The notes under the pieces are model-generated. The model was not told where the DNA came from. It saw only the letters and a list, made by a program, of their open reading frames with translations, and made no database searches. From the NCBI GenBank assembly GCA_029261055.1, contig JAJDCA010000053.1, positions 24,177-88,176 on the forward strand: 64,000 bases of DNA. Reading direction: 5' to 3'. Each line of letters starts with the position of its first letter. Within the stretch, counting starts at the first letter, position 1. Below are positions 1-64,000 of the stretch, piece by piece. The stretch comes from Candidatus Omnitrophota bacterium. Its GTDB lineage: Bacteria; Omnitrophota; Gorgyraeia; Zapsychrales; Zapsychraceae. The position numbers and the translations under genes were made by a program.

Positions 1-1028
1 TTAACAAAATCTCTACCGGCTAACCCGATTTTCTCTGCGTGTTCTTTATTTGCAAGAAGTTCAATCATACCTTTGGCTAAAGCCTTCGAATTTTCTGGTT
101 CAACTAACACCCCGGTTTTTCCATCCTCAATCAAACTCGGAATACCGCCAACTCTAGACGCCACAACCGGCAATCCGGCTGCCTGCGCCTCTATGACTGA
201 AAGCCCCAATCCTTCTTGACGAGAAGGCATTACAAAAACATCCAACAAAGATAAAACTTCTGCCGCCTTATTCACCACCGGCAAAAAAATAACATGCGTC
301 TGTAAATTTAATTGCGCAACCATATCTTTCAATAGGGATTCCATCTTACCCTCACCGACGATGAGCAGCTTAATATTGGGCACTGCGGCGACTACGTGGG
401 GCATAGCCTGAATCAAAACATCCTGTCCTTTGACATCCGACAAACGTGCTACGATCCCAACGAGTGGTTCGCACCCTAATCCGTAAACCTTGCGTCTTTC
501 CATTTTCGCCTCTTCATCGACAGGATTAAAGGCTTCTACATCAATACCGCTTTCCACCAAAATAATTTTCTGCAACGGCACAGCAAAATCATCTTTAAGA
601 TGATCCACCACCGCCTGACTAATCGCAATCGTTTTATCTCCCCAACACGGAAATAGGCGTCGGGACAAACGCGTCTTAAAGAACCCATGACACGTCGCCA
701 CGTAAGGCTTACGGCATATTTTTTGCAACAGCCGCCCCATCACTTGCGTAATCCGCGTTTGCGCATGGATGACATCAATATTATTCTGTTCCACGTATTG
801 TTTTAATGGTTTTAAAGCCGCATAAATACGTCCGTCTAATTCTGATTTCGTACGCATATTCAAATTCACCACTTTAGCCCCCAGCGCTAAAAAGTCTTTT
901 TCCATATTGCCACCACTGGAGACGACATGGACATTAACACCTCGACGGATCAAGCCGTTTGTTAAATTAAACAAATAACTCGTAATACCACCGGTGTTGA
1001 GATGCGTTGTTAGAAATAAAATATTCAT
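1..1028 (-). CDS. Family 4 (GT1-fold) glycosyltransferase. ATG at about 1028; the 3' end runs off the window edge.
   Basis: Minus-strand translation from the ATG at about 1026-1028 gives MNILFLTTHLNTGGITSYLFNLTNGLIRRGVNVHVVSSGG...EGLGLSVIEAQAAGLPVVASRVGGIP. This is the typical GT4 E-x7-E region. The frame stays open to position 1. Confidence 0.8.
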   Translation of the reverse strand, partial: MNILFLTTHLNTGGITSYLFNLTNGLIRRGVNVHVVSSGGNMEKDFLALGAKVVNLNMRTKSELDGRIYAALKPLKQYVEQNNIDVIHAQTRITQVMGRLLQKICRKPYVATCHGFFKTRLSRRLFPCWGDKTIAISQAVVDHLKDDFAVPLQKIILVESGIDVEAFNPVDEEAKMERRKVYGLGCEPLVGIVARLSDVKGQDVLIQAMPHVVAAVPNIKLLIVGEGKMESLLKDMVAQLNLQTHVIFLPVVNKAAEVLSLLDVFVMPSRQEGLGLSVIEAQAAGLPVVASRVGGIPSLIEDGKTGVLVEPENSKALAKGMIELLANKEHAEKIGLAGRDFV

Positions 1029-1057
1029 ATTTGTAAATTTGACGAGCAAACACTCGA

Positions 1058-1188
1058 CAATCCTCGGGGGTTTGCTCTCTAAAATCTCAGGCAATCCCCC
1101 GAGGTTTGTTGCGGTTACATCGTCTTAACCATTCACAAACCTCGGGGGATGGCGCAGTTTTACGAAAGCCAACCCCCGAGGATTGTTT
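1058..1188. repeat. Nested inverted repeats built on a CCTCGGGGG/CCCCCGAGG core, between the two GT genes.
   Basis: The four arms are caatcctcgggggtttgc (about 1058), gcaatcccccgaggtttgttg (about 1091), cacaaacctcgggggatggc (about 1133) and gccaacccccgaggattg (about 1167). Outer and inner pairs are reverse complements with 1-2 mismatches. The core is itself palindromic, so alternative pairings are possible. Confidence 0.55.
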
Positions 1189-3347
1189 CAATAATTCTTC
1201 TTCTCACTCTCCATTATTTCCTCCACAGCCCCCAAAACTTCCTCTGGCTTAATATCCTGCATGCAGGCATGTGTTAGAATTTTACATCGCTGTTTGTAAC
1301 ACGGTGTGCAGGTTAACTGCCGTTCTAACACAATAAGATTCTTAGCCGGCGGAATATGTCGTCGAGAATCGGTCGGACCAAAAAAAGTAATACACGGCGT
1401 CCCGACGGCTGCCGCCACATGCATCGGCGCCGAATCCGGCGTAATAAAAACACTACACTTTTTAATCAGTGCGGCTAATTGCAAAAGGTCTGTTTCACCA
1501 ACAAAAATAGCTGGCTTAGATTTAGTCCTCTGTACAAGATGCTGGGCCATGGGTTTATCTTTATCCATCCCGGTAATAATGACACGCATACCTTTACCAG
1601 CGAGGAGGTCACAAAGCTGCGCAATGTACTCAAGCGGCCAGTTTTTTGTTTTCCATTTTGGAGAAGCCGCCATATTAATCCCCACCATATTGTGATTGTC
1701 GCCCAACCATTCCGCATCTAACAATGCCTCAACATATTCTTCATCCTTAGCGGAAGGCCACAATTGAAGGTACGCATCCTTATTGTCGTAGGAAATTCCC
1801 AATAAATTTAAAACCTGAAATTGATGCTGCACCGGTGCAAGTTTCATCAATTCTTGTTTTGATTTTTTGACGGTGTGCGACAATAAAAAACCATCTTTCC
1901 CATTATTGTATCCGTAACTATCCTTGGGAAAACTTAAAAAAGACAACCAATGACTTTTCCGACTATTCTGGAAATCAATCACTTTGTCAAAACAATACCG
2001 CCGCAAGCGATGCGCAAACTGCCAGAACTTAAAAAAACCTTTATCTTTATGCTGCGGATCATACATAATTAACTCGTCGACATAAGGACATCCTTGAAGA
2101 ATCCTACGGACATTTTTCCCCACAAGACAACACATTTTTGCTTTCGGAAATTTCTTTCTTAAGGCACGTAAAGAGGGCGTCACTAAGATTACATCACCTA
2201 CCGAACTAATTTTAATCACAAGAATGTTCACGGATTTTAAAAGTTCTTCATAAACACTCATGACTTTCTCAGCCATATGCTCCAGAGTAAATTGTGCCTC
2301 TAATTTCTGACGTGCCGCCTTGGCCAAACGATCCGCTAATGCACGACCCTGCAAGAGCCGCACGACAGCCTTACCCATCGCTTCGGTATCTTTCGGCAAA
2401 ACAAGAAAACCTGTTTGCTCGTCGTCAATAATATCCACAACCCCACCGACTTTTGTCGCCACCACCGGCACATTGAGTACCTGTGCTTCAAGGATCACCC
2501 GCCCAAAAGACTCCGGTGTCACCGAAGAAAGAACCAAGACATCTATTTGTTTCAAAAGCTCAGGAATATCCTGACGACTACCTAAAAATTCAACATGATT
2601 TTGCAGACCACAACGTCGCACCAAGGATTCAAGCTCCTGTTTGTACGCTATTTTTTTAGGAGGCACATCGCCAATAATCCAAATCTTTGCCAAAGGCACA
2701 CTCTGTACTACCTTGGCCATGGCCCGAATAAAATACGTATGACCTTTTAAAGGCGTAATGCGTCCGATGATGGCAATAGTGCATTGCTTACGGGAATTAT
2801 CTAAAAGTCCCGACGCCGGGACTTTTGACACTTTTGCCTTACCCTCTAAATGTTTAAATTTAGCAAGATCTACCCCACGAGGAACGCAACGAATATTCTT
2901 AGCCGGAACCTTGTAGGTTTCTGTCATGTAGCGACCAATCATCGTACTGGGCACAATAACCAGCTTAGACCATCCCATCACCTGACTGTAAAAACGATTA
3001 TTGTAATGCCCATGACATGTCGTAATAAAGGCCGCATTTGTTTTTCGGCACGCGAAATAGGCTATCCAGGCTGGGACGCGTGAACGCGCATGAACAATAT
3101 TTACTCCTTCTTCCTGAATAATCTTACGTAAAGGCGCAACCATACGTATCATCGTCAACAAGGACTTCTTATGAACAGGCAAGGTGTAATGTTTTGTACC
3201 GGATTGCTCTAACTCCGCCACTAACTTACCCCCATTGGACACAACCAATGACTGATGCCCATGTTGAACGAGATATTTAGAAAAATCCACCGTTCCGGTT
3301 TCGACACCGCCAACATTGAGTTCCGGAAGAATCTGTAATATTTTCAA
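1188..3347 (-). CDS. Fusion glycosyltransferase: N-terminal GT4 domain plus C-terminal GT9 (ADP-heptose:LPS heptosyltransferase-like) domain.
   Basis: The 719-aa ORF has a GT4 N-terminal half (GRITPLKGH..., EAQVLNVPVVATKVGG). The C-terminal half is GT9-like (ILVIKISSVGDVILVTPSLRALRKKFP, ...VFITPDSAPMHVAAAVGTPCITFFGPTD). Confidence 0.8.
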   Translation of the reverse strand: MKILQILPELNVGGVETGTVDFSKYLVQHGHQSLVVSNGGKLVAELEQSGTKHYTLPVHKKSLLTMIRMVAPLRKIIQEEGVNIVHARSRVPAWIAYFACRKTNAAFITTCHGHYNNRFYSQVMGWSKLVIVPSTMIGRYMTETYKVPAKNIRCVPRGVDLAKFKHLEGKAKVSKVPASGLLDNSRKQCTIAIIGRITPLKGHTYFIRAMAKVVQSVPLAKIWIIGDVPPKKIAYKQELESLVRRCGLQNHVEFLGSRQDIPELLKQIDVLVLSSVTPESFGRVILEAQVLNVPVVATKVGGVVDIIDDEQTGFLVLPKDTEAMGKAVVRLLQGRALADRLAKAARQKLEAQFTLEHMAEKVMSVYEELLKSVNILVIKISSVGDVILVTPSLRALRKKFPKAKMCCLVGKNVRRILQGCPYVDELIMYDPQHKDKGFFKFWQFAHRLRRYCFDKVIDFQNSRKSHWLSFLSFPKDSYGYNNGKDGFLLSHTVKKSKQELMKLAPVQHQFQVLNLLGISYDNKDAYLQLWPSAKDEEYVEALLDAEWLGDNHNMVGINMAASPKWKTKNWPLEYIAQLCDLLAGKGMRVIITGMDKDKPMAQHLVQRTKSKPAIFVGETDLLQLAALIKKCSVFITPDSAPMHVAAAVGTPCITFFGPTDSRRHIPPAKNLIVLERQLTCTPCYKQRCKILTHACMQDIKPEEVLGAVEEIMESEKKNY

Positions 3348-5305
3348 ATAATTTTCCTCATGGCTTCAAAAATAATTTGATCATCATCCATCCGCCGCAT
3401 CTGAATTTTATTCTTCGCCACATCATAAATGGCTTGACCAATATGGGTTGCATCGGTGGATAAAATAAAACCTTTTTGATTAAGCTTTGCAATAAATGCC
3501 ATGTGCTTATTTTTCTTTACTGATTGTCCTTGCCGTATTTGCGGTGAAAATACGATTGTTTGATTACCGGAAGACGCCGTTTCTGAAATCATAGAAATAC
3601 TGTCTCCGGAGGTCACCACAAAATTTGAAAGACCTAAAATACCTCCTACAGCCTCGGGGACATCTTCTTTATTGGCAAGTATCAATAAAGGACACCGTGC
3701 ATCATTTTTAAACTCTTTTTGAAACAAACTTTCAATATGGGCCGGGGTTCGCCGAGATGTTGTAATTAAAATGTCGGCATTAATCGTTTTTGCAACTTCT
3801 TTAATCTGCTGAATCAAAACCTGCATTTGACGTTTACTAAGATAAACATCTTTAGCATCCCCGCCGATAAAAAGACCTATTTTGTCCCGAAAGTTATTTT
3901 TTAAATGCGAAAATCTATTCAATAACAATTCAGCCTGTTCTTTCAAATACGCATCATTAATAAGATTCGGCGCTCCATTGGTGACAGTCATCCCTGTTTT
4001 CTTAGGATGGCTCCTCAAATCATGCTCCGGCAAAATAACCAAATCAAATTGTGCAGAACTTAATAAACCCGGCTTTTGAATCGCAACACTTTTAGCCCCA
4101 TAATCTTTGGACAACACACGATTAATGCCCGCCACCGTTGAACCACAAGAAATAAAATAATCGGTTTTTATGGTTGTCAATGCACGGTATGATTCCGGTG
4201 TGAAAAACTTCTGAAGAAACTCTAAACGCCCTTGATAAAAAAATGGTTGTACTAAAGCACTCACAAGAGAAAAAAGACGCGCTGCATTCTTACTTTTAAA
4301 TACAACCTCAACGACTTGGACCTGCAATTTAATATTTCTTTCTGCCAGGGCTTTTTCCAGCATTCTTGCCGCTGCTTGCGATTGTCGTAGATGCCCTGTT
4401 CGGCCGTCATAAAGAATAGTGACGGCAGCCTCTTTAGAATATTTCCAAATTTTGTAAAACCACATGTACTCGTCGGGATACTGCCCAACAAACTGTTCCA
4501 TTAATTCCATAGCCTTGTTTAAATTACAAACAACATCTTGTTCCGCATTATCCGTTTTAACAAATTCTAACGGCTTAGAAATAATAATTCGATGCTGTGC
4601 TCCTTTCTCACGATGAATATTTGCAAAACAAACCGCCGCCCCAAGTCTCGTACCTAATCGTATGGCGCCCGTCGACATGGAAGCGCCTCGCCCAAAAAAA
4701 TCAACTACCGTACCGCGCTTCCCGCCCTGATCAACAACAAGGGAAACAATTTCATTAGAACGCAAACTTTTGATAATTTCTTTGGTTTGAGGACCGGCAA
4801 ATAAATAATGAATACCTTGCCCTTCCCGATAAGAATTTAAAAAATGATACAATTTAGAAAATCGCATTTGTGGATTGATGACAACTTTGTACGGAAAACC
4901 TAATTTAGCTCCTTGTAAGCTCGCCAACTCCCAGTTGCCGGAATGAATCGCCAGAAAAATAACACCTTTATGCTTCTGCATGGCCTCTTTAATAATCTCG
5001 CCCCCTTCAAGAGAAACAATTTTTGGTAAGAGATCCTCGCTCATCAAAGGCAAGCGTAAAAATTCAATAATATTCTGGCCGTAATTTTGGAAGACCCGCT
5101 TTAAAATGGCCAATATTTCTCTATTGGATTTTTTCCCGACAAATGCCATCCGTAAATTGGAATACGCCATTGTCCGACGCTTAAGATCAAACCAATACCA
5201 CAATACGCCCACACGGCGACCAATCCAAAGGGCGACACTGAGCGGAAGACAGCGCATAATTGTTCCAAAAATTTTAACGAGCCAGATGATGATGGATTCT
5301 TTCAA
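3344..5305 (-). CDS. LpxL/HtrB-like lipid A lauroyl/myristoyl acyltransferase fused to a C-terminal ELM1/DUF1022 domain.
   Basis: The N-terminal 290 aa resemble LpxL (hydrophobic N-terminus, ...AIHSGNWELASL... acyltransferase block). The C-terminal 350 aa resemble the ELM1 (PF06258) fold (ILYDGRTGHLRQSQAAARMLEK..., IGGDAKDVYLS..., TTSRRTP..., TSGDSISMISE). Confidence 0.7.
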   Translation of the reverse strand: MKESIIIWLVKIFGTIMRCLPLSVALWIGRRVGVLWYWFDLKRRTMAYSNLRMAFVGKKSNREILAILKRVFQNYGQNIIEFLRLPLMSEDLLPKIVSLEGGEIIKEAMQKHKGVIFLAIHSGNWELASLQGAKLGFPYKVVINPQMRFSKLYHFLNSYREGQGIHYLFAGPQTKEIIKSLRSNEIVSLVVDQGGKRGTVVDFFGRGASMSTGAIRLGTRLGAAVCFANIHREKGAQHRIIISKPLEFVKTDNAEQDVVCNLNKAMELMEQFVGQYPDEYMWFYKIWKYSKEAAVTILYDGRTGHLRQSQAAARMLEKALAERNIKLQVQVVEVVFKSKNAARLFSLVSALVQPFFYQGRLEFLQKFFTPESYRALTTIKTDYFISCGSTVAGINRVLSKDYGAKSVAIQKPGLLSSAQFDLVILPEHDLRSHPKKTGMTVTNGAPNLINDAYLKEQAELLLNRFSHLKNNFRDKIGLFIGGDAKDVYLSKRQMQVLIQQIKEVAKTINADILITTSRRTPAHIESLFQKEFKNDARCPLLILANKEDVPEAVGGILGLSNFVVTSGDSISMISETASSGNQTIVFSPQIRQGQSVKKNKHMAFIAKLNQKGFILSTDATHIGQAIYDVAKNKIQMRRMDDDQIIFEAMRKII

Positions 5306-6461
5306 AAAACTCTTCCTTTCCCTGTGTAATCGAAATTTTAATTCTAAGCGCCGCTATTAAAGTATCCTCCGTAAAATGCTTAATAAACTCTGTAAGTTTC
5401 ACCGCATCCTTTTGTGTCGTGACAATCGTCTGCAAATCATGTTTACGGCAATAGGCTGCCATGTCTTGGGCCTCTTGCGCCCCATACACATGATGATCCA
5501 TAAACACAAAATGCTTTTGAATAGCGGCCCCTAAATTTTGTACGGTTTGTCGAAATGATTTTGGATCGCCGATACTGCTCAATAAACACACTTTTTTTGC
5601 TCGAACACATGACAATTCAGAAATAGCATTAGACTTAATGTTAACAAAATGGGCCGGTTTATGTATCGTCTCTATGACGGGCGCATGCGGATTAATAGAC
5701 TTCAATTTTTCCTTTAATGCCTCTACATTGACGCATTCCATATCTGTCTTTGTCAGGACAAAGACATGCGCTCGCTTAAGGGCTGACAACGGTTCACGTA
5801 AAATTCCCCGCGGAATCAACGCGCCATTGCCAAAAGGATTAACACTGTCGATGGCCACAATATCCATATCTCTCGACAAGCGCCAATGCTGAAATCCATC
5901 ATCCAACAAAAAAACATCAGCCCGATTATTTTTTAGAAAGGCTCTGGCATTAGACACCCGGTCTTTGCCAACAAGAATCGGAACGCCCTCCAAAGAACCT
6001 TCCAACATCTTCGCCTCGTCACTTAAATGGGCATGATGAATCATGCCCCTACAGACTCCCCCCGTAAGGGCATGATTCATCATGCCCCAGACGCCCCTCG
6101 TACGGGCATGATTTATCATGCCCCAGACGCCCCTCGTACGGGCATGATTTATCATGCCCTTAATAGGCTTTGACATGTATCCTCGTATGAGAATAGCCGG
6201 CTTTATTTTTTTTTGCTGCAATACTTCCGCAACATATTCCACTAACGGTGTTTTTCCAACGCCACCCAAAGTAATGTTGCCTATGCTAATAACGCGCGCT
6301 CCAACCTGATGCTTACGTAAAATCCCCCTGGTGTAACAAAACGCCATACCTTTCACAATACCACTGTAAACCCAGGACAGGACCCGCAAGGCACCCTTTA
6401 AAATACACGATGGAAAACCTGCAATCTGATCCGTCGCCATGCGGAAAAAAAAATCTTTCAT
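5274..6461 (-). CDS. lpxK: Tetraacyldisaccharide 4'-kinase LpxK carrying an in-frame repeat insertion.
   Basis: SIGNITLGGVGKTP P-loop, ILIRGY, LLDDGFQHWRL and VLTKTD motifs are present. An extra block of about 48 aa (GMINHARTRGVWGMINHARTRGVWGMMNHALTGGV...) sits in the variable loop after RGY. Confidence 0.85.
   Translation of the reverse strand: MKDFFFRMATDQIAGFPSCILKGALRVLSWVYSGIVKGMAFCYTRGILRKHQVGARVISIGNITLGGVGKTPLVEYVAEVLQQKKIKPAILIRGYMSKPIKGMINHARTRGVWGMINHARTRGVWGMMNHALTGGVCRGMIHHAHLSDEAKMLEGSLEGVPILVGKDRVSNARAFLKNNRADVFLLDDGFQHWRLSRDMDIVAIDSVNPFGNGALIPRGILREPLSALKRAHVFVLTKTDMECVNVEALKEKLKSINPHAPVIETIHKPAHFVNIKSNAISELSCVRAKKVCLLSSIGDPKSFRQTVQNLGAAIQKHFVFMDHHVYGAQEAQDMAAYCRKHDLQTIVTTQKDAVKLTEFIKHFTEDTLIAALRIKISITQGKEEFFERIHHHLAR
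6021..6170. repeat. REP-like palindromic array (copy R1) inside the lpxK coding sequence.
   Basis: Four 20-21 bp palindromes (gggcatgatgaatcatgcccc, gggcatgattcatcatgcccc, gggcatgatttatcatgcccc x2) are separated by 15-19 bp linkers. The last two 36-bp units are identical (linker agacgcccctcgtac). The period is 36 bp, equal to 12 codons. Confidence 0.8.
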
Positions 6462-7681
6462 AAAAACTTTCCTATGATGTCCATACTCTTGTCGGTAGCC
6501 CCTTCATTTTGCTCAATCACCCTCATTCCTATTTGCCCCATGGCCGCCATCCGTTCTGAACTATTTAATAACTTCTTCATTTCCGTTAACAATTCCTCAG
6601 GGTCGTTAACTTGAATAAGGCATTTTGCTTTTAGGAAAATGCTCACCACATTTTTAAAATTTTGTGTATGTGGACCAACTAAGGTAGGCTTACCAAAGGC
6701 CACCGGTTCAATCATATTTTGCCCGCCGCCTGCATTAACGTTTAATGTTTTACCAATAAAGACAACCGTCGCAATTTTGTACAAATGCCGCAGATACCCG
6801 ATGGTATCGACAACTACGACGGTGTTTTCATTGATCGCCGTTACACGCACATCCGACAAACGTACGGGATGAAATCGTTTCCGTTTAATAATTTTCATAA
6901 CCTCATCGGTACGCTCAATATGTCGTGGAGCCATCACAAGGCGCAGGCCGGCAAATTCCGACTTCAATTTTGCATACGCATCACAAATGATCTCTTCTTC
7001 CCCCGGATGTGTACTTCCGGCAACAAAAAGACGACCAGGTATGTGCAACTTTAATTCGGATAAATCTAAACCAGGATCTTCTTTCAAATTGTCAAATTTA
7101 ATATTCCCCACACACTTGACTTTATCCGATGGCGCACCTAAATGCTTAATCCGTTCGACATCCTGCTCACTTTGCATACAAAAGAAGTCCACACAAGCCA
7201 AAACGCGACGCGTCAAAAATCGAAACTTTCTGTACCCTTCAAACGATTTATCCGAAATCCGCCCATTAACCAAAACAATAGGCACATTTGCCTTATGCAA
7301 CAAGGCGTACAAGTTCGGCCATATCTCCGTCTCTGCCGTGACATAAATTTTTGGTTGGATAACGCGAATAAACTTCCGCACAACCCAGCTAAAATCCAAA
7401 GGCGCATAGATCACAATATCTTCTTTGGACAGTTTCTCTTTCGCCAATTTCTGCCCCGTCTTGGTAACGGTTGAGCACACAATTTGATAATCAGGAAACC
7501 GCGCTTTAATTTTTTGAATCAAATCCAAAACCGCCAGCACTTCCCCCACACTCACCGCATGCACCCAAACATTCGGCCGACCTCCAATCTGCGCCGTCAA
7601 AGAACGCGAAATCCCCCCCAACCGCATCCCAAACCCCTTATGCCACTTACCCTTAAAACATAAATATGGAAAGTACAGCAA
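6458..7681 (-). CDS. waaA: 3-deoxy-D-manno-octulosonic acid (Kdo) transferase WaaA/KdtA.
   Basis: VWVHAVSVGE..., ...VTAETEIWPNL..., LVMAPRHIER and GGQNMIEPVAFGKP are characteristic of GT30 Kdo transferases. Confidence 0.85.
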   Translation of the reverse strand: MLYFPYLCFKGKWHKGFGMRLGGISRSLTAQIGGRPNVWVHAVSVGEVLAVLDLIQKIKARFPDYQIVCSTVTKTGQKLAKEKLSKEDIVIYAPLDFSWVVRKFIRVIQPKIYVTAETEIWPNLYALLHKANVPIVLVNGRISDKSFEGYRKFRFLTRRVLACVDFFCMQSEQDVERIKHLGAPSDKVKCVGNIKFDNLKEDPGLDLSELKLHIPGRLFVAGSTHPGEEEIICDAYAKLKSEFAGLRLVMAPRHIERTDEVMKIIKRKRFHPVRLSDVRVTAINENTVVVVDTIGYLRHLYKIATVVFIGKTLNVNAGGGQNMIEPVAFGKPTLVGPHTQNFKNVVSIFLKAKCLIQVNDPEELLTEMKKLLNSSERMAAMGQIGMRVIEQNEGATDKSMDIIGKFL

Positions 7682-7812
7682 AGCGAATCCAACAAATAAA
7701 ATATTGTAAATAATAAAAATAGTATTTTCTCCAAAAATAAAGATAATAAGTTTTAATATTATACTTAAAAGAAAGTATTAATCTAGGATATTGTCTGAGA
7801 ATAACCTTATTT

Positions 7813-8051
7813 GCCGAAATTGCAGTAAATGTTTAGCGTTCTGAGCTGCCTACGAGCTAAAGCACGGAATTATTTCACGCATGAACGCTTGTTCGCCCCT
7901 GCGGGCTCACATTGCTCGACGAAAGCCCTGCGCATTCCATGCTGAACGCATGGAAACCGGCTGCTTGGGCTTTCAACGTCCTGCTTAGAAATAATCCCAT
8001 GCTTTTAACGCTCTTCGACAACTCAGAACACTAAACATTTACAAATTGCAG
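7813..8051. repeat. Intergenic segment of about 240 bp flanked by a 20-25 bp inverted repeat.
   Basis: tgcagtaaatgtttagcgttctgag (about 7813-7836) is the reverse complement of ctcagaacactaaacatttacaaattgcag (about 8022-8051), with one or two mismatches. The interior is GC-richer than the surroundings and has local hairpins such as ttccatgc-tgaac-gcatggaa. Confidence 0.4.
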
Positions 8052-8060
8052 GACAATCTC

Positions 8061-8741
8061 CTAGCCAATTCCGTACTGTGCGTTCATATCGGCTATTTCT
8101 TGTGTAGAGTAATTTGCGGCATCTACCAACGTAGCCTCCAGCACATTTTCATGTGCGAAAAATTGTTGTAGATGGTAACGTTTGGCTTTTGGAATGAGTT
8201 GCGCAATTTTGGGAAGATCTTCTTGGGGGGAGATATGCGGTTTGACAACTGTCGTGCGGAATTCATGGTCCAGGCCGGAGCCCGTAATAAGGTTAATGCT
8301 TTCTTGAATCTGTGACGTGTAGTCTTTACCATCTGTCACCCAATAATACTTTTCTAAAGGCACTTTGATATCCATGGCAATGTAATCGACTAATTTTAAA
8401 CGGATAATTTCTTTAAGAACATCCGGACGACTCCCATTGCTATCCAATTTCAACAAGTATCCCATGGACTTAACTTTCTGTAAAAAATTAATAAGATCTT
8501 TTTGAATGGTCGGTTCACCGCCGGTCACAACAACACCTTCAAGCTGCTGCCGTCGTTTTTCCAAGAATGCTAAGACCTCCCCCTCGGGAATACCTATTCT
8601 AAAATATTTGGGGAGGACTAATTCCGGATTATGACAATACGGACATCGAAAATTACACCCCTGCGTAAAAACCACTGCGGATAATTTTTCAGGATAATTA
8701 ATAAAAGAAAATTTTAACAATCCACCAATTTTCATTTTCAC
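8061..8741 (-). CDS. nrdG: Anaerobic ribonucleoside-triphosphate reductase activating protein (radical SAM). The track start is GTG; an in-frame ATG two codons downstream (about 8735) is likelier.
   Basis: It has the CNFRCPYCHNPELV radical-SAM cysteine motif and a GGEPT glycine-rich SAM motif. It lies downstream of nrdD. Confidence 0.85.
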   Translation of the reverse strand: MKMKIGGLLKFSFINYPEKLSAVVFTQGCNFRCPYCHNPELVLPKYFRIGIPEGEVLAFLEKRRQQLEGVVVTGGEPTIQKDLINFLQKVKSMGYLLKLDSNGSRPDVLKEIIRLKLVDYIAMDIKVPLEKYYWVTDGKDYTSQIQESINLITGSGLDHEFRTTVVKPHISPQEDLPKIAQLIPKAKRYHLQQFFAHENVLEATLVDAANYSTQEIADMNAQYGIG

Positions 8742-8747
8742 ACCCTG

Positions 8748-9080
8748 CTAGAGACACGAAATCGCTTTTGAGCAAAGATTGATACGTTCGGCTCAGAGGA
8801 GACCTCCTTCTGGTCGGCCTCCAATGGTTCGACAAGCTCACCACTATTTAAAGCTTGTTGAATGGTTCGCCTCACGAATCAATCTTTACTTTGCGCAATT
8901 ACGAATTATACCAATCTATTAACCCCTACGACTCTTGATTTATAAACTTTCGACCCGTCTTAACAAAATTTTATGTTAAGGCCTGTAGGCGAATTGGACG
9001 CGACAAAAATACTACGTCCTCTGAGCCGAAAGGCCTTAACATAAAATTCAATAGACGGGTTGCTCGAAAATTCGCATTTA
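8748..9080. repeat. Structured dispersed repeat of about 330 bp, copy M1, between nrdD and nrdG.
   Basis: It is 85-90% identical to the reverse complement of 20031-20363. It contains a stem of about 28 bp (cccgtcttaacaaaattttatgttaaggcc ... ggccttaacataaaattcaatagacggg) and a nested ggacgcg...cgtcc hairpin. It also has the long-range inverted repeat ttcggctcagagga ... cctctgagccgaa. Confidence 0.75.
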
Positions 9081-9089
9081 TTTAGACAA

Positions 9090-11198
9090 CTATGTCACCA
9101 CGTATGTTTTTCGCTTCTTAAACTCTTCTTTTTTGCCTTTATTCCATTGCTGTACAGGACGTAAATAGCCGACAACGCGTGAATAAATTTCACAGGCGCT
9201 CGTGCATTTCGGACAGGCAGGATGTTCGCCAGCTACATAGCCGCAATTAGGGCATACACTAAAGGTCGGCGTGATGGTAAAGTAGGGCAAATGATATTTT
9301 TCACAAATAAGGCGAATCAGCGACTTAAGGCCCTCCACATTATGAATTTTCTCCCCGACAAATCCATGTAAAACCGTACCTCCGGTGTAACGGGTTTGTA
9401 ATTCATCCTGAAGATCCAGGACCTCAAAAATGTCCTCGGAAAAATGAACAGGAAGATGTGTCGAGTTGGTGTAAAACGGATCTTTTCCTTCTTGCCATTC
9501 TTCTTCATTGGCAACAATCGTTTGCGGATACAAAGCTTTATCCATTTTGGCCAGCCGATACGAAACGCCCTCGGCAGGTGTTGCTTCGAGATTGTAAATA
9601 TTACCCGTGTCTTCTTGAAACCGCACAAGTACATCACGCATAAAATCTAAAACCCTTTTGGCAAAATCTTGCCCACGTTGTGAAGTAATATCCTCGCCGA
9701 AAAGATTCAGGCAAGATTCATTCATACCGACGAGTCCAATAGTAGCAAAATGATTTTTCCAATATTGATCAAACCGCTTTTTAATATTCCGTAAAAAGAA
9801 TTTCATGTACGGATACAAATTGCCGGCGGTAAATTTTTCTAATACTTTCCGTTTGATCTCAAGACTCTCCTTGGCGGATTCCATATGATGTTCTAATTTT
9901 TTAAAATAATCTTCTTCATTCTGCGAACAATATCCAAGCCGTGCCATATTGATCGTCACGACGCCAATCGACCCTGTTAACGGGGAGGCTCCAAACAATC
10001 CTCCTCCTCGACTACGCAACTCTCGATTATCTAATCGTAGACGACAACACATGCTGCGCGCATCCTCCGGATGCATATCGGAATTAACAAAATTTGAAAA
10101 ATACGGAATGCCATATTTAGCCGTCATTTCCCAAAGGCCTTTTAAATCCGGATTATCCCAATCAAAATCTTTTGTAATATTGTACGTCGGGATGGGAAAT
10201 GTAAATACACGGCCTTTAGCATCTCCTTCACACATCACCTCCATAAAAGCTTTATTCAACATATTCATTTCATGTTGAAACTCTTTGTATGTTTCCGTTT
10301 GTACTTTGCCCCCAATAATCACACCTTGATCGGCATAATAAGACGGCGGCATTAAATCTAATGTAATATTTGTAAACGGTGTTTGAAAACCAACTCTCGT
10401 CGGTACATTGACATTAAACACGAATTCTTGCAAAGCCTGTTTTAAATTTTTGTAACTCAATCCATCCCGCCGAATAAATGGCGCCAAAAGCGTATCAAAA
10501 TTGGCAAAGGCCTGCGCACCGGATGCCTCACCCTGCAGCGTGTAGAAAAAATTCACCACTTGCCCCAAGGCACTCCGAAAATGTTTGGCCGGTCCTGATT
10601 CCATTTTACCAACAGCGCCCTGAAAACCATTCGTCAAAAGATCATACAAATCCCATCCCACGCAATACACGCTGATCAATCCCAAATCATGAATATGATA
10701 TTCCCCGTTGTGATGACCTTCCCGTATGTGCGGCGGATAAATTTTATTCAACCAATAATTTTTGCTAATCTCCGAAGAGATGTACTGATTCAAACCCTGC
10801 AAAGAAAAAGCCATATTACTATTTTCATTCACTTTCCAATCCGTTTTATCTAAATATTGATCCACAAGATCCACATGACTTTTGGATGTGATTTCGCGAA
10901 TACGTGCATGCTGATCACGATAAATAATGTACGCCTTAGCCGTATTTTTGTACGGTGACGACAATAAAACTTCTTCAACAATATCTTGAATATCTTCTAC
11001 GGAAGGACAGCTGTTAACAAATAACTGCTGTGCAAGATTAAGAACATTGAGCGTAATTTTACGCGCGATGACAGATGAAAACTCTCCTGTAGCTTCCCCG
11101 GATTTTTGAAGAGCATAGGTAATTTTTTGCGGATTAAAAATTTCTTTTTCACCATTGCGTTTGACAATCTCTGTAAGAATCCCGGTTGTATTCATCAT
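9090..11198 (-). CDS. nrdD: Anaerobic ribonucleoside-triphosphate reductase (class III, glycyl radical enzyme).
   Basis: The 702-aa ORF has an ATP-cone-like N-terminus. The C-terminus has a Zn-ribbon (CPNCGY...CPKC) and the glycyl-radical region (RVVGYLRP). nrdG follows it. Confidence 0.9.
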   Translation of the reverse strand: MMNTTGILTEIVKRNGEKEIFNPQKITYALQKSGEATGEFSSVIARKITLNVLNLAQQLFVNSCPSVEDIQDIVEEVLLSSPYKNTAKAYIIYRDQHARIREITSKSHVDLVDQYLDKTDWKVNENSNMAFSLQGLNQYISSEISKNYWLNKIYPPHIREGHHNGEYHIHDLGLISVYCVGWDLYDLLTNGFQGAVGKMESGPAKHFRSALGQVVNFFYTLQGEASGAQAFANFDTLLAPFIRRDGLSYKNLKQALQEFVFNVNVPTRVGFQTPFTNITLDLMPPSYYADQGVIIGGKVQTETYKEFQHEMNMLNKAFMEVMCEGDAKGRVFTFPIPTYNITKDFDWDNPDLKGLWEMTAKYGIPYFSNFVNSDMHPEDARSMCCRLRLDNRELRSRGGGLFGASPLTGSIGVVTINMARLGYCSQNEEDYFKKLEHHMESAKESLEIKRKVLEKFTAGNLYPYMKFFLRNIKKRFDQYWKNHFATIGLVGMNESCLNLFGEDITSQRGQDFAKRVLDFMRDVLVRFQEDTGNIYNLEATPAEGVSYRLAKMDKALYPQTIVANEEEWQEGKDPFYTNSTHLPVHFSEDIFEVLDLQDELQTRYTGGTVLHGFVGEKIHNVEGLKSLIRLICEKYHLPYFTITPTFSVCPNCGYVAGEHPACPKCTSACEIYSRVVGYLRPVQQWNKGKKEEFKKRKTYVVT

Positions 11199-11251
11199 GC
11201 CTCCTTGGTAAAAATAAAAAATATTTTTAAAAGACCTGATCCAATTATAGG

Positions 11252-11297
11252 CACAATATGTTGCGTGTCAATAATAAAGAGACGCAATATGTGGGAT
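11252..11297. promoter_or_regulatory. Two NrdR-box-like direct repeats, AC(A/G)CAATATGT(T/G)G, about 30 bp apart, upstream of nrdD.
   Basis: cacaatatgttgcgtg (about 11252) and acgcaatatgtgggat (about 11282) sit 55-100 nt upstream of the nrdD start. Each matches about 11 of 16 positions of the acaCwAtATaTwGtgt NrdR-box consensus as I remember it. Confidence 0.4.
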
Positions 11298-11335
11298 TAT
11301 TGGCGATTACATTACATCACAATAAGAACACTTCA

Positions 11336-11656
11336 TCATTTTTGTTTTTTCACAGAATCATCCATCCACTTCAAATAATCCTTATTCCCCGCCACAATAG
11401 GCAAGGCGATAATTTCAGGAACGGCGTAACTGTGGAGGGTCTTGACGGTTTTGATAAGTTTGGAAAGGCAGGATTTTTTGGTTTTACAAATCAAAAGAAC
11501 TTCATTGGCCTGATCGACCTTACCTTGCCACCAAAAGACAGATTTGACACCATCTACAATGTTAGCGCAGGCAATGAGCTTTTCTTCAATCAACTTTTTA
11601 ACAATTTTATTTGCTTCGCGTTTGTTTTTTGTGGTGATGAATGTAACGAGATGCAT
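11336..11656 (-). CDS. cutA: Divalent-cation tolerance protein CutA.
   Basis: The 106-aa ORF reads ...KLIACANIVDGVKSVFWWQGKVDQANEVLLICKT..., the typical CutA1 fold signature. Confidence 0.8.
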   Translation of the reverse strand: MHLVTFITTKNKREANKIVKKLIEEKLIACANIVDGVKSVFWWQGKVDQANEVLLICKTKKSCLSKLIKTVKTLHSYAVPEIIALPIVAGNKDYLKWMDDSVKKQK

Positions 11657-11775
11657 ATCCGCTCCTCTGTAGATAAAGAAGCAAGAAGCATAGGTACAAG
11701 AGGCAAAGATTTTTACATCTTTACATCTTACTTCTCTACTTCTTGCTTCTCTACTTCTTGCTTCTCCTTTAACAT
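11657..11775. repeat. Purine-arm/pyrimidine-arm inverted-repeat element, copy E1.
   Basis: gataaagaagcaagaagcataggtacaagaggcaaagat is followed by the complementary arm ttacttctctacttcttgcttctctacttcttgcttctcc. It belongs to the same family as E2-E6. Confidence 0.7.
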
Positions 11776-12390
11776 GATGACAGAAACCATCCGCCCTGCT
11801 TTTGCGCCTTGACGGCGATAGGAAAAATAATCTTTATTGCAGCAGGTACATTCCTCTGAATCAAATATATTTTCTTCTTTGACGCCTAACGATTTTAATT
11901 GATGCCTATTCACACGCATTAAGTCTAAAAAAAATTGTCCGGACAAATCCCGCCTTGTCTCTGCAGGAAAATATTCTTTAAATTCTTTCCCCACCTCATA
12001 ACAACACGGTCTAATCGCAGGGCCAAAGGCTATTTTTAAATCAGAGGGATCTGTATGAAAATACTTTTCCATCTCCTCAACGACTTTAAAAGCGATTTTT
12101 TTATGACTTCCCTGCCACCCTGCATGCACAAGGCCGATGGCTTTATTTTGAGGATCATAAAGAAAAATTGGTAAACAGTCTGCTGTGCGGATAGCTAAAG
12201 AAATATGCGGGACATTGGTTATCAAACCGTCAGCCTCTTCAGGTTCGATATGTGTTTGTGCTAGCTCTTTAGTAATACGAACAATTCTATTTCCGTGAAC
12301 CTGATGAAGAAAAACGCATGGATGATTTTCGTACGTTTTCCCAAAAAAGGTCATGACTTCTTTATCGGAAATGTGGTCAAATAACTTCAT
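11728..12390 (-). CDS. pgeF: YfiH/PgeF family purine nucleoside phosphorylase (laccase-domain protein). The C-terminal tail EKQEVEKQEVEK is translated from the E1 repeat.
   Basis: ...HQVHGNRIV..., ...RTADCLPIFLYD... and ...GLVHAGWQG... motifs are present. Confidence 0.75.
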   Translation of the reverse strand: MKLFDHISDKEVMTFFGKTYENHPCVFLHQVHGNRIVRITKELAQTHIEPEEADGLITNVPHISLAIRTADCLPIFLYDPQNKAIGLVHAGWQGSHKKIAFKVVEEMEKYFHTDPSDLKIAFGPAIRPCCYEVGKEFKEYFPAETRRDLSGQFFLDLMRVNRHQLKSLGVKEENIFDSEECTCCNKDYFSYRRQGAKAGRMVSVIMLKEKQEVEKQEVEK

Positions 12391-12480
12391 ATTACATGTA
12401 AAATGTACATAAAATAGGGATATGAGACACTTATTCTAGAGAAATAACATTAAAAAAGGGATTATAAATATTACAACTTA

Positions 12481-13713
12481 TCAATTTTCTACCAAAATCT
12501 CATCATCCCTTTCAATTGACGGTGTCTGATTACTAGCGGGTAATTCCTGCACTTTTTTTAACTTTTTCTCAATCGTACGCGATTTGCGAGCGGCTGTTTC
12601 GATGCTTTCGCTGGCTTGACGTAATTTGTCGTGGGTTTTTTCCAAAATCGTGCCGAACTTTCCGAATTCTGTTTTCACCACACTAAGCAAATTCCATACT
12701 TCACCTGCGCGTTTTTCAACCGCCAAAGTTCGAAATCCCATTTGCAAGCTATTTAACATAGCCGCAATCGTTGTTGGCCCCGCCACTGTGATACGATATT
12801 CTCTTTGCAAAAATTCACACAAACCTTTCCGACGCAGGACTTCGGCAAAAAGGCCCTCCGTTGGGAGATACAACACCCCAAAATCTGTCGTATGTGGAGG
12901 ATCAATGTATTTATCTCGAATCTTCCTGGCCTCTAGTTTAATCTTCGCCTCAATGGCCTTACCAGATTCCTCAATAACTGTAACATCCGCCTCATCCTGG
13001 GCTTGCATTAAACGCTCATAATCTTCTTTGGGAAACTTGGCGTCAATCGGCATAAGTACGCTTTGCCCATCCTTACCTGGAAACTTGATTGCAAACTCCA
13101 CCGGATCTCGACTACCTTTACCTTGTTTGGTCACCACATTAACTTCATACTGATCCGCCGTCAATATCTGCTCTAGCAGAGCCCCAAGTTGAATTTCTCC
13201 CCATGTCCCACGTGTTTTCACATTCGTCAAAACCTTTTTCAAATCTCCAACCCCTGAAGCCAAATTTTGCATTTCGCCAAGCCCTTCATGCACTTTTTCC
13301 AAACGTTCACTCACAATCTTAAACGATTCACCCAAACGCTTCTCTAATGTTTCATGCAACTTTTCATCGACAGTGGCACGCATCTGCTCTAACTTCCGAC
13401 TATTATCTTCTTGTAGAGATTGCATCTGCTTAGCCATTACTTCACGTAATTTTTCTAATTTCTCTTCATTCATTTGTGTTAATGAAAAAATTTGCTTAGA
13501 AAACGAATCTGTAGAAGAACGCAAACTTTCGCGCACTTCATCTCGATTTTTTGCGATATCTTCACGCACAATCCGCTCTGTGCGTTCTTGATTTTTTTGA
13601 ATGGATTCAAATGAACCGGACAATTGCGACACCACATTGTCCGTGCGACGTAATAAAAGAATAGCCACCAAAATAATATTAAGAATTGTAAGGATTATTA
13701 ATACATAAATCAT
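12481..13713 (-). CDS. rmuC: DNA recombination protein RmuC.
   Basis: It has an N-terminal TM helix and a long coiled coil. The C-terminal RmuC domain reads ...GTWGEIQLGALLEQ..., ...VLYLPTEGLFAEVLRR.... Confidence 0.8.
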   Translation of the reverse strand: MIYVLIILTILNIILVAILLLRRTDNVVSQLSGSFESIQKNQERTERIVREDIAKNRDEVRESLRSSTDSFSKQIFSLTQMNEEKLEKLREVMAKQMQSLQEDNSRKLEQMRATVDEKLHETLEKRLGESFKIVSERLEKVHEGLGEMQNLASGVGDLKKVLTNVKTRGTWGEIQLGALLEQILTADQYEVNVVTKQGKGSRDPVEFAIKFPGKDGQSVLMPIDAKFPKEDYERLMQAQDEADVTVIEESGKAIEAKIKLEARKIRDKYIDPPHTTDFGVLYLPTEGLFAEVLRRKGLCEFLQREYRITVAGPTTIAAMLNSLQMGFRTLAVEKRAGEVWNLLSVVKTEFGKFGTILEKTHDKLRQASESIETAARKSRTIEKKLKKVQELPASNQTPSIERDDEILVEN

Positions 13714-13780
13714 ATGATCTCCTAATTGATATCACCCATATTACACAATATTCAAAATTTAATCAATTTTTTAAAACGCC

Positions 13781-13905
13781 GCATAATGGGCATAATAAAT
13801 TATGCCCCTACAGACGACCATCGTACGGGCATGATTCATCATGCCCATGCAAACAACCCGCGCCCTCGTACGGGCATGATTTATCATGCCCTTATTATTA
13901 CAATA
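13781..13905. repeat. REP-like palindromic element, copy R2.
   Basis: gggcataataaattatgcccc - tacagacgaccatcgtac - gggcatgattcatcatgccc - atgcaaacaacccgcgccctcgtac - gggcatgatttatcatgccc. Confidence 0.75.
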
Positions 13906-14545
13906 CATTTAAAGGACATCTTTCACAGCGGGGTGTAGGCTTGCAAAAATTTTTTCCGATACGAACGATCAAGGCATGATACTCATTAAACATCTGTCTA
14001 TCTTTAGGCAAAGCATCCATAAAAATTTTTTGTATCGTATGATAATCTATCTTACCATCAATAATACCATGCCTCTCCAAAATACGCTTGGTGTAAGCAT
14101 CGACGACAAATACCGTTTTATCAAAAGCGTAAAGTAAAATAGAATCCGCTGTTTCCGGACCAATACCATTAACTTCAAGTAACTTATGACGGAGTAATTG
14201 ACACTCTTCTTTCCCCATTTTATTTAACCGCCCACCATACGCCTCAAACAAAAAATGGACAAAATTTTTAATACGCCTGGCTTTTACATTAAAATAACCC
14301 GCCGACTGGATATGCCCCGCTAATTGCTTTTCTGTAATATCTTTCATTGCCTGGGGCGTTAACACATGATTACGCTTTAAATTTTTAATAGCCTTCTCGA
14401 CATTACCCCAATTTGTATTCTGTGTCAGAATGGCCCCAATAATAATTTCAAAACGTGTCTGCCCGGGCCACCAATATTGAGGGCCGAAATGACCATATAG
14501 AATACGGTAAATTTCCTTCAAAATTTTTGTGTTGGATTGTGACAT
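13898..14545 (-). CDS. Endonuclease III-family (HhH-GPD) DNA glycosylase with a C-terminal 4Fe-4S cluster loop. The start is trimmed to the internal ATG (MSQSNTK...).
   Basis: ...LEVNGIGPETADSILLYAF... helix-hairpin-helix and a C-terminal CKPTPRCERCPL motif. The track start at 14611 runs through the terminator hairpin, so it is implausible. Confidence 0.7.
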   Translation of the reverse strand: MSQSNTKILKEIYRILYGHFGPQYWWPGQTRFEIIIGAILTQNTNWGNVEKAIKNLKRNHVLTPQAMKDITEKQLAGHIQSAGYFNVKARRIKNFVHFLFEAYGGRLNKMGKEECQLLRHKLLEVNGIGPETADSILLYAFDKTVFVVDAYTKRILERHGIIDGKIDYHTIQKIFMDALPKDRQMFNEYHALIVRIGKNFCKPTPRCERCPLNVL

Positions 14546-14557
14546 TCTAATAAAAAA

Positions 14558-14612
14558 GGTGACAGCCACTTTTTTGCCATGGCGTTTAGTTTTCAAAAAA
14601 GTGGCTGTCACC
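14558..14612 (-). terminator. Rho-independent terminator ending the gsp operon.
   Basis: It is a perfect 18-bp inverted repeat, ggtgacagccactttttt ... aaaaaagtggctgtcacc. On the minus strand the hairpin is followed by uuuuuuauu, 6 nt after the gspM stop. Confidence 0.75.
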
Positions 14613-14617
14613 TTTTT

Positions 14618-15145
14618 TTACGGGATCAATACCCTGCTTAAAACCAAATGAATATTAAGAAGAGAATTTCTTTGGGATTTTTTATCAAGGCGAAGCTCAT
14701 CAACGCGGAAAAAATAAGGAGTATTTTGTAAGAGGTACAAAAAATGGGTGAGCTGCTCTATACGCCCTTCCAATTTAAGGCTAATAGAAAAAACTTTAAA
14801 AAATTCCTCTTCAGCCACCTTTTGAGGTTTCATTTCAGAAAAACGCAAATTCATCCGCTTAGTGATAGCTTCCACATCCGCAATAATGGCTGACATTTCT
14901 TTTTCATCCGAACCTTTCTGCCCAAAGGTATCGACTATTTCATTATATTGCTGCGTGACATGCTTATTTCGCTTAATGGTATTGAGATTTTTCTGCAAAC
15001 GCCTCTTTTGGGATTCCAATTTTTGAGTAACATCTTTAGACTTTTCCAAAAAAGGCGTCAAAAAACCTCGTTGTAGTAAGAAAAATAGAATCAGACTACC
15101 AAAAATAAAAAAAATCTGTTTTTCTCGTGTTTGTAATTTTAACAT
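14618..15145 (-). CDS. gspM: T2SS GspM / PilO-like inner-membrane component.
   Basis: The 175-aa ORF has a single N-terminal TM helix (IFFIFGSLILFFLL), a coiled coil and a periplasmic domain. It is the last gene after gspL in canonical order. Confidence 0.55.
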   Translation of the reverse strand: MLKLQTREKQIFFIFGSLILFFLLQRGFLTPFLEKSKDVTQKLESQKRRLQKNLNTIKRNKHVTQQYNEIVDTFGQKGSDEKEMSAIIADVEAITKRMNLRFSEMKPQKVAEEEFFKVFSISLKLEGRIEQLTHFLYLLQNTPYFFRVDELRLDKKSQRNSLLNIHLVLSRVLIP

Positions 15146-15158
15146 TTAAATTTCCTGA

Positions 15159-16607
15159 TCACTGATCACTTTTTAAGTCCTTACTCATCTCACACATCAT
15201 CTTAAAATTCGTTATTTCCCCTCGAATACTCTTGCGTTTTTTGGCATACTGCAATCTGACATTATAAAACATCAAGGAGGACACTATATTTGCCTGGAGG
15301 CTATTGACTAAAGAACCATCCTTGGATACCCCCTCCAATGTCAAAACCCCTTTGCTATCAATTTTTAAAGAGTCATAGGCAATGCCATTAGGCGTCACCT
15401 CATGCAACTCCACAATATAATCGGGAAGAAAAAACTGACTATTCAATTCTTCATTTAAAATACGCACCTGACGTATTTTGTCCTGAAAATCTTTTACTTT
15501 TGGCTTAATTTGATTCAAACGTCCATTAACCTCTTTAAGCTCCCGCCTATTTTGAAAACCATCAAACCCTAGTACTAAAATACTCAATACCGCAGCAACA
15601 AAAAAAAGGACTCCGGTTTTTATCCATTGACGCTTTTTTTGTTTCTTCTCTCGAGAGTCAACAACCTCCACAGGCAAAAGACTTAAAAAATTTTGAAAAT
15701 CAGAAAAAAGCAAACCTGTGATAACAGATAAACTTACTTTATGTTTCTTCCAAGCCTCCGCTGCGCTGATCGTTTTTTCACATGGAAAACCCTCCAAACA
15801 AGGAATCACATAGATAGGAATATCTGATCGACTTCTTAATTTTTCAATAAGCTGATCTGTCTCCTGAGCATCTCCAATAATCAAAACCTCAGATATCTCT
15901 TCACCCATTTTCTCTTTACGATATGTAGCCAAGGTCAAACTCAATTGCTCTACCAATGTATCCACATTGGCTGCCCCTAAATCGCTAAGCCCAACATTAA
16001 CTTCACGAGAAAATAACAATTCTTTTTGCCGACAAAAACATATTTCCGTACTATGCGTATCAATATTCATAATCACTGACGGAAAAGAACTCCCTTCTTG
16101 CCTTTTATTTTTTTGATAAATATACCAATGGTTAAGACCAAGAGAACTCAATGTTAAACTGTAATGCTGAATACCTGCCCGACGAAAAATACCTACATAA
16201 CGGTCAACTACACTTTTTTGTACAACAACAGCTAATACCTTGGCATACCCTGAAGAATTTTTCTCTAAAAGAATATAATCAAAAACAATTTCTTCTTTAG
16301 CATAAGGCACCTTATGGCTAATTTGCAAACTAAGCATTTGACGTATTTCTTCGTCAAATTGAGTCGGCAATTGAAAATGCAAAAGTGTGGCATCCCGCCG
16401 AGAAATAACAGCCGTAAGACCATCTAAATGAACCTTAGCACTGCTTGCCATTTTTGACACCAACTTAGCTATTTCTGCTTCGGCTAAATTTTGATGCGGC
16501 GCAATACGGCAACATGTTATTATGGGAGTACCACGAGCAGACATCACTTGCATTAATTTGACATGCGTGTCTGTAATTTCGATAGCAGTGGATGTATTCT
16601 TTTTCAT
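15159..16607 (-). CDS. gspL: T2SS GspL-like assembly platform protein with PilM-PilN-type architecture. The start is trimmed to MKKNTSTAIEI....
   Basis: It has a cytoplasmic actin-like (PilM-type) domain of about 330 aa, a TM helix (GVLFFVAAVLSILVLGF) and a periplasmic coiled-coil domain. It sits between gspK and gspM. Confidence 0.6.
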   Translation of the reverse strand: MKKNTSTAIEITDTHVKLMQVMSARGTPIITCCRIAPHQNLAEAEIAKLVSKMASSAKVHLDGLTAVISRRDATLLHFQLPTQFDEEIRQMLSLQISHKVPYAKEEIVFDYILLEKNSSGYAKVLAVVVQKSVVDRYVGIFRRAGIQHYSLTLSSLGLNHWYIYQKNKRQEGSSFPSVIMNIDTHSTEICFCRQKELLFSREVNVGLSDLGAANVDTLVEQLSLTLATYRKEKMGEEISEVLIIGDAQETDQLIEKLRSRSDIPIYVIPCLEGFPCEKTISAAEAWKKHKVSLSVITGLLFSDFQNFLSLLPVEVVDSREKKQKKRQWIKTGVLFFVAAVLSILVLGFDGFQNRRELKEVNGRLNQIKPKVKDFQDKIRQVRILNEELNSQFFLPDYIVELHEVTPNGIAYDSLKIDSKGVLTLEGVSKDGSLVNSLQANIVSSLMFYNVRLQYAKKRKSIRGEITNFKMMCEMSKDLKSDQ

Positions 16608-16765
16608 AAATAATAAAAAGACACAAGAAACAAGATGCAAAAAGCAAGAAACAAACAAATTTCAAATGACTGTGGCTGTTAATTTGTTTAATTCTTGAAT
16701 ATTAAAATTAGAGTATTACTTATATCTTGTATCTTGCTTCTTGTTTCTTGCTTCTTTACTTAATA
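16598..16765. repeat. Purine-arm/pyrimidine-arm element, copy E2.
   Basis: aaaagacacaagaaacaagatgcaaaaagcaagaaacaaacaaat ... about 60 nt ... cttatatcttgtatcttgcttcttgtttcttgcttctttactt. Confidence 0.7.
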
Positions 16766-17863
16766 CCTTCTCCAACCAACAATGGAAAGCTGATCACGAA
16801 AAATTACGGCTTCCATATTTGATACAACGTTTGATTTCTTATCTTTTGCTTTTATATGGATATTTAAATATTTTGAAAGCGTGGTTAAATGAATTTTCAT
16901 AGCCTGAAAAATAGCCCATTCACTTTTAATCAGTAATGACTCATTCATAATATCATACCGGTCATCTTCTGTCATAATTTGGCCATCTTCTCCTGCACGG
17001 TGCGCCAAAATTTTCACACCCAAACTATCCGCATCTCCTTCTTCAGCAAGCCCTTTACCTATACTATAATATCTCGCTAAAGCCATGAGAACCTCCTCCG
17101 AGGCTGTATTAATATTCACTACAAGTTGTGGCGCATCCTTTGGAAAAACCGTAACAAAATTTTTTATTTTACTGTAAATTTCAGACGTCATCCCTCGCAC
17201 TAACAAAAGCTCTTGAATACTGTCAAAAGGAAGATTCTTGCAATGGTACGGTTGGCTTAAATGGCTATAATAATCATCTTCAGCCCCTAAAACCTCTGTA
17301 AAAGAACCCACGGCTCCTAGATCTGCATCATGCCAATCGGCTACAGAGGCAGCAATAATCTGCGCCGTCTCCTCTTCTTCGACCCCTAAAATCGTAAGAA
17401 GATGTTGCAAAATTCCGTAATTATCCTTGGTTATGGCATTTAAATTGATTTTCCGGTCTTCATCGGTAAAACCGTAAACCATTTTAAATGACTCATTTTC
17501 CGGATCGACAACAGAATGAGCAATTTCAAAACCACCATCCCCGACAGAAACATCCTTAAACATTTCCTCGGAAGATTTTCCTTCCTCTAAAGTAAAACCA
17601 CATTGACCTAATGTATCAAACGTCTTTCCAAGATCATCCTTATTATCTTTTTCAATCTGCTTAATGGCATACATCAAGCCTGCCCAAGCGACATATCTAG
17701 ATTTAAGCTTACCGATGTAATGTTTGGTCAAACTCAATTCCACTTTGGATTTACGTCCTAAGCCAATAGCCAACACGGCCAAGATCATCAGAATCCACAA
17801 AACGACAATAAGTACTATACCAGAATTATTATTCGATTTAATGGATAATTTTGTAAAGTTCAA
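16760..17863 (-). CDS. gspK: T2SS minor pseudopilin GspK.
   Basis: The N-terminus SGIVLIVVLWILMILAVLAIGL is GspK-like. The large periplasmic domain is about 330 aa. Its position follows gspJ. Confidence 0.65.
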   Translation of the reverse strand: MNFTKLSIKSNNNSGIVLIVVLWILMILAVLAIGLGRKSKVELSLTKHYIGKLKSRYVAWAGLMYAIKQIEKDNKDDLGKTFDTLGQCGFTLEEGKSSEEMFKDVSVGDGGFEIAHSVVDPENESFKMVYGFTDEDRKINLNAITKDNYGILQHLLTILGVEEEETAQIIAASVADWHDADLGAVGSFTEVLGAEDDYYSHLSQPYHCKNLPFDSIQELLLVRGMTSEIYSKIKNFVTVFPKDAPQLVVNINTASEEVLMALARYYSIGKGLAEEGDADSLGVKILAHRAGEDGQIMTEDDRYDIMNESLLIKSEWAIFQAMKIHLTTLSKYLNIHIKAKDKKSNVVSNMEAVIFRDQLSIVGWRRY

Positions 17864-18630
17864 AACTCTTCCTCCCCCAACGAACCTGTAGGTATAAGAA
17901 TATCTCGCGTTAAAACCAAATCATCATGGTCAGGGTTATCTTTCAAGAATGTCATTTCCACACGAATCCCAAATGGAAGATGCTCGTATTCCCATTCATC
18001 TTTCCATTTTATTTCCGGATTATCTTTATCTCCGGCTTGGTGCGCATAAAAAAACTTAAGACCATTCTTTTTAACACGAATACTTAATATCTCAGCCTCC
18101 TCCTTCTTTCGTGATGAAGACTCTAAAGACTCAACAAAAGACATTTCCTCTCTCAAAAGAAACTTTGCATCCGAAGTCGTTTCTGAACGGACAACAATAG
18201 ACCCCATCCGTGATGAACGACTACCGACTACTGTTTTATGAATGCTCCCAAAATCAGGTTTTCCTAAATGATACCGCACCACCCTCAAACCGTTTTCTTC
18301 TGCCACAATAAATGTAATTTCTTCATCATCCCCTTCGAAAGCTTTTTTATCCTCATACGAATCAACAAAATTATAAAACACCATTTTTTCTAAATCTTGC
18401 CCAATCCGCTCCATAGCCCAACGCGCTTCACGATAAAGGCTATTGCTTTGTTCAGCCCTTTGATTAATTTTAATTCCATGCCAAAGCGTACTGTACAAAC
18501 TTGTGGCAATAACGGTAAAAATAGCCAAACCAAGCAATAATTCTAAAAGAGTAAAAGCTTTTTCAGAAGACGCAATAAATCGAGTCTTTACGTACAGACG
18601 CCATTTATGGCGTCTCCATAAAAAGATCAT
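17860..18630 (-). CDS. gspJ: T2SS minor pseudopilin GspJ.
   Basis: It has a prepilin N-terminal cleavage/methylation motif KAFTLLELLLGLAIFTVIA. Confidence 0.55.
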   Translation of the reverse strand: MIFLWRRHKWRLYVKTRFIASSEKAFTLLELLLGLAIFTVIATSLYSTLWHGIKINQRAEQSNSLYREARWAMERIGQDLEKMVFYNFVDSYEDKKAFEGDDEEITFIVAEENGLRVVRYHLGKPDFGSIHKTVVGSRSSRMGSIVVRSETTSDAKFLLREEMSFVESLESSSRKKEEAEILSIRVKKNGLKFFYAHQAGDKDNPEIKWKDEWEYEHLPFGIRVEMTFLKDNPDHDDLVLTRDILIPTGSLGEEEF

Positions 18631-19058
18631 TCTTTATTCTCCGAAGTTACTGAAAATGGCAGAAGATACGTCACCAAAGACAGCTGATTTTCCTTCTTCC
18701 CTGCTTGCCAAGCGATGTCTAAGCTAATTTCTTTTAACTTCAGATCACCTTCTTCCCCTTCCAATGTATTTTCTTGAAGAGTATATTTAAATTTCTCTTT
18801 TCGATCATTTTTAATCACATCATCAAATGATTGATCAAACAATCCTTTACGGATAATTTGATTCATCTTATCTTCAACTTTAAACATAACGACAGAATAA
18901 TCAGCTGTCTGTATTATCGCTCGCAAACTCATTACCAAGGCTTGAATGATTAATGTCAGGCTTACAGAAACAATCATCACTACAAGGAGCGATTCGATTA
19001 ATAATGAACCATTCGTCATTCGTGACGAGTGACGATTAAAATTCATAAACATACACAT
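18627..19058 (-). CDS. gspI: T2SS minor pseudopilin GspI-like.
   Basis: It has a prepilin-like N-terminus NGSLLIESLLVVMIVSVSL. It is small (143 aa) and positioned between gspH and gspJ. Confidence 0.5.
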   Translation of the reverse strand: MCMFMNFNRHSSRMTNGSLLIESLLVVMIVSVSLTLIIQALVMSLRAIIQTADYSVVMFKVEDKMNQIIRKGLFDQSFDDVIKNDRKEKFKYTLQENTLEGEEGDLKLKEISLDIAWQAGKKENQLSLVTYLLPFSVTSENKE

Positions 19059-19578
19059 ACCCGTTTAATTCTTTTGTGGAAATCATTAAACAATATTCAT
19101 CTAAACAAGTTTTAACATCAATTTTTCCCATTTTTCCATCAGCCGTAAAGTTAACAGATTCTTCATCTGCTTCCAATCTAACTTTTGCAGGCACATATGC
19201 AACCCGCCCAAGACGCCCGGACAACTGCTGCCATTTTTTTTCTGAGGTTGGATCTTTATATTCTAGCCAATACGCTTTATCTTCGAGATTGATAACAAGA
19301 CGATATTCCTGATTCTTGAGAATGGCACGACTTTGTGCATAACGCATGAGCTGCCCTAAATGATCTGCTGTTTGATTGAGTTGGCGCTTCCAATAGGAAC
19401 GGTTTAAGTTGGGAAACGATAATCCTGCGATAACACCTAAAATAGATATAACGAGAATAATTTCAAGGAGGGTAAAACCGTATGTACTGTCACGCTCCAG
19501 CTTCGCTAATTTTTGCTGAGGCGGGCGTGCCGCGCTTCTATTGCTCATCAAACCCATCATCCCAATTGACAATATCAT
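19036..19578 (-). CDS. gspH: T2SS minor pseudopilin GspH.
   Basis: It has a prepilin motif YGFTLLEIILVISILGVIAGL. Confidence 0.55.
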   Translation of the reverse strand: MILSIGMMGLMSNRSAARPPQQKLAKLERDSTYGFTLLEIILVISILGVIAGLSFPNLNRSYWKRQLNQTADHLGQLMRYAQSRAILKNQEYRLVINLEDKAYWLEYKDPTSEKKWQQLSGRLGRVAYVPAKVRLEADEESVNFTADGKMGKIDVKTCLDEYCLMISTKELNGYVYVYEF

Positions 19579-19981
19579 CTTCGCTTTCTACACCATCGGG
19601 ACCGTAAGAATACAAATCATATTCGTTAGTATTATGCCCTCCCGGAGCCACATACACATAATTTTTTTTCCAAGGATCTGTGGGAAGTTTTTTCTTTTTT
19701 AAGTACGGCCCGTTCCATTGCATAGGCTCCGGGGCTGAGTTCGGTTTTTCAAGCAACGCTCTTAAACCCTGCTCCGTCGTAGGATAATCACCATTATCCA
19801 ATTCATACATATCCAAAGCCGTAGAAATATTCGACTCAATGTCCACCCTGGCCGCATCTTTCTTAGCCTGTTTGCCTCGCCCGGATAACTTGGGAGCCAC
19901 CATAGCCGCCAGCATCACAATAATGCCGATCACTAATAAAATTTCGATAATAGTAAACCCTTCATTATTTCTTTTTTTCAT
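19538..19981 (-). CDS. gspG: T2SS major pseudopilin GspG.
   Basis: EGFTIIEILLVIGIIVMLAAMVAPKL, ...ALDMYELDNGDYPTTEQGLRALL..., ...DPWKKNYVYV... and ...GPDGVESEDDIVNW are hallmark GspG blocks. Confidence 0.85.
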   Translation of the reverse strand: MKKRNNEGFTIIEILLVIGIIVMLAAMVAPKLSGRGKQAKKDAARVDIESNISTALDMYELDNGDYPTTEQGLRALLEKPNSAPEPMQWNGPYLKKKKLPTDPWKKNYVYVAPGGHNTNEYDLYSYGPDGVESEDDIVNWDDGFDEQ

Positions 19982-20030
19982 CTTTGTCCCTTTCTTAAAC
20001 TCATTACTCGCTTAAATTACGGTAAACATT

Positions 20031-20363
20031 CAATCAAGCCGTCTACTGGGAGGTTATGTTAAAACCTTTCGGCTCAAAGGACGCAATATTTTTGTCGCGT
20101 CCAATTCGCCTACAGGCTTCAACATAACCTCTTGTTAAGACGACTTGATTGAATGTTTACCTATTAAGAAAATCGTAATCGCGCAGAGTAAAGATTGACA
20201 TATGCGGCGAACCATTCGACAAGCTTAAAATGGTGGTGAGCTTGTCGAACCATTGGAGATCGACCAGAAGGAGATCTCCTCTGAGCCGAATATGTTAATC
20301 TTTACTTAGGAGATTGCAAATAACATATCAGCAATCTCTTAAAAGCGATTTCGCGTCTCTAAC
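20031..20363. repeat. Structured dispersed repeat of about 330 bp, copy M2, inverted relative to M1.
   Basis: The reverse complement aligns with 8748-9080, sharing for example ...ccaatggttcgacaagctcacc...agcttgt(c/t)gaatggttcgcc... and ...cctgtaggcgaattggacgcgacaaaaata.... It has its own stem of about 45 bp, ggtaaacattcaatcaagccgtc ... gacgacttgattgaatgtttacc. Confidence 0.75.
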
Positions 20364-20368
20364 TTAAA

Positions 20369-21595
20369 TTATATCGCTAAATTCATATTAATAATAGGCA
20401 ACAATAAAGCGATAACCATAAAAAGAACAATACAGGCTATCACAAAAATTAAAGCCGGCTCTACCAAAGACATCATCACCTTAATCCATGCCGAAGAACG
20501 ACGCTCGTGAAGATCGGCGAGCTTAAAAAGCCCCTTTTCTAACTCACCTGTCTCCTCTCCGATAGCAATAATACTCACAGTTGATTCAGGAATAACTGAA
20601 CATTTCCCCATTGCCTTCGTCAAACTTGTTCCCTTTTTCACTTCTAAAGCAACAAAAGAAATTTCCTTTTTTAAAACAGCATTCGTCAAAACATCACGCA
20701 CGGCATCTAAAGCGGTCACAATAACGACCCCGCTATCTAACAATGTCCCTAAACTCCTGGCAAAGCGCCCTATCTCAACATCCCGAATGAAATCCCCTAA
20801 AACAGGAACACTTAACGTAAACGCATCCAACCACAATTTTCCCTTAACCGTATTTTTAAGCGTATTAATGTAAACGACCACCGCACCTATCCCTGCCAAC
20901 ATTAACCACCAAAAATGAATAAACATATCACTTATGCCAATAAGAATTTTTGTTGGCAAAGGAAGGCCTTGATCCATATCTTCAAACATCACAGTTAATT
21001 GAGGAATAGCAAAAATCATCAAAGCGGTAATAACAACAGCCCCCACAATTAAAATAAATACCGGATAGACAAGACTTGATGTCACCTTGGAACGGATTTC
21101 TTGATCCTTCTCAGCAAATTCAGCTAAACGTTTCAAAACAATAGCAAGATTTCCGCCAATTTCTCCGGATTTGACCATATTGATATACATCGGAGAAAAA
21201 ATATTTTTGTGACGGGCTAAAGCGCTAGAAAATGTCCCCCCATCCTCAACAACATTGTACATGTCAGAAATAATACTTTTTAGCTGTACACTCTTGGTTT
21301 GATTAAGAATAATCCGTAGGCCTCTCAAAAGAGGAACATTCGCATCAACTAAATCATACATCTGCCGTGTAAAAAAAGCTATTTGAGCAAGAGAAATACG
21401 CTTAAATAAATTAATTGAAGCCATCGAGGTACGCGACTGCGTTTTAGCCTGCACTTCGGATGCCGGAGAAACGGCCAGAGGCGTATACCCAAGCTTTGCA
21501 ATTTTAGCAACGGCACTATTGATATCATCAGCTTCAATAACACCTTTAACAATTTGATCAGGACCTTGCTTGGCTTTGTAAATAAATTTTGGCAT
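20369..21595 (-). CDS. gspF: T2SS inner-membrane platform protein GspF (PilC family).
   Basis: The 408-aa ORF has two GspF/PilC repeats and three TM segments. Confidence 0.85.
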   Translation of the reverse strand: MPKFIYKAKQGPDQIVKGVIEADDINSAVAKIAKLGYTPLAVSPASEVQAKTQSRTSMASINLFKRISLAQIAFFTRQMYDLVDANVPLLRGLRIILNQTKSVQLKSIISDMYNVVEDGGTFSSALARHKNIFSPMYINMVKSGEIGGNLAIVLKRLAEFAEKDQEIRSKVTSSLVYPVFILIVGAVVITALMIFAIPQLTVMFEDMDQGLPLPTKILIGISDMFIHFWWLMLAGIGAVVVYINTLKNTVKGKLWLDAFTLSVPVLGDFIRDVEIGRFARSLGTLLDSGVVIVTALDAVRDVLTNAVLKKEISFVALEVKKGTSLTKAMGKCSVIPESTVSIIAIGEETGELEKGLFKLADLHERRSSAWIKVMMSLVEPALIFVIACIVLFMVIALLLPIINMNLAI

Positions 21596-21598
21596 TAA

Positions 21599-21698
21599 AT
21601 GAATAATTTAAAGGGCATGATGAATCATGCCCCTACAAACGACACTCCCCGTACGGGCATGATTTATCATGCCCCTAATCGATTCATCATGCCCTAAT
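21599..21698. repeat. REP-like palindromic element, copy R3.
   Basis: gggcatgatgaatcatgcccc - tacaaacgacactccccgtac - gggcatgatttatcatgcccc - taatc - gattcatcatgccc. Confidence 0.75.
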
Positions 21699-21701
21699 CG
21701 A

Positions 21702-23396
21702 TTATTCCTCCTGCGTCACACGCAACACTTCACTCGGGGTAGTCATACCTTGTTTAATTTTTTCCCATCCATCCTGACGCAAGGTCTTCATCCCCATTTC
21801 TACAGCGCGAGTACGAATTTGTGCAGCTGTAGCCCTCGACATAATCATTTCTTGAATATCATCACTCAGCGGTAAGAATTCATAAATCCCCTGTCGACCT
21901 TGATACCCTGTATGTTTGCAATTATCACATCCACGGCCTTTATAAACTTCCAATCCTTCAGCCTCTTCCGGAAGCAAATCAAACTCTCTAATGACTTCGG
22001 CAGATATCTTTTCAGCAACTTTACAATCCGGACAAACCAAACGCACAAGCCTCTGTGCCATAAAACACTGAACAGAACTGGCAATTAAATAAGCTTCTAC
22101 CCCCATATCTAAAAGACGTGTAACTCCACTCGCTGCGTCGTTGGTATGCAGGGTTGAAAAAACCAAATGTCCCGTCAAAGCAACCTGAACAGAAATTTCC
22201 GCTGTTTCTAAATCACGCACTTCCCCGACCATAATAATGTCAGGGTCATGACGCAATATAGATCGCAACCCATCTTTAAAACGAAACCCGATACGCGGAT
22301 TAATTTGCGTCTGTGTAATCCCACGCATTTGATATTCAATAGGATCTTCAATAGTGATAATCTTACGGTCAATTTTATTAATCCGGGAAAGACAAGAATA
22401 AAGGGTGGTTGTTTTTCCACTACCTGTAGGTCCCGTAACAAAAATAATTCCATGTGGACTTTTAATCATGTTATCGAGTAATTTAAGATTTGATTTAACA
22501 AGGCCAAGCTCTTCAAGGCTGTAAAGACGTGTCGCATTAAGAATCCTGATAACAACACTTTCCCCAAACGGCGTCGGTAAAAATGATACACGTAAATCCA
22601 AATCAATATCTTTGACCTTTACCTTAAATCGCCCATCTTGCGGCAAGCGTTTTTCAGCAATATTAATATTCGACAAAATTTTAATACGCGAATTAATGGC
22701 TTCTTTGAAATGCAAAATATTTGCAGGCACCTTGGCATCATACAGCGCCCCATCAATCCGATAACGGATCGACAATTCTTTTTCGTACGGCTCAATGTGA
22801 ATATCAGTTGCTCTGTCCTTGTAGGCCTCCAAAAGAATTTGATTCAAAAGTTTCCCCACTGAGGCTTCGGACCCAATATCATCAATATCTTCTACTCCGA
22901 GTTCAGAAGATTCAGAAGATTCAACAGACCCCATAATCTGATCGATCGTCTCAGCACCAACCCCGTAATATTTCCGTAAAGCTTCTAAAATATCTTTTTC
23001 GCTGGCTAAAACTGTCTTAAGTTTGCTTTTAACAACTAAACTAATGCCATCGATAATATGGATATCTAAAGGATTCGTCAGGGCAATGGTCAAGACATCT
23101 TCTTGAAAATCCAAAGGAAGGACCTTGTAATAATAAGCATATTTGGCAGGAATTTGTGCTAAGGCGTCAGGCTTAACTTCAGTTTTCTTTAGATCAATAT
23201 ATTCAATGCCAAGATGCTCGGCAAGAATCGGGTAATACATGGTTTCTTCTTCGACATACCCGAGTTTTAATAAAGATTCTCCAAGGAGATCTCCGCTTTC
23301 TTCTTGTTCCTTGAGTGCCTTGTTAAGCTGCTCTTGAGTGATCACCTTGTGCTTAATAAGCACCTCACCCAGTTTCATTTTATCGCCATCTAACAT
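21702..23396 (-). CDS. gspE: T2SS ATPase GspE (PilB/GspE family).
   Basis: It has an N-terminal GSPII_E_N-type domain, a Walker A GPTGSGKTTTLY motif, Asp/His boxes and a C-terminal tetracysteine CPDC...CDNC. Confidence 0.9.
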   Translation of the reverse strand: MLDGDKMKLGEVLIKHKVITQEQLNKALKEQEESGDLLGESLLKLGYVEEETMYYPILAEHLGIEYIDLKKTEVKPDALAQIPAKYAYYYKVLPLDFQEDVLTIALTNPLDIHIIDGISLVVKSKLKTVLASEKDILEALRKYYGVGAETIDQIMGSVESSESSELGVEDIDDIGSEASVGKLLNQILLEAYKDRATDIHIEPYEKELSIRYRIDGALYDAKVPANILHFKEAINSRIKILSNINIAEKRLPQDGRFKVKVKDIDLDLRVSFLPTPFGESVVIRILNATRLYSLEELGLVKSNLKLLDNMIKSPHGIIFVTGPTGSGKTTTLYSCLSRINKIDRKIITIEDPIEYQMRGITQTQINPRIGFRFKDGLRSILRHDPDIIMVGEVRDLETAEISVQVALTGHLVFSTLHTNDAASGVTRLLDMGVEAYLIASSVQCFMAQRLVRLVCPDCKVAEKISAEVIREFDLLPEEAEGLEVYKGRGCDNCKHTGYQGRQGIYEFLPLSDDIQEMIMSRATAAQIRTRAVEMGMKTLRQDGWEKIKQGMTTPSEVLRVTQEE

Positions 23397-23460
23397 GCGA
23401 TAAGCTTAACATTTTTTGAGGGGAGCTTCAATACGAATTTGGCTTTTGGAGCTATTATTT

Positions 23461-23560
23461 TTTAAAGAAGCAAGAAACAAAGAGGCAAGAGGCAAAGATT
23501 TAGAACATCTCTGCTTCTTGCCTCTTTACCTCTTTACCTCTCTACTTCTTCATACCCAAA
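23461..23560. repeat. Purine-arm/pyrimidine-arm element, copy E3.
   Basis: agaagcaagaaacaaagaggcaagaggcaaagatttagaacatctctgcttcttgcctctttacctctttacctctctacttctt. Confidence 0.7.
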
Positions 23561-23563
23561 CCT

Positions 23564-26500
23564 TTATGGCGCAGACTGAATGACCACCTTATCCACATAA
23601 AGATTCCTGTCACCGCTTGAACCGTAATAATCATTTGTGAACGCAATGGCTACTTTATGCATACCTGCAGAAACATTACTGACACTCACGTACGGCCCAT
23701 ACGAAGTTGAATTTACTGTAAAATTATCCACAGCTACTTGATCTACTCTCACCTCCATTTTAGACCACTCCCCTAACACCTTTTTACCTCGTGCTCTTAT
23801 TTCAAAACTGTAACTGCCACTCGTTGGAAAATCGACCGTCTCCTCAATATATCCATTACTCCAAATATTCCAACTCCCATCACTCTTTCTTCCCCCTGTT
23901 GTTTTAGTTTCCATATTCTCTGCTTCAATTTGTATCGTAAATGGCTCCGGATCTGGTATAGGATTAGGCGGTGTTACATCTCCTCCGCTTCCACTCATTA
24001 ATGTAATATTTATTTTATCTACATAAAGATTCCTGTCGCCACTTGTACCGTAGTAATCATTTGTGAACGCAATGGCTATATTGTGTAAACCTGCAGGAAC
24101 ATCCTTAACGCTCACATATTGCCCAAATGAAGTTGAATTAACTGTAAAGTTATCCACGACAACTTGATCTACCTTCAACTCCATTTTTGACCATTCATTT
24201 AAAATGTTTTTTCCTCGTGCTCTTATTTCAAAAGTATACCTACCATCCGTTGGAAAATCGACGGCTTCTTCGATATATCCATTACTCCAGATATTCCAAC
24301 TCCCATCACTCTTTCTTCCTCCTGTTGTCTTAGTTCCCATATTCTCAGCCTCAATTTGTATCACAAATGGTGCTGGATCTGGTGTAGGCTCCGGCGTGGG
24401 ATCTGGTGCAGGATCAGGTGCAAGATCAGGCGTTACATCTCCTCCACTTACACTCATTAATGTAATATTTACTTTATCCACATAAAGATTCCTGTCACCA
24501 CTTGAACCGTAGTAATCATTCGTGAACGCAATGGCTATATTATGTAAACCTGCCGGAACATTCTTAACGCTCACATATTGCCCAAATGAAGTTGAATTAA
24601 CTAGAAAATTACCCACAACAACTTGATCTACCCTCAACTCCATTTTTGACCATTCATTTAAAATATTTTTTCCTCGTGCTCTTATTTCGAAACTGTAACT
24701 TCCATCTATTGGAAAATCGACAGCTTCTTCGATATATCCATTACTCCAGATATTCCAACTCCCATCACTCTTTTTTCCTCCTGTTGTCTTAGTTCCCATA
24801 TTCTCGGCTTCAATTTGTATCGCAAATGGTGTGAAATCAGCCATGGTCGTCACAGACGTAGACACAGATTGCCCGGATTCATTACTCATCAAATCTAAAG
24901 CTGCAACTCTATAAGAGTATGCCATTCCAGCTGTTAAACCTGTATCCGTGTGGCTAACACTTAATACATTCGTTATTAAAACGCCATCCCGATATATATT
25001 ATATCCTGTCACACCTACATTATCTGTTGATGCACTCCAGTTAAGATCTACCTGTGAAGAAGAAATCGCTATTGCACTGAGGTTCATCGGCATTGATGGG
25101 GCCTCAGTGTCAATATTAGGTACTGGAATTGGTGCTGGCAAAATATCCAGATTCAATTTTGTTACAATTACTGTATACATTCGAGGGGATTGATTCCCTC
25201 CCAAAATAATCTTTCCAGCAGAAAAATTCTTTGCTAATACACTCATTGATCGAATTGATGTTGCAAGATCATCTCCGGTATCTACAAATCCTGACAACCA
25301 TGCAGGCTTATCCGTTTGCCTATTGTCATAAGTTATGTATACCGTAACGTCCTGATCAACATCAAAACTCAAAAAGGTAGCACTACTGGAAGATTTGTCA
25401 TTATTGGATGTTTTAATATAGGTTGCCCCTTGAAGCTGAGAAGGAACACTACTATACATATACGTACGGTCAATATACGCCAAAACACCATTGTTCAAAC
25501 TATCATAGATCACCTGATAGGTCTCTCCACTTTCAACAGATAGATTGCTAATAACTAATGGCATTACATATCTGTATGTAATTTGTGTACCTACAGGAAT
25601 CGCGTTGGCTGAATTAGACAAGTCCCGCACATTAGAAATGCTGAGAGTGTAGGAAACACCTTCACTATGTGGTGATGTAACCAAGGTAACTGTTTTTTGA
25701 TCAACCCCTAAATAAGCATCCACAACAGAAATGCTGTTATTGATTTTATAATTAGATAATGTAGTAGCACTTATTAATTCTACCTGTTCGCTGTAAGTGA
25801 TATCTACTGTATTTCCATTGCTCCCGGCTATTACAGACATAATTCCCGGAGGAAGAATATCTGTCAAAGTACTTACTGTTGCCGAAAAACTTTTCGATGA
25901 TTCCAACCCTGTACTATTAACAGCTGACACTTCATATGTGTGAGAAGCGCCTGATGTTAATCCTGTGTTGGAAAATTGAAGAGATGATGTTTGGTTAATT
26001 TTGACACCGTCTCGATAAATATTATATGTGCTTACACTAGATTCCAAATCAATAGCTGCTGACCAATTGAGATCAATTTGAGATTCACTAACAGCAATTC
26101 CACTAAGATTTTGAGGTGTTGAAGGTGGCGTTGTATCTGGCGTTGAAGGCCCGCCTTCAAGTTCCTTCATAATTTTAAAAAATTCACCACTATGCAAAAT
26201 GGTCTCATAACCATAAAATCCTAACGAAGATGATCCTCTTGATCGAACAACCTTCCAATCATCATAAGCTGCTTCAGCAATGGCACGCCATTTTGGAGCC
26301 GTATCATACCATTGTGAATTTGTTCCTTCCCCATTGTCGTAAAGCTTCCATAAATAGGCTAAAGCATACATCAGATGTGTGCTTCCTCCATCCGTGTTAC
26401 GTGAAGCTTCGGAATAAACAAAATAGGGATGTGATTTTAAATTTTCTTCCCAACCAAATTTCACAACAAAGTTCATGGTTTGCAATAACATCTCTTTTAT

Positions 26501-28798
26501 AAGAGAAGCATCTACATAACTATAATCTTTATCTGTTTCATAAAATTTAATCAAGGAAGCTAAAACAGACCCTGCCATCCAGGGATTAGTTCCGTTATAA
26601 AGCAACTTACCTTGTTTATATTCTGATGGCCACGGAGAATTATCTTGTCGTGGATACATATGCCACCAGCCCGTTCCTTGTGTCCAATCATTCTGACCAA
26701 CAACGGTCCCATTCACCCAATGTTCGGATGGCATCTGCCACCATTGAATAAGATGATTAACTTCCTGGGCTGCCGCTTGAAGATATTTAGTATCTCCCGT
26801 CGCCCTAAAAACTTCATTCATGACAAACAACGGCCAGCCAAAATCCCGTTCAGCCTCACCCCAATGCTCATTACCTACAGGTGTTGGGAAAAAAACAGGG
26901 ATAGCTTTGGCCCACCAATTTCCTACCTCTTTAATAACACCCAATGAACGCTTGTCTCCCGTCAAAATATAATAATCCGGCAGCCCTGAAACATGGGCAT
27001 GTCCCTTATGAATGTTTCTCGAGTTATGATCGTGTACATCATGCTTAATCATATGCCCTTCACCGGGCCCGAAATCTTTATTGCCCCATGGCCCACCGCG
27101 ACGGTCAGTATGCGAAACATCAACATCCATCCAATGGCGTGAAGCCTTTTCAGCTAATTCCCACCATCGTTTATCTTTCGTACGAAGATATTGGATAAAA
27201 TACTGATGCGCCCCGACATGTGTGTCATTATAAAATGCAGGTATGCGTACCCCATTAGAACTTGTCCCATCCCAACCGGCCCGCATACGGTCACCAAAAT
27301 CTCGCCAACCATACATAACCGTAATACCTCCAGTATCTTTTTTATCTTCAATGCTTCTCTTATAATATCCACTGATCAAATTATCATCATAACCAGCTGA
27401 CCAAGGACCAGCCTCAACCATATCCCCAAATACTTTTGATTGGGCATACCATGTAGCAGGTGCTGTCACTAATGGATAATGCGCTTGAAAAACTTTATTA
27501 TGATTACTGATATCCGCTATGGATTTACTCTGATTGTGGAAATCAAATAGAATTTGATACGTCTTTGCCCCACCTTCTCGAGAAAAATAAAATGTATTTG
27601 GCCTTTTGTATTTTTTATTGACTGCATCATGTGGCGGATACGAAAGATCCGGCGTTGGTGACGAAGCTCGTGTTGGGTGAAGGTAAGCAATTAATGCATT
27701 ATTTTCAATAGCAAACTCTTTTGGATATTGCTGCCAAAAATCTTTAATCATCACACCCACACCAGATCCAGTATTATTGCTACTCACGTCCATCCATCCA
27801 GGGGCCTTTGCTCCTGAACCAGCGCCTTCATAACCAAAATCAAATGGTTGCAATCCACCATCAATATAATTCATATCCCCATGCTGATATAAGTAATGAT
27901 TCCCTGACACTGGACCGGTGAGTGTTTGATTATTTTCTCCACCAAATGCATACATCGCATTAGAAAGATTAAGAGGAAGTTTCAAACCATATCCCGTGAC
28001 ACTTAATGCTAATTGACTACGGGAAGCGGCCACATCCTTTTCTAAACGTGTATCCACTAAAGTATAATCCATTTGAATTTGACCTTGCCCAGCATAAGCA
28101 TACAACCAGACAATAAAATCCGTTAAAGTGCTACCATTGTCCGTTTGGAGCTTACCTTCTACCTTAACTGTCATACGAATCGGTCCGCTTTCCTCTATTG
28201 TATAAACCGGCTGCGTAAATAAGGAGGAAGAGTATTCTAAATTGTCGAAGGCATTAATAAGGAAAATTTTACCTGGCTGGCTCATCATTTTTTCAGAATC
28301 GTCATAAAATCCATCCGCATTATTATCCACCCAAACCTGATCAAATACTGTAAACGCACTCTTATTTAATTCAAATTGAATAGCCCCCGTATCAACGAGA
28401 ATTGATGACCCATTATCTACGTAAGAAAGCCCTTCACTATAAGTGGAATGGCTAACGCCTGATCCATACTGGAGAACATAATCTGTTGTTAAATTTGTTG
28501 ATATATCAGAGGCAAAATGAACTAAAATAGATTTGTAGCTGCTGTCCGGCCATTGAACAAGACCTTCAAATTGAGCGGGTATTTCAACACCACCCAAGTT
28601 TTCCAGACGCAAATTATTTAAAGAAGTCACCGCTCCCCTTGGAAAGGGAACACCTGTTGAAACCATGTAATTATTAACATCGGCTGAACCTGCATCCACA
28701 GTTAGAGTAACACTATTTTGAGCGTTGACATTTTGAATTTCTCCGGAAGTTGTCAGAATCACAGAAGCGACCAATAATATGAGCATTTTATTTTTCAT
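23564..28798 (-). CDS. Large secreted multidomain protein: signal peptide, an N-terminal domain of about 800 aa (possible glycan-active or binding fold), two FN3 modules with Ig-like spacers, and three tandem C-terminal carbohydrate-binding modules (CBM6/35-like) joined by Pro/Thr-rich linkers.
   Basis: The signal peptide is MKNKMLILLVASVILTTSGEIQNVNA, with an AGGAGG RBS 7 nt upstream. The FN3-like repeats read ...NLSGIAVSESQIDLNWSA...YNIYRDG.... There are three IQIEAENMGTKTTGG(K/R)KSDGSWNIWSNGYIEE...FTNDYYG(S/T)SGDRNLYVDK units. The linkers read PDLAPDPAPDPTPEPTPDPAP. Confidence 0.7.
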   Translation of the reverse strand: MKNKMLILLVASVILTTSGEIQNVNAQNSVTLTVDAGSADVNNYMVSTGVPFPRGAVTSLNNLRLENLGGVEIPAQFEGLVQWPDSSYKSILVHFASDISTNLTTDYVLQYGSGVSHSTYSEGLSYVDNGSSILVDTGAIQFELNKSAFTVFDQVWVDNNADGFYDDSEKMMSQPGKIFLINAFDNLEYSSSLFTQPVYTIEESGPIRMTVKVEGKLQTDNGSTLTDFIVWLYAYAGQGQIQMDYTLVDTRLEKDVAASRSQLALSVTGYGLKLPLNLSNAMYAFGGENNQTLTGPVSGNHYLYQHGDMNYIDGGLQPFDFGYEGAGSGAKAPGWMDVSSNNTGSGVGVMIKDFWQQYPKEFAIENNALIAYLHPTRASSPTPDLSYPPHDAVNKKYKRPNTFYFSREGGAKTYQILFDFHNQSKSIADISNHNKVFQAHYPLVTAPATWYAQSKVFGDMVEAGPWSAGYDDNLISGYYKRSIEDKKDTGGITVMYGWRDFGDRMRAGWDGTSSNGVRIPAFYNDTHVGAHQYFIQYLRTKDKRWWELAEKASRHWMDVDVSHTDRRGGPWGNKDFGPGEGHMIKHDVHDHNSRNIHKGHAHVSGLPDYYILTGDKRSLGVIKEVGNWWAKAIPVFFPTPVGNEHWGEAERDFGWPLFVMNEVFRATGDTKYLQAAAQEVNHLIQWWQMPSEHWVNGTVVGQNDWTQGTGWWHMYPRQDNSPWPSEYKQGKLLYNGTNPWMAGSVLASLIKFYETDKDYSYVDASLIKEMLLQTMNFVVKFGWEENLKSHPYFVYSEASRNTDGGSTHLMYALAYLWKLYDNGEGTNSQWYDTAPKWRAIAEAAYDDWKVVRSRGSSSLGFYGYETILHSGEFFKIMKELEGGPSTPDTTPPSTPQNLSGIAVSESQIDLNWSAAIDLESSVSTYNIYRDGVKINQTSSLQFSNTGLTSGASHTYEVSAVNSTGLESSKSFSATVSTLTDILPPGIMSVIAGSNGNTVDITYSEQVELISATTLSNYKINNSISVVDAYLGVDQKTVTLVTSPHSEGVSYTLSISNVRDLSNSANAIPVGTQITYRYVMPLVISNLSVESGETYQVIYDSLNNGVLAYIDRTYMYSSVPSQLQGATYIKTSNNDKSSSSATFLSFDVDQDVTVYITYDNRQTDKPAWLSGFVDTGDDLATSIRSMSVLAKNFSAGKIILGGNQSPRMYTVIVTKLNLDILPAPIPVPNIDTEAPSMPMNLSAIAISSSQVDLNWSASTDNVGVTGYNIYRDGVLITNVLSVSHTDTGLTAGMAYSYRVAALDLMSNESGQSVSTSVTTMADFTPFAIQIEAENMGTKTTGGKKSDGSWNIWSNGYIEEAVDFPIDGSYSFEIRARGKNILNEWSKMELRVDQVVVGNFLVNSTSFGQYVSVKNVPAGLHNIAIAFTNDYYGSSGDRNLYVDKVNITLMSVSGGDVTPDLAPDPAPDPTPEPTPDPAPFVIQIEAENMGTKTTGGRKSDGSWNIWSNGYIEEAVDFPTDGRYTFEIRARGKNILNEWSKMELKVDQVVVDNFTVNSTSFGQYVSVKDVPAGLHNIAIAFTNDYYGTSGDRNLYVDKINITLMSGSGGDVTPPNPIPDPEPFTIQIEAENMETKTTGGRKSDGSWNIWSNGYIEETVDFPTSGSYSFEIRARGKKVLGEWSKMEVRVDQVAVDNFTVNSTSYGPYVSVSNVSAGMHKVAIAFTNDYYGSSGDRNLYVDKVVIQSAP
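23583..24840. repeat. Intragenic tandem repeat of about 440-455 bp, three copies, encoding the three CBM units.
   Basis: Near-identical blocks begin at about 23583, 24010 and 24465 (...ccacataaagattcctgtc(a/g)cc(g/a)cttg(a/t)accgta...). Copies 2 and 3 are more similar to each other than to copy 1. Confidence 0.75.
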
Positions 28799-28951
28799 TA
28801 CCTTCCTCCTCTTTAAAAGACCTTTTAAATTCCGATATATGTGGATCCACTTTTCGATATTTAGAAAAGTGTTAACAAAATAAAGCTTCCTTCAATCGGT
28901 TTTTAAGTCCTTCTCCATGTTATAAACAACCTTACTTAATGGTAGGGGTAA

Positions 28952-28990
28952 TAAAAAAAGGCCTATCCTCACTTTTCGTAAGAATAGGCC
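28952..28990 (-). terminator. Rho-independent terminator about 450 nt downstream of trpF.
   Basis: The hairpin is ggcctatcctcac-ttttcg-taagaataggcc. On the minus strand it is followed by uuuuuuua (plus-strand taaaaaaa at about 28952-28959). Confidence 0.6.
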
Positions 28991-29444
28991 CATCCTATTA
29001 TTGACGCGTTTGCGCCTTTGTCTTTTTAATAAAATCTTCTGACTAATAGGTAGCTGGCTACCCTGCTTCTATCCTGCAGGGCCCTTGGCTTTGTGCCCCA
29101 TCCTTACGAATGGTTTACCTTTTTCTATTTCCATTGAAAGTATAACATGAAAAGATCGATGCGCAAGGGACCGGGAGGAACTTTATACAATTTTTTTATA
29201 CGGGGGATTAAAAACTATAGCGGAAGAAAACACAACTCATTGCAATCGTGCAAATTACAAAAAAATAAAATAACCTAAATTTTTTTAATATATTAAATTT
29301 TTTTGCATTTTAATTTTGACGCACTATGACAACAATGGACATACTATGACATTTAGGAGCCAAGCAGAAATAACTTCCCTAATTTTTACGACGTTCTTAA
29401 CGCAAGGAGGCAGAATAAAGAAGAAAATTATTTTTGCTTGGTCT

Positions 29445-30050
29445 CTATAGGGCCTGGAAGAACTCTCTAATTAAGCGCGGCTTCTTCACCCCAGGGGATT
29501 GCTCCACGCTGCTTGAAACATCCACTGCATAAGGATCGACGACATTTAATGCCTCATTAATATTTTGAGCACTTAACCCACCAGATAAAATAAAAGGTTT
29601 ATCAATCTTTTGTGCCGCTAAAGATTTCCAGTTAAATGTTTTTCCTGTACCACCTTGAATATCTTCTTGATATGTATCAAAAAGATACGCATCTACCTTG
29701 TATTTTTTAATCTGCTCAAAATCAAAAACCTGCCCTATACGAAAAGCCTTAATAATTTTAAACCCTGTAAACCGTTTGCAATAAACAGCTTTTTCCTCTC
29801 CATGAAATTGTAATGTTTGAATATTTGTAAATTTACAAATATCTCGAACAGCTTTTTCACTCTGATTCACAAAAACACCAACCGGCGTAACAAACGGCGG
29901 TAAAGCCTCAATAACTTTTTTTGCCCTACTAGGAGAAACGTACCGAGGGCTTTTTTTATAAAACACAAAACCAACGGCCCAAGCCCCATAATATACCACT
30001 TTAAGAGCATCTTCTATATTTGTAATACCGCATATTTTAACTTTTTTCAT
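29445..30050 (-). CDS. trpF: Phosphoribosylanthranilate isomerase.
   Basis: MKKVKICGITNIEDA... is the TrpF N-terminus. The ORF is 201 aa and downstream of trpC. Confidence 0.85.
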   Translation of the reverse strand: MKKVKICGITNIEDALKVVYYGAWAVGFVFYKKSPRYVSPSRAKKVIEALPPFVTPVGVFVNQSEKAVRDICKFTNIQTLQFHGEEKAVYCKRFTGFKIIKAFRIGQVFDFEQIKKYKVDAYLFDTYQEDIQGGTGKTFNWKSLAAQKIDKPFILSGGLSAQNINEALNVVDPYAVDVSSSVEQSPGVKKPRLIREFFQAL

Positions 30051-30094
30051 AATTAATTATCCTTTATTTTAATAAATCATATTATGGGCCTAAT

Positions 30095-30172
30095 AAACCT
30101 TGCCTACTGGCAGGCAGGTTATGCCCCTACAAGCACACATCCGTACGGGCATGATTCATCATGCCCCTAACA
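30095..30172. repeat. REP-like element, copy R4, with a GC-rich palindromic insertion.
   Basis: gggcctaataaa[ccttgcctactggcaggcagg]ttatgcccc - tacaagcacacatccgtac - gggcatgattcatcatgcccc. Confidence 0.7.
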
Positions 30173-30961
30173 TCATACATGCATAACTTCTTTTATCTTT
30201 TTACCAATATCCTTTTCCCTCATAAATGTTTCCCCAATAAGCACTGCATGGGCACCTAAGTTCTTTAATTTCTGAATGTCTTCATATGTCTTAATACCAC
30301 TTTCAGAAACAATGATTTTATCTTGCGGAATTTTAGGAATCAGACGTTCTGACGTTTCCAAGCTCACATCAAATGTTCGTAAATCCCGATTATTTACACC
30401 AATAATGTCTGCCCCCGCTTCAAGAGATCTCTGCAAATCTTGCTCGTCATGAACCTCCACCAAACAATCAATGTCCAAAGAATCCGCGACAGCCATCAAT
30501 TGAGCTACTTCCTCATCATTCAACATCGCCATAATAAGAAGAACAGCCCGAGCCCCATTATAAAAAGCTTCATAAATCTGCCCTTCATCAATAATAAAAT
30601 CTTTTGTTAAAACAGGCAGTTTAACTTGATTAGCAACTTTCTTAACATATTCAGGCTTGCCCAAAAAATATTTATCTTCTGTTAAAACAGAAATAGCCGC
30701 CGCGTGATATTTTTCATAAATTTTGGCAATACTCACCACATCAAAATCTTCTCTGATCATCCCCTTTGAAGGTGAAGCCTTTTTAATCTCTGCAATAAGG
30801 TTGATTTGCCCAGGTTTAGAAATCATACGACGAAATACTTGATATCGCGTATGTTTCGTTTGAGCCAAGTTAGCCTTGAGAGAAGAAAAAAAATTTTGTT
30901 TTTCCGCAATAAGCTTTTTTTTATGAGTCAGAATATTATCTAAAAAATTAGAATGCAACAT
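30173..30961 (-). CDS. trpC: Indole-3-glycerol phosphate synthase.
   Basis: ...LIAEIKKASPSKG... and ...IGVNNRDLRTF... are TrpC signatures. Confidence 0.85.
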   Translation of the reverse strand: MLHSNFLDNILTHKKKLIAEKQNFFSSLKANLAQTKHTRYQVFRRMISKPGQINLIAEIKKASPSKGMIREDFDVVSIAKIYEKYHAAAISVLTEDKYFLGKPEYVKKVANQVKLPVLTKDFIIDEGQIYEAFYNGARAVLLIMAMLNDEEVAQLMAVADSLDIDCLVEVHDEQDLQRSLEAGADIIGVNNRDLRTFDVSLETSERLIPKIPQDKIIVSESGIKTYEDIQKLKNLGAHAVLIGETFMREKDIGKKIKEVMHV

Positions 30962-31968
30962 TATCGATTTGTAAATACCCTAAGCTCTTCTAATTTGGCC
31001 CGGGCTTTGCCTGAAGTGATCGTGTCTTTGGCGAGGTTAATACCGTCAGATATACTGTCAACCTGTTCAGCCACATAAAGCGCATAGGCGGCATTAAGAA
31101 TAACGATGTCTGTCTTTGGACCGATATTGCCATCTAAAATATTATTAAAAATTTCTACATTTTCCTGAAGATCCCCACCTTGAAGGGCCTCAGGCTGAAC
31201 GATATCAAAACCTAATTCATCCGGACAGATATCATAAGAAAGAATTTCCTCGCCGTTATATTCACTAATAAACGTTTTAGTCGTCGTTGTAATTTCATCT
31301 AACCCATCGACTCCATGAACAACGCTAGCTCTTTTGAGGCCTAAATTTTTTAATACCTGCACCATAGGCTCCACCAAATCCCGACTGTAAACGCCCATCA
31401 TTTGATGCGTTGCATTAGCTGGATTTGTGAGCGGCCCTAAAATATTAAATATTGTATCGACGCCCAATTCTTTACGTACCGGCGCTACATTTTTCATAGC
31501 CGGATGCAACTTTTGGGCAAAAAGAAACGCAATGCCCACTTCATCCAAACACTCTTTAATATGCTGTTCTTCAATGTTCAAATTTACCCCGAGTGCTTCT
31601 AAAATATCGGCGCTTCCACATCGACTAGAAACCGACCGATTGCCATGCTTAGCAACGGCAACACCTGCCGCCGCCACAACTAACGCCGTAATGGTGGATA
31701 TATTAAACGTATTTTTTTTATCCCCGCCTGTCCCGCACGTATCTAAAATCCGTTTGTGTTTAGATTTGATAGGCACTAAAAACTTTCGCATAATTCTGGC
31801 CGCACCTGTTATTTCATCTACCGTTGGACCTTTAGCTCTTAAAGCCAATAAAAAGCCAGCCATCTCATCTTTACCTGCCTCACCATTCATAATCGAATGC
31901 ATCACCTCTTCAATTTCACTTTGCAATAAATTTTCTTTATTTTGTAACTTGTGAATGTATGATTTCAT
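30961..31968 (-). CDS. trpD: Anthranilate phosphoribosyltransferase.
   Basis: LDTCGTGGDKKNTFNISTITALVVAAAGVAVAKHGNRSVSS is the TrpD PRPP-binding region. Confidence 0.9.
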   Translation of the reverse strand: MKSYIHKLQNKENLLQSEIEEVMHSIMNGEAGKDEMAGFLLALRAKGPTVDEITGAARIMRKFLVPIKSKHKRILDTCGTGGDKKNTFNISTITALVVAAAGVAVAKHGNRSVSSRCGSADILEALGVNLNIEEQHIKECLDEVGIAFLFAQKLHPAMKNVAPVRKELGVDTIFNILGPLTNPANATHQMMGVYSRDLVEPMVQVLKNLGLKRASVVHGVDGLDEITTTTKTFISEYNGEEILSYDICPDELGFDIVQPEALQGGDLQENVEIFNNILDGNIGPKTDIVILNAAYALYVAEQVDSISDGINLAKDTITSGKARAKLEELRVFTNR

Positions 31969-31978
31969 AATTATTTTC

Positions 31979-32542
31979 CTATACGGTTAGAAAATTGTTC
32001 AATATATTTTTTCCTGCTTTTGTCAATATAGATTCAGGATGGTACTGTACACCCCATAAAGGTAATTGCTTATGACGAATCCCCATAATTTCCCCTTCGT
32101 CAGTCCATGCCGTAGTTTCAAAACATGCCGGCATTGTGCTCTTATCAATAATCAAAGAATGATACCGTGTGGCTTCAAATGGATTTTCAATCCCTCGATA
32201 AAGCTCTTTTTTATTATGTTTAATCAAAGATGTCTTTCCATGCATCAATTTTTTCGCACGAACAATCTTAGCCCCATAAGCATACCCCATACATTGATGC
32301 CCTAAACAAACACCTAAAATAGGAATTTCGCCTGCAAATCGATGAATTAAATCGACGGATATCCCTGCTCCTTCAGGACGACCAGGACCGGGAGAAATAA
32401 CAATTTTTTCCGGATGCATCTTCTCTATATCGGCCAGCGTAAGCACATCATTACGATACACTTTCAAGTTTGCCCCTAGTTCCCCAAAATATTGAACAAG
32501 GTTGTATGTAAACGAATCATAATTGTCGAGCATCAAAATCAT
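31979..32542 (-). CDS. trpG: Anthranilate synthase component II / glutamine amidotransferase (TrpG/PabA type). The start is trimmed to [11 protein letters not shown].
   Basis: It is a class I GATase with ...LGVCLGHQC... and ...QYHPES... motifs. Confidence 0.85.
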
Positions 32543-32640
32543 AATTTTTATGTCAAAGAAGCAAGATACAAGAGGCAAAGATTTTTTTGCTTTTTCTCTG
32601 CTTCTTGATTCTCTAATTCTCTACTTCTTTTCTTTATTCC
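32537..32640. repeat. Purine-arm/pyrimidine-arm element, copy E4.
   Basis: caaagaagcaagatacaagaggcaaagatttttttgctttttctctgcttcttgattctctaattctctacttcttttc. Confidence 0.7.
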
Positions 32641-33896
32641 CGCTCCCGATAAACCTTTGCCCCAAGGGCGGTTAGTTTTTTATCTAAATTTTCATATCCT
32701 CTATCCAAATGATACAAACGATGGATTTCTGTCTGTCCCTTTGCGGCAAGACCGGCAATAACCAAAGCCGCCGAGGCCCTTAAATCAGAGGCCATCACAG
32801 GGGCCCCATGAAGAACCTTAACCCCCTGAACAATAGCATTAAAACCTTCTCGGCTAATATTCGCTCCCATACGGTTAAGCTCGGCAATATGAATAAATCG
32901 ATCAGGATAAACTTTATCCGTAATAACACTCACACCTTCCACTATCGCCATCAAAGCCATAAACTGGGCTTGCAAATCCGTTGGAAACCCTGGATAAGGA
33001 TATGTCGTGATACTCACCGGTTTCAGCACTTTTTTACATTTCATTTTAATAAGGCTTCCCTCTGGATACACCTTTATACCAACCTGATCTAATTTGTCAA
33101 CAAGCGCCATCAAATGAGAATAACAGGCTCCTTTAAGCGTAATAGAACTCTTTGTCGCCGCAGCCATTAAAATATAGGTCCCTGCTTCTATTCTGTCCGG
33201 AATAATTTTGTACGTTAAACCACGTAATTTCTTGACCCCAGTAATGGTTAGCCGCGGACTCCCTATCCCTTTAATTTTGGCGCCCATAGCTGTCAGCATA
33301 TTGGCTAAGTCTTCAACCTCCGGTTCACACGCAGCAGCCTCAATAATGGTTTCCCCTTTAGCCAAAGTCGCAGCCATCAAAACATTCGCTGTGGCTAAAA
33401 CAGATGAACCAAAAACGCCGCCTAAATAAATATGAGCGCCTTTGAAATGCCTGGCCTTCGCCACCACATAACCATTTTCTACTTCAATCTTTGCCCCCAA
33501 AGACTTTAATCCCTTAAGATGCAGATCTACCGGCCGAATACCAATCACACAACCTCCGGGGAGAGAAACTTGCGCTTTCTTTAATTTAGCTAAAAGCGGC
33601 CCCAAAACACAAAATGACCCCCGCATCGTAGAAACTAATTTATAATCCGCAATATGATTAAGTTTTCCTTCAGACGTAATGATAATTTTATTCCCATCAA
33701 TAACCACCGTCTTCCCTAAAGACTTCAACAATTCAATCATCGTCCACGTATCTCGCAGACAAGGAATATTCTGCAAAATACACGGTTCGTCGGTCAATAA
33801 CGTAGCCGCCATAATTGGCAAAGCCGCATTTTTCGACCCACTGATCGTCACTTCCCCTTTTAAGGGCTTAGCCCCTTCAATAATTAATTTTTCCAT
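32634..33896 (-). CDS. murA: UDP-N-acetylglucosamine 1-carboxyvinyltransferase.
   Basis: MEKLIIEGAKPLKGEVTISGSKNAALPIMAA... is the canonical MurA N-terminus. The ORF is 420 aa. Confidence 0.9.
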   Translation of the reverse strand: MEKLIIEGAKPLKGEVTISGSKNAALPIMAATLLTDEPCILQNIPCLRDTWTMIELLKSLGKTVVIDGNKIIITSEGKLNHIADYKLVSTMRGSFCVLGPLLAKLKKAQVSLPGGCVIGIRPVDLHLKGLKSLGAKIEVENGYVVAKARHFKGAHIYLGGVFGSSVLATANVLMAATLAKGETIIEAAACEPEVEDLANMLTAMGAKIKGIGSPRLTITGVKKLRGLTYKIIPDRIEAGTYILMAAATKSSITLKGACYSHLMALVDKLDQVGIKVYPEGSLIKMKCKKVLKPVSITTYPYPGFPTDLQAQFMALMAIVEGVSVITDKVYPDRFIHIAELNRMGANISREGFNAIVQGVKVLHGAPVMASDLRASAALVIAGLAAKGQTEIHRLYHLDRGYENLDKKLTALGAKVYRERE

Positions 33897-33917
33897 TTTT
33901 TATTCTAAAATTAATGA

Positions 33918-34742
33918 TTATAAGTTTTGAACTTCAATAATACGTACTGTCCCCATGTAATCTTTATGTAAAAAAATATTTTTATATTGCGGATACTTTT
34001 TCAACAACGCCTCTAATAAAACTTCCTGATCATCCCCGATTTCCATGAATAAAAAACCTTCTCTATTTAAAAAATTGTAACTGTTGGCCGCTATGGGACG
34101 ATAAAAATCTAGACCGTCCATGCCGCCATCCAAAGCTAGGCGCGGTTCGTGTTGGACGTCCTTTGGTAATTGCGATAATTGCTGTGTTGGAATATAGGGG
34201 GGGTTGGAAATAAGAATATCAAATTTTAATTGCGCAACAAATCTGGCTGTCTGGTGATTCGCCCCTTCTAAAAAAGAAACCATATCCGCATGGATAAAAT
34301 TAATCTTATCATAAACACCATTCATTTTCGCATTGTGCTTAGCCAAAGTTAATGCCTCTTGCGAAATATCTACAGTTGTCACACAACATGATTCAATATT
34401 TTTTGCTAAAGCAATCGCAATATTTCCGGAACCTGTCCCAAGGTCTAATATATTGAGCGGCCGATGAATTTGTGATTGTTGCTGATTGCATTTTTGAATC
34501 GCTTTTTCCACCAATATCTCTGTTTCAGGACGGGGAATTAAAGCACGTTCATCCACTTTAAGTTTAATCCCCATAAAATCACATTCGCCTACAATATACT
34601 GCAATGGCTCCCCTAAATCCCTACGGTATTTCATATCTTCATATTGCCGATGTTGCTCCTCGGATAATGGTTTGGGATCAACAACAAGATCAACCCGCTG
34701 GCAATTGAGTAACGATGTGAGCATGTATTCCGTTTCAGTCAT
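33918..34742 (-). CDS. prmC: Release-factor glutamine N5-methyltransferase PrmC (HemK).
   Basis: It has an NPPY motif and ...[14 protein letters not shown].... It overlaps prfA by 8 nt. Confidence 0.85.
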
Positions 34743-35793
34743 TACCGTCCTCTAATTCTGCTTTCATCAATGCTTCTGCGATATCATCAAAATCACCATC
34801 CATCACCTGATTCAATTTATGTGTCGTAAAACCGATGCGATGGTCGGTGATACGGCGATCAGGATAATTGTAGGTCCTAATTTTTTCACTACGATCACCA
34901 GACCCGACTTTAAGTTTTCGATCTTGAGAGGCTTTGGCGGATTCTTCTTGCTGGATTTTATCCATCACCCGGGCGCGCAAAACACGCATGGCTTTATATT
35001 TATTTTTTAATTGCGAACGTTCATCCTGACAAATCACGACAGTCCCTGAAGGTAAATGCGTAATGCGGACGGCTGAATCTGTTGTATTAACACTTTGCCC
35101 CCCCGGACCAGACGCACGAAAAATATCAATTTTAAGATCATTGGGATCAATTTCTACATCGACTTCTTCCGGTTCAAATAAAATCGCCACCGTTGCGGCA
35201 GATGTATGAATACGCCCAGAAGTTTCTGTGGTGGGAACACGCTGAACACGATGGGCGCCACTTTCCCATTTGAGATGTTTTTCTGCCCCCGTACCGCTAA
35301 CACCAAAAACAACTTCTTTAAAACCCCCTGTCTCCGATTCATGACTACTCATAAAATCTATCTTCCACCCTTTTTGATCCGCATATTTTGAATACATACG
35401 ATATAAATCTGCAGCAAAAAGACTGGCTTCCTGCCCCCCGGTACCAGCACGTATTTCAATAATAAGGTTTCTATCCTTTTCTTGCTTTTTAGGATTGATT
35501 AGCTTTTCAAGCTTTTCGGATACTTCCTGTTTCTTTTTCTTAAGATCTTCCAACTCTTCTTGGGCTAATGCCACGAAATCATCATCAGATTTTTCTTCTA
35601 GAACACCCTTCAAATCCTCTTCTTGCCGAATAAGTTCTTTATGCTCACGCAAAGTGGATACAATAGGTGAAAGGTCAGAATACTCTTTAGCTAATTTCTG
35701 ATATTGACTCTGGTCGGAAATAACCTGTGGATCAGCAAGAAGATTTTCTAATTCTGAATACCGTTGTTCGCTCTTTTGGAGTTTGTCTAACAT
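34735..35793 (-). CDS. prfA: Peptide chain release factor 1. The start is trimmed to [10 protein letters not shown].
   Basis: GGQ motif (...[15 protein letters not shown]...) and PxT-region. The track N-terminal extension is translated from repeat E5. Confidence 0.85.
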
Positions 35794-35796
35794 TAT

Positions 35797-36015
35797 GCCT
35801 ATACATTTTAGAGAAGCAAGAAGCAAAGAAATAAGAAACAGAGATGTGAAACAAGAAAAAAAGATGTAAAGAAGCAAGAAGTAAAGGCTAAAACAAAATA
35901 TAAAAAGACATAAAACAATTTATTTTCTTATCTTTTCATCTTATCCCTTTGTATCTTGCATCTTTGCTCCTCTACTCCTTACTTTTAATCTCTGATTCTT
36001 GCTTCTTTACATCTA
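35797..36015. repeat. Purine-arm/pyrimidine-arm element, long copy E5.
   Basis: agagaagcaagaagcaaagaaataagaaacagagatgtgaaacaagaaaaaaagatgtaaagaagcaagaagtaaagg ... ttttcatcttatccctttgtatcttgcatctttgctcctctactccttacttttaatctctgattcttgcttctttacatc. Confidence 0.7.
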
Positions 36016-36024
36016 TACCTCTTT

Positions 36025-36222
36025 TTATTTTTTATATCGCTTCTTAAACCGTTCAATACGTCCTGCCGTATCGACAAGCTTTTTCTCTCCGGTAAAGAAA
36101 GGATGGCACTGTGAACAAATTTCAACACGAATATTTTTTCCGGTTGAGCGCGTATGCAGCACAGACCCACAGGCGCATGTTATTGTTGTTTCCTCATAAG
36201 TTGGATGAATTTCTGCTTTCAT
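36025..36222 (-). CDS. rpmE: 50S ribosomal protein L31 (Zn-ribbon type). The start is trimmed to [10 protein letters not shown], 8 nt after an AGGAG RBS.
   Basis: [21 protein letters not shown]...[10 protein letters not shown]. Confidence 0.85.
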
Positions 36223-36281
36223 TTTTATTTCTCCTTTTAAATTAGGTCTCACTATGTTTTCTGACTACTGACCACTTTTAC

Positions 36282-37667
36282 TTACATATTGCTTAAATTA
36301 TCTAAAAACTCTCTATTGGTTTTGTATCGGCCAATTTTATCAATCAACAATTCCATAGCTTCAGCAGAGTTTAAATCATGAATGGCTTTACGAAGAAGCC
36401 ATATCCGCTGCAGATCATCTGGTGGGATAAGTTTTTCTTCATGACGCGTATTAGAACGTTTAATATCAATAGCCGGATAAATCCGTCTTTGAAATAAAGT
36501 ACGATCTAATTGAAGCTCCATATTTCCTGTCCCTTTAAATTCCTCAAAAATAACCTCATCCATACGGCTACCGGTTTCAATAAGAGAGGTTGCAATAATT
36601 GTCAAACTTCCGCCTTCTTCAACCGTACGGGCTGAACCAAAAAACCGCTTAGGTTTGTGTAAGGCGTTAGAATCAACCCCACCGGAAAGAATCTTCCCAC
36701 TGTGTGGAACAACTGTGTTATACGCACGGGCTAAACGGGTGATGCTATCTAAAAGAATAACCACATCACGTTTATGCTCCACTAATCGTTTGGCTTTTTC
36801 CAACACCATCTCAGCCACCTGGACATGGCGCTCGGCAGGCTCATCAAAGGTTGAAGCCACAACAGTTCCCTTAACGCTACGCTGCATATCCGTTACTTCC
36901 TCGGGACGTTCATCAATCAAAAGAACCAGTAAAATAGTATCTGGATTATTTTGTACGATCGAATTAGCAATTTTCTGCAAAAGGACTGTTTTTCCACTGT
37001 ACGGAGGTGCCACAATTAAGGCCCTCTGCCCCCGCCCTAAAGGTGTTAATAAATCCATAATCCGTGTAGAAATTTCACTTGAGTCCGTTTCCAAAAGAAT
37101 TGGATTTTCAGGATAAAGCGGAGTAAGATTGTCAAAAAATATTTTATCTTTACATTCTTCAGGGTTTTCAAAATTAACCGCCTCAACCTTCAAAAGTGCA
37201 AAATATTTTTCCCCTTCCTTAGGCGGACGGATGTGCCCACTGACGCTATCGCCTGTTTTCAAATCAAATCGTCGAATTTGTGAAGGCGAAATATAAATAT
37301 CATCCGGACACGGCAAATAATTATAATTTGCACTTCTTAAAAAACCGAACCCTTCTGACAAAATCTCAAGCGTCCCCTCACCAAACATCAAACCTGCTTT
37401 TTCAGCTTGAGCCTCAAGAATTTTCAAAATAAGATCTTGTTTTTTAATGCCGCTGACACCGTTAACATTCATGTCTTTAGCAAACTTAGATAGATCGACC
37501 ATTTTCATGGCTTTAAGTTTTGTGATGTCCATATTATTGTCGACAGCGGAGCTATTACTTTTTTCGCGAGAAGAATTATTTTTTCCCGTTGCTCTAGCGT
37601 TCTTTGTTTTTTCTTTATTTTCTTCTGTTACTTTATTTTCTCTTGCATTTGCATTAATTCTTGCCAT
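36282..37667 (-). CDS. rho: Transcription termination factor Rho with a 45-aa low-complexity N-terminal extension.
   Basis: It has the Rho N-terminal domain, an OB/CSD RNA-binding domain and a RecA-like ATPase (...[14 protein letters not shown]...). An AGGTGA RBS lies 5 nt upstream of the 37667 ATG. Confidence 0.9.
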
Positions 37668-38242
37668 ATTCTTTTCACCTGTTTTTTAATTTGAGTAATA
37701 TTCCCACGGTTATCAATAATGATATCCGCTAACCGAATTTTTTCCCGTAGCGGCATCTGAGCTTTAATTCTATGCCGCGCCTGGGCCTTAGTTATATTTA
37801 AACGATCAACGGCGCGTTCAACTTGCTGCGCTTGTGTAGCCTTAACGACAACCGATAAATCGACATAATGATGTAATTTTGATTCAAACAAAAGAGGCAC
37901 ATCAACAACAACGACCTTCTTTTTTCCTCCTTTTTTAAAAGATTGAATTGCCTTTAATATTTCCTTGCGTACTTCAGGATGAATAATACGCACAAGCTGG
38001 TCTAATTTTTTAATATCTTGAAAAACAATTTCCGCTATTTTTTTCCTATCAATATATCCTCGACTCAAGATATCTTGACCAAATAATTTCACGACGGATT
38101 GAAAACACGCCCCTTTCGGGTGCATTAATTCATGTGCAATAGCATCGGCATCAATCACTTTCGCGCCTAATGCCGCAAATATGCCTGCTACCGTTGACTT
38201 TCCCGTTGCTAAACTACCCGTTAATCCAATTATTGTTGACAT
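37628..38242 (-). CDS. coaE: Dephospho-CoA kinase. The start is trimmed to [10 protein letters not shown].
   Basis: [15 protein letters not shown]-loop. The ORF is about 204 aa. Confidence 0.8.
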
Positions 38243-38400
38243 AATTGTATGCAAGAGGCAAAGGTGCAAGAAACATAGAAGCAAAGATTCTAAAAAACAT
38301 AAAGCCTATTGATAAAAACTTAAAACTCATACTTTTCTATTTCTCTATTGCTGTTGCTTTTTCTCTACTTCTTGTCCCTTACTTCTCTGATTCTTTATTA
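38243..38400. repeat. Purine-arm/pyrimidine-arm element, copy E6.
   Basis: gcaagaggcaaaggtgcaagaaacatagaagcaaagattc ... ctattgctgttgctttttctctacttcttgtcccttacttctctgattc. Confidence 0.7.
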
Positions 38401-39803
38401 CGATACAATCCTACATATTTTAATGCCGATACATCCCATGAAAAATCCGCCAAAAAAGCATTTCTGATCAATTGATTAAATATTTTTTTATCACTAAAAA
38501 CTTCGACAGCTTTTTTAATTATCCTCATAAATACTTCTTTAGTATGATTCTCAAAAACAAATCCATTCCCTTTTTGATCAGGATGATCACTGGCAATAAC
38601 GGTATCCGCTAACCCTCCGGTCTTAAAAACTATGGGAATCGTACCATATCGAAAACTGATCATCTGACTTAACCCGCAAGGCTCGAAACAGGATGGCATT
38701 AAAAATAAATCACTACCGGCATAAATTTTATGCGCCAAATTTTCATCAAACTCTAAAGAAATAACCATTTTATTAGAATGCCTCCGGGCCGCTTCCATTA
38801 ATTGTTTGATATACTTTTCTTCTCCTTGCCCCAAAATGACAATCTGCAAATCTAAACCAAGCATTTCATCCATAGCTTCTAACAAAAGATCCATACCCTT
38901 CTGATGTGATACTCTCCCAACAAAACCTAAAACTGGAATTGTATGATCTTCAGGAAGACCTAATGTTTTCTGTAATTGCAATTTATTACGTTGTTTCGCC
39001 TCAACAAAATTTGAAACATCGTACTTTTTTTCAATGAACGGATCTGTTTTTGGATTCCACACATCATAATCCAACCCATTAAGAATCCCGACGATTTCTT
39101 CAGACCGATTTTGTAAAACTGCCTCTAATCCACAACCAAATTCTTTTGTTTGAATTTCTCCGGCGTATTGAGGACTGACGGTTGTTATTTGATCACTATG
39201 CAGTAAAGCTGCTTTAAGGAGGTTAAGCTTTCCGTAGAATTCAAAATCATCAAATCCGATAAAATGATCATTTTCAGCAGACCCCTTAAGTGTAACATAT
39301 TTTTCACCAAAAAACACACCCTGAAAAGCCAGGTTATGAATCGTTACAATAGTTTTAGTCTGACTAAAAAAATCATCGTTTCCGTACAAAGTTTTTAAAT
39401 AAACAGGAATCAGCGCTGTTTGCCAATCATGACAATGAACAATATCAACTTCTTCGTTTAAATATTTAAAAGCTGCTAAGGTTTCCAAACAAAAATATTG
39501 AAACCGTTCTAAATTATCAGAATAATCACCGCACCCATCACCATACAATCCTTCTCGGCTGAAAAATTCTTCATGCCCAATCAAATAAACACTGATATTT
39601 TTCCCCAGTGTTGTTTTTGAAAGGTTCTCATGAATCTTTTGTACCTGGTGCGCCTTATTATCAATACTCCGATAATGAGGTAAAAATAGGCTAACTTCTA
39701 TGCCCTGTTTTTCCAAAGCTAACGGCAAGGCTCCACAGACATCAGCCAATCCACCCGTCTTTGCAAAAGGAAAAACTTCTGAAGAACAAAAAACAACTTT
39801 CAT
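38379..39803 (-). CDS. glgA: Glycogen synthase (GT5). The start is trimmed to MKVVFCSSEVFPF.
   Basis: KTGGLADV and ...GLSQMISFRYGTIPIV... signatures. Confidence 0.85.
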   Translation of the reverse strand: MKVVFCSSEVFPFAKTGGLADVCGALPLALEKQGIEVSLFLPHYRSIDNKAHQVQKIHENLSKTTLGKNISVYLIGHEEFFSREGLYGDGCGDYSDNLERFQYFCLETLAAFKYLNEEVDIVHCHDWQTALIPVYLKTLYGNDDFFSQTKTIVTIHNLAFQGVFFGEKYVTLKGSAENDHFIGFDDFEFYGKLNLLKAALLHSDQITTVSPQYAGEIQTKEFGCGLEAVLQNRSEEIVGILNGLDYDVWNPKTDPFIEKKYDVSNFVEAKQRNKLQLQKTLGLPEDHTIPVLGFVGRVSHQKGMDLLLEAMDEMLGLDLQIVILGQGEEKYIKQLMEAARRHSNKMVISLEFDENLAHKIYAGSDLFLMPSCFEPCGLSQMISFRYGTIPIVFKTGGLADTVIASDHPDQKGNGFVFENHTKEVFMRIIKKAVEVFSDKKIFNQLIRNAFLADFSWDVSALKYVGLYRNKESEK

Positions 39804-42376
39804 ACCCTTTCCATATCCAACCAATTTTCCCCTACCTTAATATCCACTTTTATAGGCACGGATAATTTTAAAGGATTCTCCATATACTCACGAATAAGAT
39901 CAAGCATCAATTCTTTTTCGTTTTGTGGAACTTCAAAGATCAATTCATCATGTACCGTAATTAACATTTTGGATTTTAATTTTTTCTCTACCAAAATCTT
40001 TTGAATGTTAACCATCGCTAATTTTATTAAATCCGCCGCCGACCCTTGGACAACTGTATTAACCGCCTGACGCTGAGCAAATTGCTGAACGGAATTGTTG
40101 GCGCTGTGAATTTCTGGAATGTATCTACGTCGATTTAAGAATGTTGAAACAAATCCTTTTTCTTCACATTTTTCAATTGTCTTATCAATAAAGTCTTTTA
40201 CTTGAGGATAACGCAAAAAATAGGTATCAATAAAAGACTGCGCCTCATTGGGAGAAATATTCAAATCTTTAGCTAAACTAAACGAACCCATTCCGTAAAT
40301 AATACCAAAGTTGACTCTTTTAGCCATATTACGCATATTGCGTGTTACGCTTTCAGATTTTCCTTCCTCTTGAGAAAAAATTAATGATGCCGTATATTCG
40401 TGAATATCTTGATCCGTTAAAAAAGCTTCAATCAAATTCTTATCACCGGAAAGATGAGCTAAAATACGTAGTTCAATTTGAGAATAATCTGCGGCAATCA
40501 TCAGTAAATCTTTATCCGAAGGAATAATAGCACGTCGAATTTTTCGACCTAATTCTGTCCTTACCGGAATATTTTGCAAATTTGGATGACGAGAACTTAA
40601 CCTACCTGTTTCTGTTCCTGTCTGATTAAACTCTGCATGAACATGCCCTGTCTTTGGATCAATCAACTTAGGTAAAGCATCAATGTATGTTGACTTGAGC
40701 TTTGCTAACTGCCTGTATTCTAAAATCAACACAGGATATTCATGATCTTTGGCTAATGTTGTCAAAACAGATTCATTGGTAGAAAACCCTGTCTTTGTTT
40801 TCTTAATAACCGGTAATTTTAATTTCTCAAATAAAACATGGCTGAGCTGCTTAGGTGAATTAAGATTAAACTCCCCACCCGCCTGCGCGTACAATTTTTC
40901 TGACAAAGTCTTAATCTGCTTATCGCACGTTTGTGACAATTTTTTCAAAAGATCTAAATCTAAATTAACCCCTTGCGATTCCATAGTAAATAACACATGT
41001 GCCAAAGGCGTCTCGATATCTTCAAATAACTTCAATAAAGATTTTTCTTTAAGTTCTTTGAGCATTAAAGGATACAATCGATGAAGAAATAGCACGGCCT
41101 TTGCTGCTTTTTGTTTTTCTGATAGGGATTCCTTAGAAAAATTCCAAATTAAATCCTCCACGTCTGATGAAGATTGTGCCGGATTCAACAAATACCCTGC
41201 TAACATGACATCAAATGTTTTACCCTCAATACTAATCTGATAAGGGGATAAAACCTTAAAGGCTTCTTTTAAATTATGCGTAATTTTTAAAATTTCTTTA
41301 TCTTTAAAAACCGAATTAATCGCATGCAAATCCTTAAAAAGCACAGAAAAAACATCTCTTTCGTCTAAAGAAATAAACATTGTTTTCGAATACAATAAAT
41401 CATCTTCATCATCCGCATCATAAGAAAAAGCAAACTGACCTTTTTTTTCAATTTTTGATATTAACTCATTAAAATCTTTTTCTGTTTTTAATGACTGAAT
41501 TTTCATAACGTCACCGTCTTCAGAAGAAAATTCCTTAGCTAATTTTTTAAACTCTAATTCTTTAAATAATTCAAACAAACGATTTTTATTCGGAACCTGC
41601 GTTTTTAAAATTTCTAAATCATACTCAATGGGAACATTGGTTTCTAAAATAGCCAACTCTTTACTTAACACCGCCGCTTCTTTTTGATTGAGAATACTTT
41701 TTTCTTTTATTTTAGGAGAATCAAGCTTTTGGAGTTCGGCAAGAATATTTTCCAAACTCCCATACGTATTAATAAAATGCCGCGCATTGACGCCACCGAT
41801 CCCCTCTACGCCAGGAATATTATCAACTTTATCCCCAGCCAAGCCTACATAATCCGCGAAAAGATTTGGATCAAATCCTAATTTTTCCTTTAATTCTTCA
41901 TACCCTATTACTTGATCTTGACGGGCATGCAAAAATTTTATTTTTCCATTGGCTAATTGATACATATCTTTATCTTCACTTACGATCACCGCCTCAATAT
42001 TCTTTTTAGAAACCTGTTTGGCTAAAGTGGCAATAATATCATCCGCTTCATAACCTCCGATCTCAAACGTAGCGATATTGTAAGCCTTGACCACTTCTTT
42101 AATAATCCCCATCTGGTTAATCAAATCATCCGGCATAGAAGGTCTTTGAATTTTATATTCCGCATATTTTTCAGCCCGATGAGTCTTTTTCGGCGAATCA
42201 AAACAAATAGCCACATACTCCGGATGATAATCCTTTAATATCTTCCTTAATATGTTCACAAATCCTAGTACAGCATTGGTCGCCTGACCTTTGCTTGTTG
42301 ACAACTCCATGCCGGAATAAAAAGCTCGGTAACATAAAGCATGCCCGTCAATTAGAAATAATTTATCATTAGCCAT
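39800..42376 (-). CDS. polA: DNA polymerase I. The start is trimmed to MANDKLFLIDGHAL, preceded by AAGAAGGGTG.
   Basis: It has a 5'-3' exonuclease N-terminus and a family A polymerase C-terminus (...RRRAKAINFGIIYGMS...-like RRAIKTVNFGIIYGMG, and ...HDELIFEV...). Confidence 0.9.
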   Translation of the reverse strand: MANDKLFLIDGHALCYRAFYSGMELSTSKGQATNAVLGFVNILRKILKDYHPEYVAICFDSPKKTHRAEKYAEYKIQRPSMPDDLINQMGIIKEVVKAYNIATFEIGGYEADDIIATLAKQVSKKNIEAVIVSEDKDMYQLANGKIKFLHARQDQVIGYEELKEKLGFDPNLFADYVGLAGDKVDNIPGVEGIGGVNARHFINTYGSLENILAELQKLDSPKIKEKSILNQKEAAVLSKELAILETNVPIEYDLEILKTQVPNKNRLFELFKELEFKKLAKEFSSEDGDVMKIQSLKTEKDFNELISKIEKKGQFAFSYDADDEDDLLYSKTMFISLDERDVFSVLFKDLHAINSVFKDKEILKITHNLKEAFKVLSPYQISIEGKTFDVMLAGYLLNPAQSSSDVEDLIWNFSKESLSEKQKAAKAVLFLHRLYPLMLKELKEKSLLKLFEDIETPLAHVLFTMESQGVNLDLDLLKKLSQTCDKQIKTLSEKLYAQAGGEFNLNSPKQLSHVLFEKLKLPVIKKTKTGFSTNESVLTTLAKDHEYPVLILEYRQLAKLKSTYIDALPKLIDPKTGHVHAEFNQTGTETGRLSSRHPNLQNIPVRTELGRKIRRAIIPSDKDLLMIAADYSQIELRILAHLSGDKNLIEAFLTDQDIHEYTASLIFSQEEGKSESVTRNMRNMAKRVNFGIIYGMGSFSLAKDLNISPNEAQSFIDTYFLRYPQVKDFIDKTIEKCEEKGFVSTFLNRRRYIPEIHSANNSVQQFAQRQAVNTVVQGSAADLIKLAMVNIQKILVEKKLKSKMLITVHDELIFEVPQNEKELMLDLIREYMENPLKLSVPIKVDIKVGENWLDMERV

Positions 42377-42438
42377 GACTGCACCCTTCTTAGTCAGTTG
42401 GTGACCCTGCCAGGCTGGCAAGGTGGCGATCTATTTTA

Positions 42439-43281
42439 TCAGTTGGAAATCAATTTAGGCTTGTTTTGAATAATGGTAAGTATTTTTTGAATCTCCCTCT
42501 GAGCCGAATCATAATTCCCCGCATTTATCATCTCAATCGCTCTATCTTTGCGTCTTTTTATTCTTTTTCTTACTAATGCCACAATTGCTTTTTTTCTTGA
42601 TTGTACAACCTTAGAATTTTCAGGAGTAACTTTCAACGCTTGATTAAATTCCATAATCGCTTTTTTATATTCCCCACTGTCAAAAAACTCTGCCCCTTTT
42701 TCATAAAACTGATGAGAACGGTTAACTCGGTGCGATAGTTCCTTTTGTATCCGATCCTCTAATTCTTGATTAAGCCGATTTGTTTCCATAGAAACAATCC
42801 GATTTTTGTATTCCGGTCTTATCGCTAACAATTCATCCTTTGCTTTATTCGCCCATGAATCTTCGGAACCAGCCAGTTCAAATCGTCTTTGAAAATATTG
42901 TGCTGCCTTGTCCATATCCCCGCTGTTCTTGTAAAGATAGGCTAAATTCATATATGCAGGGAGATAATTTTTATCTTGCTTAATGGAGTCAAGATAATGA
43001 TGCTCTGCCTTCTTCATAAAACCTATTTGCTCGTAAAGAACACCCATATCATTCAAAAGCGTTGGGCTCATTTCTCCTAAAGCTTCTGCTTTTGTATAAA
43101 ACGATAACGCTGCGTTGTAATTACCCTTTTGCTGTTGATCGTAAGCTTGAAGACGATATTGTTCGGCGGATTCCTTTTTGGGATCTGCAAAAACATTTGA
43201 GTGAAAGGTAATAAGAGAAATGAAGAACAAAAGAAATGTTACTAAAGTATGATTATATTCTTTAAAACGCTTTAAAAGCAT
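42439..43281 (-). CDS. Secreted tetratricopeptide-repeat protein.
   Basis: It has a signal peptide and several TPR-like Y/A-rich helical repeats (...AEQYRLQAYDQQQKGNYNAALSFYTKA..., ...AYMNLAYLYKNSGDMDKAAQYF...). Confidence 0.6.
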   Translation of the reverse strand: MLLKRFKEYNHTLVTFLLFFISLITFHSNVFADPKKESAEQYRLQAYDQQQKGNYNAALSFYTKAEALGEMSPTLLNDMGVLYEQIGFMKKAEHHYLDSIKQDKNYLPAYMNLAYLYKNSGDMDKAAQYFQRRFELAGSEDSWANKAKDELLAIRPEYKNRIVSMETNRLNQELEDRIQKELSHRVNRSHQFYEKGAEFFDSGEYKKAIMEFNQALKVTPENSKVVQSRKKAIVALVRKRIKRRKDRAIEMINAGNYDSAQREIQKILTIIQNKPKLISN

Positions 43282-43287
43282 AATATA

Positions 43288-44286
43288 CTATTCCGATTTT
43301 GACAAGGAAAAATTTTCTGCCTCATTGGCGGGTGATTCTATGTTATCTTGAACCAAATGAATCTCAGACAAATTTTGCGTTTGCTCTAATGCATCTCCCG
43401 TAATCACAGTTCCAACACACCGCCCTTGCTCCTGGGCGTCCATCGCATCTTTTTCTCCTTGAGCAACATCCATTAATGCAAATACATTGTTTACATTAGC
43501 TCGAAATTGTTCATTAACGCTCACTTTGTCATCTACTTTTAAAATAGCATCCGATAAAACCCGTAAATTATTCTTTAGATGATCAAAAAGAGCCATCTGA
43601 CAGGCCAAAACCTTCCCTGATTTTAACCTTACTGCTTTGACATCACTATCACCCAATATTTCTTCAATATGTTGCCCTGAAATAACACGTATTTTTTCCT
43701 GTTTCATAAATTCGGTAAGACTTTGAGCCGTCTCCATATCCAATGTCTCTGCAAGGTTATATTGCTGTGGTGAAACAAAAATAACTTCTTTATTTACTTT
43801 GGCCAAAGCCATCGCCAGTTGAAAACCAAAAAGTTGATTGGATTGAATAACAATAGTATCTGTGAAAGGAAGATTGTTTAATAGCTGATGAACATCCTTA
43901 AGACTTTTTGCCCGTAAAACTCCTTCTTTATTCGTTCCCTTAATATCTGGAAATTTATATTCCGGAGATTCTGTCATGATAAGTTCATCATAATCTATCT
44001 GCGTTTTATCTTCTGTAAAAATTTTATTTCTTTTAAAATTAATTCGCGTTATTTTTTTATCCAGAATAACCTTAACTTTGTTTTTAGTAAAAAAATTCTT
44101 TGGTTTGCAAAACACCTGATCAAACGTAATATCTTTTACAATCAGCTGAGTAAACATTTTTTGATCATACGGATAATACCCATCATACCCAAAGAGTGTG
44201 ATTTCACTGGAAGAATCTTTGGCCCGAATTTCTTCGATCGCCGCTATCCCGGCGGGGGAACAACCTAAAATAACTATTTTTTTCAT
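43288..44286 (-). CDS. FAD/NAD(P)-binding pyridine-nucleotide-disulfide-type oxidoreductase; short form of about 330 aa.
   Basis: It has an N-terminal Rossmann motif KIVILGCSPAGIAAIEEI and a second dinucleotide-binding region (...TIVIQSNQLFGFQLAMALA...). Confidence 0.5.
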   Translation of the reverse strand: MKKIVILGCSPAGIAAIEEIRAKDSSSEITLFGYDGYYPYDQKMFTQLIVKDITFDQVFCKPKNFFTKNKVKVILDKKITRINFKRNKIFTEDKTQIDYDELIMTESPEYKFPDIKGTNKEGVLRAKSLKDVHQLLNNLPFTDTIVIQSNQLFGFQLAMALAKVNKEVIFVSPQQYNLAETLDMETAQSLTEFMKQEKIRVISGQHIEEILGDSDVKAVRLKSGKVLACQMALFDHLKNNLRVLSDAILKVDDKVSVNEQFRANVNNVFALMDVAQGEKDAMDAQEQGRCVGTVITGDALEQTQNLSEIHLVQDNIESPANEAENFSLSKSE

Positions 44287-45143
44287 AATGAATTTTGCCT
44301 CTTGAATGACTCGATGCCGTTTTGCATCAACATAACAACGGTAACAGGACCGACACCTCCCGGTACAGGCGTAATAAAACCTGCCTGTTCACTGGCTTTG
44401 TCAAATTCCACATCACCAACTATCTTATTATCCACATGATTGATGCCTACATCAATCACAATTGCGCCTTTTTTAATCCACTCACCTTTTATCAAAGACG
44501 CCCTACCAACAGCGACGACAAGAATATCCGCACGTTGCACATGATTAATTAATTTTCCAGCTTCACTCGTGGCAACATGACATACCGTCACCGTAGCATG
44601 CTCTTTTAAAAGAAGTAAACTTAAAGGTTTCCCAACAATATTACTATGCCCGACAACAACAGCCTCTTTTCCCTTAAGGTCAACGGACGTTGATTTGATA
44701 TGTTCCATCACAGCCGCTGGTGTACAAGGAATAATATGGGTATGCCCCAGCATCATTTTTCCGATATTAACAATATTGATTCCTTCTAAATCTTTAGTTA
44801 CATCAACACAATTGGCCAAAACCGGATAGTCAATCTGATCAGGAACAGGTTTATGAATCATAATCCCATTAACCGATGGATCTTTATTTAATTTTATTAA
44901 TGCTTCTTTAACCTCTGCACAAGGAATATCTTTCGAAAAAGTTGCCAATTCATAATCAATACCAATATACTCGGCAACTTTTTTTTGTGATTTAGCATAA
45001 GCACAAGCACCATGCTGGTCACCAATAATCAAGTTAACCATGCGCGGAACTTTTCCGGTTTTTTCTTTTAAGATCGAAACTTCTTCTTTAAGAGAATCCT
45101 TGATCTTTTGTGCTAATACTTTACCATCAAGAATATTGGACAT
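44283..45143 (-). CDS. folD: Bifunctional 5,10-methylene-THF dehydrogenase / methenyl-THF cyclohydrolase. The start is trimmed to MSNILDGKVLAQKI.
   Basis: ...ILDGKVLAQKIK..., ...VVGHSNIVGKPL... and ...TPVPGGVGPVTVVML... motifs. Confidence 0.85.
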   Translation of the reverse strand: MSNILDGKVLAQKIKDSLKEEVSILKEKTGKVPRMVNLIIGDQHGACAYAKSQKKVAEYIGIDYELATFSKDIPCAEVKEALIKLNKDPSVNGIMIHKPVPDQIDYPVLANCVDVTKDLEGINIVNIGKMMLGHTHIIPCTPAAVMEHIKSTSVDLKGKEAVVVGHSNIVGKPLSLLLLKEHATVTVCHVATSEAGKLINHVQRADILVVAVGRASLIKGEWIKKGAIVIDVGINHVDNKIVGDVEFDKASEQAGFITPVPGGVGPVTVVMLMQNGIESFKRQNSL

Positions 45144-45151
45144 AATATTGA

Positions 45152-45190
45152 TTCCATATTGGGCATGACCTGCCTGGTTTATCATGCCCC
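45152..45190. repeat. REP-like element, copy R5; single unit with a GC-rich loop insertion.
   Basis: gggcatga[cctgcctgg]tttatcatgcccc. Confidence 0.55.
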
Positions 45191-45666
45191 TATTTCAAAT
45201 GTAAAGCTGAATTGAATGCCGCCATTAACATTTCAATAGCTGCCTCCACATCCCCTATTAAATATTTATTTCCCTTTTGCACTAAAAATGGTGCCAACTG
45301 AACAGCTTTGTAAGATAATCGACATACTTCTTGAGGCACTTTTTGAGCCCCTTTCAAAGCAGCTTTCTTCTCTCTGGGAGAAGCGTTCTTCGTCTTTACG
45401 ACGTTAAGATAAGCCTCGGCATCTAAATCAACTAACTCTAAAAAACGTTTTCGAATGGCTTCACTTTGATCAAGAATTCTCTGAATCCTTTTCTCCACCA
45501 TTTTAGATTGACTTTTTCCCTTAGAATAATTCGCCACCATGCACAAAAGCGCAGCGCCAAGAGCGCCTGTTAATGCCGCCGCCGAACCTCCACCAGGGAC
45601 TGGTTCTTTTTTGGCCAATACATCTAAATAAGATTTAAGTGTATAATTTTTAAACTTCGAAGGCAT
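45190..45666 (-). CDS. Formiminotransferase-cyclodeaminase C-domain-like protein (methenyl-THF cyclohydrolase/cyclodeaminase family).
   Basis: ...PVPGGGSAAALTGALGAALLCMVANYSKGK... matches the FTCD_C signature. It is adjacent to folD. Confidence 0.7.
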   Translation of the reverse strand: MPSKFKNYTLKSYLDVLAKKEPVPGGGSAAALTGALGAALLCMVANYSKGKSQSKMVEKRIQRILDQSEAIRKRFLELVDLDAEAYLNVVKTKNASPREKKAALKGAQKVPQEVCRLSYKAVQLAPFLVQKGNKYLIGDVEAAIEMLMAAFNSALHLK

Positions 45667-46018
45667 TTTTTATAATATCTATTTTAAATTTATCGCCTGT
45701 TTCGGGAATAATACCGACGACATCAAACCGCGCCTTAACATCGTCATTCCCATATTTCATTTGAAGATAACTCTGGGCCACACGAATAATTTTACACTGC
45801 TTCGTCCTTGTGACAGATTCAAACGGATGCCCATGCCAAGAAGAGGTCCTCGTTCTTACTTCCACAAAACAAAGTGTATCCCCATCTGTAGCAATAATAT
45901 CAATTTCGCCAAGCTGATTAGAAAAATTTGTTATTATAATAACATAACCTTGACGCTTTAGATATTCCTGCGCAAGTTTTTCACCTTGTTTTCCTAATGT
46001 TAATCGTTTGACTGTCAT
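45650..46018 (-). CDS. yraN: YraN-family (UPF0102) endonuclease.
   Basis: ...GEKLAQEYLKRQGYVIIITNFSNQLGEIDIIATDGDTLCFVEVRTR... The ORF is small (122 aa) and upstream of rnhB, the usual position. Confidence 0.75.
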   Translation of the reverse strand: MTVKRLTLGKQGEKLAQEYLKRQGYVIIITNFSNQLGEIDIIATDGDTLCFVEVRTRTSSWHGHPFESVTRTKQCKIIRVAQSYLQMKYGNDDVKARFDVVGIIPETGDKFKIDIIKNAFEV

Positions 46019-46638
46019 ACACTCTGAAATGATCGGCGATGAATAATGGATGGACCAAATTGTTTGATTGCTTGTTTATGTTTTACCGTAGGATAACCTT
46101 TATGCTGTTTGAATCCATACTCTGGAAATATTTGATCATAGGTAGCTAATATTCTATCTCGTGTTACTTTAGCCACAATGGAAGCGCAGGCAATAGAAAA
46201 TATCAAATTATCACCGCCGACCACTGTTTTATACGCATAAGGCAAACCCGACTTAAATGCATTTCCATCAACTAAAAGACATACGCTACGATCAAATTTT
46301 TTTTGCTTTCTCTTGGATTCAGGAATTTGAGAAATCAAATGTTCAACAGCGTTACGCATAGCCATAAAGGTTGCCTGAAGAATATTTATGCCATCAATAA
46401 CCGATTCACTCATGATACCGACACCAACAAAGGCATTAGCATAAATTTCATGAAAGGCTTTAGTACGCTGATTTGCTGTAAGTTTTTTGGAATCTTTAAT
46501 TTGTGTATGGAAGTTAATATTTTTTAAGGCTACGGCCGAAGCTACGACAGGACCTGCTAATGGACCACGCCCGGCTTCATCAATACCGATGATCCATTCA
46601 TGACCATCTCTCTTGGCTTGATTTTCATAGTCAAACAC
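46015..46638 (-). CDS. rnhB: Ribonuclease HII.
   Basis: ...IIGIDEAGRGPLAGPVVASAV... is the catalytic DEAGRG motif. Confidence 0.9.
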   Translation of the reverse strand: MFDYENQAKRDGHEWIIGIDEAGRGPLAGPVVASAVALKNINFHTQIKDSKKLTANQRTKAFHEIYANAFVGVGIMSESVIDGINILQATFMAMRNAVEHLISQIPESKRKQKKFDRSVCLLVDGNAFKSGLPYAYKTVVGGDNLIFSIACASIVAKVTRDRILATYDQIFPEYGFKQHKGYPTVKHKQAIKQFGPSIIHRRSFQSV

Positions 46639-46733
46639 TTAACACCTTTGGGTAATTTTAGTCATTAGAATGATAAACAGGATAAAGTTTTATTACTGAG
46701 GATGATGCTTGATGTCCGAGAACTTCTTCAACC

Positions 46734-47096
46734 CTATTGCATTTGGCGTCTTTTTACACGAGCAGCTTTACCAACACGGTCACGCAAATAATAAAGTTTA
46801 GCGCGTTTAACAACACCCTTACTAACAATTTTGAGAGTATCAATGACCGGCGAATGGATTGGAAAAATTCTTTCTACGCCTTCACCGAATGAAATTTTTC
46901 GTACGGTAAATGTTGCTTTGACGCCTCTTCCTGTTTTTCGGATAACTGTTCCTTCAAAAGGATGCATACGCATCTTATCTGCTTCCTGCACCTTTATCTT
47001 CATCTTAACCGTATCGCCAACTTCAAAATCAGGAATGTCACTTTTTAAATACTTTTCATCAATTTCTTGAATTGCTGCGCCTTTGTCGATTGCCAT
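46734..47096 (-). CDS. rplS: 50S ribosomal protein L19.
   Basis: The 120-aa ORF reads ...FEVGDTVKMKIKVQE...RIFPIHSP.... Confidence 0.9.
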   Translation of the reverse strand: MAIDKGAAIQEIDEKYLKSDIPDFEVGDTVKMKIKVQEADKMRMHPFEGTVIRKTGRGVKATFTVRKISFGEGVERIFPIHSPVIDTLKIVSKGVVKRAKLYYLRDRVGKAARVKRRQMQ

Positions 47097-47135
47097 TTTA
47101 AAACTCCTTTTATTTCTAATATTTATCTTTATTTT

Positions 47136-47807
47136 TTATTTTATTAGATCCGGCCGGTATTTCTTGGTCTTATTGACCGATTGGGCCTTCCGCCACTTTT
47201 CAATGGCTTCATGATGGCCCGATAATAGCACATTTGGAACTTCAATGCCACGAAAATTTGCAGGCCGTGTAAATTGTGGATATTCTAACAAATTACCCTC
47301 AAATGACTCATCCACCAAAGACTCTTCTTTTCCCAAAACGCCTGGTAAGAGACGTGTTACACAATCAAGCAACACCATAGCAGGTAACTCACCTCCGGTT
47401 AATACATAATCACCGATCGAAATACATTCATCCACCACTTCTTGGCGGACACGATCATCCACGCCTTCATAGTGCCCACACAGAATAATCAAATTCTTTT
47501 CTTTCGCCAATTCTTTCGCCATTTTCTGCGTTAACGGCTGTCCCGTTGGGCAAGTCAAAATAACCTTAGCTTTGCGCCGCCCCTTGATTTTTTTCACCGC
47601 ATCAAATAATGGCTGCGCTGTCATCACCATACCCGGCCCCCCGCCAAACGGACGATCATCCACCTTTCGGTGTTTATCCGTTGTGTAATCGCGCAAATCA
47701 TGCACATCAATCCGCACCTTCCCTTTTTCCTGCGCCAACTTAATCATCGACTCATTCACAACTGGGGCAAACATATCAGGAAATATGGTAATAATATCAA
47801 AACGCAT
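47136..47807 (-). CDS. trmD: tRNA (guanine37-N1)-methyltransferase.
   Basis: MRFDIITIFPDMF... and ...ILCGHYEGVDDRV... motifs. Confidence 0.9.
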   Translation of the reverse strand: MRFDIITIFPDMFAPVVNESMIKLAQEKGKVRIDVHDLRDYTTDKHRKVDDRPFGGGPGMVMTAQPLFDAVKKIKGRRKAKVILTCPTGQPLTQKMAKELAKEKNLIILCGHYEGVDDRVRQEVVDECISIGDYVLTGGELPAMVLLDCVTRLLPGVLGKEESLVDESFEGNLLEYPQFTRPANFRGIEVPNVLLSGHHEAIEKWRKAQSVNKTKKYRPDLIK

Positions 47808-48931
47808 TATTGTAACTCCGAATCATAAGTTGTTAAAAATTCCTTTTGAAATTCCTGATACTGATCTTCTTCAATAGCTTTACGAATTTTTTGCATAAGG
47901 GTGACATAAAAATGGACATTGTGGTACGAGATAAGTTTGAGGCCGATGATTTCATTGATATTAACTAAATGCCGGATGTAGGCACGGGAATGTTTTTGAC
48001 AGACGCGACATGGACACCCCTCTTCAATCGGACCAAAATCTTTGGCATATTGAGCATTGCGAATGACCACCCTGCCTTTACGTGTAAAGGCCGTACCGTA
48101 ACGACCATATTTTGTCGGGATGACAGTATCAAACATATCAATCCCTTCTCCCACCGCCTTAACAATTTGATCGGGCAATCCAATCCCCATAAAATAGCGC
48201 GGCTTATCCTTGGGTAAAAGCGGGATTACCCAGTCGAGCGTCTCAAACATGAGAGGTACCGGCTCTCCCACACTGACACCGCCAATGGCGTAACCATCAA
48301 AACCGATATCCAGCAACTCTTTAGCCGATCGCTCGCGTAAATCTTTGTACGTAGCCCCTTGGATAATAGCAAAAAGATGTTGTTTTTTATCTTCCTTTTG
48401 ATTTTCCAAAAAATATTTTTTTGACCGCTGCGCCCATTGCGTTGTGCGTTTAACAGAGATCAAAGCATGATCCTTTTCGCAAGGATACGGCGCACATTCA
48501 TCCAGTGGCATCATAATGTCTGAGCCTAATATTTGCTCAATTTCAATTACCTTCTCCGGCGTAAAAAAATGCGATGAGCCATCACGATGCGACCGAAATT
48601 CCACCCCATCATCACAAATCTTCCGCAACTTCGAAAGGCTAAATACCTGATACCCCCCGCTGTCTGTCAGAATCGGCCCATCCCATCCCATAAAAGAATG
48701 CAAGCCGCCGGCCAATTTCATAATTTCCATACCCGGCCGTAAAAAAAGATGATACGTATTAGACAGCACAATCTGTGCATTAAACTCCAAGAGTTCATCG
48801 AGCTCCAAAGTCTTCACCGAGCCGTTGGTACCCACCGGCATAAAAAACGGCGTCTCAATCGAACCATGTGCCGTCGTCAACTTCCCCCGCCGGGCTTTGG
48901 TATTTTTATCTGTTTTTATGAGTTGGTACAT
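47807..48931 (-). CDS. tgt: Queuine tRNA-ribosyltransferase.
   Basis: ...ARRGKLTTAHGSIETPFFMPVGT... and the Zn site CPCRVCQKHSRAYIRHL. Confidence 0.9.
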   Translation of the reverse strand: MYQLIKTDKNTKARRGKLTTAHGSIETPFFMPVGTNGSVKTLELDELLEFNAQIVLSNTYHLFLRPGMEIMKLAGGLHSFMGWDGPILTDSGGYQVFSLSKLRKICDDGVEFRSHRDGSSHFFTPEKVIEIEQILGSDIMMPLDECAPYPCEKDHALISVKRTTQWAQRSKKYFLENQKEDKKQHLFAIIQGATYKDLRERSAKELLDIGFDGYAIGGVSVGEPVPLMFETLDWVIPLLPKDKPRYFMGIGLPDQIVKAVGEGIDMFDTVIPTKYGRYGTAFTRKGRVVIRNAQYAKDFGPIEEGCPCRVCQKHSRAYIRHLVNINEIIGLKLISYHNVHFYVTLMQKIRKAIEEDQYQEFQKEFLTTYDSELQ

Positions 48932-48990
48932 GGATAGTGTGTGTAGAAAAACTGAAAGATATTTGAGGCATTGAATATTACTTTATCAAT

Positions 48991-49170
48991 CTACTTTCTT
49001 TCTTCTTGACGCATCTTTACAACAGCTTCAGCGAAGGGTGCTCCTTTAACATGAATTTTATTAATCTTCCTTTTCCATCCAGGGGTTCCTGGATACTCAT
49101 TATGTGTTCCAATGTTGACAATCGACTTACTTTGCTTAACCAAGATCCCTCCTTCTTTGGCTACAAACAT
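48991..49170 (-). CDS. Small hypothetical ORF (59 aa) between the Doc/Fic gene and tgt; not in the supplied track.
   Basis: ATG...TAG on the minus strand gives MFVAKEGGILVKQSKSIVNIGTHNEYPGTPGWKRKINKIHVKGAPFAEAVVKMRQEERK. There is no clear RBS. Confidence 0.25.
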   Translation of the reverse strand: MFVAKEGGILVKQSKSIVNIGTHNEYPGTPGWKRKINKIHVKGAPFAEAVVKMRQEERK

Positions 49171-49228
49171 ATCACAAAACTCATACAGAATCTAACAATA
49201 TGTTTGTTAGACATAGAATTGCCCTGTT

Positions 49229-52200
49229 CTATTTCCTTTGGAACAACCCTTGCACATCCGCAACCGGTTTAATACTGTACACAAACGGTACAAGGCCGCT
49301 CTCAATATCCATAATATCCATTTCATTCATCCCTTTCTCAAACATCGCCATATCCACCGATGTACCCTGAATCTGAAGATCAAGCTGCTCCGCATCCAAA
49401 TCAATCCCGCCTTTGTCTTGCACCAACATTGTTTTATTAGAAAAAGTATCCTGACTATACAGCTCTCCCATCCCTCGCACACCGTCTACCCCAACCAAAT
49501 TACCATTGGGAACACCTTTACCTTGAACCAATACATAAAAACCAAGTTCCCTCAACTCATTTAGGGTACTGTAAAGTATTGAACGTGCTAAAGGTAGAGT
49601 ATTCCGAATGATATTTGAGAAAAATTGTGCTTGCGTTTCAATCTTATTTAAATTAAATCCCACAGTATCTCCCGTTTTTTCCAAAAACTTAAAATCAATA
49701 TGAGACGTTATGTCGACTTTTCCTGGATAACCATAAATATACTTAAACGCATCACTCTGTGAATCTCTAAAGTCAAAATCACTATGCATAGCTGCAATAT
49801 GCCCTCCTTGAAGCGGTAAATCTCCGATTGAAAAACCATAATCTACTGTAATAACATAACCTCTTTTCAAACTATCAAAAATACTCTTTTGCCAACGCAA
49901 TAAATCTAAATTGACAACAAGCCCCTTATTTTCCAAAGTTTGATTAACATCATCACTTCCATGGATATTTCGTAAAGCCTTTATGTAGTCAGTAATTCCT
50001 TGATCCGACACATCTCCTAACATTTCAAAAAACTTTCCATTTTGATATCCAACATACACTTCTTTTAATTTTCCAAATTCATCTTTCTTCACACGATGCA
50101 CAGGAAAAGCATCGGGCAATTCATTAGAAATAATCACGCCTTCAATATTTTTTAGAGGCAAATCTACGGCTGAACCTTCAACCAATTTGATGGGATACCC
50201 TGTATCATTTAAATGCTTACGCTGCTTTTTTGTCATTCCAGAACCAATTTCCACTATCACATATCTCAATTTTGCAAAAAAATCAGGATGTATCTCCTTT
50301 ACGTAACCTAAAAGATCTTTGGCCATCGCTCCATTACCCGCTCCCATTTCCACAATTTGAAATGAAGATGGACTCCCCATATTTTGCCACATCTGGAAAA
50401 TCTGTTCTCCAATTGTCGCACCAAAAAAATTCGTTTCTTCTGCATATGTCATAAAATCGACATCCTTTGGAGAAGCACTTGAAGGCCCGATCCTTGCATT
50501 CCCCCCCGAATAATACCCATCCTCCGAATAAAGCGAAATATCCATAAAATCCCGAAACGTAATTTTGCCGTTTGATTCGGCAATACGTTGCTCTAAAAGC
50601 CTTTTCACACTCACTAAGCTAGCATTGTCGTTAAGTTGCACGTTTTCCTTAAAGAAATTAGCAATTTTACTCAAGGTTTCCGGTGATCTTCTGGAGTACC
50701 AGTACCTACCTCTAATTTTTTTATAAAAATTGCCATATTCAACAAAATTCTCTTTTGTTAAATAAAATGGTGCATATCCCATTTTTAAAAATACATAATT
50801 AATAATAAAATTTATGGATCGATGATTACCATTTACAAATGGATGAATTTTATGTAAATCAAAGAATAATTCAGCCACTACATTAAATATTTCATTGTCA
50901 TTTTTTTTCAATCGGGATGCTGTTCTTTTACCAAATAACTTATTAAGAATTTTTTCTGTATGTTCCTCTTTAAAACCCCCATTTAAATAAATTCGAGAAT
51001 TTTTGTCATTAACACGAATAATTCCATTTAACCGCTCAAATAACTCCTTAAATTTTCTTGAATCCATTGGTTCATTTAAAATTTCATTAAAAAACATGGT
51101 TGCATTTTTGTAGTTTTCAATAATTTTAGAATCAAAATCAAAATCGTCATAAGGTAAAGACACTTCTGATTCCTGAACTATTTTTTTCATTTGAAAGAAA
51201 TTCTCTTCAAGGTCCTCAATAGAAATATTTTCGGAAATGATTTCTTCATACCATCGTAATTTTGATTTATCTTCTCTAAACTGCCATTCAGATGAATTTA
51301 AATGTAAAAAAGATGTTACTCGGCTAAAAGCACCTTCAAATAACATTGATGCATCATTTTCATCTAACTGTAAAGATATCATTTCTTTTAAAAGAACCCC
51401 TCCCGAGAAATATTTTCGTGGAATAATTTCTTGCGTAGCCGGATTGTATTCTTCTTTAATCAAATCATACACGCCGGTTTTGAAGGCGTGTAGGTATTTT
51501 TCATACACTTGCTTCTTTGCATCTTGCACCTCTGCCTCTAGACCGCCAACCTTCTTCCGATCAGAGTATGACTTGTTGAGCAGGCTTGTTTTGAGTGTCT
51601 TTTTGTACCAGCTAGCGAGGATGAAGGAATGGTAAACTTGGCGGAGTGGAGCGAAGGTTTGACCTTCGTTGACTTCGTGTTCGATTTCGGGAATTATGAT
51701 GTCACGAATAATTTTGGAAATATTGTCAGAATTATTGTAGGGGAGGGGCTTGCCCCCTCCCGTATTACGGGCGGGCGCAAGGCCCGCCCCTACGTTGTGT
51801 TCCATTGCCAAACCTGCCTGCCGGTAGGCAAGGTAGTCCTCCTCCAACATCACCTTCAACCGCGACTCCACTACAAAAGCACGATCCACATTCTCGTACA
51901 CCAATGCCTTCTCCGGAACAATCCATACCTTGTTAAACGTGTCGATCGGGATATCGATGACACCATACTTGGCCTGTGCTTCGGCGTACACCCGTTCCCA
52001 AAATTCTTCGCCCAGATCTCCTTCCGGATGCATCAAAGAAGCCGTCAATTGTTTAAGCAAGTAATCTTGTTCTAACAAAACTTGCCCCATCGCAGTTCGA
52101 CCGAATTCATCCGGGATAATCCGATCGGCTTCGTACGGAGACAAATTGACCCATAGGTCATCCTCCGGCAGTGTCAATGATGTCAGGAAATATTTAATCA

Positions 52201-52411
52201 ATTTTTCTGACTCTGCCTTCATCGCCCCACCATCCATTGTATCGTCCCCATTATCCAAAATAAAATCAAACTGAAATGGTTGCCCCGGATGCACAATCAT
52301 CCCGCGTAATGTAGGCGGCGCATACGCTGACGTCAGCGGCATAATTTCCTCAGTTACGCCCAAAACGCAAAAAACACTACACAATAATGTTGTAATTAAG
52401 ATTTTCTTCAT
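49229..52411 (-). CDS. Secreted multidomain protein: signal peptide, an N-terminal domain of unknown function, a Doc/Fic-fold domain with a non-canonical motif, and a C-terminal MidA/NDUFAF7 (DUF185) SAM-dependent methyltransferase domain.
   Basis: The signal peptide is MKKILITTLLCSVFCVLGVTEE. The Fic/Doc core reads LHKIHPFVNGNHRSINFIINYVFLKMGY and fits the Doc pattern HxFx(D/N)(A/G)N(K)R. The MidA blocks read ...LYSEDGYYSGG...VDFMTYAEETNFFGATIGEQIFQMW...IVEMGAGNGAMAKDLL.... Confidence 0.7.
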   Translation of the reverse strand: MKKILITTLLCSVFCVLGVTEEIMPLTSAYAPPTLRGMIVHPGQPFQFDFILDNGDDTMDGGAMKAESEKLIKYFLTSLTLPEDDLWVNLSPYEADRIIPDEFGRTAMGQVLLEQDYLLKQLTASLMHPEGDLGEEFWERVYAEAQAKYGVIDIPIDTFNKVWIVPEKALVYENVDRAFVVESRLKVMLEEDYLAYRQAGLAMEHNVGAGLAPARNTGGGKPLPYNNSDNISKIIRDIIIPEIEHEVNEGQTFAPLRQVYHSFILASWYKKTLKTSLLNKSYSDRKKVGGLEAEVQDAKKQVYEKYLHAFKTGVYDLIKEEYNPATQEIIPRKYFSGGVLLKEMISLQLDENDASMLFEGAFSRVTSFLHLNSSEWQFREDKSKLRWYEEIISENISIEDLEENFFQMKKIVQESEVSLPYDDFDFDSKIIENYKNATMFFNEILNEPMDSRKFKELFERLNGIIRVNDKNSRIYLNGGFKEEHTEKILNKLFGKRTASRLKKNDNEIFNVVAELFFDLHKIHPFVNGNHRSINFIINYVFLKMGYAPFYLTKENFVEYGNFYKKIRGRYWYSRRSPETLSKIANFFKENVQLNDNASLVSVKRLLEQRIAESNGKITFRDFMDISLYSEDGYYSGGNARIGPSSASPKDVDFMTYAEETNFFGATIGEQIFQMWQNMGSPSSFQIVEMGAGNGAMAKDLLGYVKEIHPDFFAKLRYVIVEIGSGMTKKQRKHLNDTGYPIKLVEGSAVDLPLKNIEGVIISNELPDAFPVHRVKKDEFGKLKEVYVGYQNGKFFEMLGDVSDQGITDYIKALRNIHGSDDVNQTLENKGLVVNLDLLRWQKSIFDSLKRGYVITVDYGFSIGDLPLQGGHIAAMHSDFDFRDSQSDAFKYIYGYPGKVDITSHIDFKFLEKTGDTVGFNLNKIETQAQFFSNIIRNTLPLARSILYSTLNELRELGFYVLVQGKGVPNGNLVGVDGVRGMGELYSQDTFSNKTMLVQDKGGIDLDAEQLDLQIQGTSVDMAMFEKGMNEMDIMDIESGLVPFVYSIKPVADVQGLFQRK
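51745..51845. repeat. GC-rich palindromic block embedded in-frame in the Doc/Fic gene.
   Basis: The hairpins are gaggggcttgcccctc, gggcgggcgcaaggcccgccc and cctgcctgccggtaggcaagg. The last is the reverse complement, with one mismatch, of ccttgcctactggcaggcagg at 30100-30120. On the minus strand the block encodes about 30 aa (...GAGLAPARNTGGGKPLPY...). Confidence 0.6.
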
Positions 52412-52521
52412 AATATTTAGTATTAATAGATTTAATAAGACACTACGAAGTATACCATATGGAAAGACGCCTTTACCAACCCGCTAAAATCCAAGTCAAA
52501 GACTCCTCACAAAACATGGGA

Positions 52522-52564
52522 ATCCAGGCTCACAGGCTCCGCGGAGCCTGTGAGCCTGGATTTT
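52522..52564 (+). terminator. Perfect GC-rich hairpin followed by a T-tract, oriented as an intrinsic terminator on the plus strand.
   Basis: atccaggctcacaggctccgc|ggagcctgtgagcctggat followed by ttttt. It lies within the 356-bp region between the Doc/Fic gene start and the CBS gene stop. Confidence 0.5.
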
Positions 52565-52766
52565 TCAACCGTTCAAGGCGAAACCTAATCAAGGGTATGA
52601 AGCCCAGAGCAAGCCCTGGACTCTATCTGTCGCAGTTAGGAGGCAATCCCAGGATTGTCTCTTTGCTGCGGAGTAATGAATCTCCTCGGGGTAAACCTCG
52701 GGGAATTAGACCCTTTTGGAATTTCGTTAAAGCATCGAAATTCCTTAATAAAAAGCTCTTGATTGA

Positions 52767-53273
52767 TTATTCTTTCAATGCTTGTGCCATAAAGGCGATG
52801 ATATTTTGTTGGGTAAGAATACCGCAGAGTTTTTGATCTTTTTCAACAATAGGAATGCATCCTAATTTCTTATTAATCATATTCAGAATAGCATCTTTGA
52901 CAGGATCTTCCGGGGACAAAGTAAAGACACCATGATTCATGATGTTACTTAAAATAAGACTGTCCAGCGCCTCTTTTGGATAATAGCTACTCCCATCCAC
53001 AAGTTTATCCGGATCATAGTCCATATTATTCCCCACAATTTTTCGGGGTGACTGTGCTTTGTAAAGATACTTCTGAGACAGAAGACCCTTTAATTGGCCG
53101 TCATGGCTGACGACCGGCAAATAATAAATTCCGTGGCTAATAAATTTTTCCTCGGCCACACTCACATCATCATCTTCATAAATCGTAATAAGTTTTGTGC
53201 TCATAATTTCTTTAATCTTTGTTTCATTACACAAAACCCGAATGTAATAATCTTCACTATGATTTGAACTCAT
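52767..53273 (-). CDS. CBS-domain pair protein.
   Basis: It has two CBS motifs (...IMSTKLITIYEDDDVSVAEEKF..., ...IMNHGVFTLSPEDPVKDAILNM...). Confidence 0.7.
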   Translation of the reverse strand: MSSNHSEDYYIRVLCNETKIKEIMSTKLITIYEDDDVSVAEEKFISHGIYYLPVVSHDGQLKGLLSQKYLYKAQSPRKIVGNNMDYDPDKLVDGSSYYPKEALDSLILSNIMNHGVFTLSPEDPVKDAILNMINKKLGCIPIVEKDQKLCGILTQQNIIAFMAQALKE

Positions 53274-53291
53274 TATCGATACCTCCTGCTA

Positions 53292-53762
53292 TTAAACTTT
53301 CAAAAATTTAATTTTAATGCCTCCCCGACCTAAGGCAAGATCAAACCCTTTTTTCTCTTCGCTGCTCAAATGGATGGTTACGCCATGACGATTAACTAAA
53401 AAAAGACTAGCTTTCCCTGATTCCCCCAGAGTAAGAGCTGCTTTGGCTTGAAAATAGACACCTTCAAAATCGGACAATTCATTCAAACGATACACACTAC
53501 CCACTGTTGTCATTGTGACCTTTGAAATGCTCCCATAATCAATACCTGATAATTTAAATGAATAATCATCTCCCTGATAGGTAAGAATACCCTCCCCCTT
53601 TTCAAATCCGATACCAAGAGCCAATTCAGTCATTTCAATAGTCACCACGGCTGACACTTCGGCCTCTGTAATACCTTCATCAATGCTATAATTATAACTT
53701 GTTGCGCATCCACTAATTAATAATACTAAACCTATAATTCCAATATTAAATTTATTCATCAT
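53292..53762 (-). CDS. Hypothetical lipoprotein. The start is trimmed to MMNKFNIG, preceded by AAGGAGAG.
   Basis: It has a signal peptide plus lipobox, LLISGC. Confidence 0.5.
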   Translation of the reverse strand: MMNKFNIGIIGLVLLISGCATSYNYSIDEGITEAEVSAVVTIEMTELALGIGFEKGEGILTYQGDDYSFKLSGIDYGSISKVTMTTVGSVYRLNELSDFEGVYFQAKAALTLGESGKASLFLVNRHGVTIHLSSEEKKGFDLALGRGGIKIKFLKV

Positions 53763-53772
53763 CTCTCCTTTT

Positions 53773-55746
53773 TTAAATAACCCGCTCATTACCCCCATCA
53801 ATAGAGATTTGAGCTCCTGTTGTTTTAGAAAATACTGGCCCAGCCATGGCACAGGCTAAATCGGCGACATCTTGAGAACTAATTTCTACCTTTAAAATAT
53901 TATTCGTTTTGTATTCCTCAACACTCATCCCATAATGTTTCGCTCGGCTTTGTAATACTTCGGACGTCCATATGGCGGTATCAAATACTTGATTAGGATG
54001 AACAACATTAACGCGTATCCCTGCCGCCCCTAATTCAAGGGCCGCTACACGCGCTAATTGTGTTAAGCCAGCCTTTGCCACCGAATAAGCCGACGCCCCT
54101 GGCCCTGGTGCCGGGACATTTTTTGAAGCAATAATAACTACGGCCGGATCAACACCTAATTCAAGATAAGGAATACATTGTTTTAACAATACCTGATGGC
54201 TTGATAAATTAATATCCAAACTCTTCTGCCATGTTTCGGATTTCACGCTTACGATACTTTCACTAGAAGGAAAAATACCGGCATTACTGACGACAATATC
54301 CAACCCGCCAAAACGATGAACCGTCTCTTCGACACAGGCTTTCATATTTTCCTCGTCCGTTACATCACAAATCATCCCCAAGATTTCTTTTTGTGAAAAT
54401 AAATTTTCAATATCCGGATTAATATCCAAAGCCGCAACCACAGCTCCCTGAGCATTTAATCGTTCGGCACAAGCCTTACCGATACCACTGGCAGCCCCGG
54501 TTACCAAAACAACCTTACCCTGCAATTCTTGTGGTGCCGCGGCTTTCTTTAATTTTGCCTGCTCCAATTCCCAATATTCGATTTCAAAAATATCTTTTTC
54601 CGGAAGAGCCTGCCATCCACCAAGTTTTTCTGCTTTTTGAATCGCCTCCATGGTGTGTGCCGTGACATCCTGAATAACCTGCACTTCTTTAAACGTACTC
54701 CCAAAAGCAACTACGCCATGCTCCGGCCAAACACCCCAACGGGGCGCGGCATCTAAACATGTCATTTCACCAACAGCATTCTTCTCAAAATACGCATGGT
54801 AATCCTCTGCAAACTGTTGCACATCTTGACAAACATCCTCTCCAAGAACCACAGGAACACGCTTTGTCCTGATCACATGGTCTGGTGTTAAAGGCCCACG
54901 CGTGGCTATGGAAGCCACATCCAAAAGACTTGAAAAACATGCCGCTACAGAATCATTCATCAAACCGGCCAACATAGCCGACCCTTTAAGTTGTGATACT
55001 TCTCGCCGAATACGCGCCAAATCCAAAAGATTTTCCCGCACAACTTGCGATTTATCCACACGCACAACAGCCTTATGTTTCTTCAAATATTCTTCGGACT
55101 CTGTCACAATATTAATCATATTTTCATAACTCACCTTGGCGTCATCATCAAACGTAAACACCCCGTGGCTCATTAAAATAATCGCCTCAACCTTTGACCA
55201 ATCCATGCCTTTAGTCATCTCATACACCTTCTTCGCCAATACAAAACCCGGCATAATGTAAGGTACAATAAGCACACGGTCGCCATAAATTTCACGAATA
55301 CGCTCTTCGCCATTGTCCGTATTCGTCACGGTCACCACGGCATCCGTATGTGTATGATCAACAAATTTAAAAGGAATAATCGCATGTAAAATCGCCTCAA
55401 CCGACGGGTTCGGCGCTGAAGGATCTGTCATCGCCATACGCTGATTCTTAACCATATCCGTATCGCTGAGCACATCCAGCTCAGCCATTTTTTTTAAAAC
55501 ATCCAATTTAACCGGCGCAAACCCCGCGGCTTCAATCGTAGCCAAATCCCACCCACTGCCTTTCACATACAAAACATCCTTTGTCTCGCCAAATAAATTT
55601 GTTACCGCAGCCTTTACAGACGTATTCCCTCCACCGTGAAGAACTAAATCTGAATTTTGTCCCAACAGTCGAGAAGTGTACACCCTCATCTGGAGAGGAT
55701 CACCTAAAGAATTCTTCGCCTTTTTTTCATCCCACAAACTTTTCAT
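53773..55746 (-). CDS. Bifunctional class II aldolase/adducin-domain and short-chain dehydrogenase protein (YuxG/RhaEW-like).
   Basis: It has an N-terminal class II aldolase domain and a C-terminal SDR (VLVTGAASGIGKACAERL, ...NAG...YSVAKAG...). The ORF is 657 aa. Confidence 0.8.
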   Translation of the reverse strand: MKSLWDEKKAKNSLGDPLQMRVYTSRLLGQNSDLVLHGGGNTSVKAAVTNLFGETKDVLYVKGSGWDLATIEAAGFAPVKLDVLKKMAELDVLSDTDMVKNQRMAMTDPSAPNPSVEAILHAIIPFKFVDHTHTDAVVTVTNTDNGEERIREIYGDRVLIVPYIMPGFVLAKKVYEMTKGMDWSKVEAIILMSHGVFTFDDDAKVSYENMINIVTESEEYLKKHKAVVRVDKSQVVRENLLDLARIRREVSQLKGSAMLAGLMNDSVAACFSSLLDVASIATRGPLTPDHVIRTKRVPVVLGEDVCQDVQQFAEDYHAYFEKNAVGEMTCLDAAPRWGVWPEHGVVAFGSTFKEVQVIQDVTAHTMEAIQKAEKLGGWQALPEKDIFEIEYWELEQAKLKKAAAPQELQGKVVLVTGAASGIGKACAERLNAQGAVVAALDINPDIENLFSQKEILGMICDVTDEENMKACVEETVHRFGGLDIVVSNAGIFPSSESIVSVKSETWQKSLDINLSSHQVLLKQCIPYLELGVDPAVVIIASKNVPAPGPGASAYSVAKAGLTQLARVAALELGAAGIRVNVVHPNQVFDTAIWTSEVLQSRAKHYGMSVEEYKTNNILKVEISSQDVADLACAMAGPVFSKTTGAQISIDGGNERVI

Positions 55747-55755
55747 TTCACGCTC

Positions 55756-57561
55756 CTAAATCTTTTCTTTGTACAATTCCAAATTCTCTTGCATCATACG
55801 CAACAGCTGAGCTGTTTTAGAATTCCCTTTTAATTCTTCTTTCTTAATCGGTTTCCATTTACCCGGCACAAGGACTTGTGCATCAATAAATCGATCAACG
55901 GCATCCTGAAGACGCTGTTGCCCAACATCATCTTTAATTTTAATCGCCTCATTGACAACCCATGTTAGCCCGTCACCCGTACTACGATATTCATAATTTA
56001 TCACGGATGCACGCTGAAGAATAGTCTTTAACGTATCCTGTTCCTTGCCTGGTGCCACAGCTACGACTAAATTACGGTACAATTCTTGAAATTCCAGGCC
56101 CCTTAATTTGCGAGCATCCGTCAAAACAAGATCTTCTTTCTCGGCATACGTTGCGGCCATGACCTGACAAAAATCTCCTACCGGCATCAAAGCCCATTGT
56201 CCGTTTTTAAAATTCTTAAAAAGGAAATCCGGCAACTCACGCAAAACATGCCGGATCAAAAAAACAGGTGGATGATCAATCCCATCAGGCAGCTTGATTT
56301 CTCCCCCCACAGTTTTGACATCCTCAAAATAATTCAATACCTTACGAAAGGCTTCTATTTTTTCCTCGTGACTAGTAATCAAACCATTAATATGGTCATC
56401 TGTAAAACCCATCCTGGCAAGCATCCTTTTTTGCCGTTCTGTTTTAAAACACCGATCAAAATCAGTCAAAGCAGAGTGACCTTCAAACACCTTAAAATTC
56501 TTTTTTTCTTTCGTCAAAATAAAATCAATACTCTGCGCAAATGTTTGAACGATAACCCGCGCCCAATATTTTTGTTCGGTTAAAGAACTCGAATAGCGAT
56601 CAACATCTTCGTAACGATATTTATTGTGTTTTGCGGCAAACTGTCGAATAGAACCATAATCAAGAATAGCCCCGTCAGCTAAAACATTATCGCCATCCCA
56701 CGCCAACCAGTTAAAAATATATTCTTCTTCCATAACGGCGGCTAATCGGGCATAGGTTTGTGATAAATAATGCAAGGCTTCGCAATAGCGCGTCCCCTCT
56801 TCTTTCGAAAACTTAACGACACCATTTGCTTCCTGTCGTCTCAAAAAATAGTCAAACGAGGCCTTGGTCTCTTCCCACTGTCCCAACTTTAAATATCGAA
56901 AAATATGCGCTGGACGAATAAGATTCGGGGCGACGCGCACACCGATCGCTGATTTGCTGTTATCATATTCAATCACCGCTAAACAGCGTTCCGTTGGAAT
57001 ACCCCGTTTGTAGAAAATTTCTGCTAAAACAGCGCCGCCAAACATTTCATCCAAATCTGCCAGACCGGAAGAATACCCATATTGCACATCCCCCGTCTTT
57101 ACAGCCCCTTTGGCTTCCTGTGATCCCGGACTTAAAATCGTATTCCCTGTCCCTCGACTGGAAATATCATACACCATATTCTTTGTCTGAATATGACCAT
57201 TCCAAATACTACGACCATCGCCGGAAGTCATACCGCGTTTATTTTCATGCTGACTTTGTAAATAACGCGTAGCCATGTACAAACGATCTTCATACCCATC
57301 TTTAGGAAATGTTTTCTTAGTAGCCCAATCGTGTTCGTTGAGAATTTGGAGAGAAAATGCCTTTAATATGGCGTCATCTAATTCTGAATTTAACTCTTTA
57401 GGATGATTCGCCGCAATCAACCCCATTTCTTTAGCCAGGGCATAATTAAAATAAATAACACGGCCATCTTTTCGATAACGCACCGGATAATCTTCATACC
57501 CCTCAGGACTGACATTGCGCCAGGGATGAGTTCCATCAATTTTTTGAAAATTTGCGTACAT
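55756..57561 (-). CDS. selO: SelO/YdiU (UPF0061)-family protein nucleotidyltransferase-like protein.
   Basis: ...FNYALAKEMGL... is like the SelO N-terminal block. ...GGAVLAEIFYKRGIPTERCLAV... and ...WDGDNVLADGAILDYGS... resemble the SelO catalytic-loop and DYG regions. Confidence 0.6.
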   Translation of the reverse strand: MYANFQKIDGTHPWRNVSPEGYEDYPVRYRKDGRVIYFNYALAKEMGLIAANHPKELNSELDDAILKAFSLQILNEHDWATKKTFPKDGYEDRLYMATRYLQSQHENKRGMTSGDGRSIWNGHIQTKNMVYDISSRGTGNTILSPGSQEAKGAVKTGDVQYGYSSGLADLDEMFGGAVLAEIFYKRGIPTERCLAVIEYDNSKSAIGVRVAPNLIRPAHIFRYLKLGQWEETKASFDYFLRRQEANGVVKFSKEEGTRYCEALHYLSQTYARLAAVMEEEYIFNWLAWDGDNVLADGAILDYGSIRQFAAKHNKYRYEDVDRYSSSLTEQKYWARVIVQTFAQSIDFILTKEKKNFKVFEGHSALTDFDRCFKTERQKRMLARMGFTDDHINGLITSHEEKIEAFRKVLNYFEDVKTVGGEIKLPDGIDHPPVFLIRHVLRELPDFLFKNFKNGQWALMPVGDFCQVMAATYAEKEDLVLTDARKLRGLEFQELYRNLVVAVAPGKEQDTLKTILQRASVINYEYRSTGDGLTWVVNEAIKIKDDVGQQRLQDAVDRFIDAQVLVPGKWKPIKKEELKGNSKTAQLLRMMQENLELYKEKI

Positions 57562-58035
57562 TTAAGATTTCTCTTGTACAGCTTTTCTAAACGTCCCTAA
57601 AATCGATTCTAACACAGCACTCCACACAATTTTATAAACCTCATCATAATACACCGTTTCTTGCACAAGCTGCCCTTCCACACTCCTTAAATGAACGCCG
57701 GTATTAAACCTTTTTTTTACTGAAGCTTCAGATCCTTCTTTTTCTGACCATCGTACTTCACCTTCCATGTTAACAATCTTTTTAGAAGTTGGAACAAACA
57801 CCTCCAAATGAAGCGGGGCCCCTTTTTCTAATTTTTGATCAGAAATAAAACACAAACCATCTGAACTCACATTTTGACTCACCGCAGAATGGGGCGTAAG
57901 ATCATCATTATCTACATCCCCCTCTGATCTTTGAAATTTTAATTTTGCTTTTACATCATAAGCAAATTGAAAATTAATATCGACACGCGCCGAATGCCGT
58001 TTATGCTCTCTTTTTTCCGCAGAAAAATCTTTCAT
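57562..58035 (-). CDS. PilZ-domain protein.
   Basis: It has the RxxxR motif (EKREHKRHSARVDI) and a D/NxSxxG motif (SQNVSSDGLCF). Confidence 0.55.
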   Translation of the reverse strand: MKDFSAEKREHKRHSARVDINFQFAYDVKAKLKFQRSEGDVDNDDLTPHSAVSQNVSSDGLCFISDQKLEKGAPLHLEVFVPTSKKIVNMEGEVRWSEKEGSEASVKKRFNTGVHLRSVEGQLVQETVYYDEVYKIVWSAVLESILGTFRKAVQEKS

Positions 58036-58562
58036 ACCGAATCGTCCTCTTTTTTTTGTGCAAGAATTCTAAAATTCCCCAAAATGGACTGCAAAACAAC
58101 ACTCCATTCAACCTTGTAGGTCTCATCAAAATAAATGGATTCAAAAACGGAATCCCCTTCTACTTCTGTCAATTTAACACCTGATTCAAATTGACATTCA
58201 GATTTTTCATTAGGAAGACCTGGCTTGGACCACCGTACACTACCTTTCATGTGGACAGGCTCTTTAGAAGAAGGTACAAACACTTCTAAACTAAGAGCGG
58301 TATCCACTTCTAATTTATGCTTAGAAATAAAACATATTCCCTCTGTACTGACATTTCTACTAATAGCCAAATATTTTTTAGAAGAGTCCTCTTGTTTGTT
58401 TTGCTCACCTTGCCCCTCAATACGATATTCCACCTTTGTCTCAATATCATACGGAATATCAAAATAAATTTTAACCTCTGTATCAAAACGATTAGATTTT
58501 CTACGGTCCTTCTCTGGAGTATCCATACAATAATATCCTTTCTTATGTAAAAACAAAATCAC
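58032..58562 (-). CDS. PilZ-domain protein, paralogue of the preceding gene.
   Basis: DRRKSNRFDTEVKI and SRNVSTEGICF. The architecture matches 57562-58035, including a shared C-terminal ...WSVVLQSILGNFR... versus ...WSAVLESILGTFR.... Confidence 0.55.
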   Translation of the reverse strand: MILFLHKKGYYCMDTPEKDRRKSNRFDTEVKIYFDIPYDIETKVEYRIEGQGEQNKQEDSSKKYLAISRNVSTEGICFISKHKLEVDTALSLEVFVPSSKEPVHMKGSVRWSKPGLPNEKSECQFESGVKLTEVEGDSVFESIYFDETYKVEWSVVLQSILGNFRILAQKKEDDSV

Positions 58563-58631
58563 CGGCAGCCATATTTATATGGCATTATAGCAAATTTTTT
58601 CAGTTTGAGAATGGGGAAAATGATTTAAATA

Positions 58632-59177
58632 TTATTCTATCACAACACGATAGTAATTGCCTTGTGTAAGGGCGGGGGTGTTTTTTTGAGGGCGAACATA
58701 GGCCGTAACATCAAAAAGGGTTTCAACCATGACTTGGCCGATCTTGTCTTGTCTATCATAAACGCTAAGGTTTCGTCCCGGCAAAAGACCATGGACAGCA
58801 CCTAAAGTCACCATAATTTTAGACGATTTTGCATCAACCCAAAGAAGGCCTTCTCTTCTACTTTTTTCTTCATTCCCGTACACAGTCTCAGCCTTTTTTA
58901 CCAGAGACTTTAGACTCATTTCATTCTTTTGTGCTGCTTTTGAGTTTTGTACAGGTTGTTTTTCTTGACTGGCAGACTGAATTACTTTGGCCCTTTTCTC
59001 GATTTTCATTTTCTGAACATCGAGCTTAGTAATACCTGCATTTTCCCGAGAAGCTAATTCCGGCTTAACTTCAAGAAAATAAAACGTAGCGACCGCACTC
59101 ATGATGGCGATAAAAATGGATATGACACCAATAATAATAAGTTTAATATTCTTTTTAGCCATAACTTTTTTTATCAC
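58632..59177 (-). CDS. Hypothetical membrane-anchored protein.
   Basis: It has an N-terminal TM helix (LIIIGVISIFIAIMSAVATFYFL) and a Lys-rich coiled region. I recognise no domain. Confidence 0.4.
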   Translation of the reverse strand: MIKKVMAKKNIKLIIIGVISIFIAIMSAVATFYFLEVKPELASRENAGITKLDVQKMKIEKRAKVIQSASQEKQPVQNSKAAQKNEMSLKSLVKKAETVYGNEEKSRREGLLWVDAKSSKIMVTLGAVHGLLPGRNLSVYDRQDKIGQVMVETLFDVTAYVRPQKNTPALTQGNYYRVVIE

Positions 59178-59215
59178 ATAACTTCTAAATCGTCAATGTG
59201 TTACAAGATTTTTTT

Positions 59216-60499
59216 CTAACTTCTTCCAAGAAGTGCAAACATCTTTTTCTTGTAGGCTTCTACGCCTGGCTGATTAAAAGGATTAACCCCTAAGAGGTAC
59301 CCTTTAATCGCTACAGCTTTTTCAAAAAAGTAATACAATTGTCCCAAACAATTAGCATCGAACCGGGAAATGGTAATGGTCATATTTGGAACGCCCCCCT
59401 CATAATGAGCCATGGAGGTAGCTTGATAAGCTTTCTTATTAACCGAATCTAAGTCATCTCCAGCAACACAATTGAAATTATCCAAATTTTCGGAGTCTTC
59501 AGGAATAATCATTTCATGACCAGAATTTTCCGACAAAAGAAACGTTTCAAACATATTCCGCTGGCCTTCCTGTAAAAGCTGCCCCATAGAATGAAGATCC
59601 GCTGTAAAACTTAATGACGTTGGAAAAAGCCCCTTCCCATCTTTACCTTCACTTTCACCAAAAAGCTGTTTCCACCATTCTTCTACTAACGACAACCTTT
59701 GATAAAATGTCGAAAGAACCTCAATCTCTTTTCCCTGTTGATTCAAAAGGTACCGAGCCGCAGCATATCGATACGCAATATTATTGTCTAAATCTAACTG
59801 CGAGCAATATTCCTGTGCCTTACGCGCACCATTAACAAGCGCCTTAACATCGATACCCGCAATCGCCAAAGGCACCAATCCTGCCGGAGTTAAAACAGAA
59901 AAACGTCCACCCACATCGCTGTTAATCGGAAAAATACGATACCCATGATTTTGAGCAATCGTAAGCAAGGCGCCTTTTTCCGGATCCGTAATACAAATAA
60001 TTCTTTTTTTCAATTCTTCCGCTGAATACCGCTCTTCCATAAATTTCTTAATAATCCGAAAGGCAAGCGCTGGCTCTGTGGTCGTCCCCGACTTAGAAAT
60101 AACAACAACTGTGATACGTTTATCTTTAAGGCTTTCTAACAAATGATAAAGATATCCAGAACTCAAATTATGACCTGCATAATAAACCGGCAGTTTTTGT
60201 TCAGAAATAAGAAACTCCAACGAAGCATGCACACCGGCATACGAACCGCCGATACCAATACTAATCAGACAATCAGAATCTGCGCGAACCTGCTGACCTA
60301 ACTGATCGAGTTCATCCAAAAAAGAATCTTCTATTCTTGAAGGAAGATCAATCCATCCCGTAAATTCTGACCCTTTCCCGGTTTTATTGACCAAATCTTC
60401 ATGTGCTTTTTGAACCTGCGGAAATAAATTATCAAAGTCCTTTTTTTCAACAAACCCTTTAAGATTTTCAATATTAAGTGTAATGTCCATTGTTGTCAC
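59216..60499 (-). CDS. pgi: Glucose-6-phosphate isomerase (short bacterial type).
   Basis: ...ISIGIGGSYAGVHASLEFL... is the SIS domain. The ORF is 427 aa. Confidence 0.8.
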   Translation of the reverse strand: MTTMDITLNIENLKGFVEKKDFDNLFPQVQKAHEDLVNKTGKGSEFTGWIDLPSRIEDSFLDELDQLGQQVRADSDCLISIGIGGSYAGVHASLEFLISEQKLPVYYAGHNLSSGYLYHLLESLKDKRITVVVISKSGTTTEPALAFRIIKKFMEERYSAEELKKRIICITDPEKGALLTIAQNHGYRIFPINSDVGGRFSVLTPAGLVPLAIAGIDVKALVNGARKAQEYCSQLDLDNNIAYRYAAARYLLNQQGKEIEVLSTFYQRLSLVEEWWKQLFGESEGKDGKGLFPTSLSFTADLHSMGQLLQEGQRNMFETFLLSENSGHEMIIPEDSENLDNFNCVAGDDLDSVNKKAYQATSMAHYEGGVPNMTITISRFDANCLGQLYYFFEKAVAIKGYLLGVNPFNQPGVEAYKKKMFALLGRS

Positions 60500-60566
60500 C
60501 CTTTCTTAAGTAAAACCGTTTCCGACGGTAATTTTTAGTGACGCGTGATGCGTCACTTTAATTTTT

Positions 60567-61655
60567 TTAAATCGCTGATTCAATCACAGCACCTCCAAGG
60601 ACTACATCGTCGTCATACAGCACAACTGATTGCCCTGGCGTGACCGATAATTGAGGTTCATGAAATTCAATTTTAATTTGCTCTTGACTTAGGCATGTTA
60701 AAACACCTTTAACTTCCGGCGTATTGTAACGAATACGCACAGAAACTTCCATAGGTTCTTGAGGATCGTCCATACTTAACACATTAAAATTCTGCGCTAG
60801 TAAACCCTTAGAATATAAACACGTTTTTGGGCCCACGTAAACCTTATTTGTATTTTTTTCTATCTTGTACACATACACCGGAACACCTAAGGCAATGCCT
60901 AATTTATCCCGCTGGCCAATGGTGTAATTTGCAATACCCTGATGTTGCCCTACCACCTCACCTTTTTCATTTACAAAATCACCAGGAATAAAGGCCTCCG
61001 CCCCTAAACGATCTCTCAAAAACTTTTTATACCCTTCATCCGGCACAAAACAAATATCCTGACTTTCCTGTTTGTCAGCTGTATTCAAATGATATTGATG
61101 CCCCAACGCGCGAACTTCCTCTTTAGTAAAACCACCCAAAGGAAATAACAAAAAAGATAAAAAATCTTTGGGAATACTGTAAAGAAAATACGATTGATCT
61201 TTTTTCGAATCCACCGCCTTTTTCATCTCAAATCTATTCTGCCCTTCATTGTACTCTATTTTTGAATAATGCCCCGTCGCTAGATAATCCGCCCCAAGAC
61301 TTTTTACTTTTTCCCACAACGTCCCAAATTTTAAAAATTGATTACATCGCACGCACGGATTCGGCGTCCGCCCACTCAAATATTCATCGGCAAAATTTTG
61401 AATAACTAATTGGTCCAAGTCTTGCGCAAAATCCAACACATAGTGCGGAATATCTAAAATTTGTGCTGCACGTTTAGAATCATTAATCCCATCCATACCA
61501 CAGCACGACGGCTTTTTTGTTTGAGGGTGTGTAATGCTAAAACACATCGTAACTCCCACCACATCATATCCCTGATCTTTCATCAAGGCGGCAACAACAG
61601 AAGAATCTACCCCACCGCTCATCGCTACGAATACTTTTTTATTTTTTAAGTTCAT
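60567..61655 (-). CDS. mnmA: tRNA-specific 2-thiouridylase.
   Basis: VAMSGGVDSSVVAAL PP-loop and the C-terminal MnmA fold. Confidence 0.9.
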   Translation of the reverse strand: MNLKNKKVFVAMSGGVDSSVVAALMKDQGYDVVGVTMCFSITHPQTKKPSCCGMDGINDSKRAAQILDIPHYVLDFAQDLDQLVIQNFADEYLSGRTPNPCVRCNQFLKFGTLWEKVKSLGADYLATGHYSKIEYNEGQNRFEMKKAVDSKKDQSYFLYSIPKDFLSFLLFPLGGFTKEEVRALGHQYHLNTADKQESQDICFVPDEGYKKFLRDRLGAEAFIPGDFVNEKGEVVGQHQGIANYTIGQRDKLGIALGVPVYVYKIEKNTNKVYVGPKTCLYSKGLLAQNFNVLSMDDPQEPMEVSVRIRYNTPEVKGVLTCLSQEQIKIEFHEPQLSVTPGQSVVLYDDDVVLGGAVIESAI

Positions 61656-61666
61656 GTTATTTCTTT

Positions 61667-64000
<2,334 letters not shown>

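Follow-up and report, generated by a model that had tools for sequence, protein, structure and literature searches.

The open reading frame at 49229..52411 on the minus strand of the 64,000-nt window (the whole stretch of DNA that was analysed; the coordinates include the stop codon) is real, as the first-pass annotation had proposed, and its product of 1060 aa is best explained, with a probability of roughly 0.6, as a cysteine-free exported modular enzyme carrier of an Omnitrophota family, possibly one that delivers effectors. The identity of the protein is set by aa 25-345 and aa 1001-1060, two conserved family modules that the earlier reading overlooked, and not by its Fic/methyltransferase pair; the two domains that had been called, Fic and methyltransferase, are both real, but two thirds of the architecture had been missed. 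To judge from its sequence, the protein has the N-module following a signal-like segment, the tail, the junctions, and the depletion in cysteine that characterize the family. The family itself is very large and apparently undescribed, and combines a shared export-type chassis with interchangeable enzyme modules. This chassis consists of a Sec-type N-terminal signal, an N-module of ~320 aa and a tail of ~60 aa; one to many cargo modules, mostly homologs of cytoplasm-type enzymes, are inserted between N-module and tail and set apart by short disordered linkers with a D-x-(A/S)-M-L-type motif.

The N-module (51377..52339, minus strand; aa 25-345) is common to the Omnitrophota family; aa ~25-340 of the query are covered by 119 of 119 relatives at 46-71% identity, 32 columns are invariant, and the structural model predicts a mixed alpha/beta fold. 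Searches of Pfam, NCBIfam and PDB, by sequence or structure, returned no relatives of this module; it occurs in more than 4,200 proteins, among them the 3,731-aa protein P0162, and at no fewer than 583 loci in species-representative genomes, nearly all of them Omnitrophota and multi-copy, with up to four loci per MAG among the best 80. No paralogs of the gene were found within the window. The C-terminal tail (49232..49411, minus strand; aa 1001-1060), which reads GGIDLD...LDLQIQG...GLVPFVYSIKPV...LF, has GGIDL counterparts in 98 of 120 relatives; the family consensus of ~55-60 aa is GGIDLN...LxLQTQG...G(L/F)xPVIxxIxP...LLG, and the columns of G1001, G1002, I1003, D1004, G1039, P1042, I1044 and P1049 are invariant or nearly so. 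The tail matched neither PDB sequences nor NCBIfam models, and an NCBIfam search with 46 family tails yielded no meaningful match; the models searched include the T9SS CTD and further sorting models of the CTERM kind. In the protein as a whole, sorting domains such as T9SS CTD, PEP-CTERM, LPXTG and GlyGly-CTERM gave no NCBIfam match at E<=1. Downstream of the N-module the Pfam domains of the 119 relatives are unrelated to each other; the cargo between N-module and tail includes kinases, PGK, NUDIX, glycosyltransferases and others, enzymes that need ATP, SAM, acyl-CoA or NDP-sugars.

The modules are delimited by a recurrent peptide motif. The pattern D.AM[LVIMFT] occurs 118 times in the family, against 4.2 ± 2.0 occurrences in shuffled sequences (28-fold enriched); in 63 of 119 relatives such a motif directly follows the N-module, it is found between Pfam domains as well, and the inter-module linkers are modeled with low pLDDT. 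The 1060-aa protein has three such junctions, all on the minus strand. Junction 1 (51338..51364; aa 350-358, DENDASMLF) is a low-confidence linker just past the N-module, and its DASML (aa 353-357) is a canonical D-x-(A/S)-M-L delimiter; junction 2 (50609..50635; aa 593-601, LNDNASLVS) separates the Fic-like from the methyltransferase module, with a degenerate delimiter core NASLV (aa 596-600) where the confidence of the model is lower; junction 3 (49412..49450; aa 988-1000, DTFSNKTMLVQDK) lies just before the tail and contains a degenerate, delimiter-like N-K-T-M-L (aa 992-996). The junction motif is written in mixed codons, and the signal is therefore one at the peptide level; a DNA recombination site at these positions is rejected on the same observation.

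The protein begins with a signal-like segment (52340..52411, minus strand; aa 1-24) of MKK and a 16-residue hydrophobic core, MKKILITTLLCSVFCVLGV, which is the sole hydrophobic segment of the protein; an n-region and an h-region are present, and the N-terminus is signal-like, as had been postulated. A hydrophobic core followed by AxA-Q-type sites was seen in 82 of 89 family N-termini. In the 1060-aa protein this AxA-Q cleavage site is deleted and SAYA precedes a Pro; a possible cleavage site falls between V-L-G and the next V, and direct reading of the sequence found no lipobox before either Cys of the segment. The lost AxA-Q site, the Pro after SAYA and an SD-like GAGGA before M24, the NCBI start, are observations that run against export. 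Both cysteines of the protein sit in aa 1-24, leaving a mature part with 0 Cys, which has a chance of ~1e-5 in 1036 aa; the Cys frequency of the family is 0.0009, compared to 0.0111 in the other ORFs of the window (12-fold depletion), and 64 of 119 family members have no Cys at all.

The first of the two cargo modules is a divergent, AT-rich Fic-fold module (50636..51253, minus strand; aa 387-592) that starts at a conserved W-Y. The Fic fold had been proposed for this middle domain, with profile HMM searches and structure prediction as the suggested checks; these recovered both the Fic fold and Methyltransf_28. The Pfam Fic match (PF02661, aa 484-539) is marginal, with 24.8 bits against a cutoff of 24; the profile of the Fic subfamily matches FICD with E=2.4e-20, the AF2 model of the module has a pLDDT of 87.4 and a pTM of 0.84, and the top 50 Foldseek matches in the PDB are all Fic proteins (TM 0.5-0.57, probability 1.0). 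The Fic relatives were obtained by exhaustive HMMER search; word-index searches with the Fic region or profile gave nothing useful. The signature loop (50810..50845, minus strand), H523-P-F-V-N-G-N-H530-R531-S-I-N534 with the core HPFVNGNHRS at aa 523-532, keeps the His, Phe, G1, Asn and R1 positions and has D/E changed to N, G2 to H, and R2 to N; it departs from the canonical AMPylator signature HxFx(D/E)GNGRxxR. In the model, pLDDT is low for the loop that occupies the place of the target-docking flap (aa ~466-478), where relatives conserve AGxY. An inhibitory-helix motif (S/T)xxxE(G/N) is not significant: SKIIEN at aa 428-433 fits, but so do 25% of shuffled sequences, and the motif is not conserved.

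The nearest solved relatives are the class II Fic proteins FICD/HYPE, which share the fold and the alpha4-alpha5 loop with PFxxGN and R1; the subfamily differs from FICD by His or Lys at G2 (Lys in the relatives, and never Gly), by the absence of a second Arg (never found at R2), by Asn in place of D/E, by Gln at the catalytic His in 75% of its members, and by its conserved W-Y N-terminal extension and its occurrence as cargo in exported mosaic proteins of large size. The first-pass annotation had placed the motif closer to Doc than to the AMPylators, which is borne out by the G2 side chain and the missing second Arg; in overall sequence and fold, however, the module is nearest to the FICD type. 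In Doc, the EF-Tu kinase of phd-doc, a G2 side chain and the lack of R2 invert ATP binding and confer kinase activity (PMC8401265). The loop agrees with Doc at 8 of 9 signature positions, the exception being Lys to His; in contrast to Doc, the module spans ~205 aa with extra helices. Its score with the NCBIfam model DOC_P1 (TIGR01550) is 25, below the cutoff of 38.65, no Doc structures appear among its profile or fold matches, and no Phd-like antitoxin or toxin-antitoxin operon lies beside the gene, which is flanked by a CBS protein and tgt and by no small antitoxin ORF.

The second cargo module (49532..50599, minus strand; aa 605-960) is a SAM-dependent methyltransferase of the MidA/NDUFAF7 type (Methyltransf_28, DUF185), as had been recognized from the start: Pfam PF02636 matches aa 666-920 with E=6.4e-46 and 157.3 bits (cutoff 23.3) over profile positions 1-244 of 249, and SAM motif I (VEMGAGNG, aa 687-694) as well as the NELPDAFP, DYG and DITSHIDF motifs are intact. 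Alignments to the structures 4f3n and 1zkd conserve EMGAGNG, NELPDAFPVH, VDYGF and DITSHIDF, and 5ztz is a further PDB relative. The likeness to MidA/NDUFAF7 (COG1565) thus extends over the full-length Pfam match, SAM motif I, NExxDAxP, DYG and DxTxHxDF; the difference is that the present enzyme sits within a larger exported carrier protein that lacks Cys, and that a complex I context is not evident.

The gene is a GC mosaic, and the base composition of the Fic module (GC 0.264, z=-4.2) is foreign compared to the N-module (0.49) and the tail (0.46). A GC-rich in-frame insertion had been noted, and the element is genuine: 57 nt or 19 codons with a GC content of 0.74 (51737..51793, minus strand; aa 207-225, VGAGLAPARNTGGGKPLPY), located where the N-module has a variable, disordered loop. 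Two 8-bp GC hairpins in inverted orientation, ending in GTAG...CTAC, give it the layout of REP-type elements (GTAG-flanked GC-rich palindromes as an inverted pair); only one copy is present within the window, and a ~90% identical copy occupies the same N-module loop of the paralog P0019. The insertion is a REP-doublet-like element common to paralogs; selection for RNA structure is ruled out by an uncompensated stem-breaking change in P0019. The intergenic leader (52412..52766, minus strand) measures 355 nt instead of the 356 reported previously; it is structured, as had been claimed, and folds far better than shuffled sequences (z=-6.2), but the structure is mainly one terminator-like hairpin (52521..52562, minus strand), whose 19-bp stem is perfectly paired around a 4-nt loop and is followed by CCCATGTTTT; on the simplest reading, it terminates the upstream CBS-domain gene. 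An Rfam search of the leader found no family and only sub-threshold miRNA-hairpin chance matches; a riboswitch or ncRNA is ruled out, since the structure signal comes from the terminator-like hairpin.

Neither the periplasm nor the medium offers ATP or SAM, and the cargo would therefore most plausibly act inside another cell, either host or prey. The chassis would carry the protein through the cytoplasmic membrane by the Sec route, and the tail, the N-module or both may then serve in sorting, anchoring or delivery, as their position and conservation suggest; the cargo is possibly released by proteolysis at the putative processing sites of the junction motifs. Within the target cell, the methyltransferase would methylate a protein, perhaps at arginine by analogy with NDUFAF7, which dimethylates Arg85 of NDUFS2 (PMC3829151); the Fic module may carry out Doc-like phosphate transfer, or only dock to a target as most of its His-less relatives may do. 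The genes called around the locus are tgt, trmD, rplS and that of the CBS-domain protein; no secretion, protease or immunity gene flanks 49229..52411, and Pfam finds no protease domain in the protein, two observations that tell against this reading.

What the two cargo modules do together has been read differently. The first-pass annotation saw a periplasmic or secreted enzyme with two modification chemistries; on this view, Fic/Doc and MidA domains would have been fused into a purpose-built bifunctional protein to act jointly on one substrate. Both domains do share one signal-bearing polypeptide and keep their key motifs. The fusion had been noted as an unfamiliar one, and searches of 1.84 billion protein representatives, 185,579 genomes and metagenome contigs turned up the pair nowhere else. 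The same singularity argues against a dedicated enzyme, as do the closest methyltransferase-bearing relative, P0008, which has N-module, methyltransferase and tail but no Fic; the Fic-like cargo with other partners in P0018, P0121 and P0162; the foreign GC content of the Fic module; the delimiter between the two modules; and the absence of ATP and SAM from the periplasm. A dedicated two-function enzyme is not supported: the family is combinatorial, with more than 4,000 members, and the pair is a single one of its many cargo arrangements; joint action on one substrate appears quite improbable. A related question is whether the Fic module is an enzyme at all. Gln replaces the general-base His in 24 of 32 subfamily members, and in combination with the loss of G2 and R2, against which N529, R531, F525 and G528 have stayed (nearly) invariant, this suggests a non-catalytic pseudo-Fic that would dock a target or ligand via flap and anion hole, and not a Doc-like phosphotransferase; for the non-canonical Fic domains of Bep proteins, a different activity or a lack of activity is assumed (PMC8401265). 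The catalytic His, singled out earlier for inspection, is nevertheless kept in the 1060-aa protein as His523, and the Doc signature HxFx(D/N)(A/G)NKR is matched except for the change from Lys to His. A docking function has somewhat less than an even chance; since most relatives lack the catalytic His, the activity of the Fic module is uncertain, and this cargo may be non-catalytic.

The location of the protein is the second point on which readings diverge. It could be exported and yet stay with its producer, as a membrane- or surface-anchored enzyme array for the cell's own envelope or for attachment, held by an uncleaved N-terminal helix or by N-module and tail; the loss of the AxA-Q site is in keeping with such an anchor, a 2026 preprint predicts TM helices or signal peptides in 94% of long Omnitrophota proteins and discusses membrane-anchored architectures, and West-Roberts et al. 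propose roles in extracellular cell-wall processing. This appears unlikely for cargo whose cofactors and substrates, from ATP and SAM to acyl-CoA and NDP-sugars, are not expected outside the cytoplasm, and for a protein whose sole hydrophobic segment is N-terminal. The cofactor requirement would be satisfied if translation began at M24 (52340-52342) and left the hydrophobic codons untranslated, with the protein remaining cytoplasmic and the N-module bringing diverse enzymes together inside the cell, as a scaffold or assembly domain; the GAGGA 4-5 nt before M24 has no SD-like counterpart before M1, and the NCBI entry with the identical product (1037 aa) starts there. However, of the ORFs called mechanically in the window only ~40% have an SD-like motif, the in-frame codons upstream of M24 spell a textbook n-region and h-region, the hydrophobic core and AxA sites recur in 82 of 89 relatives, and the 12-fold cysteine depletion is family-wide; a start at M24 is very improbable. 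The exported carrier remains the preferred reading. In its most far-reaching form, N-module, D-x-A-M-L junctions and GGIDL tail would constitute an undescribed phylum-wide export and delivery chassis, by which Omnitrophota, as putative predators or parasites, would release combinatorial Cys-free arrays of cytoplasm-type enzymes that are cleaved at the junctions and act in host or prey; we consider this rather doubtful. If true, the proteins of ~1 kaa would grade in size into the giant "Archaeovorins," with themselves as the smallest forms, and other phyla may have comparable chassis built on different N-modules and delimiters (RSEVR, AAGLEE).

The Omnitrophota, ultra-small bacteria that have not been cultured and probably depend on a host, are understood almost wholly by way of their genomes; the giant multi-enzyme proteins of the phylum are a recognized puzzle, of which a gene for ~1,000 aa represents a compact, tractable version. 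Should the chassis serve export or delivery, thousands of proteins would become candidate effectors; the junctions would provide testable cleavage sites for the question of giant-protein processing, N-module and tail are two new domains for structural and secretion studies, and Fic biology gains a widespread subfamily with a Doc-like loop and a mostly missing catalytic His.

The giant Omnitrophota proteins ("Archaeovorins," West-Roberts et al., 2023 preprint; long-protein catalogue, 2026 preprint) are mostly predicted to be extracellular, and the literature asks whether they are cleaved into smaller polypeptides. The present family shares with them the phylum, the signal peptides, a predicted extracytoplasmic location and the cargo repertoire (methyltransferases, HATPase_c, NUDIX, glycosyltransferases, PPDK_N, TPR); in contrast to the giants of 10,000-147,000 aa, the protein has ~1,000 aa and one hydrophobic segment only, and N-module, GGIDL tail, D-x-A-M-L junctions and Cys depletion are mentioned in neither preprint. 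MARTX and polymorphic toxins are similar in their conserved termini, in enzymatic modules that are swapped between paralogs, and in short inter-module motifs that could be processing sites; yet there is no relationship in sequence or fold, the protein would be Sec-dependent and not of the T1SS type, Pfam and NCBIfam detect no RTX repeats, cysteine protease domain (CPD), TPS, Rhs or VENN in it, and the family's cargo consists mostly of housekeeping-type enzymes, with housekeeping neighbors in place of immunity genes. Finally, the substrates of T9SS also combine a signal peptide and cargo with a small conserved C-terminal domain across otherwise unrelated exported proteins; in comparison, the Omnitrophota family has a shorter tail (~55-60 aa), belongs to another phylum, and carries the conserved N-module in addition.

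The open reading frame at 49229..52411 on the minus strand is genuine, with a product of 1060 amino acids; the first-pass annotation had read it as a Fic/Doc-fold domain fused to a MidA-type methyltransferase, and Pfam matches to both domains, together with profile and fold comparisons, bear this out. The conserved N-terminal module (amino acids 25-345) and tail (amino acids 1001-1060) that flank the two enzyme modules had been overlooked; they indicate that the gene is a new member of a large, apparently undescribed modular family. A homology search with the target protein returned more than 4,211 proteins, nearly all of which align to no more than the N-terminal ~30% of the query. Among the matches listed, all 119 relatives cover the N-module region (amino acids ~25-340), with 46-71% identity and 32 invariant residues. 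Their downstream Pfam domains differ without any relation to each other; most commonly nothing is recognisable, and other relatives carry HATPase_c, protein kinase, PGK, FBPase, acyl-CoA dehydrogenase, NUDIX, aldo-keto reductase, glycosyltransferase, cytidylyltransferase, TPR or one of several methyltransferase domains. A ~55-residue tail, GGIDxN...LxLQTQG...G(L/F)xPVIxxIxP...LLG, forms the C-terminus in 98 of 120 proteins among the matches listed.

The modules are delimited by a short motif, D-x-A-M-(L/V/I/M/F/T), counted 118 times across the 119 relatives among the matches listed, versus 4.2 ± 2.0 times in shuffled sequences; in 63 of these 119 listed relatives, a motif of this type lies within 60 amino acids past the end of the N-module. 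In multi-domain members it is located between Pfam domains and never inside them. The relative P0162 has ten such sites and P0075 two, and the junctions of P0016 show SSP[VI] in its place. The motif is encoded by mixed synonymous codons, and is therefore a peptide-level signal. In the target protein, DASML (amino acids 353-357) follows the N-module within a linker of pLDDT below 50; degenerate versions separate the Fic-like and methyltransferase modules (NASLV) and precede the tail (NKTML).

A basic n-region and hydrophobic core, with AxA-Q-type sites (for example VYAQ|S) after them, were found in 82 of 89 relatives. The export signal proposed in the first pass holds for the n- and h-regions, which form the only hydrophobic segment of the target protein; the ~25 residues that bear the family cleavage site are missing, so that the segment could be either a cleaved signal or an anchor. 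The mature protein contains no cysteine, and 64 of the 119 relatives among the matches listed are entirely cysteine-free despite cargo homologous to cytoplasmic enzymes; cysteine frequency is 0.0009 in the family versus 0.0111 in the remaining ORFs of the window. This depletion supports export independently of the signal segment. A cytoplasmic protein starting at Met24 is nevertheless conceivable: at NCBI, the identical protein is annotated as a 1037-residue product with this start, on a single 100.7-kb contig, and an SD-like GAGGA is found at Met24 and none at Met1. The Met1 start encodes the family-typical signal segment (52340-52411), and a cytoplasmic location appears highly improbable. 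Two papers on Omnitrophota giant proteins (West-Roberts et al., 2023, preprint; a 2026 preprint catalogue of long proteins) mention neither N-module, tail, junction motif nor cysteine depletion, and a search for literature on Omnitrophota together with Fic found nothing.

The Fic-like module passes the Pfam Fic cutoff marginally (amino acids 484-539; 24.8 bits, cutoff 24); the sole NCBIfam match, DOC_P1, is sub-threshold (25 vs. 38.65 bits), and FICD appears weakly among the PDB sequence matches. An exhaustive HMMER search of 1.84 billion representatives with amino acids 395-612 yielded 48 relatives at E ≤ 1e-3. A profile built from 32 non-canonical sequences of this subfamily matched human FICD (E = 2.4e-20), the AF2 model has high confidence (pLDDT 87.4, pTM 0.84), and all top 50 Foldseek matches in the PDB are Fic proteins (TM 0.5-0.57); on these three lines of evidence, the Fic fold stands. 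The loop HPFVNGNHRS (amino acids 523-532) agrees with 8 of the 9 positions of the Doc signature and has His where Doc has Lys; the first pass had likewise placed it closer to Doc than to the AMPylating motif. In overall sequence and fold, however, the domain resembles FICD-type Fic domains more closely, and the antitoxin context of Doc is missing around the gene. On these grounds it is classed as a divergent Fic subfamily whose active-site loop resembles that of Doc, and not as Doc. The 32-sequence alignment shows no variation at N529 and R531 and very little at F525 and G528; at G2 it has His (n = 17) or Lys (n = 11) but never Gly, and the second Arg of the Fic signature is absent throughout. 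Canonical ATP binding is blocked when G2 carries a side chain, which is the case in Doc and accounts for its kinase activity, and the signature His acts as general base (PMC8401265); this position is occupied by Gln in 24 of 32 sequences and by His in 8, including the target. For non-canonical Fic domains, a different activity or no activity at all is possible (PMC8401265); catalysis by the target module is accordingly uncertain, and the chance that it is non-catalytic falls only slightly short of even. The resemblance of SKIIEN to an inhibitory helix was not significant.

The methyltransferase module matches Methyltransf_28 (DUF185/MidA; amino acids 666-920, E = 6.4e-46) and, in the PDB, NDUFAF7 and the DUF185 structures 4f3n and 1zkd. 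SAM motif I (VEMGAGNG) of the METHYLTRANSFERASE aligns with both structures, as do NELPDAFPVH, VDYGF and DITSHIDF; judged by these motifs, the domain seems to be intact. NDUFAF7 acts as a protein arginine methyltransferase (PMC3829151). A dedicated bifunctional enzyme, with both modules as partners in one function, would suit the presence of the two domains in one chain; the Fic-like and Methyltransf_28 pair occurs only in the product of the target gene, and no relatives of the pair were found in genome or metagenome contigs. P0008 combines N-module, methyltransferase and tail without Fic, and in P0018, P0121 and P0162 the Fic-like module is joined to different partners. At 0.264, the GC content of the Fic module is lower than in all 56 chunks from other genes (z = -4.2); that of the methyltransferase is ordinary (0.37; genome 0.39), and N-module (0.49) and tail (0.46) are GC-rich, also relative to the genome. 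The GC-rich conserved ends might reflect gene conversion among paralogs. While the first-pass observation is confirmed, its interpretation is supported only in part, and a dedicated bifunctional enzyme seems distinctly improbable. A module of the same Fic-like subfamily also occurs in giant mosaic proteins of other lineages (P0125, P0127, P0131 and P0132; also P0138, P0142, P0146 and P0122), whose conserved N-terminal module is a different one (...IQDAH...AQ...EG) and which have their own repeated delimiters (RSEVR/RAEVR, AAGLEE, SSSP, AAGAE); this suggests analogous chassis-plus-delimiter architectures outside the Omnitrophota.

The GC-rich in-frame insertion noticed in the first pass was located at 51737-51793; it is made up of two 8-bp GC hairpins in inverted orientation, with GTAG...CTAC ends, a layout like that of REP doublets, and sits in a model-disordered N-module loop that varies from 14 to 52 amino acids across the family. 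The paralogs P0005, P0011, P0015 and P0019 have nearly the same peptide at this position. The DNA of P0019 is ~90% identical to the target over the element, the N-modules being just ~48% identical, and its copy contains an uncompensated stem-breaking change; spread of the element or gene conversion therefore fits, and the same change argues against a selected RNA structure in this 57-nt element. The loop is a hot spot of in-frame GC-rich hairpin elements (loci L082, which is P0019, L014, L046 and L011); several paralogs share the 57-nt GTAG element, and other lineages have different GC hairpins there, for example gtcattcccgcgaaagcgggaatc, translated as VIPAKAGIQ. A REP- or terminator-like repeat, ATGCCCCTACA...CCGTA(A/C)GGGCATGATTCAT, occurs in four intergenic copies between minus-strand genes (6046, 13805, 21630 and 30124, plus-strand coordinates) and has its CCCCTAC/GTAGGGG core in common with the in-frame element. 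The structured leader upstream of the target gene indeed folds well (z = -6.2), mostly because of a perfect 42-nt palindrome (52521-52562, minus strand; 19-bp stem, 4-nt loop and a T-run after it); this terminator-like hairpin is separated from a CBS-domain gene upstream by ~205 nt and from the start of the target gene downstream by ~110 nt, and an Rfam search of the leader matched no family. Elsewhere, a c-di-GMP-I-GGC riboswitch (29045-29128, minus strand; 59.3 bits, just over the gathering score of 59) is located ~250 nt upstream of a 1744-residue ORF (23564-28798, minus strand) with three CBM60, a PcRGLX-like domain, fn3 domains and no cysteine; its product resembles a secreted carbohydrate-active protein under c-di-GMP control.

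The best supported reading, with a probability of about 0.6, is that the target protein is an exported modular enzyme carrier: the N-module and tail, with the signal, would take care of export and sorting, the cargo between them would be interchangeable, and it would act within a different cell, perhaps following cleavage at the junctions. Action inside another cell is implied by the ATP- and SAM-dependence of the cargo; a surface or periplasmic array retained by the producer, compatible with a signal segment that serves as anchor, is rather unlikely. Omnitrophota giant proteins are mostly predicted to be extracytoplasmic, and their processing is possible but not certain (West-Roberts et al., 2023, preprint; 2026 preprint); their domain repertoire is the same as that of the cargo in the target family, and the carrier reading fits this published picture. 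MARTX and polymorphic toxins as well as T9SS substrates are functionally among the nearest analogies, with defining features that are all absent in the target; by analogy, the protein would resemble a known general plan, in which a conserved chassis for delivery carries exchangeable effector modules.
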